Notes under the pieces: model-generated
Told to the model about the DNA's origin: nothing
Seen by the model: the letters and a program-made list of their open reading frames with translations, nothing else
Database searches by the model: none
In this document: piece after piece, positions 1-64,000 of the stretch
How the letters are laid out: the number at the start of each line of letters is the position of its first letter
Numbering within the stretch: the stretch's first letter is position 1
From: an uncultured virus (IMG/VR IMGVR_UViG_3300032268_000966)
Lineage: Duplodnaviria; Heunggongvirae; Uroviricota; Caudoviricetes
Length of the DNA stretch: 64,000 nucleotides
IMG/VR virus record: IMGVR_UViG_3300032268_000966
Strand: one strand, 5' to 3'
Translations under genes and position numbers: made by a program

Positions 1-1
1 A

Positions 2-247
2 AAATTCTTTGCACAGTTGTTTAACGACAACAACACAATCAACGAAAAATCTGTTGTAGGTTTTTTAGCTTTCGTTATGATGACAGGGTTTGCAATTGCA
101 GACATTGTTACAGGTTCATTAGGGAAAGACTTAGTAATCAATGAATTCATTTTTAATGCGTTCTTATGGTTAGTTTTAGGGTCTTTTGGAATCGGTTCCA
201 TTGACAAATGGATTAATAAAGGAAAAACAGACTCAACAGAAGAGTAA
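2..247 (+). CDS. small two-TM membrane protein (holin-like), 5'-truncated by window edge
   Basis: Frame is open from base 2; two hydrophobic segments; followed by a terminator. Confidence 0.55.
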   Translation, partial: KFFAQLFNDNNTINEKSVVGFLAFVMMTGFAIADIVTGSLGKDLVINEFIFNAFLWLVLGSFGIGSIDKWINKGKTDSTEE

Positions 248-254
248 ATTAACT

Positions 255-280
255 AACCCCCTCCAAAAGAGGGGGTTTTT
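255..280 (+). terminator. intrinsic terminator
   Basis: AACCCCCTC-caaaa-GAGGGGGTT plus T-tract. Confidence 0.85.
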
Positions 281-292
281 ATTTATTACAGG

Positions 293-300
293 TATTTATA
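293..300 (+). promoter_or_regulatory. TATTTATA putative phage late-promoter element (representative copy)
   Basis: Same motif begins 11-13 nt before the ATG of many genes on both strands. Confidence 0.7.
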
Positions 301-304
301 TATA

Positions 305-1342
305 ATGGATATTCGTACAAAAATAAAACAAGTTTTAAAAGAACAAAAAAATTCTAAAAAAGTTATGGTTGGGTGTGACTTTTTCCCACAACACACCAAT
401 GACTATAGATGGTGTAAATTTGCCGAAAACAAGTTAATGAGAAACACCAGAAAGGTAAAACAAGCCATGGATAACTATGTTAAAGAATATTTGTCTACAT
501 ATACTACAGGAATTAGAGCAGTTAAATATAATAAAGAACATGAGTTCTTTTCGGAGAGAAGAGAAATGGTTGTAAGTGCTCTAAATAAGTTTGTTAATTC
601 TTGTCCAAAACTTAGAAAATACATTATTGATAGAATGATTAAGTTCACTGAACAATATGTTATTTGGAATGAAGAACAACAATACGATTTATTAAATAAG
701 TTAAACACAAATTATACCGCAGCTGCATATATGATGACTTCAGAATTACCTGAACATTATAAAAGTAGTGTGTCATTTGAAAATGCTTTAGAATATTTCT
801 TTAACCATAAAAACAATAATGCGGTAACTCCATTCGAAGAGTTTATGGGTAGAATTGAAATAGATAATAAGAAAGAAATTAGAGAAAAGATTAATCAAAC
901 AATTGCCCAAAAAACAAAAGAAGGTTCATTAATAGAAGAAAAATTTTATGAATATATTTCAGAGCAGATTGGTTCTGAAAATGTTGTAGTATATGCTGGA
1001 GATTATTCATTTATGGATATGATTGGTATTGATATGTTAGTAAAAAATCCTGAAGGTATTTGGGTTCCAGTACAAGTTAAAAAATACGTTGGAGGTTGTG
1101 ATGATACAACTATCAAATATGCAAGACAACATATGTGCGAAAACTGGTGTGTTTCAAACGAAACTAAATATTTTAATATTAGAGTTTATGATGGGGAAAA
1201 AATGGTTAAATCCAAAAAACAATGTAAGACAATAGAATTGGACCAAACCACATTCTTAAATGTTCATGGTAATCCCAATCAATATAATCAACATGAATTC
1301 TGTTACTCTTCTGGCGAGCAAGAAGAGTTTGGAGAAGATTAA
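305..1342 (+). CDS. hypothetical protein with PD-(D/E)xK-like nuclease motif
   Basis: 345 aa; GIDMLVK...PVQVKK resembles a restriction-endonuclease-fold active site; N-terminal IKQVLKEQ leader. Confidence 0.5.
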   Translation: MDIRTKIKQVLKEQKNSKKVMVGCDFFPQHTNDYRWCKFAENKLMRNTRKVKQAMDNYVKEYLSTYTTGIRAVKYNKEHEFFSERREMVVSALNKFVNSCPKLRKYIIDRMIKFTEQYVIWNEEQQYDLLNKLNTNYTAAAYMMTSELPEHYKSSVSFENALEYFFNHKNNNAVTPFEEFMGRIEIDNKKEIREKINQTIAQKTKEGSLIEEKFYEYISEQIGSENVVVYAGDYSFMDMIGIDMLVKNPEGIWVPVQVKKYVGGCDDTTIKYARQHMCENWCVSNETKYFNIRVYDGEKMVKSKKQCKTIELDQTTFLNVHGNPNQYNQHEFCYSSGEQEEFGED

Positions 1343-1363
1343 AAATATACGTACCTTTGTTTT

Positions 1364-1606
1364 ATGGCAATACCCGTTAATTCAAAAACACCAGTAAAAC
1401 CTACCAAATGGGAGGTTGTATACGAAGATGATGAATGTATATCCATTTGGAGATATAATTCAAAAATAACTACTGCAGGACCTGTAGAAGTTGAACAGAA
1501 ATATAAGAGAGGTTATGTTCATCCGTTAGATAAGAAAAAGAACACTTTGGGTGAATTGGCGAAACAGGCTCGAAAAGAATCTAAATTAAATAATTCTAAG
1601 TCTTGA
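1364..1606 (+). CDS. hypothetical protein
   Basis: 80 aa ORF preceded by TACCTTTG (-7 element). Confidence 0.7.
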   Translation: MAIPVNSKTPVKPTKWEVVYEDDECISIWRYNSKITTAGPVEVEQKYKRGYVHPLDKKKNTLGELAKQARKESKLNNSKS

Positions 1607-2242
1607 TTCAATAATAGACTTTAATTTAATTAAAGTTTTTTTGTCTAAACATTTAATAACATCCGATGTATTTTCAATTACAAGTCTATCTAAAATAGAT
1701 TCAGTTTTAATTTCAGTTTCATCAATTTCAGATACATCACCAAACTCATAATCGTTTTCTTCGTAATTTTCATATTCTGTTGGATGAACATCTTTACTAT
1801 CCCACATATCCCAATTACCGTCATCTCTTTGTTGTGATGCGGAATCTCTTACCCAATCCTTGTCATAACAATCGAACTCTTGAGACTTGTATTCAGTATA
1901 AGTACAGGTGCCATTTGTTTCAAAATGTAAATCGTAACTCTTTGCAACAGGTATTTCTAATTGTTCAATCAATTCCCTGTTTTTCATTTCTTTCTTATTA
2001 TTTGCAAAAAGTTCAGCAATTATATCAGGATTAATTTCTAAGAATTTTGCAAAAAATTCAACATCCTCTTGAGTCGGCTCAATATTAAAATATCTTGAAA
2101 CTTCTTTCAAAGTCCCAAATACCTCATCAAAATTATAATCATAAGGATTTCCAATAGGAAAATCCTCATCAACTAATCTCTCAGCGATAAATACTAATTG
2201 TTTTTTTGGTAATCTTGAAAATTGACTTTGAGATGCTCCCAT
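1586..2242 (-). CDS. acidic hypothetical protein
   Basis: Start moved to ATG 2242 (MGASQ), 11 nt from a TATTTAT motif; the longer ORF start crosses a terminator hairpin. Confidence 0.7.
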   Translation of the reverse strand: MGASQSQFSRLPKKQLVFIAERLVDEDFPIGNPYDYNFDEVFGTLKEVSRYFNIEPTQEDVEFFAKFLEINPDIIAELFANNKKEMKNRELIEQLEIPVAKSYDLHFETNGTCTYTEYKSQEFDCYDKDWVRDSASQQRDDGNWDMWDSKDVHPTEYENYEENDYEFGDVSEIDETEIKTESILDRLVIENTSDVIKCLDKKTLIKLKSIIESRLRII

Positions 2243-2282
2243 ATTAATAAATACCAAAAAAGGTGGATTTCTCCACCTTTTA

Positions 2283-2687
2283 TTAAACTGTATGTTCAAT
2301 TTGTACTCTTATACAATTTTGAGGTAATCGATTAACGTGTCGATAGTTGTTAATGTATCCCATCATGTTAGCACTTCCAATTGCATTTGCGGAATGAACT
2401 ACTACATCTACCACAGGTTTTCCATCTAACCATTGTTCGACTAACCACTTGGTGCAATCCATTCCTGTTTTTTCTAAAATGTTATCGTAGTTTAAGGTAT
2501 AGTTGTGATAAACATTTTTATGCCATTCAGACATTGCAGTGTCCCCCAAGTCATGGTCCAAAGAAATTAACTCAATGTTTTCCAATCCAATGTCTTGAAT
2601 TTTAGATACAAATTGTTCGTAATCTCTTACGATAATCCAATCTTTATCCACAGGAGTTCTTACATCATCTAAATAAATTTTAATCAT
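2283..2687 (-). CDS. cyclic-phosphate-processing receiver-domain protein
   Basis: IYLDDVR, ISLDHDLG, TGMDCTKWL and VHSAN motifs. Confidence 0.75.
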   Translation of the reverse strand: MIKIYLDDVRTPVDKDWIIVRDYEQFVSKIQDIGLENIELISLDHDLGDTAMSEWHKNVYHNYTLNYDNILEKTGMDCTKWLVEQWLDGKPVVDVVVHSANAIGSANMMGYINNYRHVNRLPQNCIRVQIEHTV

Positions 2688-2892
2688 TTTTCTTTATTTT
2701 TTTATAAGATTCATTACCTACAATTTGATATGCTTCAGCTAAAGACATTACCGCACTATCAATAAGTTTTTTAGCCTTTTTTATTTTTTTTGTTAATGGA
2801 TGACTTACTAAGTGGTCATCTATCATACATGTTTGTACATGTAATCTATCCATTAATTCTAAATAATGGCCATCGTTTATCTTATTTTTCAT
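2680..2892 (-). CDS. hypothetical protein
   Basis: 70 aa, overlaps both neighbours. Confidence 0.65.
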   Translation of the reverse strand: MKNKINDGHYLELMDRLHVQTCMIDDHLVSHPLTKKIKKAKKLIDSAVMSLAEAYQIVGNESYKKIKKND

Positions 2893-3563
2893 GGGTAATT
2901 AATTTCTTTTGTTTCAATATCAAAATCTATAACAATTGGTTTGTTTGCATAATCATATCTTTCATCAAGAACAGACGCATTTAAAAATTCAACACCATTA
3001 AAAGTTTTTTGACCGTAAGCACAATGGATATGTCCACAAACATGAATTTTTGGTTGAACCTCCATAATTCTGTGAAACAAATCTTCACAACCAACTCTTT
3101 GTCCTGACATAGTCCAATCTAACATTCCGTGAGCAGGCCCGTGAGTGATTAAGATATCGGTATTACCAGGGATTTTTGCCCACTTCTCAGCGAGTTTTTC
3201 TCCTCTTGGTAGGTTGAATGCCCAATCGTAGAATTCAGGTTGCCAAGGACTACCGTAGAACTTCACACCATCAATTACAACCTCACTATCAAAAAGATAG
3301 ATGATACCTTTTTCTTTGAATTCTTCTGCAATGTCAGTGCGCATTTCAAAACCAAAATCGTGGTTACCTGCGATGAAGATTTTATGTTTAAAATCGGTCA
3401 TAGCAAACCAGTTCAAGAAGTTTGTGATTTCATGGCTCTTACCCATACTTGTACAATCACCAGCGTGAACAAGAACATCACCACTACCCAATATATTTCC
3501 CATCCCCTTACTTGTAAGGTGGTTGTGTTTGTTGTGAGTGTCGCTGATGAATGTTATTTTCAT
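2889..3563 (-). CDS. calcineurin-like metallophosphoesterase
   Basis: SDTH, HAGD, AGNHD, THGP and GHIH motifs. Confidence 0.9.
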   Translation of the reverse strand: MKITFISDTHNKHNHLTSKGMGNILGSGDVLVHAGDCTSMGKSHEITNFLNWFAMTDFKHKIFIAGNHDFGFEMRTDIAEEFKEKGIIYLFDSEVVIDGVKFYGSPWQPEFYDWAFNLPRGEKLAEKWAKIPGNTDILITHGPAHGMLDWTMSGQRVGCEDLFHRIMEVQPKIHVCGHIHCAYGQKTFNGVEFLNASVLDERYDYANKPIVIDFDIETKEINYP

Positions 3564-3715
3564 AATATATTGTCTTTATCGTCTTCTTCAAATTTTCCAA
3601 ATAAGTCATCCCCTTTATAGTCAGGATGATTTTCTTTCATGTAGTCAATTCCTCGAACCCAAAGATACGAAATAATTCCGACTACAATAACCATTAATAG
3701 ATAAACTTTCCACAT
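3560..3715 (-). CDS. small membrane protein (51 aa, not in ORF track)
   Basis: MWKVYLLMVIVVGIISYLWVRG...; stop overlaps next start (ATGA). Confidence 0.65.
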   Translation of the reverse strand: MWKVYLLMVIVVGIISYLWVRGIDYMKENHPDYKGDDLFGKFEEDDKDNIL

Positions 3716-3730
3716 AATTTTTAAATTTTA

Positions 3731-4366
3731 TTAATCCCACCAACGTTCAATATTTTCTTCCATTAACTTGAATAGTAACTTTCTTGCTCTGTCATGATTA
3801 ATATGAGAGATATTCATTGCAATAACTTGTTTATCATCTTCACGACCTTTTCTTTTAAACATACCTTCTCCATTTAGGACTCTCTTGTAAATTAGAGGGT
3901 ACTTCTTAAAATAATCGTCAAAGTTTTCTTCTAAAAGTCTAGACTCCCATGAACTAACTCCTGGTTTATCTTCAATATCTTCAAACCAATGTTTTGTTTT
4001 GTGATAGTCAGAATATTCAGAACTATAGGTATCTTCTTGAACAAGTTTCATTAATCTGACACATGTCATCATAATTTCAGCATCTCTTTCAGCTCTCATA
4101 TGAAAACCCCTACTTCCAATATATTTTGATTGAGCTTTAAGTTTATGAATCATAATCTCAAAGATAAAGTTAGAATCCCAATTTCGGTCTTTCCAAATAA
4201 TAGGTAACCAATACCAAATATTTTTTATCCCAGTCCAAACTTGTTTATGCAGATACCTACCTTCATGATTCCACCATAATGGAATAAATTCTAATTTTCT
4301 TACAATCCATGGGGATTTAAGTCTGTCCTCATCCCATTCGTCAAATATGTCTTTCTCTGGTTCCAT
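3731..4366 (-). CDS. hypothetical phage protein (Trp-rich)
   Basis: 211 aa; TATATTTG -7 element upstream. Confidence 0.7.
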   Translation of the reverse strand: MEPEKDIFDEWDEDRLKSPWIVRKLEFIPLWWNHEGRYLHKQVWTGIKNIWYWLPIIWKDRNWDSNFIFEIMIHKLKAQSKYIGSRGFHMRAERDAEIMMTCVRLMKLVQEDTYSSEYSDYHKTKHWFEDIEDKPGVSSWESRLLEENFDDYFKKYPLIYKRVLNGEGMFKRKGREDDKQVIAMNISHINHDRARKLLFKLMEENIERWWD

Positions 4367-4517
4367 TTTTCTAAATATTTCTACAAATATAATAAAAAAA
4401 TAAGACCCGACAAAATAAATTTCGCGGGTCTTTTGGAAAAGGGATATATGAGAACACTCCTTGTGGAGCGATGTGTACCAATAAATATGGTATTAACTTA
4501 AAAAAGTCAAGTTTGCA

Positions 4518-4937
4518 CTACTCTGGAAAGTGTTTTTTTACTCTATCTAATAATTTTTCATCAAATTTAATTCCATGTCTCTCTTTAAAATGTTTTAATA
4601 AAGGTTTTATTGCCTTTATGTTATTATTTCGGGATAGTAATAAGTAAGCACCTAAGTCAGCATCTAATTCTTCATCTTCATCTCTTGGTCCCTCATGATT
4701 TAAAATAACATGTGCAATTTCATGAGCTTCTATGAATTTTAATAAATCCTCGGTATTTCCATTTTCTAAAAGAATTTCACCATCAATTAAAATCATATTT
4801 TTATTTGGAATCATAAACCCGTAACCATATTCTTCAAATAATGGTATAAGATGTTCATACTGTGGGTCATCTGAAAAAACAACAAAGATGGTTATACTTG
4901 GTAAAAATTCACTATTATAGGATATATGGTCTGACAT
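4518..4937 (-). CDS. zincin-like metallopeptidase
   Basis: HEIAH followed by ELDAD. Confidence 0.7.
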   Translation of the reverse strand: MSDHISYNSEFLPSITIFVVFSDDPQYEHLIPLFEEYGYGFMIPNKNMILIDGEILLENGNTEDLLKFIEAHEIAHVILNHEGPRDEDEELDADLGAYLLLSRNNNIKAIKPLLKHFKERHGIKFDEKLLDRVKKHFPE

Positions 4938-5145
4938 GTATGTTTTTATTTTTAAATAAACCCCAAAAATTATTTTTTAATTTTATGATTAATTTTTTTT
5001 CTTTTGAATTAGAATATTTTTTTTCCCACAAATAAAAGCACTTCAATGTACAGTCCATATGACTTTCGTCTCTTGAAGATTCTAATACTCTTAAAACCCA
5101 CTCAAAATCATAAATTACATTTGCAATACTCGCTTTTATTACCAT
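4915..5145 (-). CDS. hypothetical protein
   Basis: 76 aa ORF in a co-oriented run. Confidence 0.55.
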   Translation of the reverse strand: MVIKASIANVIYDFEWVLRVLESSRDESHMDCTLKCFYLWEKKYSNSKEKKLIIKLKNNFWGLFKNKNIHVRPYIL

Positions 5146-5188
5146 AATTTCCTTTTCAAAAATAGTATTAATTCTATTAATAACAAAA

Positions 5189-6040
5189 TTATGATAGTAA
5201 ATGATAGTATTCTTGGAAGTGTTTAATTCTATCAGGTAAGCCTATAGTTCCACCATTAACTCTTTTAGTTACAGCAGTTACTGTTGCGACATCAGCTCCT
5301 TTATCACAAATAGACCAAAGTTTGTTCGAATCAAAGAAAAATGCTGCTGAAGCCAATGGATATTTTGTTGCAACTAAATCAGGATTAGCGACTGTATCTT
5401 CACCGATAAATTTAGCAAAGTTTGTATAATTGTCTTTTCCAGTTAATTGAATATATCCTCTGCCACGAAATTTGTAACCTTCTCCTGTTGACTCAGGTCC
5501 GTTACCCATTCTTCCACCATAAACTTTACTAGCAATCTTTTGAGGATTTTTAGCGTAAGGACCTGCAGCAGCTTCATTAATAAAATATTTTCTGAAAGTT
5601 CCTGCTAACCCTTTTGCGGAATAATTTAAATTCTCTTGGGTTGCCTTAAATCCACCACTTTCATGACCACATTGTGCCAAGAAGTGAGCTAATCTAAGTG
5701 AGTTAGTTATGTTGAATTTTTTTGCTGTTTCAGGAATTTGTGCAATTACTGAATCGGGAATATGACCCTTTAACTTTTCTAATTTAAAACCACTATTAGA
5801 TGGAATAGATGTTGATACTACAGGAGCAACAGGTGCAGGTTCTGTAATAACTTGTTGAGTTGGGAACATTTTACTCCACGTACCTTCACCGACAAGTCCG
5901 TCAGCCGCTAAGTCGTGGTCTATTTGCCATTTTTTAACGGCTTTTTCTGTTCCAGGCCCAAAAACGCCATCAGCGCCAAGACCCAATTTTTCTTGGAGTT
6001 TTTTTACGTCTTCTCCTTTAGACCCAATTTTTAATAGCAT
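5189..6040 (-). CDS. endolysin: peptidoglycan-binding domain plus GH19 catalytic domain
   Basis: DGVFGPGTEKAVKKWQ PG-binding motif; FLAQCGHESGGF, FRGRGYIQLTG and VTKRVNGG GH19 motifs. Confidence 0.93.
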   Translation of the reverse strand: MLLKIGSKGEDVKKLQEKLGLGADGVFGPGTEKAVKKWQIDHDLAADGLVGEGTWSKMFPTQQVITEPAPVAPVVSTSIPSNSGFKLEKLKGHIPDSVIAQIPETAKKFNITNSLRLAHFLAQCGHESGGFKATQENLNYSAKGLAGTFRKYFINEAAAGPYAKNPQKIASKVYGGRMGNGPESTGEGYKFRGRGYIQLTGKDNYTNFAKFIGEDTVANPDLVATKYPLASAAFFFDSNKLWSICDKGADVATVTAVTKRVNGGTIGLPDRIKHFQEYYHLLS

Positions 6041-6095
6041 AGTAATTTACGTTTATTACTATAAATACTTTTTAATTAAAAGATTTCTTAATTTA

Positions 6096-7199
6096 TTATG
6101 ATTTTGGTCTTAAAACTGCTAATGCTTCAGGGTAAGATTTGTCTAAAACCTTCTCGTCTTTACCTTTATAAGGTATATTTTGTAGAATATATCTAATTGC
6201 ATTTAAACCTGAAACTCTTTTATCTTCTGCGTCAACAATAACCCATGGGTGATTAACTGTGGACGTTTTATCGAATAGTTTTTCTTTAAATTCTGTAAAT
6301 CTATCCCATAAATCTTGCATTTTAGAATCGTTTGGCGAATATTTCCAATATTTTAATGGAGATTGTTGTCTAATATCAAATCTTCTTTTTTGTGTTCCTT
6401 TGTCAATTGAAAACCATAATTTAAAAAGGTAATCTCCTTCTTTAACCAAATCCATTTCAAATCCTTCTACATTCTTCATAAAATCTTCATATTCTTCAGG
6501 ACTACCATACCCCATCACTGGCTCAACTAAACCTCTATTATACCAACTTCTATCAAATAGATTAATCATTCCTGGTTTAATTTCTTTTTTATATCTGTTC
6601 CACCAATCTTTTCTATCTTCAGGAGTTGGGACTCCCAATGCAATAATATTGTAATATCTTGGATTAAGGTTTTCGGTAAATTTTTTAATTGTACTTCCTT
6701 TACCAGCAGAATCTCTACCTTCAAACACAATAATTACAGTTCTATTTGATTCCTTCAACCATTCTTGCATTTTTAATAGCTCTACTTGTAATTCAAATAT
6801 TTCTTTTCTATATACCTTTTTAGGTACAATCGATGGCTCCTCAACTTCAAATCCGTAGTCATCATCCGAGTCAGGGCCATAACCTGTTTTATCTCTTAAT
6901 TTTAATGATGAAATAATTTTGTTAAAATACTCTTCAACGTTTTTCTTTTTATCTCCTTTTTTAAGTAATACTGTTTTAAGGCCTCTTTCTAGTAAATGAA
7001 AATCGATAATTTGAGATGTCCCCATGTTTGTGATTTCTACCAACATTTTTTCAATATTTTTAGAATATAATCTAAGATATTTTAATACTTCCACAGCTTT
7101 TTTCAAATTAACATTCATTTGTTCATTTGAATCTTCCTGTTCTGAAACTATTTTCATTACCGACAATATTCTATCTAATTCTTCATTAAGGACTGACAT
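6096..7199 (-). CDS. ppk2: polyphosphate kinase 2 with ~115-aa N-terminal extension
   Basis: FEGRDSAGKG Walker A, FDRSWYNR, KYWKYSPND and PWVIV motifs. Confidence 0.93.
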   Translation of the reverse strand: MSVLNEELDRILSVMKIVSEQEDSNEQMNVNLKKAVEVLKYLRLYSKNIEKMLVEITNMGTSQIIDFHLLERGLKTVLLKKGDKKKNVEEYFNKIISSLKLRDKTGYGPDSDDDYGFEVEEPSIVPKKVYRKEIFELQVELLKMQEWLKESNRTVIIVFEGRDSAGKGSTIKKFTENLNPRYYNIIALGVPTPEDRKDWWNRYKKEIKPGMINLFDRSWYNRGLVEPVMGYGSPEEYEDFMKNVEGFEMDLVKEGDYLFKLWFSIDKGTQKRRFDIRQQSPLKYWKYSPNDSKMQDLWDRFTEFKEKLFDKTSTVNHPWVIVDAEDKRVSGLNAIRYILQNIPYKGKDEKVLDKSYPEALAVLRPKS

Positions 7200-7264
7200 A
7201 ATTTTAAATCTTTAGTAATAAATAGGCAGTTTGATTGTATTTATCTATACCAAGATACTATAAA

Positions 7265-7759
7265 ATGAATAAGCTATTACTTATCATTGCCTGCGGCATA
7301 TTAACCACACTTCCGCACAATGAGATAAAACAATCCAAAGAAATATGGATTGAATCTGTAACCAACAAGATTCAAGTTGGGAACCTTGCAGGTAATCGTA
7401 ATCTAGAATTCGGAGTTAAAAACGTTGTTGAAGAATTTCTACAAGAAAAAGATTTTGAACTTAATCCAGAATCAAAGGATAAAGTTGCAATTGACATCGT
7501 TTATTTAGATGTTCTAAAAACCAAATCAAACATTTCCGTTTTTCACAAAAACGCAGAATCCGTTGTAATCCGACTTAAAGGTACATTAAAACACGACGGA
7601 AAAAAAATCAAAGAAGTTATTGTTGAAGAGGAATCTTCAGAAATATCAATGTCAACATTGGCAATTGATAATGGTGGTAATTTTAACCAGCAATCATTAA
7701 GTAACGCGTTAAAAAAATCTAGTAACAAATTGGTTAATAAATTATTTGAAATAAAATAA
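7265..7759 (+). CDS. secreted envelope protein (LptE/CsgG-like alpha/beta fold suspected)
   Basis: Signal peptide; strand/helix pattern resembles 11567..12283. Confidence 0.5.
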   Translation: MNKLLLIIACGILTTLPHNEIKQSKEIWIESVTNKIQVGNLAGNRNLEFGVKNVVEEFLQEKDFELNPESKDKVAIDIVYLDVLKTKSNISVFHKNAESVVIRLKGTLKHDGKKIKEVIVEEESSEISMSTLAIDNGGNFNQQSLSNALKKSSNKLVNKLFEIK

Positions 7760-7760
7760 A

Positions 7761-9872
7761 ATGAAAAAACTTTTAACAATAGGACTTTTACTATTGTCCT
7801 TAACATCATTTAGTCAAATTAAATTTAAGTTCCCTGACACAAGAGTTCTTACCGATATTAACGGTGGAGTTATTAATAGAGGAGACCAATTTGATGTTAT
7901 AGTCCATGCCAATGGTAATGGTGACGCAGTTACAAGACAGTTAATGTTTGATTTCCAATATGACCAAACAAACTTTGAGGTAGTTTCAGTTAATCACACT
8001 GGTACAGGAGGTAACGGAGGGGTTTTCCCACAAGGTTCAAACATACAGTTATCATGGCAAAATTATCCTGGATATGGTTATGCTGGAAATACAACGAATA
8101 CTAACGGTACTGTAAGATATACATCAGGTTTATCGTACACATATAATTTAACAAGTTCTAATGCACTTCTAAGGGCTACTTTAACTTGGGCAACAGCTTT
8201 GGCAATGCCTTTTACTTCTTACTCTCAAATGTTAGTTGTAAGACTTAGATTAAAAGCGGCATCCACCGCAAATTCATTTAATCCTGTTAAATTAAACTTT
8301 GTTGCAGGATGGAATGGACAAGGTGTTGGAGTTCCAACATTTATGGATACACCATTATCAACTGAAGTTATTATAGACCAAAACACAGGTAAACTTGTAA
8401 CTGCTAAAGTTGATGTTAGTTCTAATTTACTTGCACTATCAGATGTTAAAGTTTCTTTTAGAGATACGATTAGTAATGTAAGTCAATCATTTAACGTACT
8501 ATCTAATGGTAATGTTGATATTACTCAATCATTATTATCTGAAAACAAAGTTTATGAAGTGACTGTAATGCACAACACGGACAAAACAAATGCAATTTAT
8601 AACGGAGCAATTACAATATCAGATTTTACAACCGCACAAGGGGAATTTACATCAATGGGATTAGATGGTAGTAACGGTCAGATATTAAAAACAGGTCAAT
8701 CTTTATACACAGCAGATATTAATAGAAATAAAATTATTGATGGAGGAGACCTACCAAGATTATTAGGTCAAGTGGTTGGATTAGATACACTTGTAACTGT
8801 TCCTTCAGGATACGTTATTGGTAGTAATCAGTACACAAGTTTACCAACTTGGAGGTCAACAGATGCAACTACAATTGGTGGACAAGTTGAATGGTGTGTT
8901 GTTAATATAAACTCTTATAGTCAAAATATTTCAAAAATTAGTATTGATTTAAGAGAGTTTAACGGAACTAATATTTTACCTGAAAACATTAAAAGTTTAC
9001 AATTATTTGACTTATATACAGGCCCTATTGAGTTTGATAGTAAAGATGGTACATGGGCTTATTATAAAATACCTTCAGCGATTTCAAATATATCATTAAC
9101 AACATTTGCTCCTTATGTTAGAAATATGGGTAATAATGAGTATGGGGTTAAAGCTGAGTTTGAATTTAATAACTCTCCAAGTAATTCATGGGGCTCAATA
9201 ACAACAACAAACTGGAAAGATATTACATACCCTAAAACATATCTTAAAACAGATGTATTAGGAACAAATAAAATTGTTGATTTAAAATACCTTTTATGGG
9301 GTGATGTAAATCGTTCACATTCTTCACAAGTTGTAACTAGTTCAAATGGTACAAGTACGGTTCAAACAAATGCTGTGAATAGTTTAATGACTAATATGGC
9401 GTTTAGAACTATGGCGATACAATCAACATCGTTTATTAATACACCAAATGAAATTTTATCAATCGATGTTAATCTATCTAATGTAACAGTAACGTCAAAT
9501 AATGTTGAAATACCCGTAACACTTAATACAAATGGAAATAGTGTTGGTGGATTACAATTTGAATTTAATTACGACAACTCTAAAATCAAATTTGAAGAAT
9601 TAAAATCAGAGGTTCCAAACTCTTGGTACATCTTTGTCAATTCAAAAGAAGGTAAAGTTAAATTCGGAGCGATTGACCAAAATAATAAAATCTCAATTAA
9701 GGGAAATTTAACACCATTCAAATTAAGATTTTCAACAATAGGAAGTGGTGTTGATATTTTAACATCTGTTAAAGTTTCTCCAACAATGGATGCAAGTAGT
9801 TCCAATGGAACTCAATTAGGTATTAACTTGAATACTACACAAATAAAATTAACAGGATATAAAAATTTTTAA
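7761..9872 (+). CDS. large secreted protein with cohesin-like domains and a dockerin-like repeat
   Basis: Signal peptide; LMFDFQYD and GLQFEFNYD cohesin-like strands; ADINRNKIIDGGD and GDVN dockerin-like motifs. Confidence 0.65.
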   Translation: MKKLLTIGLLLLSLTSFSQIKFKFPDTRVLTDINGGVINRGDQFDVIVHANGNGDAVTRQLMFDFQYDQTNFEVVSVNHTGTGGNGGVFPQGSNIQLSWQNYPGYGYAGNTTNTNGTVRYTSGLSYTYNLTSSNALLRATLTWATALAMPFTSYSQMLVVRLRLKAASTANSFNPVKLNFVAGWNGQGVGVPTFMDTPLSTEVIIDQNTGKLVTAKVDVSSNLLALSDVKVSFRDTISNVSQSFNVLSNGNVDITQSLLSENKVYEVTVMHNTDKTNAIYNGAITISDFTTAQGEFTSMGLDGSNGQILKTGQSLYTADINRNKIIDGGDLPRLLGQVVGLDTLVTVPSGYVIGSNQYTSLPTWRSTDATTIGGQVEWCVVNINSYSQNISKISIDLREFNGTNILPENIKSLQLFDLYTGPIEFDSKDGTWAYYKIPSAISNISLTTFAPYVRNMGNNEYGVKAEFEFNNSPSNSWGSITTTNWKDITYPKTYLKTDVLGTNKIVDLKYLLWGDVNRSHSSQVVTSSNGTSTVQTNAVNSLMTNMAFRTMAIQSTSFINTPNEILSIDVNLSNVTVTSNNVEIPVTLNTNGNSVGGLQFEFNYDNSKIKFEELKSEVPNSWYIFVNSKEGKVKFGAIDQNNKISIKGNLTPFKLRFSTIGSGVDILTSVKVSPTMDASSSNGTQLGINLNTTQIKLTGYKNF

Positions 9873-9873
9873 A

Positions 9874-10230
9874 ATGAAAAAAACAATTATCGCATTAGTC
9901 TTAATCGTATTAGCGGGTTGTACAAAAATAGAATTACCTGAACCTGTAATAGTTGACTTAGGAGTTAAGTCAACGTCAACGGCAATTAAATCAATAAATC
10001 AAACTAATAACATTGTAACGGCAGTTTTTGAAACAACTGTTGGTTCAAAATATTCGGTACAAATCGTTCCTTTTGGAAGTGAAGAACCAGTTAAAAAAGA
10101 TGGGTTCACGGCTAATGAATTGACAACTCAAAAAACTTACGACTTGTCAGGATTACCTAAAAAAGACTACGATTTTATCTTCATCGACATTAATGGTAAA
10201 GAGGCGAAGTACCCAATCGTAATAAAATAA
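9874..10230 (+). CDS. lipoprotein, Ig-like
   Basis: LAGC lipobox. Confidence 0.75.
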   Translation: MKKTIIALVLIVLAGCTKIELPEPVIVDLGVKSTSTAIKSINQTNNIVTAVFETTVGSKYSVQIVPFGSEEPVKKDGFTANELTTQKTYDLSGLPKKDYDFIFIDINGKEAKYPIVIK

Positions 10231-10253
10231 ACTAAAAATAAAAAACAAATTTT

Positions 10254-10571
10254 ATGTCAGAGGAAACACAAGACCACAATGACGGTACATGGTCAGGTCT
10301 TAAAAAAACAATCATTGGATTGGTCACAACTATCGTCTTAGGCGCTGGTGGTGTGGTTACAACTAAACTAATTGGTGGTGAAGAAGAAAAACCAGCAACA
10401 CAACAAGCGGCACCTGTGATTAATATCAACAACACTCAAACTCAACAACAAGCTGCGGGTGGTGGAAAAACAATAATCATAAAAGAAAATTCTAGTGCAC
10501 CTGCAACAGCGGCACCTAAACCTAAGAAGAAAGAAGGAGACGAATTTAAAGAAGAAGCTCCTAAATGGTAA
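10254..10571 (+). CDS. single-TM membrane protein
   Basis: One hydrophobic helix and a low-complexity tail. Confidence 0.7.
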   Translation: MSEETQDHNDGTWSGLKKTIIGLVTTIVLGAGGVVTTKLIGGEEEKPATQQAAPVININNTQTQQQAAGGGKTIIIKENSSAPATAAPKPKKKEGDEFKEEAPKW

Positions 10572-11095
10572 ATTATATGAAAGAAAGTACTGGTTTTAAA
10601 GAATTGTTAAATAAGATGATGACAAGAAGATGGTATATAACTGCCATGGTTCTTGGAGGATTCATGTTAATAATGGGAGGAATCTTTGCAGCCATCATGG
10701 GAAAAACTGCAATGGAAACTGAGTGGAAAGAACTTATGTTGTTATTGTTGGGTGCCTTTATTGGTTCATATGGTAAAATCATTGACTATTGGTTCAGTGA
10801 TACAGACAAAGATAAAATGTTAGTTCAGAAAATGGACGAGGAGGACGGTATTTCATTATCTAATACACAAGATATAAAAGACTCGACTCCATTACCAAGT
10901 AACGTAACAACACCACAAGTTAAAGTTGAGATAGACGAAGATGGTGACGGAACTATGGATGGATATGATATTGATGGTGATGGTAAAATAGATGAATATT
11001 TTGACCACAGAAACTGTCAACACGTTTGGGGTGATGTGGACGGAGATGGCGACGAAGAGTGCGTAATCTGCGGAGCAATCAAACCAATCGAATAA
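10565..11095 (+). CDS. two-TM membrane protein with DxDGDG Ca-binding repeats
   Basis: DEDGDG, DIDGDG and DVDGDG; C-terminal CQH...CVIC. Confidence 0.7.
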   Translation: MVNYMKESTGFKELLNKMMTRRWYITAMVLGGFMLIMGGIFAAIMGKTAMETEWKELMLLLLGAFIGSYGKIIDYWFSDTDKDKMLVQKMDEEDGISLSNTQDIKDSTPLPSNVTTPQVKVEIDEDGDGTMDGYDIDGDGKIDEYFDHRNCQHVWGDVDGDGDEECVICGAIKPIE

Positions 11096-11119
11096 ATAAA
11101 AAAATAAAATTGAGGAAAA

Positions 11120-11350
11120 ATGAAAAAAATTAACTTTCAAAAAATTGGTGATGTAATGTTTAAGGCATACTTGGGATTAGTCGGATTATGGCTTGTATTT
11201 GCATTATCAACACAAGTATTCTTTCTTTATTTGCAATTCACAAGTCAAGACGAAAGAATGAGAAACATTGTAAATGAGATAGAATGGAAAATAGACGGAA
11301 CGTTCAAGGACAATCCTGATAATATTTGGTATGAAGGGGATAAGAAATAA
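11120..11350 (+). CDS. small membrane protein
   Basis: One TM segment. Confidence 0.65.
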   Translation: MKKINFQKIGDVMFKAYLGLVGLWLVFALSTQVFFLYLQFTSQDERMRNIVNEIEWKIDGTFKDNPDNIWYEGDKK

Positions 11351-11559
11351 TGATTAAAAAATTCTATCAAGAGTTTGAACAAGTAATCTTGTTTTGCTCA
11401 ACAATCATCTATCTAATCGGGTTTATGTTCTATTTTAATAACGAAATGAGAACTACAGATTGGATGGGACCTCTTTGGATTATACAGTTCTTTACATTAG
11501 GAACATTACTAGGTCTGTACAGTAGAAAGAAGGACTGGAGATGGCCTAAAAGATATTAA
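11350..11559 (+). CDS. small membrane protein
   Basis: Two TM segments; coupled start/stop. Confidence 0.65.
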   Translation: MIKKFYQEFEQVILFCSTIIYLIGFMFYFNNEMRTTDWMGPLWIIQFFTLGTLLGLYSRKKDWRWPKRY

Positions 11560-11566
11560 TCAACAT

Positions 11567-12283
11567 ATGAAAAAGATATTATTAATGGCGGGACTTTTAG
11601 TCTCAATGGCTTCCTATGGCCAAACTGTAGGTAAAACTCAGACAGAACAATATAAAGCATCTTTTGAGACCGCAATAGATATTAGTCGGTTTTTGGATTA
11701 CGATGGACCACAAATACCAATACAAATATTAAAGGCGGGAATCTCAGACGAAATGTATGAGATGTATCCTGAACTTAAAGAAAAAAGAGTTGGATTAGGG
11801 GTTGCGAATATTTCAATGGAATACCTTGAGAATCTTAATCGTTTTAAATTCACAGAAGATAAAACAGAAATTAAGAATAGAATGGTTAAGCAATTCCAAG
11901 CTTCACAATCGGGAATTTCTGAGAATAAATTAGACGGTAGAGGTAAAATTAATTTGGCACAATACTTCGTAACAATTGAGTGTTACGATTATTCTGTATC
12001 TGAAGATGAAACCGTCAATTTACAGAATGGGGTTAAAAATTTAATGGTTACCCGTATTGGTTTACAAGTAAGATTCACAAATGCAGAAACAGGAGTTGTA
12101 TTTGGTGCGTCAGGATTAGGTGAAGCAAAGACAACAAGAGAACTAACTTTATTATCAGATGCAACCGTAGACCCAATTAAATTTAATCAATCAACAATAT
12201 CAATTGCGACTAAAAAAGCTCTTGATATTGCTTGTGCTAGAATCTTAGATAGGATGATTAAAAAAGGAATTTACACCAAATAA
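11567..12283 (+). CDS. CsgG/HfaB-like outer-membrane channel protein
   Basis: Signal peptide; NRFKFTE, AQYFVTIEC and IGLQVRFTNAETGVV match the CsgG-family pattern. Confidence 0.6.
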   Translation: MKKILLMAGLLVSMASYGQTVGKTQTEQYKASFETAIDISRFLDYDGPQIPIQILKAGISDEMYEMYPELKEKRVGLGVANISMEYLENLNRFKFTEDKTEIKNRMVKQFQASQSGISENKLDGRGKINLAQYFVTIECYDYSVSEDETVNLQNGVKNLMVTRIGLQVRFTNAETGVVFGASGLGEAKTTRELTLLSDATVDPIKFNQSTISIATKKALDIACARILDRMIKKGIYTK

Positions 12284-12295
12284 GATACAATATAA

Positions 12296-13549
12296 TTGAA
12301 AGGTATAAAAATATTATTAATTATCTTATTTGTGGTTTTCCTCACCCACAGGTCACAAGGACAGGTAGTGACTCAAACCTACCTGGACCCTTGTGATTTA
12401 AAAACCTATGTCGTATCAATACCAATTCAATCTACAACAGGGGTATTGGTTATTATTAGAGGAACCTCCAAAATTTTTACGTATTCACAATTTACAAGTG
12501 GGGAAGTAGACAGATGGGTTAATTCAATATTCGCAACACCATGTCCATCAACAACAGTAGTAACTCAAACAGTAGCGACAACAGTAACTCAGGCGGTAGC
12601 TGCGGCGGCTTCTTCAGCGGCATCATCGGCTGCAAGTTCTGCTGCTGGTTCGGCCGCAAGTTCAGCGGCATCCTCACAACCTCAATCCTCCTCGTCATCT
12701 TCATCTTCATCCTCCCAATCGTCATCATCTTCTGGGGAATCATCCTCATCAGAGGGTGGGTCTGGAGATTCAAAAGGAGAAACTTCAGAAAGTAAAAGTG
12801 AAGAAAAGAAAGAAGAAAAAAAATCTGACGAGAAAAAAAAAGAAGAAAAAAAGAAAGCGATTAGCACAAACCCAATGTTATTTGCTTCAGACTTAACAAC
12901 ATCTCAAGGACCTAATATGAACTATGATGTGATTGCGTCATTTGGTGTTAGTAAATCATCCATGGCAGGAAATGAAAGTTGGGGTGCAAATGCGATGGTT
13001 TGGAGTACGTTAAAACAATTCGCATTAAGTGGTGGATATACAAAAATGGATTTTAAAAACGGTAAGTTAGAATCAATTAATTCATATTCTATTACTGCCG
13101 CTTATTTGGACGGAAATTACATGAATCTTGTTGGATATACCCACATTATACCAAATCCAAAATACGGAACATACGGTTATAACGTAGGAGCAATTACTTT
13201 ATTGTTACAAGATAAAGAATTGGTTAATATAAAAACAGGAGAAATGAGAGACGTTTTAAATGTCTCATTTTCAACATCTGTGGTTGGGTTTTGGACTAAA
13301 CCATTTCCTGTTAGTTCAAAGATAGTTTTATCACCACAAGTATTTGTTATGAATTCACCAATAAGTTGGAATTCAAAAACTGGAGAAACAACAGTTAATC
13401 GACAATTTGGATTTTTAGTTGGTTCATCGTTTGATTATAAAATAAGTAAACGATTTGGTTTAAGCCTAAACTATAAAGCTTCGGGTTCCACTCAAAAAGG
13501 AACACCGATTCTCAATAACTTCTTGATTGGTTCAAGATTAATGCTATAA
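12296..13549 (+). CDS. outer-membrane beta-barrel protein with Ala/Ser-rich and Lys/Glu-rich linker
   Basis: Signal peptide, Cys-bounded N-domain, low-complexity stalk, amphipathic C-terminal strands. Confidence 0.6.
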   Translation: MKGIKILLIILFVVFLTHRSQGQVVTQTYLDPCDLKTYVVSIPIQSTTGVLVIIRGTSKIFTYSQFTSGEVDRWVNSIFATPCPSTTVVTQTVATTVTQAVAAAASSAASSAASSAAGSAASSAASSQPQSSSSSSSSSSQSSSSSGESSSSEGGSGDSKGETSESKSEEKKEEKKSDEKKKEEKKKAISTNPMLFASDLTTSQGPNMNYDVIASFGVSKSSMAGNESWGANAMVWSTLKQFALSGGYTKMDFKNGKLESINSYSITAAYLDGNYMNLVGYTHIIPNPKYGTYGYNVGAITLLLQDKELVNIKTGEMRDVLNVSFSTSVVGFWTKPFPVSSKIVLSPQVFVMNSPISWNSKTGETTVNRQFGFLVGSSFDYKISKRFGLSLNYKASGSTQKGTPILNNFLIGSRLML

Positions 13550-13553
13550 GACT

Positions 13554-14174
13554 ATGAAAAAAATACTGGACGTTAGACATTTTATAATATTAGCTTTATT
13601 AATTGCTGTATTAGTTTTACAAAGTGATAAAAAAGTTAAAATTGAAAAAGTAATTGAAAAAATTCCTGGAGAATCTATTCACGATACAATACCTCAAGAA
13701 GTTCCTGTGTATATTGAGGGAGAAGACATTTATCATGACACTACAATCTATGTACCAACATTAGTACAAGTCGATACTGCGGAAATCCTTAAAGAATTTT
13801 ATGCTAAAATGATTAACATGGATACTATTAAGTTGAATAATAATCAGGGGTTTATATATTTGTCTGATAGCATATCTCAAAACAAAATAATATCAAGAAA
13901 TTGGTCATCGTCAATTAAACAAAAAATAGTTAGAGAACCTGCTCCATTACCTCCACCTATTAGAAACCAAATATTTTTGGGGGTTGATGGTTCTTGGAGT
14001 CAAAAAGATTGGGTGAATTCGTTAGGAGTGGGATTAATACTTAAAACCAAAAAAGACCAACTTTACCACGTAGGGATAGGAGTGGCAAATAGAACAATTG
14101 ATGGAGTATCTGGAGAATTTACACCGTATGTTAATGGAGGGATTTATTGGAAACTTAAAGTTAAAAAAGACTAG
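13554..14174 (+). CDS. membrane-anchored protein with C-terminal beta strands
   Basis: N-terminal TM; repeated D-T-(I/A/T) sequons; ends in GGIYWKL. Confidence 0.6.
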   Translation: MKKILDVRHFIILALLIAVLVLQSDKKVKIEKVIEKIPGESIHDTIPQEVPVYIEGEDIYHDTTIYVPTLVQVDTAEILKEFYAKMINMDTIKLNNNQGFIYLSDSISQNKIISRNWSSSIKQKIVREPAPLPPPIRNQIFLGVDGSWSQKDWVNSLGVGLILKTKKDQLYHVGIGVANRTIDGVSGEFTPYVNGGIYWKLKVKKD

Positions 14175-14198
14175 ACTATTTATATAAAAAATAATCTC

Positions 14199-14726
14199 AT
14201 GGATTTGCGTGAATTAATTAAAGAAACATTAGAACAACAATTAAATAAATCTTTAATGTTAAAAGAAGATATTGAAATTTCAGAGGTATTACAATATCAT
14301 ATTGATAATGAAATGACGTTAACTAAAAATGCGTTTAGTGTTTATTCTGAAAGGTATTTTGATTTGGTTAATGAAGTTAGAGAATTGTTTAATAAAGGTA
14401 AAATTGAACTTAATCAGGAGGATACTTTAATGGTTGAATCTGATTTAGGAATTAAAGTAAAAATTGGTAAAGAATACGTTTATTTAGACGCTCCTTATAT
14501 CTTTGAAACTGAAGAGGATATTTTAACAGAATCCAAAATTCCAAGAGGGTCTAAGAAATTTGCGGTTTATACTAAGAGTAAAACAGGAGAGGTCAAAAAG
14601 GTAACTTTTGGTAACTCTAATTTAATGTTGAAAGAAAGTCGCAAATGTTCTCAAAAAACAGATAGAACAACTGCAGGATATTGGTCTTGTAATGTCGGTA
14701 GATTTTCAAAACAATTAGAGCTATAA
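14199..14726 (+). CDS. conserved-looking phage protein, likely virion-associated
   Basis: LRELIKE leader; KKFAVY...KKVTFG...AGYWSC block; TATTTATA upstream. Confidence 0.65.
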   Translation: MDLRELIKETLEQQLNKSLMLKEDIEISEVLQYHIDNEMTLTKNAFSVYSERYFDLVNEVRELFNKGKIELNQEDTLMVESDLGIKVKIGKEYVYLDAPYIFETEEDILTESKIPRGSKKFAVYTKSKTGEVKKVTFGNSNLMLKESRKCSQKTDRTTAGYWSCNVGRFSKQLEL

Positions 14727-14737
14727 TCTTCAAATTT

Positions 14738-15034
14738 TTGGTAATGGACTTAGAAAAAATTAAAAATTATTTACAAACTTATTTGGATGATGTATTAACA
14801 CCAACAATTAATAGAGAGTTAGTTGGTGAAGAAGATGAGCCAATTACTCTAACAGTACATGCGTTAAGAAAGGGTAGTTACCAACCACCAATTTTTCATG
14901 TTTTTATTGATATTGACCCTAACTGGCAGGGTAGTCTTTTAAAAAGATTAGAAAAAGATATTGAAGATTTTATAAAAATTTTTTCTATAAAAAATAAAGT
15001 AAAAGTTCATTGGAACAAAAGACCGTTATTTTAA
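14738..15034 (+). CDS. hypothetical protein
   Basis: 98 aa ORF. Confidence 0.65.
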   Translation: MVMDLEKIKNYLQTYLDDVLTPTINRELVGEEDEPITLTVHALRKGSYQPPIFHVFIDIDPNWQGSLLKRLEKDIEDFIKIFSIKNKVKVHWNKRPLF

Positions 15035-15046
15035 AATTATTCATCC

Positions 15047-15286
15047 GTGCCAAACAAATTGTTAGTTGCCAAACAAATTTTAACTTCAAAATTTAATTAT
15101 AGTTATACAGACATTGGATATTTCAAATACAAATCACATACCCCTACAATTGTAGATTGTATAAAAGAATATCCTATCACAGAGTTCATTTTAAAAAAAA
15201 TTGAAAAAAAAGAATTGGCTTGGGAATTTGAAATGGAAGAAGAAACCCCAAAGTTATATAATGGAAAACTTATAGTTTTAATATAA
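15047..15286 (+). CDS. hypothetical protein
   Basis: 79 aa, GTG start, uncertain. Confidence 0.4.
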   Translation: MPNKLLVAKQILTSKFNYSYTDIGYFKYKSHTPTIVDCIKEYPITEFILKKIEKKELAWEFEMEEETPKLYNGKLIVLI

Positions 15287-15374
15287 TTTTTTAAAAAAAA
15301 ACTTTTTTACAAAGACAGTAGATGATTCTTTATGATTTATAATAATAAACCCACCATAAAGGTGGGTTTATATT

Positions 15375-16373
15375 TTAAGCTCTCATTGTTGGAACAATAT
15401 CTTCCTCCGTCATAACCATATCATTAATTAATTCGCGTATTGTACCTATTTCTCTTTGATAATTATGGACGGGTAATTCTGGTTGTTCCATTGATACCTC
15501 CGTTGGTTGTTCTGACATTTCATTAGAAAACTCAACTCTCATTTTTTCATGAACACTTATACATTCTGTATAAACTTGTTGTTGAATTTCATCTGAACAT
15601 AAATTTTTGTTTGTAAATTCGGACCTAAATATTTTTTTAACAATAGGATATAGATAATCATCAGCATCAACATCAAGGTAATCAACTCTACTATCTTCAG
15701 CATTCCAAAAACTAAATTCTGAATCACCATCTAATCCTTTGTAACCCGCAAACTTATATCCTGTTTCTTTATTGATAAAATATGCCAAAATACCTCGTCT
15801 CCAATATTTTTCAAAATAGTTTTTTTCTTTTTGATATGTTGTACACCATCTTGTTGATGAACCATATTTTGCCGATGCTGAAAATGTTAAAGGTCTAACA
15901 ACAACCCACTTTTCATCTTCATATTCTTTGATAACCTGACCCTCAAGTTCTTTTGTAAGCTCTTTCATGGTGGCCAATGTTACGGCACCTCTAATATCAT
16001 CAATATCTTTATAACTTGTAACATCATTTTTTTCAATCATATTTTTATCCATGTATTCCATGAATAAGTTTAAAGTATGATATGTTTCAGTAGTGAAATT
16101 TTCAGTAATATAGTTTGACAAATAAAACATTTGATTATCTGTAAGTCCATCAGTTGAAATTCCTTTATTAATTAAATTTGATTGAAGTTCCAATATGCCA
16201 ATTGATAATTCATCTTTACGCCACATTTCTTTTACATCAAATCTTTTTCCAAAAATTTTACACATTAGAGGAAGGTATTTGTGAGTTTTAGTAGTATCTA
16301 ATCTAACCATTAAATCAAACATTGTAATATTCAATTCAGGGTATTGTTTTTTTAATTCATTTATACGAGACAT
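15375..16373 (-). CDS. hypothetical protein, paralog of 59188..60684
   Basis: Shared VxPxT..AS.KYG..T.WC.T...YFI and W.A.D motifs. Confidence 0.75.
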   Translation of the reverse strand: MSRINELKKQYPELNITMFDLMVRLDTTKTHKYLPLMCKIFGKRFDVKEMWRKDELSIGILELQSNLINKGISTDGLTDNQMFYLSNYITENFTTETYHTLNLFMEYMDKNMIEKNDVTSYKDIDDIRGAVTLATMKELTKELEGQVIKEYEDEKWVVVRPLTFSASAKYGSSTRWCTTYQKEKNYFEKYWRRGILAYFINKETGYKFAGYKGLDGDSEFSFWNAEDSRVDYLDVDADDYLYPIVKKIFRSEFTNKNLCSDEIQQQVYTECISVHEKMRVEFSNEMSEQPTEVSMEQPELPVHNYQREIGTIRELINDMVMTEEDIVPTMRA

Positions 16374-16462
16374 ATTTTTGCTTTTTTTAAATTATAGGTT
16401 AAATAAAAATATTAGTCAAAAAAAAAACATTCAGTAGAAATACTGAATGTTAATAACTTAAG

Positions 16463-16632
16463 CTGTAAGGGAAGGAGTCGAACCTTCAAGAGGAGATTCA
16501 ATTAATAACACAACGCTTGCAAGCTGGTGGTCTACCCCATATCATTAATCTATTTCTTTGTCCCCGCCCACGAGACAGGTGGGTGCGTATGCCAAGGTCA
16601 TAACTGAGACAACCCAATTTCGCCACCTTACA
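16463..16632 (-). ncRNA. 170-nt tRNA-like RNA (GTC at the anticodon position) with D-loop insertion and giant variable arm
   Basis: Acceptor TGTAAGG/CCTTACA, T arm GAAGG-TTCGACT-CCTTC, anticodon arm CCCAC-CTGTCTC-GTGGG. Confidence 0.8.
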
Positions 16633-16728
16633 ATATTTGAACTAACTCACTGGAAACCTTATAATTGAATTTAATCAACTTATGGGTTAAGTACTCCGTT
16701 TATGTTAGTTCCTCGTACTCCAAGTTTG

Positions 16729-16813
16729 CGGAAGCTCAGGGATTCGAACCCCAGATACCTTTCAGTATGACGGTTTTCAAGACCGTTCCATTCAACCACT
16801 CTGGCAAGCTTCC
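16729..16813 (-). tRNA. tRNA-Ser(TGA)
   Basis: GGAAGCT/AGCTTCC acceptor; ACGGT-CTTGAAA-ACCGT; long variable arm. Confidence 0.95.
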
Positions 16814-16825
16814 TATTCTAAAACT

Positions 16826-17038
16826 TTATTTTCCACCAAAATACTTCTCAATAACCCCTAATCTATCTTCAGCATCTACCAACATTTGTAATGCTTCTTC
16901 AGCATTGCTGTAGAAGTCTTTAGTTGAGTGGTCACCGATACCGACACCTTTATTGCCCAATAGGTCTAAAGTTAATAATGCTTTTGCTTTATCTGACTCT
17001 GCAGATAGTCTCAACATGGTAATCAATTTTTCGTTCAT
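16826..17038 (-). CDS. hypothetical phage protein
   Basis: MNEKLI... start; GVGIGDHS motif. Confidence 0.7.
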   Translation of the reverse strand: MNEKLITMLRLSAESDKAKALLTLDLLGNKGVGIGDHSTKDFYSNAEEALQMLVDAEDRLGVIEKYFGGK

Positions 17039-17093
17039 GTGTATTTTATTTAATAGTCTTTTTATATTGACACAAAAGTAGTATATTTGTGTC

Positions 17094-17516
17094 ATGAAAA
17101 CAACACTCACACTCTTTTTATTATTTATTTCTTTTGTTGGTAAAAGTCAGACTTCTGATATTATGTATGTTCCCGATGAAAAAAGTTTGGTAGTTACGTA
17201 CAACAATAATTATAATGGTTTTGGTTATTATATCGGTGGATATGTGACTACAACGTTTCCTCAACCATATATCTACACAACACCTCAGTCAAGAATAAAT
17301 AGAGTTGGGATTAGTTTAACCAATCATAAATTTTCTATTATGGGTGGTGTTTTTGGTGAAACTTATTTTAATGGTGTCAATTTCAAACCAGATGTTTGGG
17401 TTAAGGTATATCCATTAAGAATATTAACTAATACCAAACGTGGACCCGATTTAACTGTTGGTATAAATTTCATGCAAGGAATTAGATACGGTTTTGGGTT
17501 ATCAATTCCATTTTGA
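17094..17516 (+). CDS. small outer-membrane beta-barrel protein
   Basis: Signal peptide, alternating strands, C-terminal Phe; TATATTTG upstream. Confidence 0.65.
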   Translation: MKTTLTLFLLFISFVGKSQTSDIMYVPDEKSLVVTYNNNYNGFGYYIGGYVTTTFPQPYIYTTPQSRINRVGISLTNHKFSIMGGVFGETYFNGVNFKPDVWVKVYPLRILTNTKRGPDLTVGINFMQGIRYGFGLSIPF

Positions 17517-17530
17517 TGTATTTATAGTTA

Positions 17531-18508
17531 ATGAATCAAGAACAGGTAATAATAGATAGGGTTAATAGATTTTTTGAAAACCACACATTTGAGATATTTT
17601 ATCTCCAAGATGGGGATGGTGAATATCCTACACCTACTAACATTAAAGTTGAAATTACAGGAGTAAGAGAATATATCTCAATGGGAGATAAGAAAGATTA
17701 TGTTACTCTTACATTGTATATCCTACCTTCAAGCGAATTATCTGACTCTCATAATTCAATTATGAGTGGTTATTTTGGTCGTGAAACAAAAATTGAAACA
17801 TACGATGCTGGTCCTTACCAAAATCTTGTATGGGTTACACAAAAAAAAGTGGATGAGTTATTAAAATATTTTTCATTACCATCATCAATGATTACAAAAG
17901 TTGTAAATGAGGTAGAACCAAAGAAAATGAACGAATCTTTAATAGTAGAAGGAGAATTAGACAAACTTACCAGAAAATTAGTACAAGATGTTGTACAATT
18001 TTTCAAACACCAAAGACAAGGAGAATTTGGATTACCTGAAGATTTGGGTAAAGATGAAATGGTTTATACTTATCCTGGATTTGAAGGATTTAGTATCTTC
18101 TTAGATTTGCAATTAAGTGACGATGTAGAGACTGTTGATGTAGATGGGGAGTTATATTATGACGATGATTTAATGTACCTTACAATCATCTCTAATCCAA
18201 ATGCGGGGTATACAATACTTGATGAATTAACTAAAGAATTAAATGAGGTTATTCGTCACGAATTGGAACATATTAAACAACACGAACAAGGATACAAGTT
18301 TCCAAAAAAAGAACCAAAATCTCCTGAAAAATATTATACTCAACAACACGAATTGGAGGCTCAAAGAGCGGGATTCAATAAAAGAGCCAAATCTGAAAAA
18401 GCGGATTTTGAAACATTGGTTAGAACTTGGTTTCAAAAAAATCCACATAAGCATACTTTGAATCCAAAACAACAGGAAAAAGTAATCCAACAAATTTTAC
18501 AGAAGTAA
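17531..18508 (+). CDS. protein with C-terminal zincin metallopeptidase motif
   Basis: HELEH...ELEA. Confidence 0.65.
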   Translation: MNQEQVIIDRVNRFFENHTFEIFYLQDGDGEYPTPTNIKVEITGVREYISMGDKKDYVTLTLYILPSSELSDSHNSIMSGYFGRETKIETYDAGPYQNLVWVTQKKVDELLKYFSLPSSMITKVVNEVEPKKMNESLIVEGELDKLTRKLVQDVVQFFKHQRQGEFGLPEDLGKDEMVYTYPGFEGFSIFLDLQLSDDVETVDVDGELYYDDDLMYLTIISNPNAGYTILDELTKELNEVIRHELEHIKQHEQGYKFPKKEPKSPEKYYTQQHELEAQRAGFNKRAKSEKADFETLVRTWFQKNPHKHTLNPKQQEKVIQQILQK

Positions 18509-19257
18509 TGAATACAGAATTAAAGGATAGGGAATTAAAAATATTTCGTAAGGTATTAATGGAACACTCCTTTGATAAAGATGGATATGAATATCATTTT
18601 TTATCCATAGAACCAGATGACGCGAAAGGATGGAGTTACAATATTGTGGTAAATGTTGTTTTACCTGAAAAAGGTCAATCATATGCGACTCCAGTATTCA
18701 GTGGTCATATTCACGACATTCTTAGTAATATTTGGAAATACGTAGGTAGTAATTTTTCATATTCAGAGAAAATATTAGTTGATGGTAAAGAACCTATTAA
18801 TAAAGGTGTTTTTATTTCCTCTGAGAAACAAAGAGAGGTTTTATTTGCGATGAGAAAAGAAGTTAAGGAAGTAACTTTAAGAACCGCAATAGGTCCATTG
18901 ACTTTTGATATATATTGGAGACCTATGGAAGAATTCTACTACTTAGATGACGTATATATTGATTTTAATTTTAACATTGAAATATCTAACTTCATGTTTG
19001 ATAGTCATTATGTAGTACCTAATTTGAAAATTGCAGATGATGTTGCTGGTGCTATTTTGAACGTAATGTACGATACTGATTACCTAAGAGATGAGATTAA
19101 TAATGTACTTTATGATGTAATGGGTAATGAGATTGATATTATCGGTATTGATGACTTATATTATCAAGCACGATTCTTTATTATTAAAATGGATGGATTT
19201 GAAATTAATCAAAAGTGGGGTAATCATTACGATTTAGAACCCGATATGTTTACTTAA
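18508..19257 (+). CDS. hypothetical protein
   Basis: 249 aa, coupled to the upstream gene. Confidence 0.7.
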   Translation: MNTELKDRELKIFRKVLMEHSFDKDGYEYHFLSIEPDDAKGWSYNIVVNVVLPEKGQSYATPVFSGHIHDILSNIWKYVGSNFSYSEKILVDGKEPINKGVFISSEKQREVLFAMRKEVKEVTLRTAIGPLTFDIYWRPMEEFYYLDDVYIDFNFNIEISNFMFDSHYVVPNLKIADDVAGAILNVMYDTDYLRDEINNVLYDVMGNEIDIIGIDDLYYQARFFIIKMDGFEINQKWGNHYDLEPDMFT

Positions 19258-19870
19258 TTTTTTCGATAATTTTTTTGATTACTTGAGATAAAACTTGAGC
19301 TGTTATTAGAGCACCTCCCGACGCAATCAATCTTTCGGCAATTAATATAGCACTTTCTTTAGGATTTGATGTTCTATATGCAATATCTTGAATATCCATA
19401 ATAATTGGTATTAAAAATGAATATGCTACCGTATCCATAAAAGTACTTACAGTAATTTTTAATGATGAAAGAAATCCTTTAAATGCAGATTTTAAATCCT
19501 TTGCTTTTTCTAACGCTAAACGAAATGCGTCCTCAAGACCTTCCTCTTTAATTTTCTTTAAAATTTTAACTAATCCTCTTTTGTTTTCATAAAATGTTAT
19601 AAATGCAATACCAGCTAAAACCAAATATCTTTGGTCATCAGTTAGTTCAAAATTACCGTCTCTAATAAATTTATCTAACGGCATTACTAAACCACCAACG
19701 GCTGTACCCCAAGTCATTAACATTTTCACGTTAAGGCCATAAACTTTACTAACTCTATTTGCAAGATTTTTAGTGAATGAATACATGGTTTTCATGTAGT
19801 CAGTCATTTTTGATTCATCTTGTTCCTGTAAAATTATTCTCAATTGAGATTCGTTAATTAAAAAATCCAT
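19250..19870 (-). CDS. hypothetical protein, likely virion-associated
   Basis: MDFLINESQLRIILQEQ leader; TATTTAT 13 nt upstream. Confidence 0.7.
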   Translation of the reverse strand: MDFLINESQLRIILQEQDESKMTDYMKTMYSFTKNLANRVSKVYGLNVKMLMTWGTAVGGLVMPLDKFIRDGNFELTDDQRYLVLAGIAFITFYENKRGLVKILKKIKEEGLEDAFRLALEKAKDLKSAFKGFLSSLKITVSTFMDTVAYSFLIPIIMDIQDIAYRTSNPKESAILIAERLIASGGALITAQVLSQVIKKIIEKIK

Positions 19871-19903
19871 ATAACAATAAATATACTGCATATATTTATT
19901 ATC

Positions 19904-20515
19904 ATGAAAGGTGAATTAAATCCAGCATTAAAAGAGGGAGAAAGAGTTATTTGTTATCATATGGATGGAGAAACAGGTGTCCCTCCAGGTACTGAAGGTA
20001 CTGTTAGAAGAATAAGTAGAGACCCATTTGAGCCAAGCGGAGATGAATTAATCATTGAAGTAAGTTGGGACAACGGAAGTACGTTAGCATTAGTTTCATC
20101 AACCGATGCTTGGAAGAAACCAAAAGAACAAGTTCAAGAGGCGTCAAATACAGGAGACCGTCATTATGATTTTTTTGGTAAAAATCCAGATGTTTTTGAA
20201 AATTTTGATTGGAGATTTTTTAGAGAATTTTTAAATAAGCTTAGAGAATCAGGTGTTGTAAACATGTTTCAAGCTCGTCCTTTTTTATATTCAGGTAGAG
20301 AATGGATTGACCGATATCACGGAGAAAACCAAGAAGACAATGAATCATTTCAGGAAGTCTTAGAAATGGCGGAAGAGTCCAAAAACAAATTGGTTCAAGG
20401 ACTTATGAAATATATGCAATCCAAAAATTTGGATATGGATGATATGAGTAGAGTGAACCATTTGGCCGAAAAATTTGCCAGCAAAATCGTACAATTGTAC
20501 ATGACATTCACCTAA
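19904..20515 (+). CDS. hypothetical protein (SH3-like N-domain plus helical C-domain)
   Basis: VPPGTEGTV...VSWDNGSTLAL; LRESGVVNMF. Confidence 0.7.
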   Translation: MKGELNPALKEGERVICYHMDGETGVPPGTEGTVRRISRDPFEPSGDELIIEVSWDNGSTLALVSSTDAWKKPKEQVQEASNTGDRHYDFFGKNPDVFENFDWRFFREFLNKLRESGVVNMFQARPFLYSGREWIDRYHGENQEDNESFQEVLEMAEESKNKLVQGLMKYMQSKNLDMDDMSRVNHLAEKFASKIVQLYMTFT

Positions 20516-20534
20516 AAGTCTTTTTTTATTTTTT

Positions 20535-22958
20535 TTAACAACCAGGGCAATCCCCATTTGCAATATTAGTAAATTCAGTTCCTGAAGGGCTTGATGTTAT
20601 TCCCACCCAAATTAAACATCCATTAGGTACTATGCCTGTATCTGTTGTAAAGTAAAAATTATCTGCGTAACTACCAGCAATATAATAATTTGAGAAATCG
20701 CAAGGGCTAGTGAACTGAGTATATACTGGAGGACATCCTGTACCGCCCAAAGTGCTTATTGTAGCCGCACCTGCATTTATTATTGCAGTAGCACTAATAT
20801 ATCCAATAATACTGCTATTTGCTAATACTCTTGCATTTACTGAGAATGCACCTATACAATAATTTTGAGTATAAATTGTACTACCATCAGCACAAACATA
20901 TATTGCGTAAGAATTAGCTACATCACTTTCTAAATTAGATGGGTTACTAACTCCATAATAAGTAGAATCTAAATAATATTGATTCCAAGTACTTGAACAT
21001 TCGTTAGTATCTATATTTACCACTTGAGAAGTTACAACATTAGATGAACAACTCCATAAGCGTCCACCTGTATCAGATAATGTAGGTGTAGTGCTTGGGT
21101 AAGCATTAGCTGGGCTTGTTGTATAAATATTATTGTTAGCTTTATACTTTTGGTAAGTAGAAGAACATGGATTAGTATCATAAGTTACTGGGTATGTATT
21201 TACTATACCAACTGAACAAGTGTAATAATTAGTTGATGTACTTGTCCAATTAGCTGTTGTATTACAATTACCATTAGATGGTGTTGAATTTCCAACATTA
21301 ACTCCATTTACACGATAATTATTAACTGTTGCAGAACAAGGATTTGTATCTCTATAAACTAAATAGTTAACACATGTGCCATCATATGGATATCCGCAAG
21401 TGTTATACCCTTGACTAGTCCAAGCTGCTGTATAATTACATGGAGCTCCTGCTCCTAAATTAACGTTTTGAGTTGTATTATAACCCGCGGCACAAGGATT
21501 TGTTTGTCTCTGTGTTTGATAAACAACACATGCAGAACAGAATGTCGACCCTTCATTCACCCAGTTTTGAGTATTATTACCAGAGGCTGGAGGACTCGTA
21601 CCTAAATCAATTGTTCCTGCCCCTGCAAAGTAATGATTGTAAGTGTAAGAGTTAGGGTTTATATCCAAATAAACAGTGTAAAGTGTTGTGTCATAACATG
21701 TTTGATATCCTTGATTAGAATAATTTGGTGTTCTAATAATACTTGTAGTAGGAGTTTGTGTAGGAGTAGATGTTACATTTGGAGTAGGAGTTTGTGTAGG
21801 TATTGTTGAACAATCTATAAAAGATTGAATAATACCACTTATACTTACTTCTACCGCCCAATATGTACCTCCTCGACTCATTTTAAACCATCTGTTTCCA
21901 GCTATTGAAGGATTCCATGCCGTTGTTAAAGATACGTTAGTGTATAATTGATATCCTATACCAGGAGATATACCTGCTGAAGGACTTTGATATAATTGTT
22001 GGCCTGTTAAGGTATTGCTTTGTCGACAAGCGGTTGATGACTCAGTATACGGAGTTGGAGCAGAACCTGGACTATTAGCGGTATAAGTTCCAAACTGAAT
22101 TGCTGGTGTTGTTGACGTTGGAGTTTGCGTCGGAGTTGCTGTTAATGTTGTTGTACTTGTTTGTGTTGGCGTTTGCGTTGCGGTTAATGTTGGAGTAGTC
22201 GTTGGTGTTGGTGTTTGCGTATTTGTAGGTATTGTTGAACAATCTATGAAAGATTGAATAACTCCACCAATACTTACTAGTATCGCCCAATATGTACCTC
22301 CTCGACTCATTTTAAACCATCTATCTCCAGCTATTGAAGGATTCCATGCAATTGTTAAAGAGGTATCGGTGTATAATTGATATCCTACACCTGGAGATGT
22401 TCCTGCCACAGGGCTTTGATACAATACTTGACCTATTAAGGTATCGCTTTGTCGACAAGCGGTTGATGACTCAGTATACGGAGTTGGAGCTGAACCTGGA
22501 CTATTAGCGGTGTAAGTTCCAAACTGAATTGCAGGTGTTGTTGGCGTTGGTGTTTGTGTTTGAGTGGCTGTTAATGTTGTTGTGGTTGTTGGAGTTTGTG
22601 TTTGTGTTGCGGTTAATGTTGTTGTGGTTGTTGGAGTTTGTGTTGAGGTACTAGTAGGAGTTGCGGTATTAGTTGGCGTTGGTGTATATGTTGGTGTTTG
22701 AGTTGGTGTTTGAGTTGCCAACATTAATACCTGTTGATTACTATTAGATGTGTTAACAATAATAACATTAGAGGCACCATCGGGAACGGATACCCCAACA
22801 CCAGGGAATGTCGTAACCTGTGAATATGTTAATCCTGTTGCATTTCCACCACCATAATAAAGAGTTAAGACATTACTTGGACTAACAGAATTATAATAAG
22901 CGTTATAAGGACCTTCCGCCGCTCCTGTATCCATGTATATGTAAAAATTTCTTGCCAT
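20535..22958 (-). CDS. Thr/Pro-rich, Cys-rich fibre/adhesin-like protein with internal duplication
   Basis: TPTxT linkers, ~105-aa duplicated module, repeated DTNPCS motifs. Confidence 0.7.
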   Translation of the reverse strand: MARNFYIYMDTGAAEGPYNAYYNSVSPSNVLTLYYGGGNATGLTYSQVTTFPGVGVSVPDGASNVIIVNTSNSNQQVLMLATQTPTQTPTYTPTPTNTATPTSTSTQTPTTTTTLTATQTQTPTTTTTLTATQTQTPTPTTPAIQFGTYTANSPGSAPTPYTESSTACRQSDTLIGQVLYQSPVAGTSPGVGYQLYTDTSLTIAWNPSIAGDRWFKMSRGGTYWAILVSIGGVIQSFIDCSTIPTNTQTPTPTTTPTLTATQTPTQTSTTTLTATPTQTPTSTTPAIQFGTYTANSPGSAPTPYTESSTACRQSNTLTGQQLYQSPSAGISPGIGYQLYTNVSLTTAWNPSIAGNRWFKMSRGGTYWAVEVSISGIIQSFIDCSTIPTQTPTPNVTSTPTQTPTTSIIRTPNYSNQGYQTCYDTTLYTVYLDINPNSYTYNHYFAGAGTIDLGTSPPASGNNTQNWVNEGSTFCSACVVYQTQRQTNPCAAGYNTTQNVNLGAGAPCNYTAAWTSQGYNTCGYPYDGTCVNYLVYRDTNPCSATVNNYRVNGVNVGNSTPSNGNCNTTANWTSTSTNYYTCSVGIVNTYPVTYDTNPCSSTYQKYKANNNIYTTSPANAYPSTTPTLSDTGGRLWSCSSNVVTSQVVNIDTNECSSTWNQYYLDSTYYGVSNPSNLESDVANSYAIYVCADGSTIYTQNYCIGAFSVNARVLANSSIIGYISATAIINAGAATISTLGGTGCPPVYTQFTSPCDFSNYYIAGSYADNFYFTTDTGIVPNGCLIWVGITSSPSGTEFTNIANGDCPGC
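21797..22540. repeat. intragenic direct repeat (~315 bp, offset 429 bp)
   Basis: TPAIQFGTYTANSPGSAPTPYTESSTACRQS...FIDCSTIPT is encoded twice with near-identical DNA. Confidence 0.9.
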
Positions 22959-22980
22959 TGTCTATATTATATGTATTAGG

Positions 22981-25584
22981 TTATGATGTTATGTAATTGA
23001 ATGTTAAACCATAATTTGCAGACCTCCATACTCCAACCGTATCTCTAACAATAATGTATTGTCCACTGTTGGAAACAGATAATCTATATCTACAATTTTT
23101 AGTTGGTGATACTTCAGTAATAACAGGTGTTGTATCTAAATTCACAACTCTTACTAAATTACTTGAAATTGTTGTTGACGCATATGCTGTTGTACCACTC
23201 ACAGCGTCATTATAGATGGCAACAGTTGACCACGTTCTATTAGGAACACTACCGCTAGTAATATTATTCCATGTTGTACCTGAATCTTGCGAATATTTTA
23301 AGAAGGTATATCCTCCAGAATTATTGAATGCTGAAATTGCACGACTACCGTCTCTGGATATACTAACACTTGTTCCATTACTTGCCGATAACGTACTTGT
23401 AACTTCTGCAAATGTTGCGCCATAATTACTTGAACGATATATTACACCTGCGCTAGGGTCAACAACACCAGCACTCGCAGTTGCAAGTATGATTTGGCCA
23501 TTAGAGCTTATTGTAACTTGGCTAATAACTGAATATAGTGATGCAATATAAAATTGATAACTATTTAAACTCCAAGTTGAACCATAATCATTTGAAACAT
23601 AAATACAGAAAATTAAAGCGTCTCCACCAGTTCCAAATTGGAACCTTGTTAAATCAGTTCCAACAACTTGATATTGACCGTCGTTTGAAATTGCAACTGA
23701 ACTAGAAAACAATTTGTCGCTTGGAATATAACCAGGTGGTGCAGGGAATGAAGTATTTGGTATTTGTAACCATGTCACGCCATAATCAGACGATTTATAA
23801 GTAAAAGTAGTCGTATCATTATAACCTACAGCTAACATATATTGTCCGTCATCAGAAACCCCAACACTTCTCCAATATCCAGGAATTCTAACTCCTGTAA
23901 AATTCGCACCATAATTATTTGAAACAAATATGTATCCTTTTGCTTTCTTATTGATATCCCCTCCCTGAGCAATTATTTGATATTGACCTGTTGTTTGGCT
24001 TATTGCGTTTGATGTAAATGCAGATGTTTGGAACCCTGTGGATGGAAATGGTGTTGCGGTTGGTGTTGGAGTAAGTGTTGGTGTTGTAGTTACAGTTGGT
24101 GTTTGAGTTACACATACAGAACATGAACTTGTCACTATTGCAGTTTCATCACCAAAAGTGATACTAACCTGAACATAATACGACCCAGATGATATGTAAT
24201 ACGTACCTGTTGAGAATTGAGCAAAAACAGGATTAGTTAAAGTTGTACTATTACAGAATGTTGTGTTATTACCAACAGTTGGGTCAGGGTTAAAAAATAT
24301 TGAACCACATGCTATTGACGGACTAATTTTAGGGTCAGAAGTTATTTCTGAAAAATATGATGGTGTCTGTGTTGGAGTTTGGGTTGGAGTAGCTGTTGGG
24401 CTATAAATTCCGCAACTTGTAGTTTCTGTAATTGTTATACTATCCAATGGTGTTGAAACTAAAGCACCTCTTTGAGCACAGAAAACTCCATTACCTCCAT
24501 TAGGAACTGTTAAAGATATTGCAGTTCCATAACAATCCATGTATTGTAATCTAGCAGAATTTCCACTGTTATTCACATAACTGTAGTTGTAACAAATAGT
24601 ATCAATTGGTAATAATACAAAATGAAATGATGCATTACTTGTTGGAGTTGGTGTTTGAGTAGTTGTTGGTGTTAATGTTTGAGTTGGGCTTACAGATGGT
24701 GTTAATGTTGGAGTTACCGATTGTGTTGGAGTTACCGATTGTGTTGGAGTTGGAGTAACTACCACACAACTTTCTATATTGTATACTGTTGCACCCTCTA
24801 AATTAAACGTATTACCACTATAATAGTAATAACCAAATGTTGTATTTCTAAATAAAGTTAAACCTTTATTATCTTCATATAAAGTTGTTCCATCATCAAA
24901 AGTACCATTCCAATATAATGTAATATTATAAATTGTTGTTGTACCACTACAAGCATCATAGTTGGAATTAAATCCATCAGGAATTTCTTCACTATACAAG
25001 TCGTAATACCCAATCAACCCACTTGAAGTCAGATTAGGAGTTGGTGTTGGTGTTAGCGTTTGAGTCGCAGTAATTGAAGGTGTTGGAGTTTGTGTTTGAG
25101 TAGGTGTTTGTGTGATTGTTGGTGTTGATGTATTAGTAGGTGTTGATGTTACTGTTTGTGTTTGTGTTGCGGTTACTGTTGGAGTAGTGGTTGGAGTAGT
25201 AGTTGGAGTTTGTGTAACATTAATTGTTGGTGTTGCTGTTGGCGTTAATGTTGGACAAGGTCCTGTTGACCCACTATGAAGGAATATGTTGTTTGCATTA
25301 GTTGCCCATGTAACATTTTCATCTGTAGTTCTTCCAGTACCTCCAAATAGTTGTAAATAATAATTTAATTGTTCTCTACCTGTTGCAACCATTGCGGCCC
25401 ATCCATGTTGTCCTCCAATCTTATAAATGGTATACCCATCACATGTTGGGTCAACTCCTGACCAAAATCCTGTATCAACCGTTGCACCAAGGCCTTTTGT
25501 AGTTGCAGAGAAATATGTGAAATCACCTTTAACGGTTCCTCCAGCAATAGACGTTGTTCCTGATTTTATAATTAATATGGACAT
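22981..25584 (-). CDS. Thr/Pro-rich fibre/adhesin-like protein with C-terminal BNR/Asp-box beta-propeller
   Basis: Repeated S-x-(D/N)-YG-x-T-(W/F) boxes; TPT linkers. Confidence 0.75.
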   Translation of the reverse strand: MSILIIKSGTTSIAGGTVKGDFTYFSATTKGLGATVDTGFWSGVDPTCDGYTIYKIGGQHGWAAMVATGREQLNYYLQLFGGTGRTTDENVTWATNANNIFLHSGSTGPCPTLTPTATPTINVTQTPTTTPTTTPTVTATQTQTVTSTPTNTSTPTITQTPTQTQTPTPSITATQTLTPTPTPNLTSSGLIGYYDLYSEEIPDGFNSNYDACSGTTTIYNITLYWNGTFDDGTTLYEDNKGLTLFRNTTFGYYYYSGNTFNLEGATVYNIESCVVVTPTPTQSVTPTQSVTPTLTPSVSPTQTLTPTTTQTPTPTSNASFHFVLLPIDTICYNYSYVNNSGNSARLQYMDCYGTAISLTVPNGGNGVFCAQRGALVSTPLDSITITETTSCGIYSPTATPTQTPTQTPSYFSEITSDPKISPSIACGSIFFNPDPTVGNNTTFCNSTTLTNPVFAQFSTGTYYISSGSYYVQVSITFGDETAIVTSSCSVCVTQTPTVTTTPTLTPTPTATPFPSTGFQTSAFTSNAISQTTGQYQIIAQGGDINKKAKGYIFVSNNYGANFTGVRIPGYWRSVGVSDDGQYMLAVGYNDTTTFTYKSSDYGVTWLQIPNTSFPAPPGYIPSDKLFSSSVAISNDGQYQVVGTDLTRFQFGTGGDALIFCIYVSNDYGSTWSLNSYQFYIASLYSVISQVTISSNGQIILATASAGVVDPSAGVIYRSSNYGATFAEVTSTLSASNGTSVSISRDGSRAISAFNNSGGYTFLKYSQDSGTTWNNITSGSVPNRTWSTVAIYNDAVSGTTAYASTTISSNLVRVVNLDTTPVITEVSPTKNCRYRLSVSNSGQYIIVRDTVGVWRSANYGLTFNYITS

Positions 25585-25629
25585 GTAAGAATCATTTCAT
25601 TTATTATGTTGATTTTTAACAAGTCCCTA

Positions 25630-28287
25630 TTAAGGTATATCTTGTGTATCTATTGTTAATGATAGGGTTTGAACTGTTGGTGCATCTACAACATATGAAT
25701 ATGTAGTCAAACTTCCAACGAAACCAGGACAACCTGTTCCTCCAGCACCTTCCATAGCACAATTTATACTTGTTCCAAATATTACAACATCTCCTGTTGT
25801 TAATCCTGAAATTGTATAAAGAAGTGTGCAAGTGATTGGAAAAATAACTGATGTTCCACCAGGTATGTTTATATTACCACCACCATTTATACTATAAAAC
25901 ATAGTTATTGTTTGAGGTGTGCTAGCAATATCTAATACGCGTAATTCTAAACTTTTATCTGCCACTGGTGTTGAACTTGGTGTTGGTGTATTTGTTGATG
26001 TTGGTGTTGGTGTTGGTGTTACCACATTACAACAAGGCCCAATACTATCTATTGTGAAAGAAGCGCTACCCCCAAGAGTGTTTTTATTAATACACGTTGC
26101 AACACCAATAACTTCAGGACCAATACCTACGTTTTGGGATTGTCCCACCCCATTACAATCTAAATAAGTTATTACACCCGAGCTTGTAACCTCAACATTT
26201 ACAAATTGAACACAATCGCATGTTGGTGTTAATGTAGGTGTTGGCGTTGGTGTTGTACCTCCAGGACATGAACCAAGACAAGTAAGTGTATATTCATAAG
26301 CATCGCTTATTGGAGTAGTTGGAGATGCATTACCTGCTTCAACTAATACATATCTACCTGATGGTGATAAGAAACAAATGTTCGAATTACCTGTCGATGG
26401 AGTGTTTAAAGACGCTCCCCAAGGTCCTGCATAATCTGCAAATCCAACCCATCCGCTAGTCCATAATAATCCAGTGGAATCATATACTGTAAATCTATTA
26501 GGTCTATCGATAGAACCCCAACTAAAGTTAATATAACTGTCAACACTACTACTAACAGGTTGGTTAGGATATGTATACTGATTATTGCCTGAATATGTAC
26601 CTGAAATCGTTCCACCACTACATCCTAAACTAGGAACTAAAGTAGATGTTGGTGTGGGCGTTGATGTTGGTGTTGGAGTTGGTGTAAAACAATAATTAGA
26701 TGATACTGAGAAACTTCTTACTCCACGAACATTTGCAGAATATGATTTTAAATACCCATTGGAAATGACTCCAGTTGGATAATCAAGCCCAAATACTGTA
26801 TTTGCATTATTTTCTGATGATGTCAACCATGTCAAATTTGCACCACCAATAAAACCGCCAATCAATGCTCTATTTATGTATAACTGAGCTAATTCATCCT
26901 TGCTCGGCAAGTACCAATCAGAGTAACCACCTTCAGTTAAATCTCCACAAAGTCTAGCAGCAATACCTGCAGTTGCACAATCTGTCATAATAGCAATTGT
27001 ATTTGCATCTCCAGTACCAATTGTAGTTCCTGTCGCACCAGGTATTGATAGACCTTCACATCCCCATATAGCATTTGTAGAAACATCTCCTGTAGTAGCA
27101 ATTAAACCTCCAGTATACCCTGGAACATATCCAGAGTCACCAGGTTGTAAAATATATGCCACCACACCACCTTGGAATGAGGTACCAATTGATAACTCAC
27201 AAATATTAATAGTAGGTGTTGGAGTTGGATTTGGCGTTGGATTTGGCGTTGGTGAACAAAGTGGTGCAATATCACAAGGGTCAGTATAAGTTCCATTATA
27301 TCTTGGTAATAATGCGTTATAGTTTTGAGCAATTTCAGTAGAACTTAACGCTCTATCAAAAATTTGAACTTCTCCCATATTACCATCAAAATATTCAGTA
27401 GTATTTGTTAGTCCGATTGTTAAATTACTCGAAGTTGTTACATTGTGTCCTGTTGGAGTATCCGAACCAATTAAAGAACCGTCAACGTAAATTGAACGAG
27501 TTGTACCGTCAAAAGTTGCAACCGCGTAGTACCAATTTCCAGGAGTTATTGTCGTAACTACCGCTAAATCATTTCCCCACCAATAATTAGTTAATCCATT
27601 TGAGGTTAATCTAAATGCATTCACCTCGTTTGCAGTACCATAATTACCCCACCCAACAAGACCTTTGTCTCCAAGGGTGTCAGCATTAAACCAAACTCCA
27701 ATAGTGTAATTAGAATTTCCTACAGGAATTCCTGTTGTAGCGCTAAATGAAACATATTGGTTAGTACCATTTAGTACTAAACTACCTCGTAATGCCGAAT
27801 TGTAAGTAATACCATTATTTAATAGACCCGTGTTATCATTTCCTGTTAAATCATACCATGTGTTAAATACTAAAGGATATGATGGCGGAAAATTTGAATC
27901 TAAATTTAAAACACAACCACTTGTAACTATTGAGGGATATTCTTGATTTGTAATAAAATAACCTTCATAAATTGCCCAATTTATTGCATCTGATAATGTT
28001 CCAAAAGGACCTGCGAATTTTGATGAGGCTAATTTATTAATCCCATCAATTAAATCGGAATCGGTCAAACCAGAAGTTTGAAATCCCATCGCTCTTGCGG
28101 TTAATTGATTGGTTTTACCATTTGTGTAACTATCAGTAACAATTAAGTATTGATTACATATTCCGTAATCTGGACACCAAAGTAAAGAACCTAAATTAAC
28201 AGTGTTATTAACGTCCATTACAATTGTTCCAAATTGCAATGCGTTTGAGATGGTACTTCCAGAATTATAAGCGACAAGATTCGGCAT
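25630..28287 (-). CDS. Thr/Pro-rich fibre/adhesin-like protein with LamG/ConA-like and DUF1566-like domains
   Basis: WYYAVATFDG..IYVDG..IFDRALS (LamG); GGYSDWYLPSKDEL (DUF1566-like). Confidence 0.8.
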   Translation of the reverse strand: MPNLVAYNSGSTISNALQFGTIVMDVNNTVNLGSLLWCPDYGICNQYLIVTDSYTNGKTNQLTARAMGFQTSGLTDSDLIDGINKLASSKFAGPFGTLSDAINWAIYEGYFITNQEYPSIVTSGCVLNLDSNFPPSYPLVFNTWYDLTGNDNTGLLNNGITYNSALRGSLVLNGTNQYVSFSATTGIPVGNSNYTIGVWFNADTLGDKGLVGWGNYGTANEVNAFRLTSNGLTNYWWGNDLAVVTTITPGNWYYAVATFDGTTRSIYVDGSLIGSDTPTGHNVTTSSNLTIGLTNTTEYFDGNMGEVQIFDRALSSTEIAQNYNALLPRYNGTYTDPCDIAPLCSPTPNPTPNPTPTPTINICELSIGTSFQGGVVAYILQPGDSGYVPGYTGGLIATTGDVSTNAIWGCEGLSIPGATGTTIGTGDANTIAIMTDCATAGIAARLCGDLTEGGYSDWYLPSKDELAQLYINRALIGGFIGGANLTWLTSSENNANTVFGLDYPTGVISNGYLKSYSANVRGVRSFSVSSNYCFTPTPTPTSTPTPTSTLVPSLGCSGGTISGTYSGNNQYTYPNQPVSSSVDSYINFSWGSIDRPNRFTVYDSTGLLWTSGWVGFADYAGPWGASLNTPSTGNSNICFLSPSGRYVLVEAGNASPTTPISDAYEYTLTCLGSCPGGTTPTPTPTLTPTCDCVQFVNVEVTSSGVITYLDCNGVGQSQNVGIGPEVIGVATCINKNTLGGSASFTIDSIGPCCNVVTPTPTPTSTNTPTPSSTPVADKSLELRVLDIASTPQTITMFYSINGGGNINIPGGTSVIFPITCTLLYTISGLTTGDVVIFGTSINCAMEGAGGTGCPGFVGSLTTYSYVVDAPTVQTLSLTIDTQDIP

Positions 28288-28404
28288 TAATTAATTAATT
28301 ATATCAATAAATATAACAACAAATTAATTAGGAAGAGGAAATGCTATTTTACGGTGAGATTTATAATTCTCTAAAATAAACTCCTCATAAACTTTCTTCT
28401 CTCA

Positions 28405-28839
28405 TTACTTCTTATTAATAATGTCACTTGACTTGTGGGTTTTTAACCCTAATCCGTCAACTATTTTTATTCCTAATGACTCACAAACTACTTTCTCAGG
28501 GATTTCGTTTGCAAATCGGTCTCCACCCTTTGTAAAAATAATTTCAGACTCAGGGTCTAACGATTTAATCTTATCGTAAAATAATTTAATTGTTTCACAA
28601 ACACTACCATCTTGGTCGATAGCGATTTCTGCGTGGTCGACGTATCTGATTGATTCAATAACCACTTTACGATATTCTTCATCTTGAAAAGAAGGTATTC
28701 CTCTTTTTAATTCAGCTTGTTTATCATTGTTTACAATAACCCATAGTTTGTCCACAAGTTCTTTGGACAACATAAGACATTCAATATGTCCTGGATGGAT
28801 TGGGTTTCCGTACATTGATGTTATTCCATATTTTTTCAT
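28405..28839 (-). CDS. HxGH cytidylyltransferase-family protein
   Basis: NPIHPGH and FTKGGDR motifs. Confidence 0.85.
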   Translation of the reverse strand: MKKYGITSMYGNPIHPGHIECLMLSKELVDKLWVIVNNDKQAELKRGIPSFQDEEYRKVVIESIRYVDHAEIAIDQDGSVCETIKLFYDKIKSLDPESEIIFTKGGDRFANEIPEKVVCESLGIKIVDGLGLKTHKSSDIINKK

Positions 28840-29060
28840 TAAACAGTAATTTGAATTATTGTTTTATCTTCTTTCTTTATTATTTTGTAATTTTTTAAAA
28901 AACGATTGTCTAGTGAAAGACAATATTTTTTCAAATCAATAATTGTTTTATCCTTATCTTCACCTCTGATGACTCCAGTAATTGTTTGAGGTGCAAAATC
29001 AATTCCAATATTGTGCCATTCGTCACCGATTATTTCGGGTAATATTATTTCGTATTCCAT
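28839..29060 (-). CDS. hypothetical protein
   Basis: 73 aa, coupled to neighbours. Confidence 0.55.
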   Translation of the reverse strand: MEYEIILPEIIGDEWHNIGIDFAPQTITGVIRGEDKDKTIIDLKKYCLSLDNRFLKNYKIIKKEDKTIIQITV

Positions 29061-30316
29061 TAGTTTGATAAGGGAGCTTTAATCGGTGGATGAGATTTAT
29101 AATTTAATAATTCAAAACAATCAGGTCTTAATGCTAATATTTTTTCATTAAAAGTCTTTTCACCTAAATGTTCTTTAACTTTTTCATGTTGATACCATTC
29201 TCTATGAGTTATTTTAACTGACGGTAAAGGATAGGGTTCTCTTGTTCTGATTGGGATTTCTTTATCATCCATCATATCTAGCCCATTTATTTTTCCGTAA
29301 GCGTTCCCACCGCCTTCTTCCCATGTTTTATCATGTCCTGTGTACATGGCATACCTTTCATCAAAAGTTAACGTTCTTCCAATCTGTTCCTTTGCTTGTT
29401 CGATATGGTTTGAATATAAATGAACGTCACCTAAATTACCAATCAACTCATCAGGAATCATATTAACTTCTTTGGCAATGATATTCAATAACAACGCATA
29501 AGACGCAATATTAAATGGAAGACCTAAGAATGTGTCTACTGAACGTTGATTCCACATTAATGAGATTGCTCTCTTTGGTGTTGGAGTATAATACGGGTTA
29601 TCAAAATCAGGTAAATTCTTTGGGTCAAAGAACCTTTCCATACCTGTTTCGTAGTTGTTATTAAACCAAATATTATATCTTCTTAAGTCACTTAATTCAG
29701 TTGTATAAACTTGAAATCCATAATGACAAGGCGGTAAAACCATTTGGTCTAACTCACCTACATTCCAAGCATTAACCATCAATCTTCTACTATCGGGATT
29801 TGTTTTAAGTTCGTTGATTAAGTGTTGGATTTGGTCTATTGATTTTGATTCTTCTTCGTAGTGATTCTTTCCGTCATACCATTCATTCTTTTGGTATTTC
29901 CAACTTCTCCATTGCTTACCATAGATTGGTCCTAACTCACCCCATTTGTCACTAAACTCTTTTTCATGTTTAATTTTTAAAATGAAGGTGTCCTTTGTAT
30001 TTGGTTGGGCGTATGGATTTTCTTTGGTAAATTCTGTAACGTATCTTTTATAAGCGTCCCCATCCCAAATATGACAATCGTAATCTAATAGGAATTTGAT
30101 ATTCGTATCACCTCTTAAAAACCATAATAGTTCTGTTACTACTGAATTCCAGTGCATTTTTTTAGTAGTCAGTAACGGAAACCCTTCATTCATGTTATGG
30201 CGTATTTGACGACCAAATACTGAAATTGTACCAGTACCTGTTCTATCTTTTTTCTCCACTCCATTATCAAGAATGTCTTGAAGTAACTCTGTGTATTGTT
30301 TATCTATATTGTTCAT
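29060..30316 (-). CDS. thyA: thymidylate synthase with insertions
   Basis: DRTGTGT, FPLLTTKK, ELLWF, LPPCH, QRSVD.FLGLPFNIASY and GDVHLY motifs. Confidence 0.97.
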   Translation of the reverse strand: MNNIDKQYTELLQDILDNGVEKKDRTGTGTISVFGRQIRHNMNEGFPLLTTKKMHWNSVVTELLWFLRGDTNIKFLLDYDCHIWDGDAYKRYVTEFTKENPYAQPNTKDTFILKIKHEKEFSDKWGELGPIYGKQWRSWKYQKNEWYDGKNHYEEESKSIDQIQHLINELKTNPDSRRLMVNAWNVGELDQMVLPPCHYGFQVYTTELSDLRRYNIWFNNNYETGMERFFDPKNLPDFDNPYYTPTPKRAISLMWNQRSVDTFLGLPFNIASYALLLNIIAKEVNMIPDELIGNLGDVHLYSNHIEQAKEQIGRTLTFDERYAMYTGHDKTWEEGGGNAYGKINGLDMMDDKEIPIRTREPYPLPSVKITHREWYQHEKVKEHLGEKTFNEKILALRPDCFELLNYKSHPPIKAPLSN

Positions 30317-30558
30317 ATTAATCCTCCTTCTTTTTTCCAATCTTCTTCCATATGATTTCTTGACGAGTTATAGTTTCCATAATCACCCCAATAATTCAAT
30401 AAAGATTCAAACGCTAATTTAAGTTTATTGTATTTTTCTTCTGATTCGTTTAATCCTAAGATATAAGAATCCATCATTGCATCAACAATGGATTCTTTAT
30501 CTAAGAATGAAGTATGTACGATTTTTGATTCGTAGATTTCGTCTATTTTATTTTTCAT
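30313..30558 (-). CDS. hypothetical protein
   Basis: 81 aa, coupled to neighbours. Confidence 0.65.
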   Translation of the reverse strand: MKNKIDEIYESKIVHTSFLDKESIVDAMMDSYILGLNESEEKYNKLKLAFESLLNYWGDYGNYNSSRNHMEEDWKKEGGLI

Positions 30559-31643
30559 GGCTCAATTTCTTTTTGCCAAAATGGTTTTGAATATTTTGGT
30601 TTAACTAATTTCCAAATAATATCGTCAACTTTTTCGTTGTTATGGTCCCACATCGCAAACATAATTGCATGTAAAACTTCTTGTTGTTTCATAACAAATT
30701 CTGCAAATTCTTTTTTAGATGGTTCAGGGTCTACATCACCATATTTTCCATAACGGAATCCATCGTGAAGTTTTCCTGCTCTCTCCCTCAATTGAAAACA
30801 TTCATATTTTAAATCTCGAATTGTGGTTTTAACCCACTTATCAAATTCATCAGGAACCCTATCAAGTAATTCATCAATATTTTTTTCGTCTTTAAGATAT
30901 TCCCATATGTCCACATTTGAAAATCCAGTTAAGATTCTGTGAAGACGAACGTATTCTTCTCCTTTGATTTTCATTCTGAATCCATTCTTAAAACGAATTA
31001 CATATCCTTCTCTGTTACCGTTAATCTTATCTTTAAGGGTATCATAATCTGTGATACCATCGTATTTCTTAATGGTTGGAAATCCACTTACTTCGTTGAT
31101 TGACAACATAGAATCGTAGTCCAATTCTTTACCATTTGCGTTACTCACCATAGACAGTACAACCAATTCTTCATCAACACCGTAATCGCAAACAATACGA
31201 TTTTCAGGGTAAATAATTTCAACAACGGTAGTATATCCTTTTGGTAATACTTCTACGTTGTATTTTTTATTTAAAATATCTCTACCCTTAATTGATTGGT
31301 CTGAAGTAAACGAACCTTTACTTGCTAATATCCATTTGCCTTGATACCAAAATAAAATACCTAAAGAACCATCCAATTTTTCAAATACCTCAAAAGATTC
31401 TTCAGGTATGTCGTTTAAAGTTAATTCTTCGTAGTTAAAAAACTTATTGAACGCTTTGGCAATAACGTTACCTTCTCTATCCAAGATAAGACCTCGGCAC
31501 ATTTTGGTAATATCATCCCACTTATTCTCATACTGACAAGTACGAGAATAATTCCAAATAGACAATGGAAGGGTTGGGTGGTCATTTTTAACCACCAAAC
31601 CCTTCTCAAGGTATTCGTTCAATATGTTTATATCTAAGTTCAA
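30555..31643 (-). CDS. T4 Rnl1-family RNA ligase
   Basis: CRGLI, KFFN, EKLDGSL, EGYVI and KIK motifs. Confidence 0.9.
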   Translation of the reverse strand: MNLDINILNEYLEKGLVVKNDHPTLPLSIWNYSRTCQYENKWDDITKMCRGLILDREGNVIAKAFNKFFNYEELTLNDIPEESFEVFEKLDGSLGILFWYQGKWILASKGSFTSDQSIKGRDILNKKYNVEVLPKGYTTVVEIIYPENRIVCDYGVDEELVVLSMVSNANGKELDYDSMLSINEVSGFPTIKKYDGITDYDTLKDKINGNREGYVIRFKNGFRMKIKGEEYVRLHRILTGFSNVDIWEYLKDEKNIDELLDRVPDEFDKWVKTTIRDLKYECFQLRERAGKLHDGFRYGKYGDVDPEPSKKEFAEFVMKQQEVLHAIMFAMWDHNNEKVDDIIWKLVKPKYSKPFWQKEIEP

Positions 31644-31644
31644 T

Positions 31645-31890
31645 TTATTTTTTAATTAACATGTTTGTGTTTGATACAGGGAAACGGGCGACAGGTACTC
31701 TTTTGTCTTCTGTTGATGCTCCGTCTACTTGCATTACTTGATAATAACCAGCTTCAATTTTTACGGTTGGCACTGAGTCAAAAGTATAAAGGATTGGAGA
31801 TGACTCATTTCCTTCATAAAGTTTTACTGATTTTGTTGATGTGTTAAATACTAATGTTTGCATGTGATTGTTTTTTTTATAATTGTTCAA
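31645..31890 (-). CDS. hypothetical protein
   Basis: 81 aa ORF (start may be the internal MQTL). Confidence 0.65.
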   Translation of the reverse strand: MNNYKKNNHMQTLVFNTSTKSVKLYEGNESSPILYTFDSVPTVKIEAGYYQVMQVDGASTEDKRVPVARFPVSNTNMLIKK

Positions 31891-32110
31891 ATTTTATTGT
31901 GTCGTCTTTACCAATAGTATCAAAATTTCTCCAAAAAGTAAATTTTTTACCAACTCTTGGCAAGGTATGATGTTCTCTATGTCCACACCATTTGCATTCC
32001 CTAACCACTACTCTGATTACGTCTCTACCTAATGGATGATTCTCTACTTTATGTTTCTCTCTACGGTATTCCCAGTTATGTACCGCAATATAACAAAATG
32101 GACTTATCAT
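31877..32110 (-). CDS. small Zn-ribbon-like protein
   Basis: C..H.W and CKWCG. Confidence 0.65.
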   Translation of the reverse strand: MISPFCYIAVHNWEYRREKHKVENHPLGRDVIRVVVRECKWCGHREHHTLPRVGKKFTFWRNFDTIGKDDTIKFEQL

Positions 32111-32114
32111 AATA

Positions 32115-32528
32115 TTATAATTTAATTTGAAATCTATCTTTCATTATTTGGAGTTTGTCTTCTGGTACTCCATGAACGTTCTGTCCACCATGTCTATTTT
32201 CAATAATCAAAGATACTACTTTATATCCATATTTTTCTGCTAATTTGAAATAATCTTCCATTTCCCATTCTTGGGTAAAGGTGTTTGAAACTGCAATTTC
32301 AGGGTAATATTGTTGGTTATTTTGATGGTCAATCATTCTGGTCTCAACTTGATTTTTACACCAAGTATGTGCCTCCTTTAACTTTGACACGTCAAAATTG
32401 TAGTTCCCTTCTTTATCGTAAAAAAATTTGTCTGCTTCACATACTGCATATTCATTCCAAATAGCCGTTGCAAATGATGTCTTACCTGAACCAGGTAAAC
32501 CTCTTACTAAAAATAATACTCCGCTCAT
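32115..32528 (-). CDS. P-loop kinase (AAA_33 / polynucleotide-kinase-like)
   Basis: RGLPGSGKT, EAD, VSNTF and NVHGVP motifs. Confidence 0.85.
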   Translation of the reverse strand: MSGVLFLVRGLPGSGKTSFATAIWNEYAVCEADKFFYDKEGNYNFDVSKLKEAHTWCKNQVETRMIDHQNNQQYYPEIAVSNTFTQEWEMEDYFKLAEKYGYKVVSLIIENRHGGQNVHGVPEDKLQIMKDRFQIKL

Positions 32529-32866
32529 AAATTATTGTCTATATTCCATATGTTAAAAAAATCAAATTCGTTTTCTGTTTCCCATCCATGTAATCTCATA
32601 CTAATTTCATTTCGAGTTTCCAAAGATAACGCTTTTGCAATAAATTCCCTACTTACTGCATGAATCATTTGAATCATCATCACAAAATTACAACCTTCAT
32701 TTTTTAAATTTTTTATTCTATTAATTTTCTCATCTACATATTCAACCTCATCAAAAGTCCTCCAAAAGCGAATGCAAATTGTTCGTAATTCTTCAAAGCA
32801 TTCATCTTTTGGAGGTGTGTAAAATAATTCTACTGACTTATCCATTATCTTTATTTTGAATATCAT
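32525..32866 (-). CDS. hypothetical protein
   Basis: ORF in a co-oriented run. Confidence 0.6.
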   Translation of the reverse strand: MIFKIKIMDKSVELFYTPPKDECFEELRTICIRFWRTFDEVEYVDEKINRIKNLKNEGCNFVMMIQMIHAVSREFIAKALSLETRNEISMRLHGWETENEFDFFNIWNIDNNL

Positions 32867-33515
32867 CTAAATGATGGTCATGGTCCCCTATTTCAGAAAC
32901 TTTAGGTCTGTTTCTAAGTAATGGAACAACTTCCCTATAAACATTGTATGGTCTAAACTCAGGGTGACCATCCATACCTACATCCATTCTTTGACCTTTA
33001 CTAAGTTTCAAATTGTTTGGTAAGTGGCAGTGTCCGTGTAAGTGCATTACGCCTTTACCAAGACCATCCCATGAACTTATTGGGTAATGCATCAAACGGA
33101 ACTTAAACTGTCCGAGCTCAAGTGTATTGTAGTGAGAAACGGATTTAAATAATCCTTGGCACCCATCTCTATTATTTTCGATGTGGTGGTCGTGGTTTCC
33201 TAACACTAAGTGAATATTTTTACATATGATTCTATCCCAAAATTCTCGTATTTGTTCGTGTCCACCAAACGACCAATCACCAAGGTGAATTAGCATATCA
33301 TCTTGACCAACAACTTCATTGATGTTGTTCACAATAGATGCATTCATTTTTTCAATTGTGGAAAAGTCGCGAGTTTGAGACACAGGAATTTCACCCGATG
33401 CTGTTCTCCAGTTGGTTACACCCCTGCATATATTCTTGTGAGAATAGTGGGAGTCAGAAGTAATCCATACATTAACTTCTGGGATATTTTTAGTATCTAC
33501 AGGTATTTTTATCAT
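32838..33515 (-). CDS. calcineurin-like metallophosphoesterase
   Basis: SDSH, HLGD, GNHD, HYP, HGHCH and DVGMD motifs. Confidence 0.9.
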   Translation of the reverse strand: MIKIPVDTKNIPEVNVWITSDSHYSHKNICRGVTNWRTASGEIPVSQTRDFSTIEKMNASIVNNINEVVGQDDMLIHLGDWSFGGHEQIREFWDRIICKNIHLVLGNHDHHIENNRDGCQGLFKSVSHYNTLELGQFKFRLMHYPISSWDGLGKGVMHLHGHCHLPNNLKLSKGQRMDVGMDGHPEFRPYNVYREVVPLLRNRPKVSEIGDHDHHLDDIQNKDNG

Positions 33516-33531
33516 AAAACAAAGATAAGAA

Positions 33532-33786
33532 TTATTCTGTAATTAAAAAAATGGGATTTTGGTCTCCAGCAAATAAACCTAAAATATTGTATTCGTAGAA
33601 TTCAACTGCTTCGAGGGGAGTCATTCCGTCTCGGTCTTCAAGAATCTGAAGAACTTTGTTTTTGGAGTATAGGATTCTCGGTCCGTTACCGAATTCCTCA
33701 ACAATTCCGATGATTGCATCATTAAGACCATCTAATAAGACGGCTCCTTCTGCTTGTTCATTAATATCGTCGATTGAAATTGTCAT
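33532..33786 (-). CDS. hypothetical phage protein
   Basis: LDGLNDAIIG...EAVEFYEYNI motif. Confidence 0.7.
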   Translation of the reverse strand: MTISIDDINEQAEGAVLLDGLNDAIIGIVEEFGNGPRILYSKNKVLQILEDRDGMTPLEAVEFYEYNILGLFAGDQNPIFLITE

Positions 33787-33955
33787 AATAAAAAAAAAAG
33801 GAAGAAGTCCAAAATGAAGGCGATAAGTAAATTACCAAGATACTATCAAAATGAAGATGGACTCCCCCTTTATGTTTTAAAGTATAGAATTAGTTCAGAA
33901 TATAGTCAAATGAAAAAAAGAAGTTTTTCAAACTATTTATAATAAAAATATTATT

Positions 33956-35299
33956 ATGAGAGGTTATTTTGGATTAGGTCAATTATCTGCAACTGAGAAG
34001 TCAGATATCTTAGACCAACATAAAAGTGTATACAACGGTTACCAAACAATGCAACCGCAAGTATCAAATACTCAACCATTAACTGTATATGATTTCGCTG
34101 GAGACAAAGAAGGATTGGTAGTTAATAATAAAGGTGAAGTTAAAAAATATACAAACATGGGGATTAATGAACAAACTTCTAAAAAATCTATGTGTGAATG
34201 TGGAGGAGACATGTACGAAGGTGAGTGTATGGAGTGTGGATATAAAGATGGTATGTCAGAAGAAGATGATTCTGATTGGGACGCAACTTTAATGGATGGA
34301 TTAGAAGAAGAAACAGGACATTTAGATGACATTTATAAAGTTAGAGACCTTAACTTAAAACATGGTGATTTTGATTATGTTGAAGGTGGTGGTAATGATG
34401 TAGATACATTTGAAGGAATGCACAAAAATTTATATAAAGAAGACGAATCAGACAATTTTGTAAATTACGATGACAATTTTGAAGACCCTGATAATGAAGA
34501 TGATGGATTTGAAGATTTAAATCTTGCAGAAATGGATGAAGATGAAACAGACGAAAAACCATATGAAAAAGGTAAGCATGGAATGAAAGCTTCTCGTACA
34601 AGAGCGAGCTTTGAACCAACACCAAAAGAAAAAGAAATTTTGGAAAAACTTTTTGGCCAATACGGTGATGATATTCCACCAATTGTTATTAGATATTTAA
34701 GAAAATTACCAAGAAAAGTTTTCACAAAAAGATTAAAAGACCTTGGATTAATTAGCAAGGCTGATATGGCTGAACAAGGTGGAAATTCTGATGATATGGA
34801 CGTTGATAATGTTGAACCAGCATACGATTTTGAATCAAACGGGCCAATGGATGGCGGAGATTCTTATCCAGTAAACGAATATGAAACAATGGAATCTGCA
34901 TTTTCTGACGAAATTGATGAAGTAGATATTTCAGGTTCTCAAGGCATTTATAGTGACATGGACTCAGCATTTGATTTTGATAGTGAAGGACCAGGTAAAG
35001 CAGGACCTTATCAAGAGTTTTCATATGAAGGTGAAACTGACGAACAATATTTACCACCACATGCGTGGAAAAAGATGAAAAGACAACAAGACGCTAAAGA
35101 TAAGGGAGAGGATTTTGACGATGATGAATTTGACCCATCAGATTATGAAGGTTTAGATGCGATGAGTTCATGGGAAGATATTAAATCTCATTTTGGTGAT
35201 ACAGATTGGAGCGAAATTGATGAAGACTTACAAGAGTCATTCCAAACTCAGAAAAACAAAATCATGGAAATGTTTAACAGATTTAACAAATACAATTAA
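33956..35299 (+). CDS. highly acidic protein, possible head-internal/scaffold protein
   Basis: D/E-rich; repeated A(Y/F)DF(E/D)SxGP; TATTTATA upstream. Confidence 0.6.
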   Translation: MRGYFGLGQLSATEKSDILDQHKSVYNGYQTMQPQVSNTQPLTVYDFAGDKEGLVVNNKGEVKKYTNMGINEQTSKKSMCECGGDMYEGECMECGYKDGMSEEDDSDWDATLMDGLEEETGHLDDIYKVRDLNLKHGDFDYVEGGGNDVDTFEGMHKNLYKEDESDNFVNYDDNFEDPDNEDDGFEDLNLAEMDEDETDEKPYEKGKHGMKASRTRASFEPTPKEKEILEKLFGQYGDDIPPIVIRYLRKLPRKVFTKRLKDLGLISKADMAEQGGNSDDMDVDNVEPAYDFESNGPMDGGDSYPVNEYETMESAFSDEIDEVDISGSQGIYSDMDSAFDFDSEGPGKAGPYQEFSYEGETDEQYLPPHAWKKMKRQQDAKDKGEDFDDDEFDPSDYEGLDAMSSWEDIKSHFGDTDWSEIDEDLQESFQTQKNKIMEMFNRFNKYN

Positions 35300-35303
35300 T
35301 AAC

Positions 35304-35330
35304 AAACCCCTCCTAATCGAGGGGTTTTTT
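35304..35330 (+). terminator. intrinsic terminator
   Basis: AAACCCCTC/GAGGGGTTT plus T-tract. Confidence 0.85.
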
Positions 35331-35415
35331 ATTATAAAAAATAAAAATAATATTTCTTGATAAAATTTATGACTTTCGCTATGTTTAAGCATATTTGTTT
35401 ATAAATTAACTTATT

Positions 35416-35721
35416 ATGGAAATTAAAGAAATTATATCGTACTTCTTAAACCCAAGCACAAATGTTTTGGATGTTTCATTTAGAACAATTGAGGATAGTG
35501 AGGAAGTATTAAGAACTGACAACATTGACTACACATATGTTGAAGATTATGGATTTGACCTTGTGTCAGAATCATTTGATTTTTTTGACGACGATTTCGC
35601 AGATGATGAAATCTTGGAAGGAGAAGATAAGATTGAGTTAGATGAGGAAGAGTTAATTATATTCTTGAACGAATATTACACTATTAATTCAGATGCATTA
35701 CCAAAGAGTGAGTTCTATTAA
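35416..35721 (+). CDS. acidic hypothetical protein
   Basis: 101 aa; TATTTG element upstream. Confidence 0.7.
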   Translation: MEIKEIISYFLNPSTNVLDVSFRTIEDSEEVLRTDNIDYTYVEDYGFDLVSESFDFFDDDFADDEILEGEDKIELDEEELIIFLNEYYTINSDALPKSEFY

Positions 35722-36251
35722 GGACCCACTCTTGTTAAGGATAAGGTCATAACTTGTTTTTGACCAAATTTTCCATTAAACCATGCACCAGAACTTTTCA
35801 ATTGAAGAGTTTCAAAACCGTCGTCTTCAATAAAAAATGTTACTGTTCTTGATGAGCCATCATCAGTGATGTAGTTGAATTGCATATATCCAAAACTAAA
35901 TGGTGTTGCTCCAAATGTGTTGTAAAAAATTGGGTCATTATTTGAACCGTATTTCCAAATGTCTTGTCCTGATTGAGTAACACCTAATAGTTTCATTCTA
36001 ATGGTTGAATAATCCATATGAACATAAAAATTATTAATTCTAATATTATCAAATGGTTTTGGTAATAAAGTGTTATTATATGCTGTGCCAAGAAGGTATA
36101 ATGAATCTCTAGTTTGATTTTGGTCAACATTTGTAACTTCTAATTTAGATACGACATATTTCCCACTCAAAGATAAGTCACGGATTTCTGTGACATATTT
36201 TTCACAAGAAGTTAGAGATAAAACGAGTAATAATAAAAAGAGTTTTTTCAT
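35718..36251 (-). CDS. lipoprotein (lipocalin-like beta protein suspected)
   Basis: LTSC lipobox; LSGKY strand. Confidence 0.7.
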   Translation of the reverse strand: MKKLFLLLLVLSLTSCEKYVTEIRDLSLSGKYVVSKLEVTNVDQNQTRDSLYLLGTAYNNTLLPKPFDNIRINNFYVHMDYSTIRMKLLGVTQSGQDIWKYGSNNDPIFYNTFGATPFSFGYMQFNYITDDGSSRTVTFFIEDDGFETLQLKSSGAWFNGKFGQKQVMTLSLTRVGP

Positions 36252-36299
36252 ATCGCAAATATAATATTTTTTTTTACAAACTACAAAATATTTATAACT

Positions 36300-36545
36300 A
36301 TGATATTAGACGTAGATTTCCTTATTGATTTTTTTAAGAAGCACACTAACGAAGACAGTAAAGGAGAAATGGGAGAACAAGACGCTCCTGCAGCAGCTTC
36401 ATCACCATCAACAGGTGGAGGAGGCTCAGTTCCAAAGTGGGCTGACACATATACATTAACAAGAGGTAAAGCAAATAAATTGGGACTTGCGGGTGAAAAA
36501 TGGGAAACAGGACTTACTCGTGGAGCTGCAAACAAAATTTGGTAA
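36300..36545 (+). CDS. hypothetical protein with duplicated LTRGxANK motif
   Basis: TLTRGKANKL and GLTRGAANKI; TATTTATA 11 nt upstream. Confidence 0.7.
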   Translation: MILDVDFLIDFFKKHTNEDSKGEMGEQDAPAAASSPSTGGGGSVPKWADTYTLTRGKANKLGLAGEKWETGLTRGAANKIW

Positions 36546-36577
36546 AACTCACATATTTATAATATAAAATACATCAC

Positions 36578-37630
36578 ATGGTACAACCAAAATATAGCCC
36601 TGAAGAGGCTTTAGAAAAAATGAAGTTAATGATGAAATATGATTCATCAAAAACTTTGAATGAAAACAGAGAAATAATTTTAGAACAAGATACTTTGACA
36701 AAAACAGGAATCGCAACCGCCGCTACAGCAGGTACTGCAGCGGCAATTGCGGGTGGAGCTGCGGCGGCAAATGTCGCGACAACAACTGCGTTAGGTGCGG
36801 GGGCTTACAGTGCAATGGGTGTTGGAGCTACTTTAGCACCTACTTTAGGAGTAACAGCTGCAGCGGCTTTAGGAGCTGCTGTTATTGGAGGAGCAGCGGC
36901 ATTAGCGTTAGCTCCTTTAGTTATTTGGTATATGGATAAAGACAATGCCAAAGTTAAAGTTGAAAAAATTATTCAATATTGTACAACTGATAAAGCTAAA
37001 ATAGATAAACTTGAGAGAGGTATTAGTGATGCGGAAGTTAGAAATTTATCTGACCAATTATATGACGCAATGAAAGGTGTAGGAACTGATGAAGAAGCAG
37101 TATATGGTGCTTTTAAATCCTTGAAAACCGCATCTGACTTTTGTGCTTTAGTTACAAGATACAATAAAGATTATGGTAGTGAAGGTGATTTATTAGAGTG
37201 GTTAGATGATGATTTTGACGCAACTTCAGAGTGGATGCAAATTTATAGACCTCTTAGAGACATTGTTGAAGATAGTTTATTGTCTATAAAAGATGAAACA
37301 ATTGAAAAAGATTGTAAATCTGACCCTAGTCAAGCTAAATGTAAAGGCGGAGGAGGAGGAGGAGGAACTGGTGGTGGATATAAACCATGTACAGGAACTT
37401 ATCAAAAAGGATGTAAGTCTGATGTAATTGCTAAAGTACAAGGATGTTTAGGATTAGTTACTGATGGTAAATTTGGACCAAAAACTCAATCAGCTTTAAG
37501 TGGTAAAGGATTTACAACATTTACAGATGCTGACGTAACTAAAATATGTGAAAAAACAACTGTCGTTGAACCTGAAATTTCAGGAGAATCCCCTGCAGAT
37601 ATTGACCCATCAACAAGTACTGACTTTTAA
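36578..37630 (+). CDS. virion-type protein: Ala/Gly-rich hydrophobic segment, annexin-like repeat, PG-binding domain
   Basis: LYDAMKGVGTDEEAV (annexin GxGTDE); VQGCLGLVTDGKFGPKT. Confidence 0.7.
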   Translation: MVQPKYSPEEALEKMKLMMKYDSSKTLNENREIILEQDTLTKTGIATAATAGTAAAIAGGAAAANVATTTALGAGAYSAMGVGATLAPTLGVTAAAALGAAVIGGAAALALAPLVIWYMDKDNAKVKVEKIIQYCTTDKAKIDKLERGISDAEVRNLSDQLYDAMKGVGTDEEAVYGAFKSLKTASDFCALVTRYNKDYGSEGDLLEWLDDDFDATSEWMQIYRPLRDIVEDSLLSIKDETIEKDCKSDPSQAKCKGGGGGGGTGGGYKPCTGTYQKGCKSDVIAKVQGCLGLVTDGKFGPKTQSALSGKGFTTFTDADVTKICEKTTVVEPEISGESPADIDPSTSTDF

Positions 37631-37645
37631 AATATAAAAAAGAAT

Positions 37646-38644
37646 ATGAATAACATTAATCAAATAGAAAGAGATACAATTTTGGAAATGCATTCCAAGT
37701 TTAAAAAATCTCTAATTTCAGAACAAGTTGACGACTTAAAAACTAAGTTAGATAAATTTTTATCTGATGGTTGTGTAAAAAATGGTAAAATCGTTCAATT
37801 ACAAACTAAGAACCCTGCATTACAATATGCTATCAAGCAAGAGAGTACAAAAACTCCAGGTAAATTTAGATATTTTTTCGCAGATTATAGAGTTGGTATT
37901 TTTGATGGTAGCGGTAAATTCCAATTTAGTCCATCTAAATGGTCTTGTGATAGTGTTCAACAAGCAAATGTTGCAGCAGCAACTGCAGCAACAACAGCCG
38001 CAAATGCTGCAGACACTTCTTTAGTACAACAAGAAGGTGGATGGCAAGAAGCTAAAGACATTAAAACAACTCGTGAAAATTTAGAAAACCCATTAATGTT
38101 TGAAAAGAAAGTTGTTAATGGTGTGACATTATATAGAAGTGTTCCTGGCAGTGGAATTACGGGAGGATTAACTCCTGACCAAACTAAAGTAATTGAAAAA
38201 TGGAAAGGCAAAGGAGCTAAATTAAGAAAAGAATTAGACCCTGAAGAGGCAAAGACATGGAGTTCAAGAGTCGTTAGTCCTGCAAGTGAAGGATATTTCT
38301 CTCAAGATTTAGTAATGTATTTCCCACCTGAAAATGTCGTGGGTGCAAACGGTTCAAGTATTGAGCAACAATTTAATCTTGCAGTTTCAAGTCAATCTCC
38401 ATCAAGTAAAAGAGATTGTAGAGATACTATTGAAGCGTATTATAAGGCTTATGTTACCAAGAAAAGAATTCAACCTAACGCATTTGAACCAATGAAAGAA
38501 AAAGTTCAGGCATGTGCGAATGAGTTTAATGGTAAGTGGGGAGGAGTTTTAAGTAAGATTGACAATTACGTTGACATTCTTAGAGGAGTCAAAGAAGGTG
38601 GTCCAACGTCATACGGTGATGATTCTAAATGGAGAATACAGTAA
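37646..38644 (+). CDS. hypothetical protein, likely virion-associated
   Basis: ERDTILEMH...LISEQ leader. Confidence 0.7.
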   Translation: MNNINQIERDTILEMHSKFKKSLISEQVDDLKTKLDKFLSDGCVKNGKIVQLQTKNPALQYAIKQESTKTPGKFRYFFADYRVGIFDGSGKFQFSPSKWSCDSVQQANVAAATAATTAANAADTSLVQQEGGWQEAKDIKTTRENLENPLMFEKKVVNGVTLYRSVPGSGITGGLTPDQTKVIEKWKGKGAKLRKELDPEEAKTWSSRVVSPASEGYFSQDLVMYFPPENVVGANGSSIEQQFNLAVSSQSPSSKRDCRDTIEAYYKAYVTKKRIQPNAFEPMKEKVQACANEFNGKWGGVLSKIDNYVDILRGVKEGGPTSYGDDSKWRIQ

Positions 38645-38654
38645 AAAAAAGACA

Positions 38655-39374
38655 ATGTTAAAAAAAGAAATAAAGAAGTCTATTTTAGAGACCAAAGAAA
38701 GAAAAGAGAAACTTTTAATTGAGCAAAAATTAGTTGAAAGTAGAATCATGATGATTATTGAATCGAAAGATAATATCAAAAAATTCAAAAGATTATCAGA
38801 AGAAAAGCAACAAAAAATGGCTTACGCTCTTTTTGAAGAAATTGGTTATCTTGAAGAACAAGGTTTAATGAATGAACAAGTATGGGATTTTTTAGGTAAA
38901 ATCTTTGGAAATTCATTAGGAGGTATTGCTCAAACAATTGTTGAACCTTTAGTTAATTCACTTTTAAGTTCAATAGGACTTGGTGGATATTTTAAAGATT
39001 TCTTAGTTTCATTTATAACTTCAAATCCGTTAAGACTTGCAAAAGCACTTAAAAGTTGTGAAGAGTTAACTAAATTAATTGCTGAATCATTAACTGAGGC
39101 TGTTGCCATGATGATTCAAAGAGAAAAAGGATTATCAGGTCAAGGTTATACCTTTATTAGAAATGCCTTAGGTGGAGCGGTTAAAGATTATAAATTTATT
39201 GAAAGTTTAGAAAAACAACTTAGTTCTACTGTTTGTAGTCTTTTTGGACAAATTAACGATAAGGCTTCAGATGTTTATGGTAAGTTAAAAACTGATATTT
39301 CTAGTGGCGGTGGACTTGGTGGATTATTAGATGCTGGTAAAAAAGCATTAACACCTGCAGTCGCTACATCTTAA
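38655..39374 (+). CDS. hypothetical helical protein, likely virion-associated
   Basis: ATG 38655 (MLKKEIKKSILE) preferred over the TTG start. Confidence 0.7.
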   Translation: MLKKEIKKSILETKERKEKLLIEQKLVESRIMMIIESKDNIKKFKRLSEEKQQKMAYALFEEIGYLEEQGLMNEQVWDFLGKIFGNSLGGIAQTIVEPLVNSLLSSIGLGGYFKDFLVSFITSNPLRLAKALKSCEELTKLIAESLTEAVAMMIQREKGLSGQGYTFIRNALGGAVKDYKFIESLEKQLSSTVCSLFGQINDKASDVYGKLKTDISSGGGLGGLLDAGKKALTPAVATS

Positions 39375-39460
39375 TGCCAAAATAACATTAAAAAGTTATT
39401 TTCATAAACTGGTGAACAAAAAGAAAAAGGGGGTGTTCTAAAGTCTAAAAAAAAGAAGGG

Positions 39461-40141
39461 TTAAATACCCTTCTTTTTTGTTTTAACGATTTCGTCAATA
39501 ATACCATAATCTAAAGCCTCTTGACTATCCAACCATAAATCACGAGTTGCATCAAGTTTAACTTGTTCGGCGGTCTTACCACAATATTCTCCCAATAAGT
39601 CAAATAAAGTATCATTTATTTTTTCCCACTCTTTAAACGAAACTCTTGCGTCTTGAATATTACCACCAGCTCCACCAGAAGATTGATGTAACATAGTTCT
39701 TGAGAACTTTAATGAGCTTCTTTTACCTTTAGTACCAGCACCTAATAATACAGAACCCATAGACGCCGCCATACCTGTATTAATCGTTTTAATATCACAA
39801 GCGATATAATTCATTACATCAACCATAGATAAACCCGATTTAACACTTCCACCTGGAGAATCGATATGCATTGTAATATCGGCTTTGTCGTTTGAATCCA
39901 AGAACATTAATTGAGCTTGAACAATAGTTGACATATGGTCATTAACAGGACCTGCAACCCATAAAATTCTATCTCTCATTAATCTTGAAAAGATGTCAAT
40001 TTGAGTAGCTCTTAATTCCCTTTCTTCAAGAATATATGGAGTCATAGAAGACTCAATATGGTTTGAAAAGTTGTGTATGTCTAATGAAGACTTACCTAAA
40101 TGTTTTACGTAGTAGTTTTGAAAATCTTGTCCTATATTCAT
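39461..40141 (-). CDS. clpP: ATP-dependent Clp protease proteolytic subunit
   Basis: DIFSRLMRDRI, IDSPGG, GMAASMG, MLHQ and EALDYGIID motifs. Confidence 0.95.
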   Translation of the reverse strand: MNIGQDFQNYYVKHLGKSSLDIHNFSNHIESSMTPYILEERELRATQIDIFSRLMRDRILWVAGPVNDHMSTIVQAQLMFLDSNDKADITMHIDSPGGSVKSGLSMVDVMNYIACDIKTINTGMAASMGSVLLGAGTKGKRSSLKFSRTMLHQSSGGAGGNIQDARVSFKEWEKINDTLFDLLGEYCGKTAEQVKLDATRDLWLDSQEALDYGIIDEIVKTKKKGI

Positions 40142-40203
40142 GTATTTTATTTTTTACAAATGTAGTGATTTTAATTTAAACCCACAACATTTAATAAAAA
40201 AAA

Positions 40204-40509
40204 TTATGACTCCTCAACCACTTCAGTCGTTTCAGGGTCTTTTTCATTTGTGGACATGTTTACCGCAGTTCCTTCAACCAAATCTTCTTCACACTTATAA
40301 ATATGTACTTGGTCTTTGTGTTCGAATACAATCACTTTTTTAACTTCTTCACCTAAATTAATATTACCTACGACATCAACTACGATACCTTCGCCATCCT
40401 TTAAGATTAGCCCTAAAGCTCTTGCGAAAATTAAAGATGCGTTAATTAGGTCTTGAGGATTTTGTCCTTCCCCCGCTTTTTCTGGATTTGTATAATTTAC
40501 TTCTTGCAT
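40204..40509 (-). CDS. hypothetical protein
   Basis: 101 aa ORF. Confidence 0.65.
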   Translation of the reverse strand: MQEVNYTNPEKAGEGQNPQDLINASLIFARALGLILKDGEGIVVDVVGNINLGEEVKKVIVFEHKDQVHIYKCEEDLVEGTAVNMSTNEKDPETTEVVEES

Positions 40510-40510
40510 T

Positions 40511-40783
40511 TTATTCTGTTTGTGTTGTTTTTATTAATTCGATTTCTTCAACCGCCTTAGGATTTTTGTCTTTATAAATTTCTAAAGCCATTTCATATCT
40601 ACTAGCTTCAACAAAATGAATAAATGATTCGTCACGAAGGCTATCAGATATATTTGTTAAACTGTTTATTGTTGCTTTTTGTTCTTTCACGGTTATGATA
40701 CTATTATTCCACATAACTGTTTCCCATAATAGTATTAAAATTGATAACACCAAAAATCCTCTTAATTTAGTTTCTATTGTCAT
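40511..40783 (-). CDS. single-TM protein
   Basis: N-terminal TM and coiled coil. Confidence 0.65.
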   Translation of the reverse strand: MTIETKLRGFLVLSILILLWETVMWNNSIITVKEQKATINSLTNISDSLRDESFIHFVEASRYEMALEIYKDKNPKAVEEIELIKTTQTE

Positions 40784-40806
40784 AATTGTAATTTTAATAA
40801 AATTCT

Positions 40807-41295
40807 TTAATAAACAAATGATTTTTGATAATCATTCCAAATTTTTTGCATTCCTACGTTTTCATTGATTAATGTTGGAGCAAAGGGTCTATGTTTCATC
40901 ATCATCTTAGCTTCATCAGGTGTTTTATTACCTTTTTTAAGGTTACATTTAAAACAAGATGTTACAAGATTGGTCCATTCATTTCCACCACCTCTTGATT
41001 TAGGTAAAACGTGGTCTAATGTCAAATCCTTTTTTGACCCACAATAAACACATTCATGGCTATCTCTTTTATATATTCTTGTTCTATTAGCTCGTAATCC
41101 TCTTGTTTGATATTTGATGTATTTTAAAAGTCGAATGATTACAGGACGTATATATATCTTATAACTAGTTATAATAGGTGATTCATCTGATTTAACAACC
41201 TCTGCCTTACCCTTATCTACCAATACAAACCCTCTCCTTATTGTTGTAACATTTAAAGGGGTGTAATCATAATTTAATACCAATACCGTACTCAT
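40807..41295 (-). CDS. HNH endonuclease (McrA-like)
   Basis: RD..CVYCG...LTLDHVLPKSRGG..W.NLVTSC..CN. Confidence 0.92.
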   Translation of the reverse strand: MSTVLVLNYDYTPLNVTTIRRGFVLVDKGKAEVVKSDESPIITSYKIYIRPVIIRLLKYIKYQTRGLRANRTRIYKRDSHECVYCGSKKDLTLDHVLPKSRGGGNEWTNLVTSCFKCNLKKGNKTPDEAKMMMKHRPFAPTLINENVGMQKIWNDYQKSFVY

Positions 41296-41384
41296 TTTTA
41301 TCCGATTTTTACAAACATAGTTTATTTGGATGATAAAAACAAAAAAGGGGACGAACTTCGACCCCTTTCAAATATCCCAATGAT

Positions 41385-41489
41385 TTAGCAATAGTTTATG
41401 GTTCGAGGTTTTCCACATCTCAACGTTCTCGAGTTCTCATATTTTTGGTTAATTCCCAAAAGACACGTAATATTATTGTCTATCATCAT
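41385..41489 (-). CDS. 34-aa short ORF followed by a terminator
   Basis: MMIDNNITCLLGINQKYENSRTLRCGKPRTINYC; TATTTAT 11 nt upstream; hairpin 41341-41368. Confidence 0.4.
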   Translation of the reverse strand: MMIDNNITCLLGINQKYENSRTLRCGKPRTINYC

Positions 41490-41557
41490 AAGAATAAATA
41501 TCTGTAAATAATTTTCAAAATCAAATTATTTTATTATCTTTGTAAAAAAAGACAACT

Positions 41558-42277
41558 ATGAAACTAAAACAATTATTTCTTGCAATTTTCGCAACATCGG
41601 TATTATTTGTATCTTGTACAAAAGACGACGTGTATGACCCAGTTAAACAAACTTCAATTGAATCAACTCAAGGAGAAGACTTAAGAACAATGTCAACATC
41701 TCCGACTGTTTCATCAGTTGGACCAAAGGCTTATATTTTTGTTGAGCCTCAGTCAAAACTCAATATGATTGTGAGTTATTTAAAGACAAGACCTCGTAGT
41801 ACACAAACCCCGACAAACACTCCATTTTATGGTTTTTTTACTGGGTCACCAATCAAATCAACAAATTATACTGATTTGTTAAATTATATTGATATGCCGT
41901 ATTGGTATAATGGAACATTACCTACAGTCATTCAATCAAATATTACACAAACTTCGGCAGGTGTGTATAATTTTGGAACGGTTAAAATTAATGGTCCTTT
42001 AGTTAATAATCAATTTGTGTGGATTATGGTATTAATTCCTGTGAATGCAACACCTAACCCAAATTGGAGACAATCAAGAATGTCTAGTGCGCATACCAAT
42101 ATGATATATAGAACTCCTTTCAATACTAATTCTACATTATCTGATTATGTTTTAAATTACACGGGAACTCGTATTCCTGTTGGGGAATACAGAGTTTATA
42201 GTACGTACTCAGGTACAGAATTAAGACCAAAAGTTGTAGGTGATTTTTACCTGAAAGGTAGTAACACATTACCTTAA
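41558..42277 (+). CDS. lipoprotein
   Basis: FVSC lipobox followed by TKDD export-like signal; TATCTTTG upstream. Confidence 0.75.
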   Translation: MKLKQLFLAIFATSVLFVSCTKDDVYDPVKQTSIESTQGEDLRTMSTSPTVSSVGPKAYIFVEPQSKLNMIVSYLKTRPRSTQTPTNTPFYGFFTGSPIKSTNYTDLLNYIDMPYWYNGTLPTVIQSNITQTSAGVYNFGTVKINGPLVNNQFVWIMVLIPVNATPNPNWRQSRMSSAHTNMIYRTPFNTNSTLSDYVLNYTGTRIPVGEYRVYSTYSGTELRPKVVGDFYLKGSNTLP

Positions 42278-42332
42278 AAAACTAAAATAGGGATTTATTT
42301 GATTTTGAATATATTTATTGTAATATTGTACT

Positions 42333-42431
42333 ATGAAAACTATGAACACAAATACAAATTTAGACACGCCGACAACTCCTAATGGAGATGGGGGCACTAT
42401 ATGCGTAAGTTCAGAAGCGAGTGGTTGGTAA
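42333..42431 (+). CDS. leader peptide 1 (32 aa) of the Pro/Asn/Asp/Gly/Thr tRNA operon
   Basis: MKTMNTNTNLDTPTTPNGDGGTICVSSEASGW; contains antiterminator strand 42405-42414. Confidence 0.85.
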   Translation: MKTMNTNTNLDTPTTPNGDGGTICVSSEASGW

Positions 42432-42452
42432 CAATATTATAGCCAATTATTT

Positions 42453-42483
42453 AAACCCTGAACTTATCCTTCAGGGTTTTTTT
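42453..42483 (+). terminator. attenuator terminator 1
   Basis: AAACCCTGAA-cttatcc-TTCAGGGTTT plus T-tract; 5' arm can instead pair with 42405-42414. Confidence 0.9.
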
Positions 42484-42493
42484 ATTTACGGGG

Positions 42494-42507
42494 GTTCTTT
42501 GACATAT
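42494..42507 (+). promoter_or_regulatory. boxA-like antitermination element
   Basis: GTTCTTTGACATAT resembles rrn boxA (GCTCTTTAACA); paralleled at 50008. Confidence 0.65.
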
Positions 42508-42525
42508 AAAAATGAAATAAAATAT

Positions 42526-42601
42526 AGGGTAGTGGGCTAATTGGCTAAGCCTCCACGTTTGGGACGTGGACATCATCCAAGTTCGAGTCTTGGTTACCCT
42601 A
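42526..42601 (+). tRNA. tRNA-Pro(TGG)
   Basis: AGGGTAG/TTACCCT; CCACG-TTTGGGA-CGTGG. Confidence 0.93.
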
Positions 42602-42607
42602 CATTAT

Positions 42608-42692
42608 TGACACGTTGCCATAGAGGCCGAATGGTCCAGACTGTTAATCTGGTGAGTAAAATCCAACGTAGGTTCGAATCCTACCGTGTCAG
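42608..42692 (+). tRNA. tRNA-Asn(GTT), long variable region
   Basis: TGACACG/CGTGTCA; CCAGA-CTGTTAA-TCTGG. Confidence 0.9.
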
Positions 42693-42734
42693 CTTTATTT
42701 TTTGAATAATTTATTATATTTATATTAACTAATA

Positions 42735-43283
42735 ATGTTAATCATGAGTAAATACTTCGAAAAAATAATGGAGTTAAGAAGTCAGGGTAAAACCTATAAA
42801 GAAATTTGTAAAGAATTAAATTGTGCGATGTCGACAGTATCGTATCACTGTAAACTCAACAAAGTTGCAGGACATAGTGATAGATTAACGGAAGAACAAA
42901 AAATAGAATTACAAGGACTTTATAATGAAATTGGTTCGGTAAAAAAAGTTGCAAAATTAAAAGGACATGCAACCAGTACTGTTTTAAAATATGTTGTAAC
43001 AAAAAATAAAGGTAAAACAGTTTCAAAAACTGAGGCGGTTATTGAATGGAGAAAACGAACAAAACAAAGACTGATTGAATATAAAGGTGGTGAGTGTGAA
43101 TTATGTGGATATAAAAAATGTAACAGGGCTTTACAGTTTCATCATCTAAATCCTGAAGAGAAAGACTTTTCAATCTCAGGTAAAAGCTTTAGTTTTGATA
43201 AACTAAAAGACGAGGTAAAAAAGTGTGTATTAGTATGTTCTAATTGTCATTCTGAAATACATGACGGTTTAATTACATTATAA
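42735..43283 (+). CDS. HTH plus HNH homing-type endonuclease
   Basis: CELCG...LQFHH...CVLVCSNCHSEIH; two N-terminal HTH-like segments. Confidence 0.85.
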   Translation: MLIMSKYFEKIMELRSQGKTYKEICKELNCAMSTVSYHCKLNKVAGHSDRLTEEQKIELQGLYNEIGSVKKVAKLKGHATSTVLKYVVTKNKGKTVSKTEAVIEWRKRTKQRLIEYKGGECELCGYKKCNRALQFHHLNPEEKDFSISGKSFSFDKLKDEVKKCVLVCSNCHSEIHDGLITL

Positions 43284-43366
43284 CAAGTGAGGTGGGTGGA
43301 AAAATTCCAATGTTGTAGTATCGTGGATGGAGTAATCCTGAAGCATAAACAGACAAAAAGAAAAAA

Positions 43367-43855
43367 ATGAAGTTAAAAACATTCTTATTGACTGGGATGT
43401 TATTGTTAGGAACAATGACAACCAAAGCACAAGAGAAGCAAGTACAGATTAAATCAAATACTCAAGAGAGTATCTCAAAAGAAAGTTTGTATGAGCAGAT
43501 AATTAAGTATGGTATAAAATTTCCTGATATTGTGTTCGCACAAGCAATATTAGAATCAGGAGAGTTTACATCAAAGTTGTTCAAATCAGCTAACAATCTT
43601 TTCGGAATGAAAGTTCCTGCTAAAAGAGAATCCGCAAAAATTGGGGTAACCCAAAGTGGTTACTCAAAGTACGAAGATTGGGAGTATAGCGTGTATGATT
43701 ATTCATTGTGGCAGGACCACATGTTAAAATCACGTAATGATATAACAAAAAAACAATATTTTGTGTTACTTGGTAAAGTTTATGCCGAGGACCCACAATA
43801 TGTTAACAAATTGAAGCAAAGAATATCAGAATATAATCATATCTTTGTTGACTAA
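43367..43855 (+). CDS. secreted GH73 glucosaminidase (FlgJ-like)
   Basis: AQAILESG, NNLFGMK and YAEDPQY motifs; signal peptide. Confidence 0.88.
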   Translation: MKLKTFLLTGMLLLGTMTTKAQEKQVQIKSNTQESISKESLYEQIIKYGIKFPDIVFAQAILESGEFTSKLFKSANNLFGMKVPAKRESAKIGVTQSGYSKYEDWEYSVYDYSLWQDHMLKSRNDITKKQYFVLLGKVYAEDPQYVNKLKQRISEYNHIFVD

Positions 43856-43882
43856 AGATTTGGGGTGAAACTCCCCATACAC

Positions 43883-43955
43883 GGTTCCGTGGTTGAATGG
43901 TTACAATTCCACCCTGTCACGGTGCGAGATACGGGTTCGAATCCCGTCGGGACCG
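43883..43955 (+). tRNA. tRNA-Asp(GTC)
   Basis: GGTTCCG/CGGGACC; loop CTGTCAC. Confidence 0.93.
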
Positions 43956-44012
43956 CAAAGTGGATAAAATGTGTAGTAACCACAGGGAAGGTACCTCCCA
44001 CTGCACTCCATT

Positions 44013-44085
44013 GCGGTAGTAGCTCAGTTGGTAGAGCTCGTTCCTTCCAAGTACGAGGTCGCAGGTTCGAACCCTGTCTACCGCT
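44013..44085 (+). tRNA. tRNA-Gly(TCC)
   Basis: GCGGTAG/CTACCGC, U73; loop CTTCCAA. Confidence 0.93.
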
Positions 44086-44135
44086 CAAAACAATAATCTT
44101 CCAACTTTTTTTTAAGTTGGAAGATATTTATATCT

Positions 44136-44552
44136 ATGGAAACAAAAAAATGTAAAAGATGCCAATTGGATTTACCCAAAGATGATATTCATTTTGCAAG
44201 TAGATATGATAGAAAGGAGAAACAATTTCAACACATGTGTAGAAATTGTCAAAAAGAATATAGAAAAGAACACTATGATGCTAATAAAGAAAAGTATATT
44301 CAAAAATCTAATCTATATTCGCAAAACTTTAAGGAATGGTTTACCGAAATAAAGAAACTTTTATCTTGTAAAAAATGTGGAGAGAATAGATATTGGGTTT
44401 TAGATTTTCACCATACCAATCCAGCTAAAAAAGATACTGATATATCAACACTATTGAAGTATAATAATAAGCAAAGAGTATTAGATGAAATTGATAAGTG
44501 TGTTGTACTATGTGCAAATTGTCATAGAGATTTACACCATCATCAAAGATAA
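44136..44552 (+). CDS. HNH endonuclease
   Basis: CKRC, CKKCG...LDFHH...CVVLCANCHRDLH. Confidence 0.85.
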   Translation: METKKCKRCQLDLPKDDIHFASRYDRKEKQFQHMCRNCQKEYRKEHYDANKEKYIQKSNLYSQNFKEWFTEIKKLLSCKKCGENRYWVLDFHHTNPAKKDTDISTLLKYNNKQRVLDEIDKCVVLCANCHRDLHHHQR

Positions 44553-44556
44553 ATAG

Positions 44557-44630
44557 GCCCCCTTAGCTCAGCAGGCCAGAGCGCGAAATTTGTAATTTCG
44601 ATGTCGTTGGTTCGATTCCGACAGGGGGCT
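44557..44630 (+). tRNA. tRNA-Thr(TGT)
   Basis: GCCCCCT/AGGGGGC; CGAAA-TTTGTAA-TTTCG. Confidence 0.93.
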
Positions 44631-44646
44631 CAAAAATTTTTATTTA

Positions 44647-44879
44647 TGAATATGTTTATTGCGTATTACATTATATGTGTAATATATTGTTTCTATCAGT
44701 TATTTAAAAACCTTAGTAAAAGGTATAGTGATGACCCAACAGGGGGTTCCCCTGAATTAGATACCATTATGGTCATGATGATGGCTTGGGTGTTAGCACC
44801 TATTGACGTATCTTTGACTTGGATTAGATGGTATAAAGATGCTGAAACAGCTAGAAGAAGACAAGAAAAAATAATATAA
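44647..44879 (+). CDS. small membrane protein (start approximate)
   Basis: MNMFIAYY...; two hydrophobic segments; the track's start lies inside tRNA-Thr. Confidence 0.6.
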
Positions 44880-44880
44880 T

Positions 44881-45267
44881 ATGGAAAAACCCCAAGTTGT
44901 TAATGTAACAGAATGCCCATCATGCGCAATACCAAAAGGATGGGGTGAAGAAATCATTATTTGTAATCACGAACTTTACTGTGGTAAATTATTAAGATTC
45001 AAACAAGGCGCAAAATTTTCAATGCATTACCACATGATTAAAGATGAAACGTGGTATGTAAATGAAGGATTATTTATTTATAGGTGGATAGACACTGAGA
45101 CTGCAGAAGTTCAGGAACAATATTTAAAAATCGGTGATGTTGTTAGGCAAAGACCAGGACAACCTCACCAATTGGAAGCAATAACCGATGGAGAAGTGTT
45201 TGAAGTATCAACAGAACATTTTAATTCAGATTCATATAGAGTATGGAAGGGAGACAGTCAAAAATAA
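44881..45267 (+). CDS. cupin (sugar isomerase-like)
   Basis: KGWG.E, SMHYHMIKDET, PGQPH and EVST motifs. Confidence 0.85.
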   Translation: MEKPQVVNVTECPSCAIPKGWGEEIIICNHELYCGKLLRFKQGAKFSMHYHMIKDETWYVNEGLFIYRWIDTETAEVQEQYLKIGDVVRQRPGQPHQLEAITDGEVFEVSTEHFNSDSYRVWKGDSQK

Positions 45268-45548
45268 TATACGTTGATATTGATGGTACCATTTGTACTA
45301 TTGCCAGACCCTATTCTGAAGCAAAACCAATTTCAACACATATAGATAAAATAAATAAATTATATGATGAAGGTCATACGATAATTTATTATACTGCAAG
45401 GGGTGCTGCGTCAGGAGTTGATTATTCAGAATTAACTGAAAAACAACTTAAAAAGTGGGGTTGTAAATACACCTCACTTAAAATGAACCATAAACCTGAT
45501 TACGATTTGTTTATTTGTGATAAATCAAAAAGAATTGAAGAAATATGA
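45243..45548 (+). CDS. small HAD phosphatase
   Basis: DIDGTI, TARG and KP..D..ICDK motifs. Confidence 0.85.
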   Translation: MEGRQSKIIYVDIDGTICTIARPYSEAKPISTHIDKINKLYDEGHTIIYYTARGAASGVDYSELTEKQLKKWGCKYTSLKMNHKPDYDLFICDKSKRIEEI

Positions 45549-45943
45549 AAGTTTGGGTTAATGGAACATTTGATGTTCTTCACATAGGTCATTTAAAACT
45601 TTTGGAATTTGCGTCTTCTTTTGGTGAACTAAGAGTTGGTATTGATACTGATAAAAGAGTTAAAGAACTTAAATCACCTGATAGACCATTTAATACTACG
45701 GAAGATAGAAAGTATTTTTTAGAATCTTTAAAGTTTGTTAAAGATGTGGTTGTTTTTAATTCACGACAAGAATTAATAGATTTGGTTAAAGAACATCAAC
45801 CTGATTATATGGTTATTGGCGATGACTATAAAGACCAACCTGTTTATGGTTCAGAACATGCAAAACAATTAATTTTTTTTGAAAAATTACCTGAATATTC
45901 GACAACAAAAATATTAAATTATGAAAATAATAGTAATAGGTGA
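45545..45943 (+). CDS. nucleotidyltransferase (HldE/RfaE domain II-like)
   Basis: NGTFDVLHIGH, RPFN, GDDY and YSTT motifs. Confidence 0.88.
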   Translation: MKVWVNGTFDVLHIGHLKLLEFASSFGELRVGIDTDKRVKELKSPDRPFNTTEDRKYFLESLKFVKDVVVFNSRQELIDLVKEHQPDYMVIGDDYKDQPVYGSEHAKQLIFFEKLPEYSTTKILNYENNSNR

Positions 45944-46661
45944 ATCTTGTAAAGATGTATTTGTTTATGGTGACTGTAATAGATTGTCACCTGAAGCGCC
46001 TGTACCTGTGATGATTCCAAAAGTAATAAAAGATAATTTGGGAATGTCAGGTAATGTTGTTAAAAATCTTGAAGCTTTAGATTCTAATATTGAAATTCTT
46101 CATTGGTATCAAGAAGAATTAATTACTAAAACAAGATACGTTGATAAAAAAAGTAACCACATGTTTTTAAGAGTTGACGAAGGAGAAAACTCCATTGGTG
46201 AATTCAAACTAGATGAATGGAAAATAAATGAAATCAAAGATGCGGATGCAATCATTATCAGTGACTATGATAAAGGATTTTTAAGTGATAAAATACTTGA
46301 AACAATCACATGGGATGCTAAATTTTCAATAATTGATAGTAAAAGAAAGATAGGTTCTAACCTTATAACTTGCTTCAATTTTATAAAACTAAACGAGTCT
46401 GAATTTTCAAGATGTAATGTAAATTTACATCATTTGAAAAAAATTCTAATTACCCTTGGCTCAAAAGGGGCAAAATATAATGATACTATTTATCCATCAC
46501 CTGACCCAAAAGAAACTATCGATGTTAGTGGTGCTGGAGATACTTTTACTGCGTCATTTACATTAAAATATTTACAAACAAAAAACGTTGAAGAGTCAAT
46601 TATTTTCGCAAATAAAATGTCTTCAGTCGTTGTTTCAAAAAGAGGAGTTGCAACACCATGA
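45921..46661 (+). CDS. PfkB kinase (HldE/RfaE domain I-like heptose-7-P kinase)
   Basis: RLSPEAPVPV, SDYDKG and DVSGAGDT motifs. Confidence 0.9.
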   Translation: MKIIVIGESCKDVFVYGDCNRLSPEAPVPVMIPKVIKDNLGMSGNVVKNLEALDSNIEILHWYQEELITKTRYVDKKSNHMFLRVDEGENSIGEFKLDEWKINEIKDADAIIISDYDKGFLSDKILETITWDAKFSIIDSKRKIGSNLITCFNFIKLNESEFSRCNVNLHHLKKILITLGSKGAKYNDTIYPSPDPKETIDVSGAGDTFTASFTLKYLQTKNVEESIIFANKMSSVVVSKRGVATP

Positions 46662-47476
46662 GAAAAGTTATTATTACAGGTTCAAAAGGATTTATTGGTA
46701 AAAACTTAATTGATGAGATTAAGGGCAATTTTGATATTTTAGAAATTAATGAAGATATTTTTGACGATGAAGATTGGACAAATCACTTGTTAACAATATT
46801 AAACAAGTTTTCTCCCGATGTTATTTTTCATATTGGAGCTTGTTCAGACACATTGGAACAAGATGTGAATTACATGATGACAAGAAACTATGAGTCAACA
46901 AAGATTATGTCTGACTATTGTTATGTTTTTAATTGTAAAATGATTTATTCATCGTCCGCAGCAAACTATGGAACTAATAATTTATACCCATCAAATTTAT
47001 ATGGATGGAGCAAATACGCAGCTGAACAGTACGTTGTTAAAAATGGGGGAATTGGTTTAAGATATTTTAATGTTTACGGACCATTAGAAGACCATAAGGG
47101 AAAGATGTCATCCGTAGCATATCAAATGTTGGAAAAACAAAAAGAAGGCCAGGAAATTAAGATATTCCCTAATAAACCACAAAGAGATTTTGTTTACGTT
47201 AAAGATGTTGTAAATGCAAACCTTTACGCATTAGACCATTACTTTGAATTAAACTCAAAATGGTATGAAGTGGGTAGTGGAGATGCCAGAACTTTTGAGG
47301 ATGTATTAGATATTTTAGGTATAGATTATTCATATCACAAAGAGGATAAAATACCTAAAGGGTATCAATTCTTCACAAAAAGTAATAGAGATAAATGGAT
47401 GAATGGATGGAAACCAAAATATAAAATTGATACTGGATTGATTGAATATAAAAAATACTTAAATGGCACACCCTAA
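46658..47476 (+). CDS. ADP-glyceromanno-heptose 6-epimerase-like SDR (HldD/RfaD-like)
   Basis: GSKGFIG, GACSDT, YSSSAA, YGWSK, GLRYFNVYGP.E.HKG.M.SV and RDFVYV motifs. Confidence 0.88.
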   Translation: MRKVIITGSKGFIGKNLIDEIKGNFDILEINEDIFDDEDWTNHLLTILNKFSPDVIFHIGACSDTLEQDVNYMMTRNYESTKIMSDYCYVFNCKMIYSSSAANYGTNNLYPSNLYGWSKYAAEQYVVKNGGIGLRYFNVYGPLEDHKGKMSSVAYQMLEKQKEGQEIKIFPNKPQRDFVYVKDVVNANLYALDHYFELNSKWYEVGSGDARTFEDVLDILGIDYSYHKEDKIPKGYQFFTKSNRDKWMNGWKPKYKIDTGLIEYKKYLNGTP

Positions 47477-47816
47477 CTTACATGCAAAATCATCCGCCAA
47501 AAAATTTGGTGGGAAACCTGAGGACTACATTCATTTACACGAATGGTTAGATGAGACCAAAGGATGGTTTGGGGATTCACTTCATAGAATGTTTAGACAT
47601 CATAGTGAAGGTATTTTTGAGATGGAAAAAAGATTTGGGGCTGAATTTAAAAATAGTGACGGAACTACTGTCTACACCAGATATGTTGGAGAACAACATG
47701 TTAAAGAAGATTGTAATAACTATATCCCATCTGCCAAAGAATGGATAAATAACGTATCAACAAACCAACGTCCTCAATGGATGTTAAAAACAATTAAATT
47801 AGAGTTCAACGACTGA
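47463..47816 (+). CDS. His-rich protein (DUF6915-like)
   Basis: HAKSSAKKFGG.PEDY..H.W.D, HRMFRHH and EQHVKED motifs. Confidence 0.75.
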   Translation: MAHPNLHAKSSAKKFGGKPEDYIHLHEWLDETKGWFGDSLHRMFRHHSEGIFEMEKRFGAEFKNSDGTTVYTRYVGEQHVKEDCNNYIPSAKEWINNVSTNQRPQWMLKTIKLEFND

Positions 47817-47827
47817 TATTTATAACT

Positions 47828-48547
47828 ATGAAAGGAATTTTAACGCCAGAAGAAAAACAATATTTAAGAAGAATATCCAATTACTTAGGTTCAATGGGAA
47901 TGCAAGACGGCAACATTGAAATTGATATGGATAATCAAGAGGAATTTGAATATGACAATGTTGATTGGGATTACATAACTCATTTTACCAATAACTACAA
48001 TGCAGATATCCCATCAGGATTAATTCCAATACTTCAAAAAATTATGAAGTATTGCGATGATAATAATTTAATTAGAGAACCTGATAATGATGATACGAAT
48101 TATCAAAGACTTGAATATGACATTGACGTAGATTCTAAAAAAATTAGTTTTACTCGTTGGTGGTCTTTTTATACTAGAGGAGAGGGTAGTTCAGTTACTT
48201 GGGAGGATGAACAAGGAAAAGCATTATTTGAACATTGGGAAGAAAGCGGAGTCTTAGAAGACCTTACAATTCCTGACGATGGGATTTTAATAGTAACATA
48301 TAATGGTTCTGGTGATTCAGGATATCTTGAAAGTAGTTTTAATGAAACAGGTGATGGAGTTCCAGCGGCAATTGAAGATTGGTGTTACAGAGAACTTAGT
48401 GATAACTATAGTGGTTGGGAAATTAATGAAGGTTCTGATGGACAATTTATATTCAACTTTCATGATATGACAATTGAATTGGTTCATACAGAAAATATAG
48501 AAGATAACGCAAGCGATACTTATTACGAGGAAAGTTTTAATGATTAA
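47828..48547 (+). CDS. acidic protein with DUF6878-like C-domain
   Basis: YNGSGDSG...GWEINEGS.G. Confidence 0.7.
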   Translation: MKGILTPEEKQYLRRISNYLGSMGMQDGNIEIDMDNQEEFEYDNVDWDYITHFTNNYNADIPSGLIPILQKIMKYCDDNNLIREPDNDDTNYQRLEYDIDVDSKKISFTRWWSFYTRGEGSSVTWEDEQGKALFEHWEESGVLEDLTIPDDGILIVTYNGSGDSGYLESSFNETGDGVPAAIEDWCYRELSDNYSGWEINEGSDGQFIFNFHDMTIELVHTENIEDNASDTYYEESFND

Positions 48548-48564
48548 TAATAATTATTATAATT

Positions 48565-48597
48565 AAAACCCCGACTAAAAAAGTTCGGGGTTTTTTT
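48565..48597 (+). terminator. intrinsic terminator
   Basis: AAAACCCCGA/TCGGGGTTTT plus T-tract. Confidence 0.85.
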
Positions 48598-48637
48598 ATG
48601 ACTTTATTAAAGATATTCACTATCTTTGTTAAACAAT

Positions 48638-48722
48638 ACCGAGGTGGTGTAATGGTAGCCACGAGGGACTTAAAATCCCTTGGTCAGTAACGGCCGTGAG
48701 GGTTCGAGTCCCTCCCTTGGTA
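48638..48722 (+). tRNA. tRNA-Leu(TAA)
   Basis: ACCGAGG/CCTTGGT; AGGGA-CTTAAAA-TCCCT; TATCTTTG at 48621. Confidence 0.95.
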
Positions 48723-48930
48723 CAATGAGTTAGAAGTACTCATCAAGTTTGGTAACGTTCTTTAAAGATGTTATGGTTGTTTCCTACCACGGCCTTAAGA
48801 GGGGGTCTCGGAGAATGGTCGTAACAACATCACCGAGTATGTTTGACGTTTTAAGCGGTAAGACGCGTTGGGTTTTTCAAGAAGAAAAACTGTGAATATC
48901 TACTCACTGGGATTTCAGGTGGGGAAATTT

Positions 48931-49004
48931 GGTTCCATAGCTCAACTGGACAGAGCACAATCCTTCTAAGATTGGGGTTTCAGGTTCGAGTCCTGATGGA
49001 ATCA
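48931..49004 (+). tRNA. tRNA-Arg(TCT)
   Basis: CAATC-CTTCTAA-GATTG. Confidence 0.95.
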
Positions 49005-49103
49005 CAATGTCATATCTTCAGGTACCCTCACAGCGGTGAGATGGGCTAAGTTAGATACAATTTCTCGGTGCTGGAAGTAGAATGCCTGTCTGATGTGATA
49101 TAT

Positions 49104-49184
49104 ACCCCGATGGTGGAATGGTAGACACGTATGTTTTAGGAACATATGACTTAAGTCATGTCGGTTCGAGTCCGACTTGGGGTA
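49104..49184 (+). tRNA. tRNA-Leu(TAG)
   Basis: TATGT-TTTAGGA-ACATA; long variable arm. Confidence 0.95.
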
Positions 49185-49245
49185 CAATATTTATAAAAAA
49201 AGATATAATAGATTTTGTAAACCAAAATATTTTTGTATCTTTGTA

Positions 49246-49335
49246 TTGTGATTGAGGAGCACGATTTAGATACACAAGCTCGATTACAAACTGGGTAACA
49301 CGGGAACGATTTAGATACTAGTGTTACCCTTTTTT
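49246..49335 (+). ncRNA. putative twin-hairpin small RNA with repeated loop motif ACGATTTAGATAC
   Basis: Own TATCTTTG promoter (49236), two stems, identical 13-mer in both loops, terminal T-tract. Confidence 0.7.
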
Positions 49336-49336
49336 A

Positions 49337-49756
49337 TTAGATGTCAGAATAAATAACCAATTGATTTTTACCAACTCTAAAAGGGTTAAACCTTGATTCT
49401 CTGAATACGGTTTTGATGATTAGTTGCCAATAAGTTCCTCCTATATGAACAGGAGTTATCGCCATTGCCAATTCCCACTTTAAAGATTTTACAACAAAAT
49501 CTTCTTCAGGCACAATTTCTCTTGTTACTATTTTTTCGGATATTTGTTTTGTCACCGTACTGATAATCTCTCTGATTTCCTCATTTACAATCGGCCTTAT
49601 GTTATATCCTTCAATATCATCTCTAGTATCTCTATCGAACGCATGACTGGTTCTATTCACATCAAATACAAATAAAACTTCTAAAGATGCGTTAACTTGA
49701 GTTATTCTTTTCTCAACTAATAAATTTTCCTTAATAATTTGTCTCAATGTTTTCAT
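49337..49756 (-). CDS. hypothetical protein (possible RNase-like fold)
   Basis: MKTLRQIIKE leader; TSHAFDR...IIKTV pattern. Confidence 0.65.
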   Translation of the reverse strand: MKTLRQIIKENLLVEKRITQVNASLEVLFVFDVNRTSHAFDRDTRDDIEGYNIRPIVNEEIREIISTVTKQISEKIVTREIVPEEDFVVKSLKWELAMAITPVHIGGTYWQLIIKTVFRESRFNPFRVGKNQLVIYSDI

Positions 49757-49783
49757 CTTTTCATAAATAGTTAAAAAAAATAA

Positions 49784-49814
49784 TTTGACAACTAAAAGAT
49801 TTTTACTATCTTTG
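49784..49814 (+). promoter_or_regulatory. Bacteroidota sigmaA-type promoter of leader 2
   Basis: TTTG(49784)-N19-TATCTTTG(49807). Confidence 0.8.
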
Positions 49815-49832
49815 AACTATATATTAGAAACA

Positions 49833-49943
49833 ATGAGAACTACAATAAAACATATGGTCTTTGGTCAACAACAAGAAACTTGTTGGTATGAGCGTATGCA
49901 GTCATGTAGTTCGGATATAATTTTGAATAATTTTTTAACCTAA
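49833..49943 (+). CDS. leader peptide 2 (36 aa) of the 11-tRNA operon
   Basis: MRTTIKHMVFGQQQETCWYERMQSCSSDIILNNFLT; contains antiterminator strand 49905-49914. Confidence 0.85.
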   Translation: MRTTIKHMVFGQQQETCWYERMQSCSSDIILNNFLT

Positions 49944-49965
49944 AAATAAACCAAATTTTTTATAC

Positions 49966-50000
49966 ACCCTGAACTACAGAAATGAAGTTCAGGGTTTTTT
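49966..50000 (+). terminator. attenuator terminator 2
   Basis: ACCCTGAACT-N10-AGTTCAGGGT plus T-tract; 5' arm can instead pair with 49905-49914. Confidence 0.9.
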
Positions 50001-50007
50001 GTTTTTG

Positions 50008-50022
50008 GCTCTTTGAAATATT
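50008..50022 (+). promoter_or_regulatory. boxA-like antitermination element
   Basis: GCTCTTTGAAATATT at the same relative position as 42494. Confidence 0.65.
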
Positions 50023-50045
50023 GATTGTATCTTTGTGAAACAAAT

Positions 50046-50119
50046 GTCGCGTTGGACAAATTGGTTAAGTCGTCATCCTTTCACGATGAAGATTACGGGT
50101 TCGAGCCCCGTACGCGATA
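50046..50119 (+). tRNA. tRNA-Glu(TTC)
   Basis: TCATC-CTTTCAC-GATGA. Confidence 0.95.
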
Positions 50120-50124
50120 CATTT

Positions 50125-50197
50125 AGTCTCTTAGCTCAGTTGGAAGAGCACTTGTCTTACATGCAAGTTGTCGTAGGTTCGATTCCTACAGGGACTA
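50125..50197 (+). tRNA. tRNA-Val(TAC)
   Basis: CTTGT-CTTACAT-GCAAG. Confidence 0.93.
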
Positions 50198-50203
50198 CAT
50201 AAA

Positions 50204-50306
50204 TCTCAAATTTGAGCAGTAAATTGTCTTAAATTTGAGCAGTGACAAAGTCGGAAGTAAAACTCGTCCAAAGTCGGAAGTAAAAACGTGACAAAATCGG
50301 AAGTTA
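50204..50306. repeat. 23-bp-period direct repeats (2x TCTYAAATTTGAGCAGT, 3x CAAARTCGGAAGT)
   Basis: Copies start at 50204 and 50227, and at 50246, 50269 and 50292. Confidence 0.85.
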
Positions 50307-50521
50307 TGAAATATATTTTTAGAGGACATACTGTGTTTGAGTACAAACCAGATGATAAGTTTGATAAAGTGGTTCAAGGTAAGATTCATGATGCAATTCC
50401 AGCATTTGATTTTTGTCATATGATTCCTGAGGATTATAGATTGTTAGGAGAGTTTTTTAATACAGTTTATAAACATACTCAGGGAGAAGATGTCGAGTTG
50501 AAAGATGTGGAGGTGTATTAA
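50288..50521 (+). CDS. hypothetical protein
   Basis: 77 aa (ATG 50306 is an alternative start). Confidence 0.6.
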   Translation: MTKSEVMKYIFRGHTVFEYKPDDKFDKVVQGKIHDAIPAFDFCHMIPEDYRLLGEFFNTVYKHTQGEDVELKDVEVY

Positions 50522-50522
50522 T

Positions 50523-50595
50523 GGTGACGTAGCTCAGTTGGTAGAGCACTTGCCTGAAGAGCAAGGTGTCGTCGGTTCAATTCCGACCGTTACCA
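50523..50595 (+). tRNA. tRNA-Phe(GAA)
   Basis: CTTGC-CTGAAGA-GCAAG. Confidence 0.95.
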
Positions 50596-50670
50596 CGGAG
50601 TCCCGAATTAACGGGAAACCCCCACTCCCATATGGCAGCCAGTCCGTTAAGCTGGTGAAGTGGGGTAGGA

Positions 50671-50773
50671 AGTTAAGTAGTAGATATGTAAACGAGCACA
50701 GGGCTCGGTAAGTCGAAATGGTGATGATTCTCTTTACGAGACTACATTGTGGGTTCGAATCCCACCTTAACAA
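50671..50773 (+). ncRNA. tRNA-like RNA with canonical T arm and acceptor stem but non-canonical interior
   Basis: GTTAAG/CTTAAC; GTGGG-TTCGAAT-CCCAC; no standard D or anticodon arm. Confidence 0.6.
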
Positions 50774-50787
50774 CAAAAAAAAATGAT

Positions 50788-51411
50788 ATGATTGATAACA
50801 TAAACATAATTAAACCATTATTGAACTTCGAGGAGAAGGGTGACTTCTATATGCTGTATGTTTTTAAACGTAAGAAAGACCAACCTGAAGGAGAGAAAGA
50901 TAACCATCAGTCGGTTAGAACTATTAAAACATATTGTATTGAATCAGTTGACCATTTGGAAAGGAGATATGATGAGGTGATACAATTATGTGAGATGTTC
51001 AAGGCGAGAGCTTATATTCATGTTCAGAAACAAAATCACAGAGATGTATCTTTGGATATGTTGTCGAGTTTGGCTGAGAGAATTAAGAATGGAGTTCAGA
51101 ACCAAAAGGGATTATTTGATTCGGTTGTTGGACAAATAAAGACTCAAGAGAAAAGATGGATTATCGATGTTGATAATGTATCCATGGATGGATTTAACCA
51201 TTCTCCAAGTCAGATTGAAATGAGAGAATATATAAACGAGTTACAGAAAGAGGCGGGAAAAGACCAAGGAATGACTTTTATTAAGACAAGAAGTGGATTC
51301 CATATCATAACTCAACCTTTTAATGTAATGAAATTTAAAGAGAAATATCCTGAGGTTGATATTCAAAAGAAAAACCCAACATTATTGTATTACCCAAATT
51401 CGTTAAATTAA
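50788..51411 (+). CDS. AEP/primase-polymerase-superfamily-like protein
   Basis: WIIDVD and KTRSGFHII motifs; start moved past the tRNA-like element. Confidence 0.6.
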   Translation: MIDNINIIKPLLNFEEKGDFYMLYVFKRKKDQPEGEKDNHQSVRTIKTYCIESVDHLERRYDEVIQLCEMFKARAYIHVQKQNHRDVSLDMLSSLAERIKNGVQNQKGLFDSVVGQIKTQEKRWIIDVDNVSMDGFNHSPSQIEMREYINELQKEAGKDQGMTFIKTRSGFHIITQPFNVMKFKEKYPEVDIQKKNPTLLYYPNSLN

Positions 51412-51416
51412 AAAAT

Positions 51417-51635
51417 ATGGAAAAAAGAACATTTAATAGTAGTGATTTATCTTGGATTTCAGTATCTTTGAAGGGAAAATCAGATGTAACAGTATACGAA
51501 GGAGATTTAAGTGATTGTGGTAATGAGATTGGATATACTGTCGGTAAAAGATATAAAAATATGACTGAGGAAGAAATTGAGGATTTTATTACAGGAATAA
51601 GGCATGGGATTTCATTAACAAACGGAACGCATTAA
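51417..51635 (+). CDS. hypothetical protein
   Basis: 72 aa ORF. Confidence 0.65.
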   Translation: MEKRTFNSSDLSWISVSLKGKSDVTVYEGDLSDCGNEIGYTVGKRYKNMTEEEIEDFITGIRHGISLTNGTH

Positions 51636-51646
51636 AATAAACTAAA

Positions 51647-51862
51647 ATGAAAGTAATAGTAAAAAAAGATAGTATGGATATTTTCCCTCACTTATATGAA
51701 GGAACGGTTTTACAAGAAGTTAAAGATAGTGGAGATAATTACATTGGACTTTTTACTTCTGTATTTGGTTCATATTATGTTGAGGTACCTAAAAAAAGAT
51801 GTAAAAAATATATAATTAAACAAACGTTAAATGGTCGGTTGGCCGAGTGGCTTAGGCGGTAG
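51647..51862 (+). CDS. hypothetical protein (3' end overlaps tRNA-Cys)
   Basis: 71 aa ORF with A-rich start context. Confidence 0.55.
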   Translation: MKVIVKKDSMDIFPHLYEGTVLQEVKDSGDNYIGLFTSVFGSYYVEVPKKRCKKYIIKQTLNGRLAEWLRR

Positions 51863-51904
51863 TCTGCAAAACTACTTACACAGGTTCAAATCCTGTACCG
51901 ACCT
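51833..51904 (+). tRNA. tRNA-Cys(GCA)
   Basis: GGTCGGT/ACCGACC, U73; GTAGT-CTGCAAA-ACTAC. Confidence 0.95.
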
Positions 51905-51918
51905 CAAAAATAAAAATT

Positions 51919-52164
51919 ATGGCAAAAGGAATATTAGAATTTGATTTGAACAACCAAGATGAAGTAATAGCCCATAAAAGAGCTGTTAAGTCTTTTGATA
52001 TGGCTATTGCGTTATGGGAAATTACTCATAACACTAAAAAGTCTTTAGAGTGGTCTTTAGAAGGTAAAGACATTGACAAATACGAGACCTTGGAACTAGT
52101 ATTTGATAAAATTTATGAAATTCTAAATGAAAATAACATAAACACAGAAGAATTTATAAATTAA
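51919..52164 (+). CDS. hypothetical phage protein
   Basis: MAKGILEFDL... 81 aa. Confidence 0.7.
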   Translation: MAKGILEFDLNNQDEVIAHKRAVKSFDMAIALWEITHNTKKSLEWSLEGKDIDKYETLELVFDKIYEILNENNINTEEFIN

Positions 52165-52170
52165 AAAAAC

Positions 52171-52243
52171 ACGTGCGTAGCTCAGATGGTAGAGCAGTAG
52201 TCTCCAAAACTATGTGTCAGAGGTTCGACTCCTTTCGTGCGTG
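52171..52243 (+). tRNA. tRNA-Trp(CCA)
   Basis: GTAGT-CTCCAAA-ACTAT; G73. Confidence 0.95.
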
Positions 52244-52376
52244 CTAAAGGTTGATTGGGGAATGATATACTGTAACCTGATGATGGAGGTGGTATTTCGG
52301 AGTTTGAAATCATCTGAGTAATGCCAATCATAAAAGGAGTTGTCCACTGAACCATCTTCTCCTTTCCTGAAGTTTT

Positions 52377-52572
52377 TTGAAAAGTAGGCCTATAACCTAC
52401 GTCGGTGGTAGAGTGGGGTTGAGGAAGGCAGTAGTTCAGTCATCCAAGAGACCGTCGAGGGTCAAGCAGGTAGAACACAGTCACCTGATAAGTCCCCTAA
52501 AGACAGATGGGAGTAATCGCGAATATCTCCTGTCAAACAAATATCGGAAAATACCCATCGTCTACTTTTCAA
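52377..52572 (+). ncRNA. putative ~195-nt structured RNA
   Basis: 13-bp closing stem TTGAAAAGTAGGC/GTCTACTTTTCAA; GC-rich interior between tRNAs. Confidence 0.55.
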
Positions 52573-52575
52573 ATT

Positions 52576-52657
52576 GGGAGTATCGCCTAGTGGCAATGGC
52601 AGAAGACTGTAAATCTTCCCTCTTTCGAGTTCGTTGGTTCGAGTCCAGCTACTCCCA
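52576..52657 (+). tRNA. tRNA-Tyr(GTA)
   Basis: GAAGA-CTGTAAA-TCTTC; long variable arm. Confidence 0.95.
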
Positions 52658-52750
52658 CAAAAGTTAAACTAAGATACTGTAAAATCAGTAGGTGGTGATT
52701 CGGATTTATCTGTGAGCCATTTCAACCCTGAAAGCAATGTTTAGCTTCAT

Positions 52751-52824
52751 GGACTTGTAGCTCATTCGGTTAGAGCGGCACACTCATAATGTGAAGGTAA
52801 TAGGTTCGATTCCTATCTGGTCCA
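52751..52824 (+). tRNA. tRNA(CAT), probably Ile2 (lysidine-modified, reads AUA)
   Basis: Loop CTCATAA; GGAC/GTCC acceptor typical of tRNA-Ile2; elongator Met not excluded. Confidence 0.8.
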
Positions 52825-52961
52825 CACGGTTTGGTTAGTCACCAAATAGTATATCCAATACGATGGGAAATGGTTTGACAACCATATGGAAACGTACATT
52901 GACGTATAGGTAGAACGTCAGGGAATGTCATCCCGACCTCGTGAGGACGAAACGACAATCT

Positions 52962-53032
52962 TGTCCGATGGTGTAACGGTAACACTACAGTTTTTGGTAC
53001 TGTCATTTCTGGTTCGAATCCAGGTCGGATAA
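52962..53032 (+). tRNA. tRNA-Gln(TTG)
   Basis: ACAGT-TTTTGGT-ACTGT; U1-A72. Confidence 0.93.
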
Positions 53033-53036
53033 CAAA

Positions 53037-53114
53037 ATGGAAAAAAATATGTGGTTATTATTATTATGGGTTATTTTGATGATTGTTGTAAAATGGGACA
53101 ATGACCGTGACTAA
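53037..53114 (+). CDS. 25-aa hydrophobic peptide
   Basis: MEKNMWLLLLWVILMIVVKWDNDRD fills the Gln-Arg spacer exactly. Confidence 0.45.
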   Translation: MEKNMWLLLLWVILMIVVKWDNDRD

Positions 53115-53186
53115 GGTTTTATGGTGTAACGGATAGCACACAAAACTACGGATTTTGGAGTTTAGGTTCGAATCCTAATAGAACCT
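53115..53186 (+). tRNA. tRNA-Arg(ACG)
   Basis: CAAAA-CTACGGA-TTTTG. Confidence 0.93.
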
Positions 53187-53192
53187 CTAAAC

Positions 53193-53266
53193 TGCGAGGT
53201 AGCTCATTTGGTGAGAGCGCAGGATTCATAACCCTGAGGTGGGCAGTTCAAATCTGCCTCTCGCAA
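53193..53266 (+). tRNA. tRNA-Met(CAT)
   Basis: TGCGAGG/TCTCGCA; loop TTCATAA; initiator versus elongator unclear. Confidence 0.88.
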
Positions 53267-53271
53267 CATAT

Positions 53272-53343
53272 GGTGTTTGAAGCATTAAGGTGATGCACTA
53301 GTTTGTGGAACTAGGAAAGACGGGTCGGTACCGTCCTTACACC
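53272..53343 (+). tRNA. tRNA-His(GTG), atypical
   Basis: G-1/C73; CTAGT-TTGTGGA-ACTAG; non-canonical T loop GTCGGTA. Confidence 0.8.
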
Positions 53344-53378
53344 CAAATACTTTTCGTATATGTTGACTATTTATCTGT

Positions 53379-53828
53379 ATGGAAAAAGTAACCTTAACAA
53401 AAGAACAACTATTCAAGGTGATGCATTTGAATGAGCAGGAAAATAAGTCTGAAACTAAAAGTAACTCAGGGTTTAAAAATATGGTATCAACATTATTGCA
53501 TTCACAAACTCAAGTTCATATCTTTCATTTGCAAACCAAATCATATTCAGAACATAAGGCATTACAAGGATACTACGAGGGTATTGATGCATTAGTGGAT
53601 GGTATTATTGAAAGTTACCAAGGTAAATACGACCTTGTTAAAAATTATGACTCAGCAAAAACTGAGGATTATAAAAGTGTTGACCAAGTAATTAATTATT
53701 TTAAATCATTAGACTCCATGATTGAAAAAGCAAGAAAAGGAGTTAAAGAATCGTTTATTCAAAACCAAATCGATACGGTTCAAGAATTAATTTATTCAAC
53801 AATATACAAATTAAGATTTTTAAAGTAG
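53379..53828 (+). CDS. ferritin/Dps-like protein (DUF5856-like)
   Basis: HIFHLQT.SY.EHKAL..YY...D...E.YQG and NQID...TIYKL motifs. Confidence 0.75.
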   Translation: MEKVTLTKEQLFKVMHLNEQENKSETKSNSGFKNMVSTLLHSQTQVHIFHLQTKSYSEHKALQGYYEGIDALVDGIIESYQGKYDLVKNYDSAKTEDYKSVDQVINYFKSLDSMIEKARKGVKESFIQNQIDTVQELIYSTIYKLRFLK

Positions 53829-53851
53829 TATATTTTTTAAATTTAATATTG

Positions 53852-53886
53852 AATCCCTCTGATTAAAAGTCAGAGGGATTTTTTTT
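53852..53886 (+). terminator. intrinsic terminator ending the leader-2 operon
   Basis: AATCCCTCTGA/TCAGAGGGATT plus T-tract. Confidence 0.9.
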
Positions 53887-53921
53887 GTAACATAAAATTA
53901 GTATCTTTGTACCAACAACAA

Positions 53922-53995
53922 TGGAATATAGCTCAGTTGGTTAGAGCGTCATCCTGATACGGTGAATGTCGATGGTTCGAGTCCATCTATTCCAA
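53922..53995 (+). tRNA. tRNA-Ile(GAT)
   Basis: TCATC-CTGATAC-GGTGA; own TATCTTTG at 53902. Confidence 0.95.
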
Positions 53996-53997
53996 CA

Positions 53998-54333
53998 ATG
54001 GAAACTGAAATTAAAAAGAAAACTGGCAATAGAGCCAAGTTTAAGAAAATTGTAAAAGAGTATAAAGATGCCACTACTTCAGAAATTTGGGAAGGAGTTA
54101 GGGATAATTTTACTTTTGGGTTTATTGGTGCGACTATTGTTGTGTTTATTGCAACAAGAGCAGATATTGCGGTACTATTAGGTTATCTAACATATTACTT
54201 TTTTATGGGTAAGATAGTTAACCGTCCCAAATATGTAACAGATTTGGGACGAATGATTGTATTTCCAATACCATCAGCCTTAGGGGCATTTGCGGGATAT
54301 AAATTGTCTTATTATCTTTTACAATTATTGTAA
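53998..54333 (+). CDS. membrane protein (3 TM)
   Basis: ATG 53998 (METEIK) lies just after tRNA-Ile. Confidence 0.7.
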   Translation: METEIKKKTGNRAKFKKIVKEYKDATTSEIWEGVRDNFTFGFIGATIVVFIATRADIAVLLGYLTYYFFMGKIVNRPKYVTDLGRMIVFPIPSALGAFAGYKLSYYLLQLL

Positions 54334-54339
54334 AATATT

Positions 54340-54424
54340 GGAAAGTTGGCAGAGTGGTAATGCAGCGGTTTGCTAAACCGTACATCAATAAAATGATGCG
54401 AGAGTTCGAGTCTCTCACTTTCCG
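54340..54424 (+). tRNA. tRNA-Ser(GCT)
   Basis: GCGGT-TTGCTAA-ACCGT; long variable arm; G73. Confidence 0.95.
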
Positions 54425-54517
54425 CAGAAAAAAATATTTAAAAAGTTGACAAAACGGGATAGTTCTCATATATTTATAGTCTATTAATTAATAAACAAAA
54501 ACAAAAAAAAAACAAGC

Positions 54518-54682
54518 ATGAAAAAAGTATTAGCAATTTTTGCAATCGTAGCGTTGGCCTCTTGTGGTAACGGAAAATCAACTGAAGTTAAATCTGACTC
54601 AACTGCGGTAGCAGTAGATTCATCAGCTGTATCTGTAGATTCTACAAAAGCTGAAGCACCTGCAGCGGTAGAAGTAAAATAA
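54518..54682 (+). CDS. small Bacteroidota-type lipoprotein (54 aa, not in ORF track)
   Basis: MKKVLAIFAIVALASC lipobox; DST, DSS, DST repeats. Confidence 0.8.
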   Translation: MKKVLAIFAIVALASCGNGKSTEVKSDSTAVAVDSSAVSVDSTKAEAPAAVEVK

Positions 54683-54702
54683 TTATATTTCTATTACAAA
54701 AG

Positions 54703-54730
54703 AAAAACCCATCATATGATGGGTTTTTTT
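54703..54730. terminator. bidirectional terminator
   Basis: AAAAACCCATCA/TGATGGGTTTTT between convergent genes. Confidence 0.85.
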
Positions 54731-54731
54731 A

Positions 54732-56717
54732 TTATAATAACTTTTTAATTCTTTCAATATTCTCGTTAACTTTTTTACTTTTAAATGGACTTTTAATTAA
54801 GTCTAATAACCATGGGTCAACAGGTTTTTCGTCTGAGACTCCCCCCCATCTTTTTTGTGTCCTCTCTCCTGTTTTTTCATCATATTTGTCACCAAATATT
54901 TTATCTAAAATTTTTCCAGGAACACTTGCAGCCATAGCTGTTAATGGGTCGGTGTAATATTTGTTTGTATCGTCTTTTTTATTAACTTTTTCTTTACCAT
55001 CTTTTTTCTTTTCAGTGTATTTGTCAACTCCTTCAGAACCGATAGGAATTCTTCCCCATGAACTATCATACATTGTTACTTCAACATCAGAATCAGTATT
55101 ACCTAATGTGTCCCCAACTGAAATAGATTGTCCGTCCCTAACTTTAGGAGAACTTATTCCACAAAATTGCATGTAAATTTTTTGATTATCTGTGTTTAAT
55201 ATTGTAATTTGATTTACACAACTGGATGAATATCTTTTATTATAGATAACTCCTGATATTGGACTTTTAATTTTTGGGTTAGAATCTTTTGGAATTATAA
55301 TTCTACCATATCTATTACTTATATCTTTACCGAAATTTCTTTGTTCTTGTATGCTTTCCTTTTGACCTGTTAATCCTTTTGCTACGTTTGTTAAAAAATC
55401 GTCTTTTTCAACACCTGAGGCATTAAAAGGAGATGTACTTTTTGGTGTCGTTGAAGTTTTTGTTGCATCGGAATACGCCTTGTCACTTGCATCCACTGTA
55501 GGTGCAGTTCCTGATTCTCCTGAGTTATTTGATACGTGTAAATGGTTGAAGTGGTTACCACCTGTATTTGTTTGCCATAGGACGGCTTTACTATTACCTG
55601 ACTCAGTGTTTAATGCGTAACCCATAGAAACCAAGGCTTTAGCTAGTTTGTTTCCAAGAGACCTAAATTCTGAATTACCGTCAGCCAAATTAGTAGCACC
55701 TCCTGCACCGATACCATTTAAGATTGCAATATCAACAGCAGTTTGTTGACCATGTCTACTTGTATTACCTGTAACAGTTTTTACAGAATGACCTGTACTT
55801 GCAGTCGTTACTGTTGCAGTAAGACCTGCGGCTTTTGCTGCGGCGTCAATATCATCTAATAACGGTTTATTAACTGAATCAGATTGAGTTCCGTCGTTAT
55901 CGTATTTAAGATTACTGTAATTTGTGTCATTGAGTTTAACCAACTCTAATTCACTTAAGATATTCTTATTGTTAGTTAAAATTTCTTCATATATTGATAA
56001 TATACCTTTACCTAAACTTTTTTGTTCTTGTATACTTTCCTTTTGACCTGTTAGTCCTTTTGCCACGTTTGTTAAAAAATCATCTTTTTCAACACCTGAT
56101 GCATTAAAAGGAGATGTACTTTTTGGTGTCGTTGAAGTTTTTGTTGCGTCAGAATATGCTTTATCACTATTACTACTTGTTACGGTTGTGCCACTAATAC
56201 TTTGACCATTAGCACATTTTAATGTTCCATTATCATTTAAAAATTGTCTTACATTTCCTGTCTCAACTCCAATATGTAAATGGTCATAGTCGCTACCTGG
56301 GAAATCCATAACGTATCCTAAAAATTGACCGCATGTTATCTTATCTCCTTGTCTAACTGATACGTCTTTTAAATGGGTATAATATACATCTGGAAGATTG
56401 TCATCACTATCAACTGTAAACCCAACGCCAAATAAAGTTTTTCCGTCTTTTCTTATTGGTGTTGGTCCATAATCTGAATATGTTTTAAGGGTTCCTCCAA
56501 TAACAGCGTATACTGGAGTACCAATTGACGCTTTAATATCCCACGCATTTGCGCTTTGCCATCCTGATTGACCTCCATGTGCTCCATCTACAGGAATACT
56601 AACACTATCTCCACCAAATAATTCACTACTTGCAGTAGAAACCTCATTAATTGACTTGGTCTTTAAAATAGATTCATATAATGATAAGATGTCTAATATT
56701 TCTTTTTCTTTACGCAT
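54732..56717 (-). CDS. multi-domain peptidoglycan peptidase (M23, M15-like, degenerate M23)
   Basis: DIKA.IGTPVYAV, YYTHL and HLH (M23); SRH..TAVDI..HFNHLH (M15-like); duplicated 49-aa linker. Confidence 0.8.
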   Translation of the reverse strand: MRKEKEILDILSLYESILKTKSINEVSTASSELFGGDSVSIPVDGAHGGQSGWQSANAWDIKASIGTPVYAVIGGTLKTYSDYGPTPIRKDGKTLFGVGFTVDSDDNLPDVYYTHLKDVSVRQGDKITCGQFLGYVMDFPGSDYDHLHIGVETGNVRQFLNDNGTLKCANGQSISGTTVTSSNSDKAYSDATKTSTTPKSTSPFNASGVEKDDFLTNVAKGLTGQKESIQEQKSLGKGILSIYEEILTNNKNILSELELVKLNDTNYSNLKYDNDGTQSDSVNKPLLDDIDAAAKAAGLTATVTTASTGHSVKTVTGNTSRHGQQTAVDIAILNGIGAGGATNLADGNSEFRSLGNKLAKALVSMGYALNTESGNSKAVLWQTNTGGNHFNHLHVSNNSGESGTAPTVDASDKAYSDATKTSTTPKSTSPFNASGVEKDDFLTNVAKGLTGQKESIQEQRNFGKDISNRYGRIIIPKDSNPKIKSPISGVIYNKRYSSSCVNQITILNTDNQKIYMQFCGISSPKVRDGQSISVGDTLGNTDSDVEVTMYDSSWGRIPIGSEGVDKYTEKKKDGKEKVNKKDDTNKYYTDPLTAMAASVPGKILDKIFGDKYDEKTGERTQKRWGGVSDEKPVDPWLLDLIKSPFKSKKVNENIERIKKLL

Positions 56718-56756
56718 ATCAATAAATACTCAAATTAAATAAAAAAAAGCCAACTA

Positions 56757-57077
56757 TTAGTTGGCCTTCTTTGTATAAGTAAGTCTTTTGATTTTTGGTT
56801 TTTCAGTATCTTCAATAATAGGTTCTGACTTAACCACTTTTGGTTTATTAGTCGGTTTAACGTCAACCAATCCAAATTTAATAAAACGATACCAAACTCT
56901 TTCATGAATGTAATATTGGATTGGTTTATATATTAGCTCAGCAACTCCAAAGGCGGCTCCAAATTTTATACTTCCTGTTGCCCACCACATAATTAGAAAA
57001 CCAACTGCGGTACTGATTATTCGATAACTAACTGTTTTTGCCAAGTGTCTTTTGGCGGATACTTTACTTTGATTCAT
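56757..57077 (-). CDS. DUF2061-like membrane protein
   Basis: RHLAKTVSYRIIS...YYIHERVW. Confidence 0.8.
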   Translation of the reverse strand: MNQSKVSAKRHLAKTVSYRIISTAVGFLIMWWATGSIKFGAAFGVAELIYKPIQYYIHERVWYRFIKFGLVDVKPTNKPKVVKSEPIIEDTEKPKIKRLTYTKKAN

Positions 57078-57459
57078 AAGGACTAATGTAAGACGGGATT
57101 TCAATATCTTTCAACCCTCCATCTCTTTCTAAGTTTATACCAATTGCTCTTGGTAGTTCTGGATTTTCAGGGTCAATATCATTCAAGATTACTCTTGTAC
57201 CTCTTCCCATTTCCATAATTAATTGGCTATATTTAACACCAATCTTTTCAAGCTCCTGTTTAGTAAATAGTCTGTAACTCTCAGGACGAGCGGTTGTAAT
57301 TATAATAACTGACCCAGCATCATAATGACTATTCACATAATCAATAACATCTTGAATTGGTGTTAATGTTGATTCTGCAAGTTCATTAAATTTTCTGTAC
57401 TTAACTAAAGTACCGTCGATGTCCACAAATAGTGTTGGGTTCTTAATTACTTTATTCAT
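57064..57459 (-). CDS. HAD phosphatase
   Basis: FVDIDGTL, TTAR and ILND motifs. Confidence 0.85.
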   Translation of the reverse strand: MNKVIKNPTLFVDIDGTLVKYRKFNELAESTLTPIQDVIDYVNSHYDAGSVIIITTARPESYRLFTKQELEKIGVKYSQLIMEMGRGTRVILNDIDPENPELPRAIGINLERDGGLKDIEIPSYISPYESK

Positions 57460-57460
57460 G

Positions 57461-57649
57461 TTAATATTTTGATTCTTTTGGAATTACAATCCAAAGTAAA
57501 AGGTATGTGAAAATTGACGGAAGAGGGGAAAAAATACTGACTAAAAAAAGAACACGAAATATGGTTTCATCAATATTAAAATATTCACCTAATCCTCCAC
57601 AAACTCCGCCAAGCCTGGATTCTTTTTTTCTTAATAATTGTTTTTTCAT
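57461..57649 (-). CDS. PspC-domain protein
   Basis: GGVCGGLGEYFNID...RVLF...YLLLWIVIP. Confidence 0.9.
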   Translation of the reverse strand: MKKQLLRKKESRLGGVCGGLGEYFNIDETIFRVLFLVSIFSPLPSIFTYLLLWIVIPKESKY

Positions 57650-57848
57650 GTTTTAAAAATAAAAAAAGGTGGTCAGGGACTATTGGGGTATCCCCTGAGA
57701 GTGCACTTCCGTTCGTCGCTGCAGACAACTACAATAGTTTGACCACCATACGTTAAGGTCTTATGATTTACCTTGTCAAGTTCTACCTCGATTCAAATTC
57801 ACATATACCTAACGCCTTTAGTTCTGTTACAAATGTAACAATTTTTTA

Positions 57849-58034
57849 TTACTTATCAAAGTGTTTATTGTTTAACTCTTTGATAGAAATTTGATTGTGT
57901 TTCCACTCTTTCCAAACTTCAAAATCTTTCAGTTCTTCTAAAGTTTTTTCATGGACTAATACGAACCCCTCAGGAGTATTACCTTCAAATTTACCTGTTG
58001 GCCCTCTTTCTTCTAATATCTTTTTAATGTCCAC
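57849..58034 (-). CDS. hypothetical protein
   Basis: 61 aa, GTG start. Confidence 0.55.
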   Translation of the reverse strand: MDIKKILEERGPTGKFEGNTPEGFVLVHEKTLEELKDFEVWKEWKHNQISIKELNNKHFDK

Positions 58035-58058
58035 TTATTCCATTATTAGTTAAATAGT

Positions 58059-58427
58059 TTATTTATTTTGTTTAGTCTTCCCATGTGATTTAGGTCTTCC
58101 ATCTTCATCCAATAGAACAAAGACTATTTTATCAATCTTAATGATTGATTCTTTTGTATTTTTGTTTCTAACATCGCAACATATTGTAACCGATGTTGTT
58201 CCAAATTTAACAAAATCCATACCAAACTCAATTATATCACCAATCTTTGCGGTAGTAACAAAATTAATTTCGGACATTGCCTTAGTTACTATATTAGAGC
58301 TACTCAATTGACAAATGGCAAATATCGCGGCTTCCTCATCAATCCATTTTAATAGTTGACCACCAAATAAAGTACCTCTTGGATTTAAATCACCAGGTTT
58401 AATCAACTTTCTTGTTCTGTATATCAT
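58059..58427 (-). CDS. hotdog-fold acyl-CoA thioesterase
   Basis: DLNPRGTLFGGQLLKWIDE motif. Confidence 0.9.
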   Translation of the reverse strand: MIYRTRKLIKPGDLNPRGTLFGGQLLKWIDEEAAIFAICQLSSSNIVTKAMSEINFVTTAKIGDIIEFGMDFVKFGTTSVTICCDVRNKNTKESIIKIDKIVFVLLDEDGRPKSHGKTKQNK

Positions 58428-58513
58428 TTTTGTTTAATTTATTTGCTAACCACAAAGCAATACCAAAAATAACAATTATTATTAGTACAGTTGCTCCTAT
58501 TCCAATAGTTAAA

Positions 58514-59128
58514 TTAACTATTTGTTTTAGTGTCGTCATCATTTAAAAATTTTATAATTTTTTCTTTGATTCCAGATTGTTTAATTCCTTCACTACTTTT
58601 TGGTGTTAACACAAAGTTAGTTAACCCCCAATCCATCTCCATCTCTCCCCAAGTTTCGTGAGTCTGTGGGATACCCATATTCAAATCATCTACTGCAACC
58701 CATTCTTTGACCTCTGGATGGTCTCTAAGGTATTGAAGTATCTCTAAGGACCTTGTCTGTTCTGAGTCCCACTGGCGAGACCATATGAAGTTTTCAGGTA
58801 CATCACATTCTCCTAATCTTTTTGTGAATCCAATAGGTTTCTTTGAGATTCCTTGGGATGTGTAGTATTCTCCTAACTCTTCTAAGTTTGCGTGAAATCT
58901 CCAATCTGAAGACACTACAATCTCAGCACCTGTTTCTTCTAAAATTTCATTCAGGACCTTAACTGCTTTTGTATCAAAATTATCAAACCGTACATCAACT
59001 GGTGCAACACTCATTGATTTAACTGTTTCAGGATTTGCTGAGCGATATTTGGCCCATTTTTTAGAACGCCCACCCCAATTAGTGGAAAGGCATATCACAC
59101 CATCATTATCTAAAAAGATTATTTTCAT
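58514..59128 (-). CDS. HAD-domain protein (Swiss-Army-knife RNA-repair type)
   Basis: IFLDNDGV, IVVSSDWR, R..EI and WVAVDD motifs. Confidence 0.8.
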   Translation of the reverse strand: MKIIFLDNDGVICLSTNWGGRSKKWAKYRSANPETVKSMSVAPVDVRFDNFDTKAVKVLNEILEETGAEIVVSSDWRFHANLEELGEYYTSQGISKKPIGFTKRLGECDVPENFIWSRQWDSEQTRSLEILQYLRDHPEVKEWVAVDDLNMGIPQTHETWGEMEMDWGLTNFVLTPKSSEGIKQSGIKEKIIKFLNDDDTKTNS

Positions 59129-59187
59129 ATCGTAAAGATAGTTAATTTATCTGAAAAAAAAATAAGTTGAAGAAATTAAAATATATT

Positions 59188-60684
59188 CTAAAGTGCCTTG
59201 AGTTCTCCTGATTTGAATGCTTCAAAATTAGGACCTTTAACTAAGAAATAATCTTTACCGACTTTTCTATAATTTAAAATTCCTGCCATTTTTGCGGATG
59301 CAAAGAAAGATGAAAACTGACCTCTGAATTGAGAAGATGGTACATAATTGTCGTTTGAACGAGAGTATAGTTTTTTACCATCAACAACTTTTGTTTTAAG
59401 TTTACCAAGAGATTCTAAAAAATCCAATTTTGTTCCTATAGAACCAGCATCTAAGTAATCAACTAATTTTTTGATAAACCCTTTGTTTTTTCCAAAGGTA
59501 TATCCGTAATTAAATCTATCAGGTCTCCATACTTTTGATGTTCCGGCAACTTTTTGTGTAAGTTTTGGATTGTTTTTAATATGGTCTAATACTCTGGATG
59601 TAATATGTCTTCTAACACCTTCAGCAGTTTCCGAAGGACTTCTACCAATATTATACGTTACATCAATTCCCCACTCCTCAAGTCCAAGGTCTTCAAAATC
59701 TTCACCAGATACTTCATCAGTTCCGGCAAATCCTATGCTGGCGGTAAACGTCTTATCGTCTTTAGATTTGTAGGTAATAAAAACTTGATAGTCATCAATT
59801 AATTTATTTTCTTCATCTGAAATTAATGATATTGATAAACGAGCTTCCGAATGGCCAAATCCTAAATCAGGAATATTTTGGAACCCTCTTATATAAGTTA
59901 TTAGGCCATAATTTGAGTTTAAATAATTTTTACTTTCTGCGGAATTTTCACCAATCATATTGAAAGATTCAGTTAAAAACTTATCAGTCATTGACCCTGC
60001 ATATTCCTTATAGTCATTTTTAATTGCGTCAATAATTTCAGGAAATGCGTATTCAAATATATCGGATTCTCTTTGACTTAATGGAGAATCTTGAGCATCC
60101 CAGTATCTCATATATCCTTCATCATCAAAATGAATAGCAATTTTTGAGTAGTTTTTACTTGTGGATTTGGCTTTGTTGATTATAAAATATAATGCCTGTC
60201 GTCCTGCGGTATATCGACCAAAATGACCTGACCCTTTTGATGTAACACACCACTTTGTATTTGAACCGTATTTACAAGAAGCTTGTTCAGTTTTTGGCTG
60301 AATGACTACAAAGTCACCCTTTTCGTAAATCTTTTTTGCTTGCGATTCTAATTCTTTATCCTTGTTTTTAGTTCTTACAAAATTGACTACACTTTCAAGC
60401 TCATTTAAAGACACGTATTGATTTATATCTTTTTTAGGAAATTGGTTAGAATATTTATCAAAATCTTTAATCAATTCTACAACATATTCAACATCGTCAT
60501 CAAAATTTTCGGATTCAGGGTCTACATTTTTAAGTACCCAATCTGTGTATTTGTGATTGAAATCTTCTAAGTCGGCAATGTTCAAAATAAAATCTAATCC
60601 AGTACCGCCTTCAAACTTTTTGGCATATTTTTTTCTTAAATCTTCTTTTCTACTTTCAGTTAATAAAATACTCATGAATTTCAT
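59188..60684 (-). CDS. hypothetical protein, paralog of 15375..16373
   Basis: QPKTEQASCKYGSNTKWCVT; MKFMSILLTE leader; TATTTAT 11 nt upstream. Confidence 0.75.
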   Translation of the reverse strand: MKFMSILLTESRKEDLRKKYAKKFEGGTGLDFILNIADLEDFNHKYTDWVLKNVDPESENFDDDVEYVVELIKDFDKYSNQFPKKDINQYVSLNELESVVNFVRTKNKDKELESQAKKIYEKGDFVVIQPKTEQASCKYGSNTKWCVTSKGSGHFGRYTAGRQALYFIINKAKSTSKNYSKIAIHFDDEGYMRYWDAQDSPLSQRESDIFEYAFPEIIDAIKNDYKEYAGSMTDKFLTESFNMIGENSAESKNYLNSNYGLITYIRGFQNIPDLGFGHSEARLSISLISDEENKLIDDYQVFITYKSKDDKTFTASIGFAGTDEVSGEDFEDLGLEEWGIDVTYNIGRSPSETAEGVRRHITSRVLDHIKNNPKLTQKVAGTSKVWRPDRFNYGYTFGKNKGFIKKLVDYLDAGSIGTKLDFLESLGKLKTKVVDGKKLYSRSNDNYVPSSQFRGQFSSFFASAKMAGILNYRKVGKDYFLVKGPNFEAFKSGELKAL

Positions 60685-60699
60685 ATTCATAAATACCTT

Positions 60700-61050
60700 T
60701 TATTTCCAAAACAATTGGATACCAAGAATAACAAAACTTAAAAAGAGACAAACCGATGTTTTAAGGGTTACAGGTTCTTTTAAAAGAAACCAAGACATAA
60801 GACTAAAAACAATGACTCCGAGACAGAATCCTATAATCCTATTTGGCCACGTTTGCCCACCCCACAGTTCAACCATTTGTCTGCTGGCTAATATTACCAC
60901 ATAACCAATGGGTAGTCCAAGGATGGTCATTAAAAGTGGATTATCTTTAATCCATTTATTCCACAAGTGACCCTGTAATTGATAAAACGTAAAAATCTGA
61001 GATATGGTATATACTACAAAAATAAATAACCCAATATAAAACTTGTTCAT
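60700..61050 (-). CDS. four-TM membrane protein
   Basis: Hydrophobic; SMR/DMT-like size. Confidence 0.7.
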   Translation of the reverse strand: MNKFYIGLFIFVVYTISQIFTFYQLQGHLWNKWIKDNPLLMTILGLPIGYVVILASRQMVELWGGQTWPNRIIGFCLGVIVFSLMSWFLLKEPVTLKTSVCLFLSFVILGIQLFWK

Positions 61051-61109
61051 TGTAATAATGATAGTAAATTTTTTGCAATAAAAAACCCCCACCGAAGTGA
61101 GGGTTCATA

Positions 61110-62309
61110 TTAATTTCCTTTTGATGGAAATCTTGTCCATCCGTTTATCCAAATAGGTATGGTTAAATCAGATACCACAGTGACTATTTCTACGTTATTT
61201 TTTGATAACGACAATGTTTTTAATTGTTCGTTTGTTAAAATTGTTGTCGCTTTACTGATAAAATTCAATGTAGGGTTAAATGTTCCTACTGAATTATTTT
61301 CAAATACTGAAACACCATCTTTTACAAATTGTGCGGTTTCATTACTTTCTAAACTTAATCCACCTTTCATCCATCCCCATACAATACTGTTCTTCATAGT
61401 GAATTGAGTTGCTCTTCTAAATCTCAAACCCAAATTATGGTTTGCTAATGCTGTAGATACGTTTGGACCAACTAAAATCATATTGAATAGTTTTGGGTGA
61501 GTATATGGTTGAGCTAAAGACCCTGTTCCATCATTATCGCACTCAACTCCATTTCCTGCGTCACCACTGTCAACAAACTGAGGGTCTCTTTTTGCAACTC
61601 CGTTAGTAATTGTCCCTGTATAACCAAAGTCAAAGTCAAAATCATCGTCAGCTGTTGCGTATGCATAAAGATTTTTACCATTTATAGTTCCTCCAAAAAA
61701 CTCAAACGCATCATCATTAGCATAAATTGTTTGAATATTTTCAAGTATAGTCCCACTACCAACACCTCCTAATGTCAATGCATTAATTTCTGAATTAGGC
61801 ATTGCTGCGATTCCTGCGTATTCTATTCTTACATAACGAAGAACACCACTATTATCTAAATCATTTGTTCCACCGTAAGGTCTACCAATGCCTCCTTCAA
61901 TAGTTGGTTCTGATGTTCTATTAGTTTTCGCTCTACCTAAAATTACAATACCACCCCAGTCACCAGGAGTTCTTTCACCTACAGGTTTACCTGACGTAAA
62001 GATAATTGGTTTTGATGATGTTCCTTCAGCTAAGATTTGAGCGCCTCTTTCGATACATAAAGCACCTTTTTCACTGATATCAGAAATGATTGTTGTGCCT
62101 GGTTGGATAATAAGTTTTGCTCCATCGGTCACATACACATACCCTTTTAATGTCCAAACTTTGTCCGAAGTTAAAGTTGTAGTTGTATTAATGTTTCCTG
62201 AAAGAGTGGTTGATGTTGGTATGTTAATTGGTCCGTCTTCGCCACCTCCTAAATTTTTTTCGCATCCAAATAATGATAATGCTAAAATAAGTCCTAATAA
62301 TTTTTTCAT
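61110..62309 (-). CDS. lipoprotein with beta-helix repeats, partner of the TonB-dependent receptor
   Basis: LFGC lipobox; PIIFTS, GDWGG, DDAFEFFGG and DDDFDFD motifs. Confidence 0.8.
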   Translation of the reverse strand: MKKLLGLILALSLFGCEKNLGGGEDGPINIPTSTTLSGNINTTTTLTSDKVWTLKGYVYVTDGAKLIIQPGTTIISDISEKGALCIERGAQILAEGTSSKPIIFTSGKPVGERTPGDWGGIVILGRAKTNRTSEPTIEGGIGRPYGGTNDLDNSGVLRYVRIEYAGIAAMPNSEINALTLGGVGSGTILENIQTIYANDDAFEFFGGTINGKNLYAYATADDDFDFDFGYTGTITNGVAKRDPQFVDSGDAGNGVECDNDGTGSLAQPYTHPKLFNMILVGPNVSTALANHNLGLRFRRATQFTMKNSIVWGWMKGGLSLESNETAQFVKDGVSVFENNSVGTFNPTLNFISKATTILTNEQLKTLSLSKNNVEIVTVVSDLTIPIWINGWTRFPSKGN

Positions 62310-64000
62310 AAATTTAAATTTAATGTTAATGAAATTGTTTGCTCGTTATTTGTTTTTATTAGATTTCTGTTTTGTACTTTTTGGTAAAAGATGGATGACT
62401 GAGCAAAGACATCACCTATTGCCAATTTTAATTCTCCTTTCGGAAGTTTATGTAAAAAAGTTACATCTAACACATCTCTACTATTTTCGAATATGTCAGG
62501 ATAACCTTGAAATCCCACTGCGGATATTCTATCTCCAACTCTGTTATATGTTATATTGAGTGTTTCATTCTTTTTATGAATATTCACACCACTATTTAAC
62601 ACGTAGTTTGATTGTCCTTGTAATTGTCTTTTCATACCGTTCACATTTACCTCAGAGTTCATAAGAGAAACGTTTGTGTAAATGTCAAACCAATTGGTTA
62701 TTTTTTTACGAACCTCCATTTCAATACCATATAAAATTGCAGAATTTGGGTTAGTGTATGTTAACAGTAAGTTTGATGGTACTGAACCATCGGCAACAAT
62801 TTGTTCTATTGGTTTAATAAAGTTTTTCCCAAATAAGGAAACCGATATGTTTTCACCTGACTCTGGATACCATTCGTATTTTAAATCCAAATTATATATG
62901 TCAGTTTTTTCTAATTTTGAATTACCTAAAATTTGTGCGTTTCTAACAAAATCGTAATATGCAAAATTTGCAACTTCTCTAAATTCAGGTCTTGATAATG
63001 TCTTACTTATTGAAAATCTATATTTTGTTTTATCCTCATTATATGAAAGATTAAGTGACGGCAAGAAATCCAAATACTGTCTGTTCACATTCACTTTTTG
63101 ACCACTAAAATCTGCGGTTTGAACTTCAAAAATATTATATTCACCCCTAATACCTGTGTTAATTTTCCATTTACCAAATTCGCTTTCATACATTGAATAT
63201 AAAGACCCTAAATCAAAATCGGCGGTATATCTATCGGTATTGTTTGTAATCTCGTCTAACATATCTGTTGATTGATAACGAAATATTCTAGCATTAAATC
63301 CTCTAAATCGTTTTAAATAACCACCACCGACTTTTATTTTACCAATCTCTTTATTAACGTTACCGTTAAAAGAATTTTCATCCATTATACTCCAAAAACG
63401 ATATGTGTCTCTCCAGGCGGTTTGATAAGGTTCGTTAACTCCTAATGATTTTGTAATCGGATTTATTCTATAATCAGGTTGTTCCCTGAACATATAATTG
63501 TATCCAACATTGAAATTAAATGTTTCTATTTTACCGTCTAATTGAGAATTAACAACAATATTATTAATATTGTTTGATGCTGTACTACGAACATTTTGTA
63601 CGTTATCAAAGTTGTCACCGTTACGAGTTAAATATGAATTTTCTGATTGGTAATTAATCAAGGTTTTCCAACTATATCGGTTTTTTCCCAAATATGTTAA
63701 ATTAAGTAATCCATTGGTGGATACTCTTTTTGTAAATAATGTATCTCTATATGAGTAAGCTAATTCTGTTGATGACTGATAATCTTTTCTGTCAATATAA
63801 TTTAAAGTATATGTATTTCGTACAGTAGAACTAAATAAAGAATTAAATTTACCTTTAGTATACCCAAATGAAAGACCCCCATTTAAATTTGGGATTGATT
63901 GAAATGAAGATTCTGATGGTGTATTAATTAATTTAGTAAACGCTCTTTTATCACCATTACTACTAATTCGGTATCGATATGTTGAAGGGAAAGAGGAAGG
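62306..64000 (-). CDS. TonB-dependent receptor, 5'-truncated by window edge
   Basis: Frame is open to base 64000; LPSLNLSY, SRPEFRE, GN..L, NLDLKYEWY and LQGQS barrel motifs. Confidence 0.9.
   Translation of the reverse strand, partial: PSSFPSTYRYRISSNGDKRAFTKLINTPSESSFQSIPNLNGGLSFGYTKGKFNSLFSSTVRNTYTLNYIDRKDYQSSTELAYSYRDTLFTKRVSTNGLLNLTYLGKNRYSWKTLINYQSENSYLTRNGDNFDNVQNVRSTASNNINNIVVNSQLDGKIETFNFNVGYNYMFREQPDYRINPITKSLGVNEPYQTAWRDTYRFWSIMDENSFNGNVNKEIGKIKVGGGYLKRFRGFNARIFRYQSTDMLDEITNNTDRYTADFDLGSLYSMYESEFGKWKINTGIRGEYNIFEVQTADFSGQKVNVNRQYLDFLPSLNLSYNEDKTKYRFSISKTLSRPEFREVANFAYYDFVRNAQILGNSKLEKTDIYNLDLKYEWYPESGENISVSLFGKNFIKPIEQIVADGSVPSNLLLTYTNPNSAILYGIEMEVRKKITNWFDIYTNVSLMNSEVNVNGMKRQLQGQSNYVLNSGVNIHKKNETLNITYNRVGDRISAVGFQGYPDIFENSRDVLDVTFLHKLPKGELKLAIGDVFAQSSIFYQKVQNRNLIKTNNEQTISLTLNLNL

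Follow-up and report, generated by a model that had tools for sequence, protein, structure and literature searches.

A giant tRNA-like RNA of phages and Bacteroidia with a predicted role in asparagine metabolism

We analyzed a 64,000-nucleotide stretch of an uncultured Caudoviricetes virus (IMG/VR record IMGVR_UViG_3300032268_000966), hereafter the window. It carries 21 tRNAs, an RNA ligase, a thymidylate synthase and PPK2, and looks like part of a huge freshwater (lake) phage. Relatives are found on IMG/VR contigs that reach 334 kb; two of these contigs, of 256 and 289 kb, are complete. A first-pass annotation had described on the minus strand a giant tRNA-like RNA with inserts in the D loop and variable region, and all its stems and inserts are present (Table 1). 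The canonical tRNA-Asp that it placed at 43883 is likewise called by ARAGORN. As for the hairpins it reported in the variable region, the inserts exist, but GCUUGCAAGC is a perfect palindrome rather than a simple hairpin and the small hairpin reads GG-GG-UAGA-CC-A-CC. The D arm is of what we take to be the tRNA-Leu type, and an AAUA/GAA internal loop of the variable arm appears loop-E-like. G73 is directly followed by C, and CCA is not encoded. The element probably closes a transcript comprising a short ORF, tRNA-Ser(UGA), a 92-nt structured module and the element itself, before a terminator-like hairpin; the promoter-like site ahead of it is presumably of the Bacteroidota type.

Table 1. Coordinates of the tRNA-like element, its parts and its flanking features in the window
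Feature	Position	Strand	Remarks
Promoter-like site, TTG, 20 nt, TACTTTTG	17073..17103	-	by eye; ahead of short ORF, tRNA-Ser, module and element
tRNA-Ser(UGA)	16728..16813	-	ARAGORN; upstream, same probable transcript as element
Separate 92-nt structured module	16636..16727	-	between tRNA-Ser and element; z -2.94
Whole tRNA-like RNA gene	16463..16632	-	position 1 = 16632; discriminator G73 = 16463
Acceptor stem, 5' strand	16626..16632	-	7-bp stem; U1-A72 and G2-C71, invariant in phage and bacterial alignments
D arm	16585..16623	-	3-bp stem; A14 A15, G18 G19; A15 with invariant U48; invariant columns
D-loop hairpin	16595..16615	-	21 nt; optional, variable in length and sequence; 57/79 phage copies
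Anticodon arm	16567..16583	-	5-bp stem; loop CUGUCUC; GUC = 16576-16574; U37, C38
Variable arm	16488..16566	-	79 nt; 4-bp base helix, 4-nt bulge, 3-bp xGA/UCx, AAUA/GAA internal loop, 11-bp helix, distal junction
Small distal hairpin GG-GG-UAGA-CC-A-CC	16526..16538	-	conserved; most other copies, phage and bacterial, have a UUGA loop
Perfect 10-nt palindrome GCUUGCAAGC	16515..16524	-	largely phage-specific; probable dimerisation site
T arm (5-bp stem), acceptor 3' strand, G73	16463..16487	-	G73 78/79, C74 79/79 phage copies
Intrinsic-terminator-like hairpin and T run	16426..16451	-	just downstream of element; 1 found, shuffles mean 0.5

Two of the scans suggested in the first-pass annotation do not pick up the element: ARAGORN does not call it in the window, and Rfam returns no match at gathering or E<=10 thresholds, RF00005 included. 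The folding energy of the single window sequence is no better than that of shuffled sequences (z = -0.21; variable arm alone, z = -0.87), and three other copies range from z = -1.56 to 0.92. The case for the element therefore rests on its homologues. R2, a bacteria-weighted model, gives it 124 bits; no tRNA of the window exceeds 48.

Further phage copies were collected by pattern searches. An anticodon-arm pattern yielded 28 loci and a variable-arm pattern at least 120, while synteny with the downstream ORF gave 41 loci, only some of which hold the element. From 165 pattern matches we retained 133 full elements, 79 of them distinct, and dropped 32 (30 unrelated, 2 truncated); since the search pattern contained the variable-arm motifs, their invariance in the 79-copy set is by construction. 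A pattern restricted to the 3' end matched 120 loci (93 distinct). Forty of these were new; one was an ordinary tRNA, leaving 39 further copies. Over a 47-pair structure, 98.2% of cells are paired among the 79 copies and 32 of 47 pairs are changed on both sides, including 8 of 11 in the 11-bp variable-arm helix. This covariation exceeds that of all 500 shuffles, and slid controls reach at most 52% paired; selection rather than decay, as first proposed, is thus upheld.

U1-A72 and G2-C71 are each found in 79 of 79 phage copies and G73 in 78; G34, U35, C36 and C38 are constant, position 37 is always a pyrimidine, and U33 occurs in 62. In the 3'-end set, read by eye, GUC is present in 39/39, a pyrimidine at 37 in 38/39, C38 in 34/39 and U33 in 3/39. 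The variable arm spans 77-84 nt across the 79 copies, its xGA/UCx triplet being AGA/UCU in 66 and CGA/UCG in 13. The D-loop hairpin described earlier does exist in the window copy but is optional: 22 of 79 phage copies lack it, and we saw one among the bacterial copies read (G283). Three readings of these features were discarded. A T-box, in which GAA would precede a Ser codon, is ruled out by the pairing of the triplet as AGA/UCU or CGA/UCG in 79/79 copies, and a K-turn by its register. Pairing of the GUC loop with a GAC of the distal hairpin is unsupported: both are near-invariant and show no covariation, and several bacterial copies lack the hairpin.

A perfect palindrome of 8-12 nt is present in 77 of the 79 phage copies, and one of at least 8 nt in 37/39 of the 3'-end set (by eye). 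Across those 77 copies there are 13 distinct strings (11 after merging extensions), the centres of which vary (UGCA, GGCC, CGCG, UCGA, CCGG, AGCU) yet remain self-complementary. Symmetry through the centre is unneeded by a hairpin loop but needed for the pairing of two molecules. We infer from this that the palindrome is, with good probability, an intermolecular dimerisation site and the phage RNA a dimer. Among 63 bacterial copies read by eye, 62 lack the palindrome and one has it.

Some copies are unusual. One contig (L299) carries two tandem phage copies, one full and with palindrome but with C73, the other without distal hairpin and palindrome. A pattern scan of genome contigs gave 16 matches, of which 6 are real, all on short contigs of Bacteroidota metagenome-assembled genomes (MAGs) that are probably binned phage pieces; L190 may be a misjoin through tRNA-Ser. 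In a BLAST search of cultured phages with the window element, the best 20 of 761 rows were all tRNA-Ser matches; a bacterial copy gave no match.

The 92-nt module upstream of the element is either wholly present or wholly missing in relatives (seen in L051, L054 and L066), has no Rfam match, and is covered by RNA-library contigs in three of four runs. In L031 and L036, a further conserved module of several hairpins (about 90 nt) lies just downstream, between element and terminator; L038 and L041 have, just upstream of the element, another giant tRNA-like RNA whose anticodon and variable arms are long; and in L197 the element directly precedes an apparent tmRNA 5' part (by eye). The complete phage G004 has a Leu-type tRNA mimic whose anticodon arm is extended (L331, about 1500-1635). 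Elsewhere in the window, on the plus strand, we noted a tRNA-Asn(GUU) with class II-like D arm, long variable arm, U1-A72 and G73 (42608-42693), and an uncalled tRNA-like stretch of about 105 nt whose T arm is perfect and whose ends are acceptor-like (50668-50776); R2 gives this stretch a weak 16 bits.

RNA runs provide a hint of expression. Word shares were small (0.05-0.14), none of the 24 runs listed reaching half. Among four runs examined, two have contigs on the element and two on the flank only. One contig, from a relative, covers the anticodon arm and variable arm unbroken at a depth of 23, and another run holds variable-arm pieces at depths of 240 and 29; these contigs show no mature ends and may derive from DNA.

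The model of phage copies also retrieved a second copy in a Cytophagales MAG, flanked by ordinary chromosomal genes. The RNA is present in 85 of 101 genomes of one Cytophagales family, nearly always in single copy, and in 25 of 141 genomes of a class-level (Bacteroidia) sample. In bacterial copies the core and proximal arm are preserved and the distal end varies freely, the overall length being 112-218 nt; several of these copies lack the small distal hairpin. In an alignment of 32 bacterial and 8 phage rows, 97.3% of cells are paired, 27 of 37 pairs are changed on both sides, and U1-A72 and G2-C71 are each conserved in 40/40. ARAGORN makes no call in 30 bacterial loci, which thus show no tRNA cluster around the RNA, and Rfam none in 8. 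The RNA is therefore real, conserved and unannotated, with no Rfam family.

An AsnC-like ORF occurs in 52 of 60 bacterial loci and is divergently transcribed from the RNA where read. Among NCBIfam families, AsnC PRK11179 matches this ORF best (159-162 bits, below the curated cutoff of 227); the next family reaches 76 at most. AsnC adjoins asnB in 1 of 15 asnB loci, the GatB-AspS fusion described below in 0 of 4 and asnA in 0 of 1. The single asnB case (L519 1437-1898, genome G210) is an AsnC-family gene divergent from asnB, in the same layout as AsnC and the RNA. Tandem pairs of the RNA lie behind AsnC in G238 (L376), G142 (L375/L393), G312 (L400) and G285 (L408); both copies of G238 have a UUC anticodon, and its GatB is the lowest-scoring of the phylum sample. 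G37 is found in four bacterial copies. Genome G322, which has asnA, contains an 82-nt relative (L419 1501-1582) with an AUC anticodon and no adjacent AsnC, possibly a relaxed remnant. Four viral contigs carry a host-type arm, and the three that are readable lack an 8-nt palindrome, which fits repeated capture from hosts. The phage RNA is a copy of a chromosomal Bacteroidia gene linked to AsnC and GatCAB.

The conserved positions combine the marks of two tRNAs. In the available text of PMC9976931, G73, G34, U35, C36 and C38 are strong Asp determinants, bacterial tRNA-Asp has a conserved G1-C72 that helps E. coli AspRS, the determinant of amidation is U1-A72 (the accessible part of PMC4206432 agrees), and an extra D-loop base, U20a, blocks amidation. 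Phage tRNA-Asp genes have G1-C72 and A37 in 3/3 cases, and host tRNA-Asn has U1-A72 in 5/5. The RNA thus corresponds to tRNA-Asp in its anticodon and to tRNA-Asn in its first base pair. At position 20a it has A rather than U, and the D loop is class II-sized; the hairpin that 57 of 79 phage copies add there may clash with GatB. By comparison with canonical tRNA-Asp, the Asp identity set is present but G1-C72, purine 37 (found in 0/79 and 1/39 phage copies), a short variable loop and an RF00005 match are absent. The element is probably a tRNA mimic that does not decode, as first suggested from the pyrimidine at position 37. The UUC copies, G37 in four and the common U33 leave room for decoding, in which case the RNA would place Asn at Asp codons.

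We then compared the distribution of the RNA with that of the enzymes concerned, using one class-level sample of 141 genomes throughout (the unpublished G317 is one gatB-positive, RNA-negative row, and no conclusion depends on this genome by itself). Scores are bimodal: 25 genomes reach at least 93 bits, ordinary class II tRNAs at most 62 and one odd 82-nt copy 71. A deep rescan of 15 negatives gave ordinary tRNAs only. The RNA occurs in 25 of 105 gatB-positive and 0 of 36 gatB-negative genomes (Fisher 6e-4; kinship is ignored in this and all following counts). Where GlnRS is present, GatCAB is not needed for Gln; among GlnRS-positive genomes of the class sample, the RNA is found in 13 of 14 with stand-alone GatB, 0 of 35 without GatB and 0 of 4 with a GatB-AspS fusion. 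Of the gatB-positive, GlnRS-negative genomes, 75 of 87 lack it. Genomes with AsnA or a housekeeping (PRK09431-type) AsnB carry the RNA in 0 of 20 cases. Broad AsnB-family paralogues are present in 22 of the 25 RNA-positive genomes, the other three being without any AsnA or AsnB-family match; an asnS match is missing in 3 of 25.

In the family sample of 101 genomes, 82 of the 90 whose GatB is not fused carry the RNA, as do 0 of the 7 that have a long GatB ORF (kinship ignored), the remainder being three RNA-positive drafts without gatB match and one genome with neither; six negatives rescanned deeply lack it. GatB thus accompanies the RNA in 25/25 genomes of the class, 13/13 of the phylum and 82/85 of the family sample; none was found in three phage records. 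The long ORF represents a fusion of GatB and AspS that has an RDHG motif, and in the four class-sample cases this fusion is a second AspRS; within the family, one was read as a fusion and the others, one of 876 aa, were assigned by ORF length and score. In two loci (L424 804-4124, L560 2717-6031), gatA is followed by a fusion of about 1,105 aa, again a second AspRS with RDHG motif. Our literature search found no paper on this fusion. An AsnC orthologue query gave best matches of only 37-40% in four of five fusion genomes and none in the fifth, against 75-82% in three RNA-bearing relatives. Regulator and RNA are thus missing together where an enzyme solution appears, although the fusion genomes may represent few evolutionary events. 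We take a His motif in AspRS as the sign separating discriminating from non-discriminating types; it did not separate RNA-positive from RNA-negative genomes, being present only in the fusions and in no stand-alone Bacteroidia AspRS, even without an AsnRS match (69 of 80 parsed).

A link between the RNA and asparagine metabolism is well supported by three independent lines, identity, synteny and distribution. As to its nature, we put at roughly 60% the reading that the RNA is a carrier devoted to tRNA-dependent asparagine synthesis, does not decode, and was captured by phages. It would be processed and CCA-tailed as a tRNA. Host AspRS would load it with Asp, because AspRS reads G34, U35, C36, C38 and G73, and GatCAB would amidate the bound Asp to Asn, because it reads U1-A72. 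Pyrimidine 37 and the giant arm would keep this Asn-bearing RNA with an Asp anticodon off the ribosome; Asn would then be released and reused by AsnRS, although we know of no release step for Asn from such an RNA. In E. coli, AsnC activates asnA at low Asn; in the hosts, AsnC would turn the RNA gene on when Asn is low, and phages would carry it as an auxiliary metabolic gene outside AsnC control. In most phages, the palindrome would pair two molecules into a two-headed substrate for a dimeric enzyme. Since host tRNA-Asn also has U1-A72, a relaxed AspRS would render the RNA unnecessary. To the full version, a bacterial class of chimeric tRNA acting as covalent carrier of an Asp-to-Asn pathway in asnA's stead, captured as an RNA-only auxiliary metabolic gene and made two-headed by the palindrome, we give even odds.

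Among other explanations, the one that survives best, though we consider it unlikely, is a regulator or scaffold of the Asp/Asn pathway: a decoy of AspRS or GatCAB, or a holder of the transamidosome, with no net production of Asn, the bivalent phage form being a competitor or inhibitor. It accounts for all synteny and distribution data and also fits the RNA-positive genomes without asnS match, the AspRS His result and the phage-only additions. It explains less well why the RNA is absent where another Asn source exists (0/20, 0/7, 0/4), and why both acceptor end and anticodon are strictly conserved.

An improbable alternative is a stable RNA of the T4 species 1 kind, acting as a processing signal or as a decoy of an anticodon nuclease, with the asparagine link an inherited coincidence. 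The tRNA/ncRNA cassettes and varied contexts of the phage copies, the existence of such RNAs in T4 and the other giant tRNA mimics of these phages agree with it; nothing was found that specifically favors the nuclease decoy put forward in the first-pass annotation. The bacterial gene, however, stands alone beside AsnC outside tRNA clusters (ARAGORN, 0/30 loci), and RNA and AsnC orthologue are jointly missing where the fusion appears. The T4 species 1 and 2 RNAs (rnaC and rnaD; NC_000866) are likewise stable small RNAs in a phage tRNA cluster, and rnaC ends in a T-arm-like hairpin. But R2 matches neither of them, finding the T4 tRNAs only (L326), and they have no GUC loop in this frame.

More doubtful still is a serine acceptor with an Asp anticodon, similar to allo-tRNAs, which would cause Asp-to-Ser mistranslation or serve as a SerRS decoy. 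G73 and a long arm are SerRS elements, phage copies often adjoin tRNA-Ser, and GUC is among the commonest allo-tRNA anticodons in the available text of PMC5389517. As far as that text and the accessible part of PMC7609411 go, allo-tRNAs and selC* tRNA-Cys share with our RNA the long variable arm, G73 and often GUC, but have 8/4 or 9/3 folds, a Sec-like D arm and diverse anticodons, in contrast to the 7/5 fold, fixed GUC and fixed AsnC neighbour seen here. The 7-bp acceptor, 5-bp T stem, 3-bp D stem and Leu-type D arm, together with pyrimidine 37, depart from an allo-tRNA or tRNA-Sec, SerRS does not need the invariant anticodon and C38, and the AsnC/GatB pattern would be left unexplained. Finally, splicing of the inserts as introns to yield an ordinary tRNA-Asp can practically be set aside, even if the D insert is optional and the D loop without it would be of normal class II form: motifs in the variable arm are conserved and its helices covary, no bulge-helix-bulge is seen by eye, a spliced product would retain U1-A72 and pyrimidine 37, the same phages have a canonical tRNA-Asp, and the contigs of the four RNA runs contain no joint skipping the arm (weak evidence, as is the one contig spanning anticodon and variable arm), so that the inserts seem to be retained.

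The indirect Asn pathway, in which a non-discriminating AspRS and GatCAB act on tRNA-Asn (available text of PMC4206432 and PMC9976931), has the enzymes and chemistry predicted for the carrier, with U1-A72 and G73, and the RNA is found where GlnRS and AsnRS coexist with GatCAB while AsnA or housekeeping AsnB is not found. The predicted substrate differs, however, in being a separate 112-218-nt RNA with an Asp anticodon instead of tRNA-Asn; it would be the RNA that provides the specificity, and the product is probably not delivered to the ribosome. With bacterial tRNA-Asp(GUC) (RF00005), the RNA shares G34, U35, C36, C38, G73, G2-C71 and the 7/5 acceptor-T domain, but it has U1-A72, pyrimidine 37, a Leu-type D arm and a giant variable arm, does not keep U33 and has no RF00005 match. 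A non-proteinogenic tRNA-Gly of S. aureus is likewise diverted from the ribosome to supply an amino acid to another pathway; it is of normal size and gives Gly to the cell wall (available text of PMC8007984), whereas our RNA is giant and the amino acid would be converted on it. A viral candidate RNA, DNAVirus_1850, overlaps one tRNA-Asp call in the accessible part of PMC10690425 and may belong to the same family. A literature search, beyond whose reach lay most subscription papers, found no description of the RNA; the available portions of PMC5389517, PMC7609411 and PMC8007984 present non-canonical tRNAs, none of them like it.

An RNA gene missed by ARAGORN and Rfam thus occurs in the majority of genomes of a family that includes cultured members. 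The carrier reading offers a testable answer to the retention of GatCAB in many Bacteroidia having both GlnRS and AsnRS, and to their supply of asparagine without AsnA. If the reading is true, the RNA would be, within the literature searched, the first dedicated carrier RNA for the synthesis of a free amino acid, and in phages an RNA auxiliary metabolic gene. Should the dimer be real, the phage palindrome would provide a natural dimeric tRNA for structural work.

Follow-up and report, generated by a model that had tools for sequence, protein, structure and literature searches.

How the tRNA genes of phages are regulated, and why a phage carries the particular set that it does, is poorly understood. 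The locus described here poses the question in concrete form: what is the role of a short open reading frame (ORF), rich in a few kinds of codons and followed by an intrinsic terminator, that stands ahead of genes for tRNAs cognate to those codons? The features of this leader (leader 1), of the tRNA genes behind it and of a paralogous leader in the window (the whole 64-kb stretch of DNA that was analyzed) are given in Table 1.

Table 1. Coordinates of leader 1, its tRNA array and leader 2 in the window.
Feature	Position	Strand	Details
Leader promoter	42298-42328	+	-33 TTTG (42298-42301), 19-nt spacer, -7 box TAATATTG (42321-42328)
Leader ORF 1	42333-42431	+	32 codons plus TAA; encodes MKTMNTNTNLDTPTTPNGDGGTICVSSEASGW
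Sensor codons 5-22 (NTNTNLDTPTTPNGDGGT)	42345-42398	+	17/18 cognate to the five downstream tRNAs
Hairpin P0 inside the ORF (GCC..CUCC/GGAG..GGC)	42368-42395	+	Per-sequence folds and RNAalifold
Region 2, antiterminator 5' arm GTAAGTTCAG	42405-42414	+	Core AGTTCAG
Hairpin P2, inside the antiterminator	42419-42452	+	Stop codon 42429-42431 in apical loop, directly after 5' arm
Intrinsic terminator T1	42453-42486	+	5' arm 42453-42462 (region 3), loop, 3' arm 42470-42479 (region 4), T-rich tail
Conserved spacer motif GTTCTTTGACATAT	42494-42507	+	Before tRNA-Pro
tRNA-Pro (TGG)	42526-42602	+	ARAGORN
tRNA-Asn (GTT)	42608-42693	+	86 nt, long variable arm; ARAGORN
tRNA-Asp (GTC)	43883-43956	+	ARAGORN
tRNA-Gly (TCC)	44013-44086	+	ARAGORN
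tRNA-Thr (TGT)	44557-44631	+	ARAGORN
Leader 2 (paralogue)	49784-50000	+	Promoter 49784-49814; region 2 49905-49914; terminator 49967-49994 plus T tract
Leader 2 ORF	49833-49943	+	Encodes MRTTIKHMVFGQQQETCWYERMQSCSSDIILNNFLT

The leader ORF and its promoter

The original prediction stated that 17 of the 18 codons from position 5 to 22 of leader ORF 1 specify Asn, Thr, Asp, Pro or Gly, exactly the amino acids of the five tRNAs encoded downstream. Reading of the ORF and the ARAGORN placement of the tRNA genes, in the order Pro-Asn-Asp-Gly-Thr and at the predicted starts, bear this out. The accompanying idea that the mixture of synonymous codons samples several isoacceptors found no support, the phage carrying one tRNA per codon box here. 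Codons 5-21 use solely the five amino acids and one Leu, with Ala added in most relatives. Together, Asn, Thr, Asp, Pro and Gly have a frequency of 0.317 in the window; the binomial probability of at least 17 in 18 by chance is 4e-8, a figure that overstates the significance because the peptide is low-complexity. When amino-acid types were re-dealt among the two tRNA sets with the peptides held fixed, 1 of 8008 partitions was as good as the real one, in which 18 of the 20 residues of the leader 1 sensor belong to the tRNA set lying between leaders 1 and 2. The residue order of leader 1 was not significantly collinear with the tRNA gene order (0.2-0.45). Alignment of the long-armed tRNA-Asn with the window's Tyr, Ser and Leu tRNAs identified no clear parent.

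The module is found upstream of tRNA-Pro in all 41 loci from uncultured freshwater phages, which represent 22 distinct versions, and is also contained in the nearest record (G001). A blastn search of the phage GenBank collection returned no annotated close relative; HNH and tRNA pieces alone matched, with coverage of at most 6%. Scans with a peptide pattern and with a terminator pattern match the same 16 viral contigs, and in a set gathered through the neighboring glucosaminidase, hence blind to the leader, the module is present at each of the 24 loci having at least 230 nt upstream of tRNA-Pro. The glucosaminidase protein itself drops to 58-72% identity; the leader is better kept. Several characteristics of the alignment are those of a coding sequence. 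The first ATG is invariant (22/22 versions), all four indels within the ORF are multiples of three (+9, +3, +3, +3), those located 3' of the stop codon being single bases, and ten of the sensor columns 8-27 show synonymous variation only. In codons 23-32, amino acids change in nearly every column with the number of codons preserved. These patterns support the view that codons 1-22 are under selection at the amino-acid level and that the sequence of codons 23-32 drifts while its length and its RNA pairing are kept. The order of sensor residues is maintained more than a pure composition sensor requires. At codon 20, Gly is accompanied by absence of tRNA-Ala in 4/4 loci and Ala by its presence in 11 of 13 (it is missing near L017 and L025), an association that was treated as weak because it probably reflects a single evolutionary event.

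A candidate promoter of the form TTTG-N19-TAATATTG, suggested from inspection of the region, is indeed present in the sequence and resembles the Bacteroidota-type TTTG/TAnnTTTG promoters. Strict sites of this type (TTTG-N17-23-TAnnTTTG) are enriched in the 64-kb window, where 16 were found against 6.45 expected; the leader 1 promoter is missed by the strict pattern because an A replaces the first T of TTTG. The segment 42309-42328 is identical in 21 of the 22 distinct versions. As the -7 box ends 4 nt 5' of the ATG, the mRNA probably carries little or no untranslated sequence ahead of the ORF. A scan of the window for sigma-70 promoters was uninformative (78 found, 65 expected).

Alternative RNA helices and access to the tRNA genes

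The terminator stem proposed at 42453-42462/42470-42479 was recovered by a terminator scan, with 10 pairs (4 G-C), a loop of 7 and a T tail. It is conserved in 22/22 versions, and its stem words recur at 49967-49994. The competing helix, 42405-42414 with 42458-42467, forms part of the minimum-free-energy fold of 42333-42490, as does the TGGTTGGT/GCCAATTA pairing, put forward as a possible extension, which builds the inner hairpin of the same fold. This fold has an energy of -40.3 kcal/mol (z -4.08; 0/200 shuffles as good). RNA ending before region 4 folds as the region 2:3 helix plus P2 in 21 of 22 versions, and for leader 1 such truncated RNA, free of ribosomes, adopts the antiterminator with P = 0.99. 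The terminator form is the more stable at equilibrium in 19/22 versions, by 0.9-9.1 kcal/mol; a switch would therefore have to operate under kinetic control.

The arms of P2 vary by lineage yet stay complementary (GTGGTTGG/CCAATTAT, AATTTTTG/CAAAAATT, TATAAGTTG/CAACTATA). RNAalifold applied to the 22 versions returned the terminator and P0 alone, since the register of P2 shifts from lineage to lineage, and per-sequence folds were used instead. RNAalifold revealed a compensated pair in P0 (columns 105/114: UG 14, UA 4, AU 4) in which both changing bases are synonymous third positions; P0, which is conserved, may be a pause or timing hairpin. In the 26 distinct rows of leaders 1 and 2 combined, pairing is possible in 95.6% of the antiterminator cells and 93.3% of the terminator cells. 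Column 78, in region 3, reads AU 15, GC 9 and GU 2 against region 2, and UA 15, CG 8 and UG 2 against region 4. No shuffle reached the covariation score, and slid controls were at most 57% paired. These data support a three-way covariation of regions 2, 3 and 4 between the two paralogous leaders, as judged from their aligned sequences. Shuffled sequences yielded a helix of at least 10 bp linking the ORF to the terminator's 5' arm and loop in 0.7% of 5000 cases; among 1319 natural windows of 96 nt, 14 did so. The antiterminator core is just 6-7 bp in most versions, a length reached by chance in 25% of shuffles. An anti-antiterminator (region 1:2) is weak in leader 1 (UGAAC:GUUCA, 5 bp, not kept in the diverged group) and comprises 8 bp in leader 2. 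Since such a helix is not conserved in leader 1, read-through, and not super-attenuation, should result when translation is absent.

Spacing relative to the stop codon is conserved as well. In both leaders, most versions have the word AGTTC[A/G]G beginning 21 nt 5' of the stop codon, and the Ser codon within region 2 of leader 1 is TCA in 22/22 versions. When a ribosome was modeled as a mask from -15 to +14, region 2:3 formed with the A site at codons 1-21 and did not form from codon 22 to the stop, a footprint-dependent outcome; an equilibrium model gave mixed values for A-site codons 17-20. The boundary between codons 21 and 22 coincides with the end of amino-acid conservation in leader ORF 1. 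With the A site at the stop codon, the mask covers merely the last base of the region 2 core.

Alternative terminator and antiterminator helices positioned before tRNA genes are also what might be expected of an RNA switch that binds uncharged tRNA in the manner of a T-box, or of an element for pre-tRNA processing, the ORF being incidental. Such a reading is extremely improbable. The ORF is clearly under coding selection, and neither a T-box sequence nor a specifier loop was observed. An Rfam search at leader 1 yielded nothing but tRNAs. Even with E allowed to rise to 10, no family matched, the best hit scoring 20 bits where the gathering score is 99. The T-box gave no match at either setting, and the 13 weak matches in 42250-42720 included no amino-acid operon leader (Thr, His, Trp, Leu and similar).

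If leader 1 governs the tRNA genes, polymerase must reach them through T1. In 32 of the 41 loci, tRNA-Pro begins 5-8 nt past the U tract; a promoter would not fit into this gap, which means that transcription of the tRNAs in those loci must pass the terminator. In this window the spacer before tRNA-Pro measures 46 nt, and in 8/41 loci a spacer of 38-43 nt with a conserved motif likewise separates T1 from tRNA-Pro. The motif in this window is the one listed in Table 1, the core of which lies no more than 60 nt upstream of a tRNA gene in 14 of 18 distinct contexts. The motif was rejected as a promoter: sigma-70 spacing does not fit and no TAnnTTTG box follows it. The spacer between T1 and tRNA-Pro in this window contains no strict TTTG...TAnnTTTG site. 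Part of the motif falls inside the promoter spacer before tRNA-Glu, and for that reason the spacer could hide a separate tRNA start. A hairpin at 44096-44125, after tRNA-Gly, may cut off tRNA-Thr from the leader in this window. On account of the spacer and of this hairpin, fewer than five tRNAs may be under leader control. Four metatranscriptome runs were also searched. Contigs from three of them (three studies) extend from 42287/42295 to 42359/42433/42442 and are fused to the upstream gene of a relative; at 42442 one of them runs into adapter sequence, and none crosses T1. Since such contigs are blind to transcript ends and levels and DNA carry-over is possible, no conclusion on T1 was drawn from them.

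Leader 2 and the leaders of a distant phage

Leader 2 has the same chassis as leader 1, composed of the MKT start, region 2, P2 and the terminator, and the C-terminus SSDIIFE is identical between leader 1 of locus L017 and leader 2 of locus L087. Its cassette differs (V F Q E C W Y R M and others) and suits the Glu-Val-Phe-Cys-Trp-Tyr-Met-Gln-Arg array that follows. Each of the 10 amino-acid types in the array of leader 2 is found in the cassette within 21 residues (P = 1.7e-4). Leaders 1 and 2 together use all 20 amino acids. Leader 2 keeps Lys and His codons, and the window has no tRNA-Lys or tRNA-His; no clean relation emerged between the Lys codons of leader 2 and the presence of tRNA-Lys. 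The residue order of leader 2 and the order of tRNA genes share a longest common subsequence (LCS) of 8, with P about 0.01 in a relative and 0.045 in the window. The distant phage G002 provides a further comparison. One of its leaders and the 17-tRNA array behind it both lack A, D, E and G. These four are present in a second leader of G002, which has ATA for both Ile codons and lies ahead of tRNA-Ile(TAT), Ala and Glu. A good promoter follows leader 2 and the second G002 leader, and read-through is thus not needed there. At 49214-49336 of the window lies a comparable unit, running from promoter to terminator, that no tRNA follows.

The downstream promoters and this last unit are what one would expect if the leader were a small gene in its own right, its product a 32-aa peptide or a small RNA of some 150 nt with dual function, that just happens to head a tRNA island. 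The tRNAs would then arise by constitutive leakage past the terminator or from starts of their own. Leader 1 is complete with promoter, ORF and terminator, the order of its N-terminal 22 residues is conserved and its RNA is strongly structured (z -4.08). We nevertheless consider this explanation unlikely, for it does not account for three leaders built on one chassis with cassettes fitting their own arrays, for the fixed stop-codon distance and the covariation of the pairing word with the terminator, or for the free amino-acid change in the C-terminal third; the 32-aa peptide, moreover, has no match to a Pfam or PHROG family.

The same leaders bear on whether the terminator might be coupled to translation in general and report overall translation capacity, any slowing or loss of ribosomes turning the tRNA island on. 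The folding of ribosome-free truncated RNA as antiterminator, by which loss of translation should give read-through, and the joint use of all 20 amino acids by the two leaders are compatible with a sensor of this sort. It would, however, require neither a cassette limited to six amino acids nor the loss of A, D, E and G from a G002 leader in step with its array, and we regard it as improbable.

It might finally be argued that the tRNAs are preceded by a low-complexity mini-ORF and by the upstream gene's terminator through chance alone: Asn, Thr, Asp, Pro and Gly are common linker residues, a 7-bp complement is frequent among shuffles (see above) and very many windows were scanned. Against this stand the conservation of the module in 41 loci beyond that of the neighboring protein, the coding signature of the ORF, the covarying helices and the replication of codon/tRNA matching in leader 2 and in G002. 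The 58-72% identity of the neighboring protein argues against descent from one recent clone. Coincidence, already disfavored, thus appears very unlikely.

A proposed attenuator and its relation to known systems

The sequence comparisons show that the ORF is coding, that both helices are conserved and covary, that the geometry is fixed, that in most relatives the tRNAs directly adjoin the terminator and that cassettes match arrays. The claim that the leader is an attenuator keyed to the downstream tRNAs is thereby strengthened, the support coming from coding selection, covarying helices, the promoter-less gap in relatives and cassette matching in further leaders. We favor, with moderate confidence, the interpretation that leader 1 is a ribosome-mediated (leader-peptide) transcription attenuator gating phage tRNA genes by decoding speed. 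The phage would probably make its Pro, Asn, Asp, Gly and Thr tRNAs when ribosomes read the corresponding codons slowly.

We infer the start site, translation of the ORF, stalling, the efficiency of termination and the direction of the response in the following scheme. Transcription would start at the Bacteroidota-type promoter, at about the ATG of the 32-codon ORF. Region 2 (AGTTCAG) and P2 would be synthesized before region 3 (CTGAACT, the terminator 5' arm), and region 4 last. A ribosome held in codons 5-21 would leave region 2 free to pair with region 3 around P2; the terminator could then not nucleate, and polymerase would enter tRNA-Pro and the genes behind it. A fast-reading ribosome, heading to the stop codon 21 nt further, would cover region 2 and P2, in which case region 3 would pair with region 4 and transcription would stop. 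Since the tRNAs are the output and the decoding speed of their own codons is the signal, the output would feed back on the signal.

It is conceivable, though we propose it only tentatively, that the blocks of the tRNA island constitute an inducible counter-measure, with the leaders serving as codon test strips for the loss or shortage of particular host tRNAs. Each leader would turn on the matching replacement tRNAs and turn them off once decoding recovers; the trigger could be host anticodon nucleases, other tRNA-depleting defenses or a mismatch in codon usage. On this same tentative reading, the shared chassis with exchangeable cassettes would represent a modular, evolvable family of sensors among tRNA-rich phages. 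If the attenuator exists as proposed, it would provide direct product-sensing feedback on tRNA supply, bring the textbook mechanism of attenuation to a kind of target new to it and to viruses whose hosts are Bacteroidota-like, and give testable predictions (block-specific induction, cassette swaps) to the notion that phage tRNAs compensate for shortage or cleavage of host tRNAs. Different cassettes on a shared chassis also offer a natural design for codon-specific translation sensors.

Full-text literature searches found no description of leader-peptide control of phage tRNA arrays, and the main text of a paper on bacterial tRNA arrays (PMC8421152) makes no mention of attenuation, leaders, terminators or small ORFs. 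This window resembles phage tRNA islands in that it shows, in a large phage, clustered tRNA genes with homing endonucleases and small units scattered among them. Familiar examples of such islands are the tRNA arrays of large phages and the cluster in T4, which also includes small stable RNAs. T-box riboswitches, typical of Firmicutes, likewise place a terminator/antiterminator switch upstream of translation-related genes and sense a specific tRNA state, as proposed here; they bind the tRNA directly, however, and do so without an ORF.

A close counterpart is found in the leaders of enterobacterial amino-acid operons. These have a short ORF rich in the sensed codons, an intrinsic terminator and an antiterminator that uses the terminator 5' arm, and the position of the ribosome picks the helix, as we propose for leader 1. 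Several amino acids can be sensed by one leader, as in the multivalent attenuators of thr (Thr and Ile) and ilvGMEDA (Ile, Val and Leu); the leaders described here would sense up to 6-13 types each. In the enterobacterial leaders region 2 is found downstream of the stop codon, here upstream of it. Those leaders regulate biosynthetic enzymes, whereas the targets here would be phage tRNAs and the quantity sensed would be decoding by the product itself. The pheST attenuator, in which the leader peptide pheM precedes the genes for phenylalanyl-tRNA synthetase, is similar in that leader-peptide attenuation controls a component of the translation machinery, not amino-acid synthesis; there, the target is a synthetase gene of the bacterial chromosome and a single amino acid is sensed, whereas here the target would be a phage tRNA array.

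Organization of the leader 1 locus and its relatives

The window is a low-GC phage segment rich in tRNAs (21 tRNA genes) that also encodes HNH endonucleases, a ClpP-like protease and a putatively secreted glucosaminidase. Bacteroidota-type promoters (TTTG...TAnnTTTG) are enriched in it, with 16 strict sites against 6.45 expected, a number reached in 0 of 100 shuffles. Leader 1, a short ORF followed by the intrinsic terminator T1, precedes the genes for tRNA-Pro, Asn, Asp, Gly and Thr; a paralogous leader 2 precedes a second block. The original prediction held that codons 5-22 of the ORF are, with one exception, codons for these five tRNAs and that an antiterminator helix, 42405-42414 (region 2) with 42458-42467 overlapping the terminator 5' arm (region 3), can form and would exclude the terminator. 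Its sequence details were all borne out, including this pairing and the hairpin enclosed by it (P2), which together form the minimum free energy fold of the leader 1 RNA (-40.3 kcal/mol, z -4.08, equalled by 0 of 200 shuffles). We think it rather probable that leader 1 is a ribosome-mediated attenuator through which the tRNA array is gated by how fast its own codons are decoded.

Features at the two leaders and the tRNA genes behind leader 1
Feature	Position	Remark
239-codon gene	ends 42277	upstream neighbour of leader 1 promoter
Leader 1 promoter, TTTG-N19-TAATATTG	42298-42328	
Leader 1 ORF, 32 codons	42333-42431	
Intrinsic terminator T1, with T tail	42453-42479	
Spacer, 46 nt, T1 to tRNA-Pro	up to 42525	
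Spacer motif GTTCTTTGACATAT	42494-42507	weaker copy 50008-50021
tRNA-Pro	42526	
tRNA-Asn	42608-42693	
HNH gene, first	42735-43283	
Glucosaminidase gene	43367-43855	
tRNA-Asp	43883	
tRNA-Gly	44013	
Hairpin after tRNA-Gly	44096-44125	
HNH gene, second	44136-44552	
tRNA-Thr	44557	
Leader 2 unit	49784-50000	canonical promoter, ORF, region 2, terminator
Leader 2 ORF, 36 codons, MRTTIKHMVFGQQQETCWYERMQSCSSDIILNNFLT	49833-49943	
Leader 2 region 2, TGTAGTTCGG	49905-49914	pairs with CTGAACTACA of leader 2 terminator
Leader 2 terminator	49967-49994	stem words same as T1
Separate promoter, TTTG-N20-TATCTTTG	50004-50035	between leader 2 and tRNA-Glu

The two HNH homing-endonuclease genes are inserted among the tRNA genes and are absent from relatives such as locus L016, where tRNA-Gly and tRNA-Thr lie 3 nt apart. 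The hairpin between tRNA-Gly and the second HNH gene has 12 bp and T-rich flanks on both strands; if it is a terminator, tRNA-Thr would be cut off from the leader-controlled transcript in the window. The glucosaminidase is endolysin-like, with an N-terminus resembling a signal peptide by eye. In all relatives seen its gene lies inside the tRNA block, between tRNA-Asn and tRNA-Asp, and so would be co-controlled by leader 1. In tRNA-Asn(GTT), which is 86 nt in length, the variable arm is long and the discriminator base is A. Long-arm forms also occur in loci L001, L014 and L017 and in the distant phage G002 (89 nt); in other relatives the tRNA-Asn at this position is of the ordinary 73-nt kind. 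No clear parent emerged when the long-arm tRNA was aligned to the Tyr, Ser and Leu tRNAs of the window. A further unit, at 49214-49336, comprises a TTTG...TATCTTTG promoter, two copies of the direct repeat ACGATTTAGATAC and a terminator, GGGTAACAC..GTGTTACCC-T6. The next gene is convergent, and no tRNA gene follows the unit, which may represent a small RNA or a GTG-initiated mini-ORF of 16 codons.

The phage GenBank collection yielded no annotated close relative. IMG/VR scans with a back-translated peptide pattern and, independently, with the terminator arms matched the same 16 contigs. A metagenome scan blind to the leader, in which the query was a glucosaminidase alignment, returned 29 loci. 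The module was present in all 24 having at least 230 nt upstream of tRNA-Pro; among the other five, two end within the module at a contig end and three begin behind tRNA-Pro. With the window included, the leader 1 module is found at 41 loci in 22 distinct versions (alignment A3), the latter being the safer count because some contigs are filed twice, as viral and as metagenome loci. In diverged lineages glucosaminidase identity drops to 58-72%, the leader being much better kept. No Rfam family fits the leader, and a T-box-like or processing element is an extremely unlikely explanation.

Codon cassettes and the tRNA genes behind them

In leader 1, 17 of codons 5-22 specify P, N, D, G or T, against a background of 0.317 in 55 long ORFs of the window. 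The sensor proper (the codon stretch matched to tRNAs downstream) has 18 of its 20 codons (2-21) in the set of tRNAs lying between the two leaders, and that of leader 2 has 12 of 20 in the set behind it: Glu, Val, Phe, Cys, Trp, Tyr, Met, Gln, Arg, Met, Ile and Ser. When the 16 amino-acid types were re-partitioned with the peptides fixed, only the true split scored this high (1/8008 in the window, 1/19448 in a relative). Within 21 residues, the relative's leader 2 sensor includes every one of the ten amino-acid types served by its own array (P = 1.7e-4). Chance is a very improbable explanation of the leader as a whole.

A pattern from the first eight codons of leader 2 retrieved 26 viral loci, giving 11 distinct versions with a terminator and one distant version. 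Relatives read MKTTIKHMVFSTQQKSICWYERMRDCSSD... before Glu, Val, Phe, Lys, Cys, Trp, Tyr, Met, Gln, Arg and (His). In some (e.g. L087) the residues V F K C W Y M R track the gene order Val Phe Lys Cys Trp Tyr Met (Gln) Arg; the longest common subsequence is 8, with P ~0.01 in the relative and 0.045 in the window, and the same test on leader 1 gave no significant match. The Arg codons of the leader 2 sensor word ERMR are CGT and CGC (10% and 2% of the window's Arg codons) and fit the tRNA-Arg(ACG) behind leader 2, as AGA codons in diverged leader 1 versions fit the tRNA-Arg(TCT) behind leader 1; a counter-example is codon 2 of the window's leader 2, AGA. In G002, A, D, E and G are missing from the leader MKTTMKHMNFSNPCQNWVKSYITLQRLRCLSFNSMV (chance 0.759 to the power 36, ~5e-5 with window frequencies), and the 17-tRNA array beginning about 10 nt behind its terminator likewise has no gene for Ala, Asp, Glu or Gly. 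A second G002 leader, MKNLHISLIGGDLAETTFKERV, upstream of Leu(TAA), Ile(TAT), Ala and Glu, contains A, D, E and G, and both its Ile codons are ATA. Within the G002 array (L109, reverse strand), ARAGORN reports two tRNA-like genes of unknown identity with a two-base 'anticodon' (tt), at ~11996-12088 and 17204-17289.

The matching of codons to tRNAs is statistical and imperfect. Leader 2 has K and H codons, yet no tRNA-Lys or tRNA-His was seen in the window, and an Ala codon is kept in two lineages without a tRNA-Ala nearby. A sensor of general translation rate seems to us an unlikely reading of leader 1.

The leader 1 ORF behaves as coding sequence. All 22 versions share its first ATG. Over the stretch aligned with window codons 5-22, variation at ten columns is exclusively synonymous (AAC/AAT, ACA/ACG/ACT, TTA/CTT/TTG, CCG/CCT/CCA, GGG/GGA/GGT and others), and only a few residues are replaced (T to L, T to R, N to D, D to G, G/A). 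Each of the four indels within the ORF preserves the reading frame (a 9-nt duplication and extra Leu, Asn and, near the C-terminus, Asp codons), those downstream of the stop codon being single bases. From codon 23 onward the amino acid varies at almost every column at constant codon number, and the Ser within region 2 is encoded by TCA in every one of the 22 versions. Judging from the alignment, this is the pattern expected if the front part of the leader is read for its codons and the back part is constrained as RNA.

Alternative folds and the shared chassis

In RNA ending just before the terminator 3' arm, region 2 pairs with region 3 around P2 in 21 of the 22 versions; in the exception, L079, a different upstream word pairs with the same terminator arm. 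P2 pairing is preserved despite quite different arm sequences between lineages, and a hairpin inside the ORF (P0) shows a compensatory change at two synonymous third positions (UG 14, UA 4, AU 4). For full-length RNA the antiterminator is the favoured equilibrium form in only three of 22 versions, the window included; in the remainder the terminator form is more stable by 0.9-9.1 kcal/mol, so that the choice there must be kinetic. Chance seldom produces a 10-bp helix like that of the window, which has its equal in 0.7% of shuffles and in 14 of 1319 natural windows. A core of 6-7 bp, as most relatives have, is not rare (25%); it is its fixed place and covariation that carry the argument.

In a joint alignment of both leaders (A4; 33 rows, 26 distinct), 95.6% of 182 antiterminator cells and 93.3% of 208 terminator cells are paired. 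The key antiterminator pair is AU 15, GC 9, GU 2, and its region 3 column in the terminator is UA 15, CG 8, UG 2. No shuffle reached the observed paired share or the observed covariation score, and slid controls stayed at or below 57%. The three-way covariation is real and, coming mainly from one paralogue split, represents a small sample of events.

Both leaders start with MKT, most versions of either carry AGTTC[A/G]G 21 nt upstream of the stop codon, and leader 1 of L017 and leader 2 of L087 share the C-terminus SSDIIFE; common start, region 2 placement and C-terminus point to one chassis with differing codon cassettes. In leader 2, region 1 (GAACUACA, codons 2-4) can pair with region 2, providing a clear alternative. 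Three terminators, each before a tRNA block (42453-42479, 48566-48592, 49967-49999), have near-identical stem words, CCC[T/C]GA(A)C ... GTTC[A/G]GGG, which suggests that the module may have been duplicated or recombined within the tRNA island.

Read-through and ribosome position

The first gene behind T1 is tRNA-Pro at all 41 loci. The gap from the end of the U-tract is 5-8 nt at 32 loci, 20 nt at one and 38-43 nt at eight, the window among them, where it contains the motif GTTCTTTGACAT. Since 5-8 nt is too short for a promoter, the array must be transcribed through T1 in those phages; a separate tRNA-Pro start is possible in the window. The core of the spacer motif occurs in 18 distinct contexts among the loci examined, in 14 of them within 60 nt upstream of a tRNA gene that is the first of its block. 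It lies behind a -7 box in L084, L094 and G002, and would thus be transcribed there; upstream of tRNA-Glu it is part of the promoter spacer. To the alternative that leader 1 is an autonomous small gene, or a small RNA, whose terminator leaks, we assign a low probability.

For attenuation by a decoding ribosome, the geometry was modelled by masking an assumed footprint that extends from -15 to +14 relative to the A-site codon. In pre-terminator RNA, region 2:3 pairing had a probability of at least 0.97 for A-site codons 1-21 and was impossible from codon 22 to the stop, in leader 1 of the window, L010, L011 and L017; the limit was codon 23 in L070, with lower, more variable values in L069 and L079. 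The codon 21/22 boundary is the point where amino-acid conservation ends. In the equilibrium model with the full hairpin, stalls at codons 9-16 favour the antiterminator (0.56-0.89) and those at codons 17-20 give mixed results.

Full-text literature searches, assessed from abstracts and by a term search of PMC8421152, turned up no case in which a leader peptide controls tRNA genes or the tRNA arrays of phages. Ribosome-free leader 1 RNA forms the antiterminator in the model (0.99), so loss of translation would be predicted to give read-through. In this respect leader 1 should differ from trp attenuation.

What the first reader, a model, noticed from the sequence alone, without database searches (positions are those of the whole stretch)
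49784..53343. Leader 2 lists all 11 tRNAs of its operon, partly in gene order
Codons 5-23 read I(ATA)KHMVFGQQQETCWYER(CGT)MQ. Sixteen of 19 correspond to the downstream Glu, Val, Phe, Cys, Trp, Tyr, Ile2(CAT), Gln, Arg(ACG), Met and His tRNAs, and all 11 are represented, including rare residues C, W, H and M. ATA fits Ile2 and CGT fits Arg-ACG. The runs V-F, C-W-Y and R-M follow the tRNA gene order. TGTAGTTCGG (49905-49914) pairs with CTGAACTACA (49969-49978), competing with the terminator. Caveats: a second TTTG-N20-TATCTTTG (50004-50035) lies after the terminator and may give basal, unattenuated expression; Val GTC needs extended wobble to be read by the TAC anticodon; the stop codon lies 27 nt beyond the antiterminator strand.
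Basis: seen in the sequence. Interest (0 to 1): 0.93.

Follow-up and report, generated by a model that had tools for sequence, protein, structure and literature searches.

The report
Checklist leader peptides gating phage tRNA genes
In front of a block of this phage's tRNA genes sits a tiny gene spelled with the amino acids those tRNAs carry, joined to a switchable transcription stop, so the phage probably makes more of these tRNAs when ribosomes stall for lack of them.

Summary
A 36-codon ORF (49833-49943) lies between a Bacteroidota-type promoter and an intrinsic terminator, ahead of 10 tool-called tRNA genes plus a degenerate His-like one. It holds every amino acid of those tRNAs. Its stretch MVFGQQQETCWYER is the only place in six frames of the window where those 9 types meet within 14 residues. 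A second leader (42333-42431) lists Pro/Asn/Asp/Gly/Thr ahead of exactly those tRNAs.

In 19 leader/operon pairs from 11 phage records, including Cellulophaga phage phi4:1, 189 of 192 operon amino-acid types appear in the operon's own leader. Leaders ahead of whole tRNA arrays hold all 20 amino acids within 25 residues. Arg codons follow the Arg isoacceptor downstream. Each ORF tail pairs with its own terminator's 5' arm.

Best reading (about 0.7): a trp-type ribosome-mediated attenuator that lets transcription through when decoding of these codons is slow.

Main caveat: a conserved second promoter between the terminator and tRNA-Glu can bypass it here. There is no expression evidence.

I found no published description in six literature searches. 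This scan has noted the same idea before on other DNA, including a relative.

The parts
49784..49814 (+). Promoter P1 of leader 2: TTTG, 19 nt, TATCTTTG. Predicted transcription start about 49819.
   Evidence: Pattern scan. The motif is over-represented: 21 found against 4.5 expected. It is invariant in 10 relatives. The sigma-A -7 box TAnnTTTG lies at -12 to -5 in Flavobacterium (passages of PMC9723704).
49833..49943 (+). Leader ORF 2: 36 codons plus stop, MRTTIKHMVFGQQQETCWYERMQSCSSDIILNNFLT.
   Evidence: The frame is kept in 22 of 22 loci that hold the operon head.
49836..49845 (+). Region 1 (AGAACTACAA, codons 2-4), complementary to region 2. Proposed anti-antiterminator.
   Evidence: The full-length fold pairs it with 49905-49912. 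Duplex -10.8 kcal/mol. A 7-bp core is kept in 10 of 10 relatives but is invariant, so there is no covariation.
49845..49901 (+). Sensor codons 5-23, IKHMVFGQQQETCWYERMQ.
   Evidence: Residues H7, V9, F10, Q13, Q14, C17, W18, Y19, E20, R21 and M22 are invariant in 10 relatives.
49901..49915 (+). Region 2, the antiterminator strand (core TGTAGTTCGG, 49905-49914), inside codons 24-28.
   Evidence: Invariant in relatives.
49966..50001 (+). Intrinsic terminator: regions 3 and 4 (ACCCTGAACTACAG...AGTTCAGGGT) plus T run.
   Evidence: -16.6 kcal/mol. Two stem pairs show compensatory CG/UA changes across relatives, and 94% of cells are paired.
50004..50035 (+). Promoter P2 between terminator and tRNA-Glu. 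Predicted start about 50040, 6 nt before the tRNA.
   Evidence: The core TCTTTGAAATATTG.TTGTA..TTTGT is conserved in 10 of 10 relatives. The same geometry is seen at 48621 and 53902 before other tRNAs.
50046..53267 (+). tRNA operon 2: Glu(ttc), Val(tac), Phe(gaa), Cys(gca), Trp(cca), Tyr(gta), CAT, Gln(ttg), Arg(acg), CAT, with small ORFs and G+C-rich spacers between them.
   Evidence: ARAGORN, Rfam, ORFs. The 207-aa ORF at 50788-51411 matches phrog_14949, of unknown function.
53270..53343 (+). Degenerate His(GTG) tRNA-like gene.
   Evidence: Not called by ARAGORN or Rfam. Homologous to the His tRNA called in L005.
42298..42328 (+). Promoter of leader 1: TTTG, 19 nt, TAATATTG. The predicted start coincides with the A of the ATG, which would make the mRNA leaderless.
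   Evidence: Invariant in 8 relatives.
42333..42431 (+). Leader ORF 1: MKTMNTNTNLDTPTTPNGDGGTICVSSEASGW.
   Evidence: Across codons 2-22, 8 of 9 variable codons change only synonymously.
42404..42414 (+). Region 2 of leader 1 (core TAAGTTCAG), complementary to the terminator's 5' arm.
   Evidence: Folds. Duplex -13.7 kcal/mol, shuffle p 0.017.
42453..42486 (+). Terminator of leader 1.
42526..44631 (+). tRNA operon 1: Pro, Asn, Asp, Gly, Thr. It is interrupted by two HNH endonuclease genes and a glucosaminidase-like gene, and has an internal TATCTTTG at 43840.
48566..49185 (+). Terminator, promoter (TATCTTTG, 48621-48628) and tRNAs Leu(taa), Arg(tct), Leu(tag). In relatives a Leu/Arg-rich leader stands here. 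In the window's lineage that leader is replaced by the end of gene 47828-48547.

Best explanation
Leader 2 is a ribosome-mediated (leader-peptide) transcription attenuator of the trp/his type, but it gates tRNA genes rather than biosynthetic genes.

Proposed working, all inferred from sequence:
- Transcripts start at P1 (about 49819) and the 36-codon ORF is translated.
- When every codon in the sensor (codons 5-23) is decoded quickly, the ribosome runs over region 2 (49901-49915). Alternatively, after release, region 1 (codons 2-4) pairs with region 2. Either way the terminator (49966-50001) forms and transcription stops.
- When any tRNA species read in the sensor is scarce or uncharged, the ribosome stalls upstream of region 2. 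Region 2 then pairs with the 5' arm of the terminator, and RNA polymerase reads on into the tRNA block that contains the missing species.
- The product therefore relieves the signal, which makes a direct feedback loop.

In this phage the loop is layered on a constitutive promoter (P2) just before tRNA-Glu, so it would add to expression rather than be the only source.

Shown by computation: the ORF, its match to the operon, the alternative pairings and their conservation. Inferred: translation of the ORF, stalling, and the direction of the switch.
For: 1. Match of leader to operon. In 15 pairs from 7 records, 129 of 130 operon amino-acid types are in the operon's own leader. With 4 more pairs the count is 189 of 192. 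The matching stretch is compact: MVFGQQQETCWYER has p 2.6e-4, TPNGD has p 0.0027, and L073 and L055 hold 25-residue stretches with all 20 amino acids at about 6e-5 each. The leader 2 stretch is unique in six frames of the window.

2. Specificity. In 5 of 5 genomes with several operons, the true leader-operon assignment scores best of all permutations.

3. Independent lineage. Cellulophaga phage phi4:1 has MKIQRLHLQELEQP.. before Pro Glu Gln His Leu Leu Arg. It has ..KTGITVIDKTKGARAY.. before Ala Lys Ile Gly Met Asp Thr Val Arg Met. It has ..NYCTYNNSNWSFSY.. before Tyr Ser Asn Trp Phe.

4. Codon level. CGT (11% of Arg codons in this phage) is used where Arg(acg) follows, and AGA where Arg(tct) follows: 15 match and 3 do not. 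The 3 mismatches lie at codon 2 or within the last 5 codons.

5. Coding constraint. In leader 1, 8 of 9 variable sensor codons change only synonymously, while the tail changes freely. A 3-nt indel keeps the frame of leader 2.

6. Gain and loss. An Ala codon at position 20 of leader 1 is present in 6 of 6 loci with tRNA-Ala and absent in window, L005 and L006, which lack it. L121 lacks both tRNA-Ala and the two Ala codons that its relatives L055 and L140 have.

7. Switch. A 2:3 duplex exists in all 15 leaders tested. The sum over 10 families against their own terminators is -128 kcal/mol, matched by 1 of 100000 random assignments. A 1:2 plus 3:4 fold and a 2:3 fold are both predicted. The terminator stem covaries.

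8. Need for read-through. In phi4:1, L073, L055, L121, L140, L152 and the relatives of leader 1, the terminator ends 7-15 nt before the first tRNA, leaving no room for a promoter.

9. Leader-peptide attenuation is reported as likely for amino-acid operons in a flavobacterium (passage of PMC9723704).
Against: - P2 (50004-50035) is conserved in all 10 relatives and would start 6 nt before tRNA-Glu, like the promoters at 48621 and 53902. Operon 2 can therefore be transcribed without passing the attenuator.
- In the window's lineage a 1-nt deletion puts the stop 26 nt beyond region 2, against 14 nt in relatives. A terminating ribosome would not mask region 2 here.
- Each amino acid is mostly sampled once, not in runs, so sensitivity is unknown.
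- K6, G11 and T16 have no tRNA in this operon. GTC is not the Watson-Crick codon of Val(tac). The His gene is degenerate.
- In relatives the 2:3 core is only 7 bp, about -10 to -11 kcal/mol, against terminators of -16 to -20.
- The 1:2 and 2:3 helices are invariant within the family, so they show no compensatory changes.
- For 2 of 10 families (C, L055) the tail ranks only 5th or 6th of 10 against its own terminator.
- Fine-scale tracking is imperfect. L038 and L041 keep the Ala codon without a tRNA-Ala. L121 lacks an Arg codon although Arg(acg) follows. Lys and Ser codons track their tRNAs only loosely.
- Small tRNA clusters in L025, L039 and L080 have no such leader.
- Loci are related, so counts by locus are not independent events.
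Confidence: 0.72

Rival explanations
1. The promoter-ORF-terminator unit is a self-contained small gene or small RNA. The tRNA block is expressed only from P2, and the terminator is unconditional.
For: P2 is conserved and well placed. In the window the Leu-Arg-Leu unit runs from such a promoter with no leader at all. An orphan promoter, 16-codon ORF and terminator stand at 49214-49335 with no tRNA behind them.
Against: It does not explain why each ORF lists the amino acids of the block behind it and not of other blocks. It also does not explain why the ORF tail pairs with its own terminator. In many relatives and in phi4:1 the terminator ends 7-15 nt before the first tRNA with no promoter between, so an unconditional stop would silence the block.
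Confidence: 0.1
2. The polarity is reversed: efficient translation of the leader opens the terminator, so the tRNAs are made when translation is healthy.
For: Not excluded by sequence alone. Ribosomes close behind the polymerase can suppress terminators in general (established knowledge).
Against: Stop codons lie 19-35 nt before the terminator stems (coordinates), beyond the reach of a ribosome sitting at the stop. The element that competes with the terminator lies inside the ORF tail, where a translating ribosome would cover it.
Confidence: 0.07
3. The ORFs encode functional micro-proteins, and their composition is selected at the protein level.
For: The frame is conserved. One of them is annotated as hypothetical protein gp075 in phi4:1.
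Against: The peptides of different blocks share no common sequence beyond the N-terminal MK/RT. They differ exactly as the tRNA sets differ. Arg codon choice follows the isoacceptor. The tails evolve freely.
Confidence: 0.04
4. The leader RNA senses tRNAs directly by codon-anticodon pairing, like a T-box, without translation.
For: The logic is the same: tRNA status controls a terminator.
Against: No T-box or other Rfam family matches. There is an uninterrupted ORF with a start and a stop, third-position variation and a frame-keeping indel. Up to 20 specifiers in a row have no structural precedent (established knowledge of T-box architecture, recalled).
Confidence: 0.03
5. The match is a chance resemblance.
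For: Single amino-acid sets of 2-5 types are easy to cover. Full-coverage p is only 0.1-0.4 for some small operons. One all-20 stretch of 25 residues also occurs inside an ordinary long ORF in L039 and L085.
Against: Compactness p values of 1e-4 to 1e-2 occur in 13 of 15 pairs. The stretch is unique in the window. The true assignments are the best-scoring in 5 of 5 genomes. The pattern recurs in unrelated leader sequences.
Confidence: 0.01

Closest known systems
Leader-peptide attenuators of enterobacterial amino-acid operons (trpL, hisL, leuL, pheL; multivalent thrL and ilvL). Recalled from established knowledge.
   Same: A short ORF holds the diagnostic codons. Mutually exclusive hairpins 1:2 plus 3:4 or 2:3 can form. 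An intrinsic terminator precedes the first regulated gene. Some of these leaders sense more than one amino acid (thr, ilv).
   Different: The regulated genes are tRNAs, so the product is the sensed molecule itself. Up to all 20 amino acids are sampled, mostly once each, instead of runs of one. The host is a phage of a Bacteroidota-type host, with no Shine-Dalgarno sequence, and some mRNAs are predicted to be leaderless. There is no sequence or Rfam relationship.
pheST (pheM leader) attenuator of E. coli phenylalanyl-tRNA synthetase. Recalled.
   Same: Leader-peptide attenuation applied to a component of the translation apparatus rather than to biosynthesis.
   Different: It has one amino acid, and a protein gene rather than tRNA genes is regulated.
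T-box riboswitches
   Same: tRNA status decides between terminator and antiterminator ahead of genes of the tRNA and amino-acid supply.
   Different: A T-box binds one tRNA directly and needs no ribosome. Here there is an ORF under coding constraint, and no T-box match.
Phage tRNA arrays that replace depleted or cleaved host tRNAs, for example viral tRNA against PARIS (PMC11464382 and the preprint 10.1101/2024.01.02.573894; search listing and abstract starts only)
   Same: They give a functional context: phage tRNAs matter when host tRNAs run short.
   Different: Those works, as far as the listing shows, concern what the tRNAs do, not a leader-peptide control of their transcription.
Earlier notes of this scan on other DNA (e1-5947551, e1-5985818, e1-5870437, e1-6011797, e1-6154969, e1-2978539)
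   Same: The same idea: codon-matched leader ORF plus terminator before phage or spare tRNA blocks. One note concerns a relative sharing 20 of 91 words with this leader.
   Different: They are unpublished AI notes on other windows, and not independent evidence.

Membership tests
Ribosome-mediated (leader-peptide) transcription attenuator, as a mechanism class | Short ORF with start and stop between the promoter and the first regulated gene | tested here: met
   49833-49943 and 42333-42431. Conserved in 22 of 22 and 12 of 12 loci that hold the operon heads.
Ribosome-mediated (leader-peptide) transcription attenuator, as a mechanism class | ORF enriched in codons tied to the regulated genes | tested here: met
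   189 of 192 types covered. Compactness and uniqueness tests. Permutations. Arg codon match.
Ribosome-mediated (leader-peptide) transcription attenuator, as a mechanism class | Intrinsic terminator between the leader and the regulated genes | tested here: met
   49966-50001, -16.6 kcal/mol. Stem covariation.
Ribosome-mediated (leader-peptide) transcription attenuator, as a mechanism class | Alternative antiterminator pairing whose upstream strand lies where a ribosome on the leader would control it | tested here: met
   Region 2 lies in the ORF tail and the 2:3 helix is predicted. Specific to its own terminator. No compensatory changes within the family.
Ribosome-mediated (leader-peptide) transcription attenuator, as a mechanism class | Leader is translated, and read-through rises when cognate charged tRNA is limiting | not testable with these tools
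   Only indirect support: synonymous-only variation in the sensor. RNA contigs did not cover the leader.
Rfam leader families (Trp_leader, His_leader, Leu_leader, Thr_leader and the like) | Match to the covariance model at or near the gathering score | tested here: not met
   Only tRNA matches at gathering score in the whole window. Nothing relevant at E<=1 in 48600-53400.
T-box riboswitch (RF00230) | Specifier loop and T-box antiterminator matched by the model | tested here: not met
   No match.
Bacteroidota sigma-A promoter | TTG-containing -33 element and TAnnTTTG at -12 to -5 | tested here: met
   49784-49814 and 50004-50035. The motif is over-represented. Definition taken from passages of PMC9723704. 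Activity was not tested.

The most novel reading that the evidence does not exclude
Phages of Bacteroidota carry a closed-loop tRNA homeostat. Each tRNA block is headed by a translated checklist of the codons it serves, and whole arrays are headed by a 25-residue stretch holding all 20 amino acids. Loss of any one host tRNA would then switch on exactly the block holding the replacement. Possible causes of such loss are phage codon demand, host RNA decay, or anticodon nucleases and other tRNA-targeting defences. That would make these leaders general sensors of translation health and an inducible counter-defence.
Probability: 0.35. Interest if true: 0.95.

Novelty: new variant of a known kind. 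Interest (0 to 1): 0.9.

Why it matters
Leader-peptide attenuation is a textbook control of amino-acid synthesis. Here the same device appears to control tRNA genes, so the molecule that is sensed is the molecule that is made.

It would explain how large phage tRNA arrays are regulated. It would give a reason for the partition of arrays into blocks. It would also link phage tRNAs to host tRNA depletion and tRNA-cleaving defences.

The all-20 leaders would be the broadest natural sensors of decoding known to me.

A cultured system exists for direct tests: Cellulophaga baltica with phage phi4:1, which has three such leaders with no bypass promoter.

Tried and rejected
- Own assembly is not held. 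The nearest record, G001, is 98-100% identical over the two leaders and ends inside leader 2, so it adds nothing.
- RNA runs X15-X18 (contigs) laid on 49300-51000 covered only parts of 50126-51000, at 90-99% likeness. None covered the leader, and contigs cannot show starts, ends or absence. No conclusion was drawn.
- Rfam gave no family for the leaders or for the G+C-rich spacers.
- phi17:2 is almost identical to phi4:1 in all three leaders, so it is not an extra test.
- phi4:1 gp076 (L003 12485-12586) was considered as a leader and dropped. It does not match the tRNAs behind it, and a better ORF lies at 12139-12237.
- The start codon of the second phi4:1 leader is unclear. There is no ATG; ATA or GTG is possible.
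- Gene-order colinearity as a rule was rejected.
- Fine-scale Lys and Ser codon tracking was noisy.
- A plain full-coverage statistic over whole peptides was too weak for small operons and was replaced by the shortest-stretch statistic.
- Two unrelated phages were examined: no leader in the T5-like Serratia phage Slocum, and one weak candidate in Bacillus phage Thurquoise.
- The all-20 stretch in L039 and L085 lies inside a longer ORF and is taken as chance.
- Literature searches found no description of leader-peptide control of tRNA genes. The library lacks most subscription journals, and supplements were not consulted.

Full report
WHAT THE WINDOW IS. The window is phage DNA with 33% G+C. 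It encodes a head maturation protease, HNH endonucleases and a glucosaminidase-like lysin. ARAGORN tRNA genes, all confirmed by Rfam. The nearest named relatives, and only distantly, are Cellulophaga phages phi4:1 and phi17:2. The motif TTTG-N17-23-TAnnTTTG occurs 16 times against 6.45 expected, and TATCTTTG 21 times against 4.5. This is the sigma-A promoter form of Bacteroidota, with the -7 box at -12 to -5 (passages of PMC9723704). Near-identical DNA lies in lake-water metagenomes. A Bacteroidota host is my inference.

THE OBSERVATION. It checks out:
- Promoter P1 lies at 49784-49814, with a predicted start near 49819.
- The ORF spans 49833-49943 and reads MRTTIKHMVFGQQQETCWYERMQSCSSDIILNNFLT.
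- The terminator lies at 49966-50001.
- A second promoter, P2, lies at 50004-50035.
- tRNA-Glu follows at 50046.
- Ten tRNAs are called up to 53267.
It is a homologue of a His tRNA called in relative L005.

With tool-called tRNAs only, 14 of 19 sensor codons match. With the His-like gene and an assumed Ile2, 16 of 19 match. In six frames of the whole window the leader is the only place where the 9 called types fall within 14 residues, or the 11 types within 17. The composition-based probability after correction for positions is 2.6e-4.

A SECOND LEADER IN THE WINDOW. At 42333-42431, MKTMNTNTNLDTPTTPNGDGGTICVSSEASGW precedes a terminator (42453-42486) and the tRNAs Pro, Asn, Asp, Gly and Thr. 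Its tail (TAAGTTCAG) pairs with the terminator's 5' arm.

RELATIVES. A protein inside operon 2 (50788-51411) brought 80 IMG/VR loci, and a relative of it brought 70 more.
- All 22 loci that hold the head of the Glu-Val-Phe block carry leader 2. All 12 that hold the Pro-Asn head carry leader 1.
- Relatives have a third leader, MRTTLL(H/N)TLLLDRQGLLRRLMP, before Leu(taa), Arg(tct), Leu(tag). In the window's lineage it is replaced by the end of gene 47828-48547, while the terminator and promoter remain.
- More distant phages have differently composed blocks and correspondingly different leaders. In L043, ..KHMNVSIWNQQFSNCSYPRISH.. stands before Ser Gln Cys Val Tyr Phe Asn Ile His Arg Pro. Also in L043, MQTLNTLLLTIGAEGRDTTRSEMV stands before Glu Ala Asp Gly Arg Leu Thr Leu Met.
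- L073, L055, L140, L121 and L152 each have a single leader before arrays of 21 to 26 tRNA calls.
- phi4:1, a cultured phage, has three leaders with the same logic. Only one is annotated, as hypothetical protein gp075.

COUNTS AND CONTROLS.
- In 15 pairs from 7 records, 129 of 130 operon amino-acid types are present in the operon's own leader. With four further pairs the count is 189 of 192. The misses are Met in two leaders (start codon aside) and Arg in L121.
- A whole-peptide coverage test was weak for small sets, so I used the shortest stretch that holds all types. Corrected p ranges from 1.6e-5 to 0.1, and is below 0.03 in 13 of 15 pairs.
- L073, L055 and L140 hold 25-residue stretches with all 20 amino acids, at about 6e-5 each.
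- In 2.4 Mb of held loci, five distinct all-20 stretches of 25 residues exist. Three are these leaders. Two, in L039 and L085, lie within an ordinary long ORF and are taken as chance.
- In each of five genomes with two or three blocks, the true leader-block assignment scores best of all permutations. The smallest attainable p over three independent clades is 1/72.
- Loci are related, so counts by locus are not independent events.

CODON-LEVEL AND CODING EVIDENCE.
- Arg is AGA in 75% and CGT in 11% of cases in this phage's genes. Yet the sensor uses CGT where Arg(acg) follows and AGA where Arg(tct) follows: 15 matches and 3 mismatches. The mismatches lie at codon 2 or within the last 5 codons.
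- Both codons of Asn, Asp, Glu and Gln are sampled, and rare codons (GTC, ACG, CCG, GGC) appear.
- In leader 1, 8 of 9 variable codons among positions 2-22 change only synonymously, including TTA to CTT. The tail changes freely.
- The single replacement, Gly or Ala at codon 20, goes with tRNA-Ala. Ala is present in 6 of 6 loci that have the tRNA, and Gly in window, L005 and L006, which lack it. L038 and L041 keep the Ala codon without the tRNA.
- L121 lacks tRNA-Ala and both Ala codons of its relatives.
- In leader 2 the invariant sensor residues (H, V, F, Q, Q, C, W, Y, E, R, M) are those whose tRNAs are always in the block. A 3-nt indel keeps the frame.

THE SWITCH.
- The full-length fold pairs codons 2-4 (GAACUACA) with UGUAGUUC and forms the terminator. 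The fold truncated before the 3' arm pairs UGUAGUUCGG with CUGAACUACA.
- All 15 leaders tested have a 2:3 duplex, with shuffle p from 0.000 to 0.32.
- Across 10 families, tails prefer their own terminator: a sum of -128 kcal/mol, matched by 1 of 100000 random assignments. The own terminator ranks first in 5 of 10 families and first or second in 8 of 10.
- Within the leader 2 family the terminator shows two compensatory pairs. The 2:3 and 1:2 cores are kept in 10 of 10 sequences but are invariant.
- Stops lie 19-35 nt before the terminators.
- In phi4:1, L073, L055, L121, L140, L152 and the relatives of leader 1, the terminator ends 7-15 nt before the first tRNA, so the block can only be made by read-through.

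WHAT SPEAKS AGAINST, OR LIMITS, THE READING.
- P2 is conserved in all 10 aligned relatives. It would start 6 nt before tRNA-Glu, like the promoters at 48621 and 53902 before tRNA-Leu and tRNA-Ile. TATCTTTG also lies at 43840 before tRNA-Asp. In this phage the leaders can therefore only add to promoter-driven expression.
- The window's lineage has a 1-nt deletion that moves the stop to 26 nt beyond region 2.
- Three sensor codons have no tRNA in the block.
- Small tRNA clusters in L025, L039 and L080 have no leader.
- No expression data bear on the leader.
- The gene-order runs are significant here (p about 0.001-0.004) but not in 13 of the other 14 leaders.

COMPARISON AND NOVELTY. The device works like the trp, his, thr and ilv leader-peptide attenuators, but it is not a member of any Rfam leader family or of the T-box family. 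Six literature searches found no account of leader-peptide control of tRNA genes. Subscription journals are largely outside the library. This scan has noted the same idea before on other DNA, including a relative of this leader. I formed my reading before seeing those notes, and I tested the claims on my own loci.

VERDICT. It is a new variant of a known kind of control, and regulation remains to be shown.

Noticed in passing
window 49214-49335: A consensus promoter (TTTG..TATCTTTG), a 16-codon GTG-started frame (MIEEHDLDTQARLQTG by my reading) and a terminator with a long loop, with CGATTTAGATAC repeated twice. Nothing lies behind it on this strand, because a convergent gene follows. It may be an orphan leader or a small RNA.
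   Followed up: no
window 50597-50780; also 48724-48930, 49006-49103, 52245-52575, 52826-52961: G+C-rich spacers between tRNA genes have no Rfam match. The first 70 nt after tRNA-Phe are shared with L004. Where relatives have tRNA-Lys(ttt), the window has a different piece that ends in a tRNA-like T arm (GTGGGTTCGAATCCCAC).
   Followed up: partly
window 47828-48637: The Leu/Arg-rich leader found in relatives is missing. A DUF6878-containing gene runs up to the retained terminator and promoter of the Leu-Arg-Leu tRNA unit.
   Followed up: yes
window 42321-42335; L003 9421-9435 and 12127-12141: In three leaders the -7-like box ends exactly 4 nt before the ATG, so the predicted start is the A of the ATG. 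These would be leaderless mRNAs.
   Followed up: partly
window 42735-43283 and 44136-44552: HNH homing-endonuclease genes sit between tRNA genes of operon 1. A glucosaminidase-like gene at 43367-43855 also lies inside the block.
   Followed up: partly
L156 (Bacillus phage Thurquoise) 9954-10052: A 15-codon GTG frame (HPYPKQEFSPSYSS) and a terminator end 8 nt before tRNAs Arg Ser Gln Pro Phe Tyr Leu Ile. Of 14 residues, 11 match. This is a weak hint that the device may exist outside Bacteroidota phages.
   Followed up: partly
L039 17080-17154 and L085 18481-18555: A 25-residue stretch with all 20 amino acids lies inside a longer ORF, some 600 nt before a small tRNA cluster. I take it as chance.
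   Followed up: partly
window 44881-47476: A run of genes between the tRNA blocks looks by eye like sugar-nucleotide (heptose-type) synthesis enzymes. I did not search them against any library.
   Followed up: no
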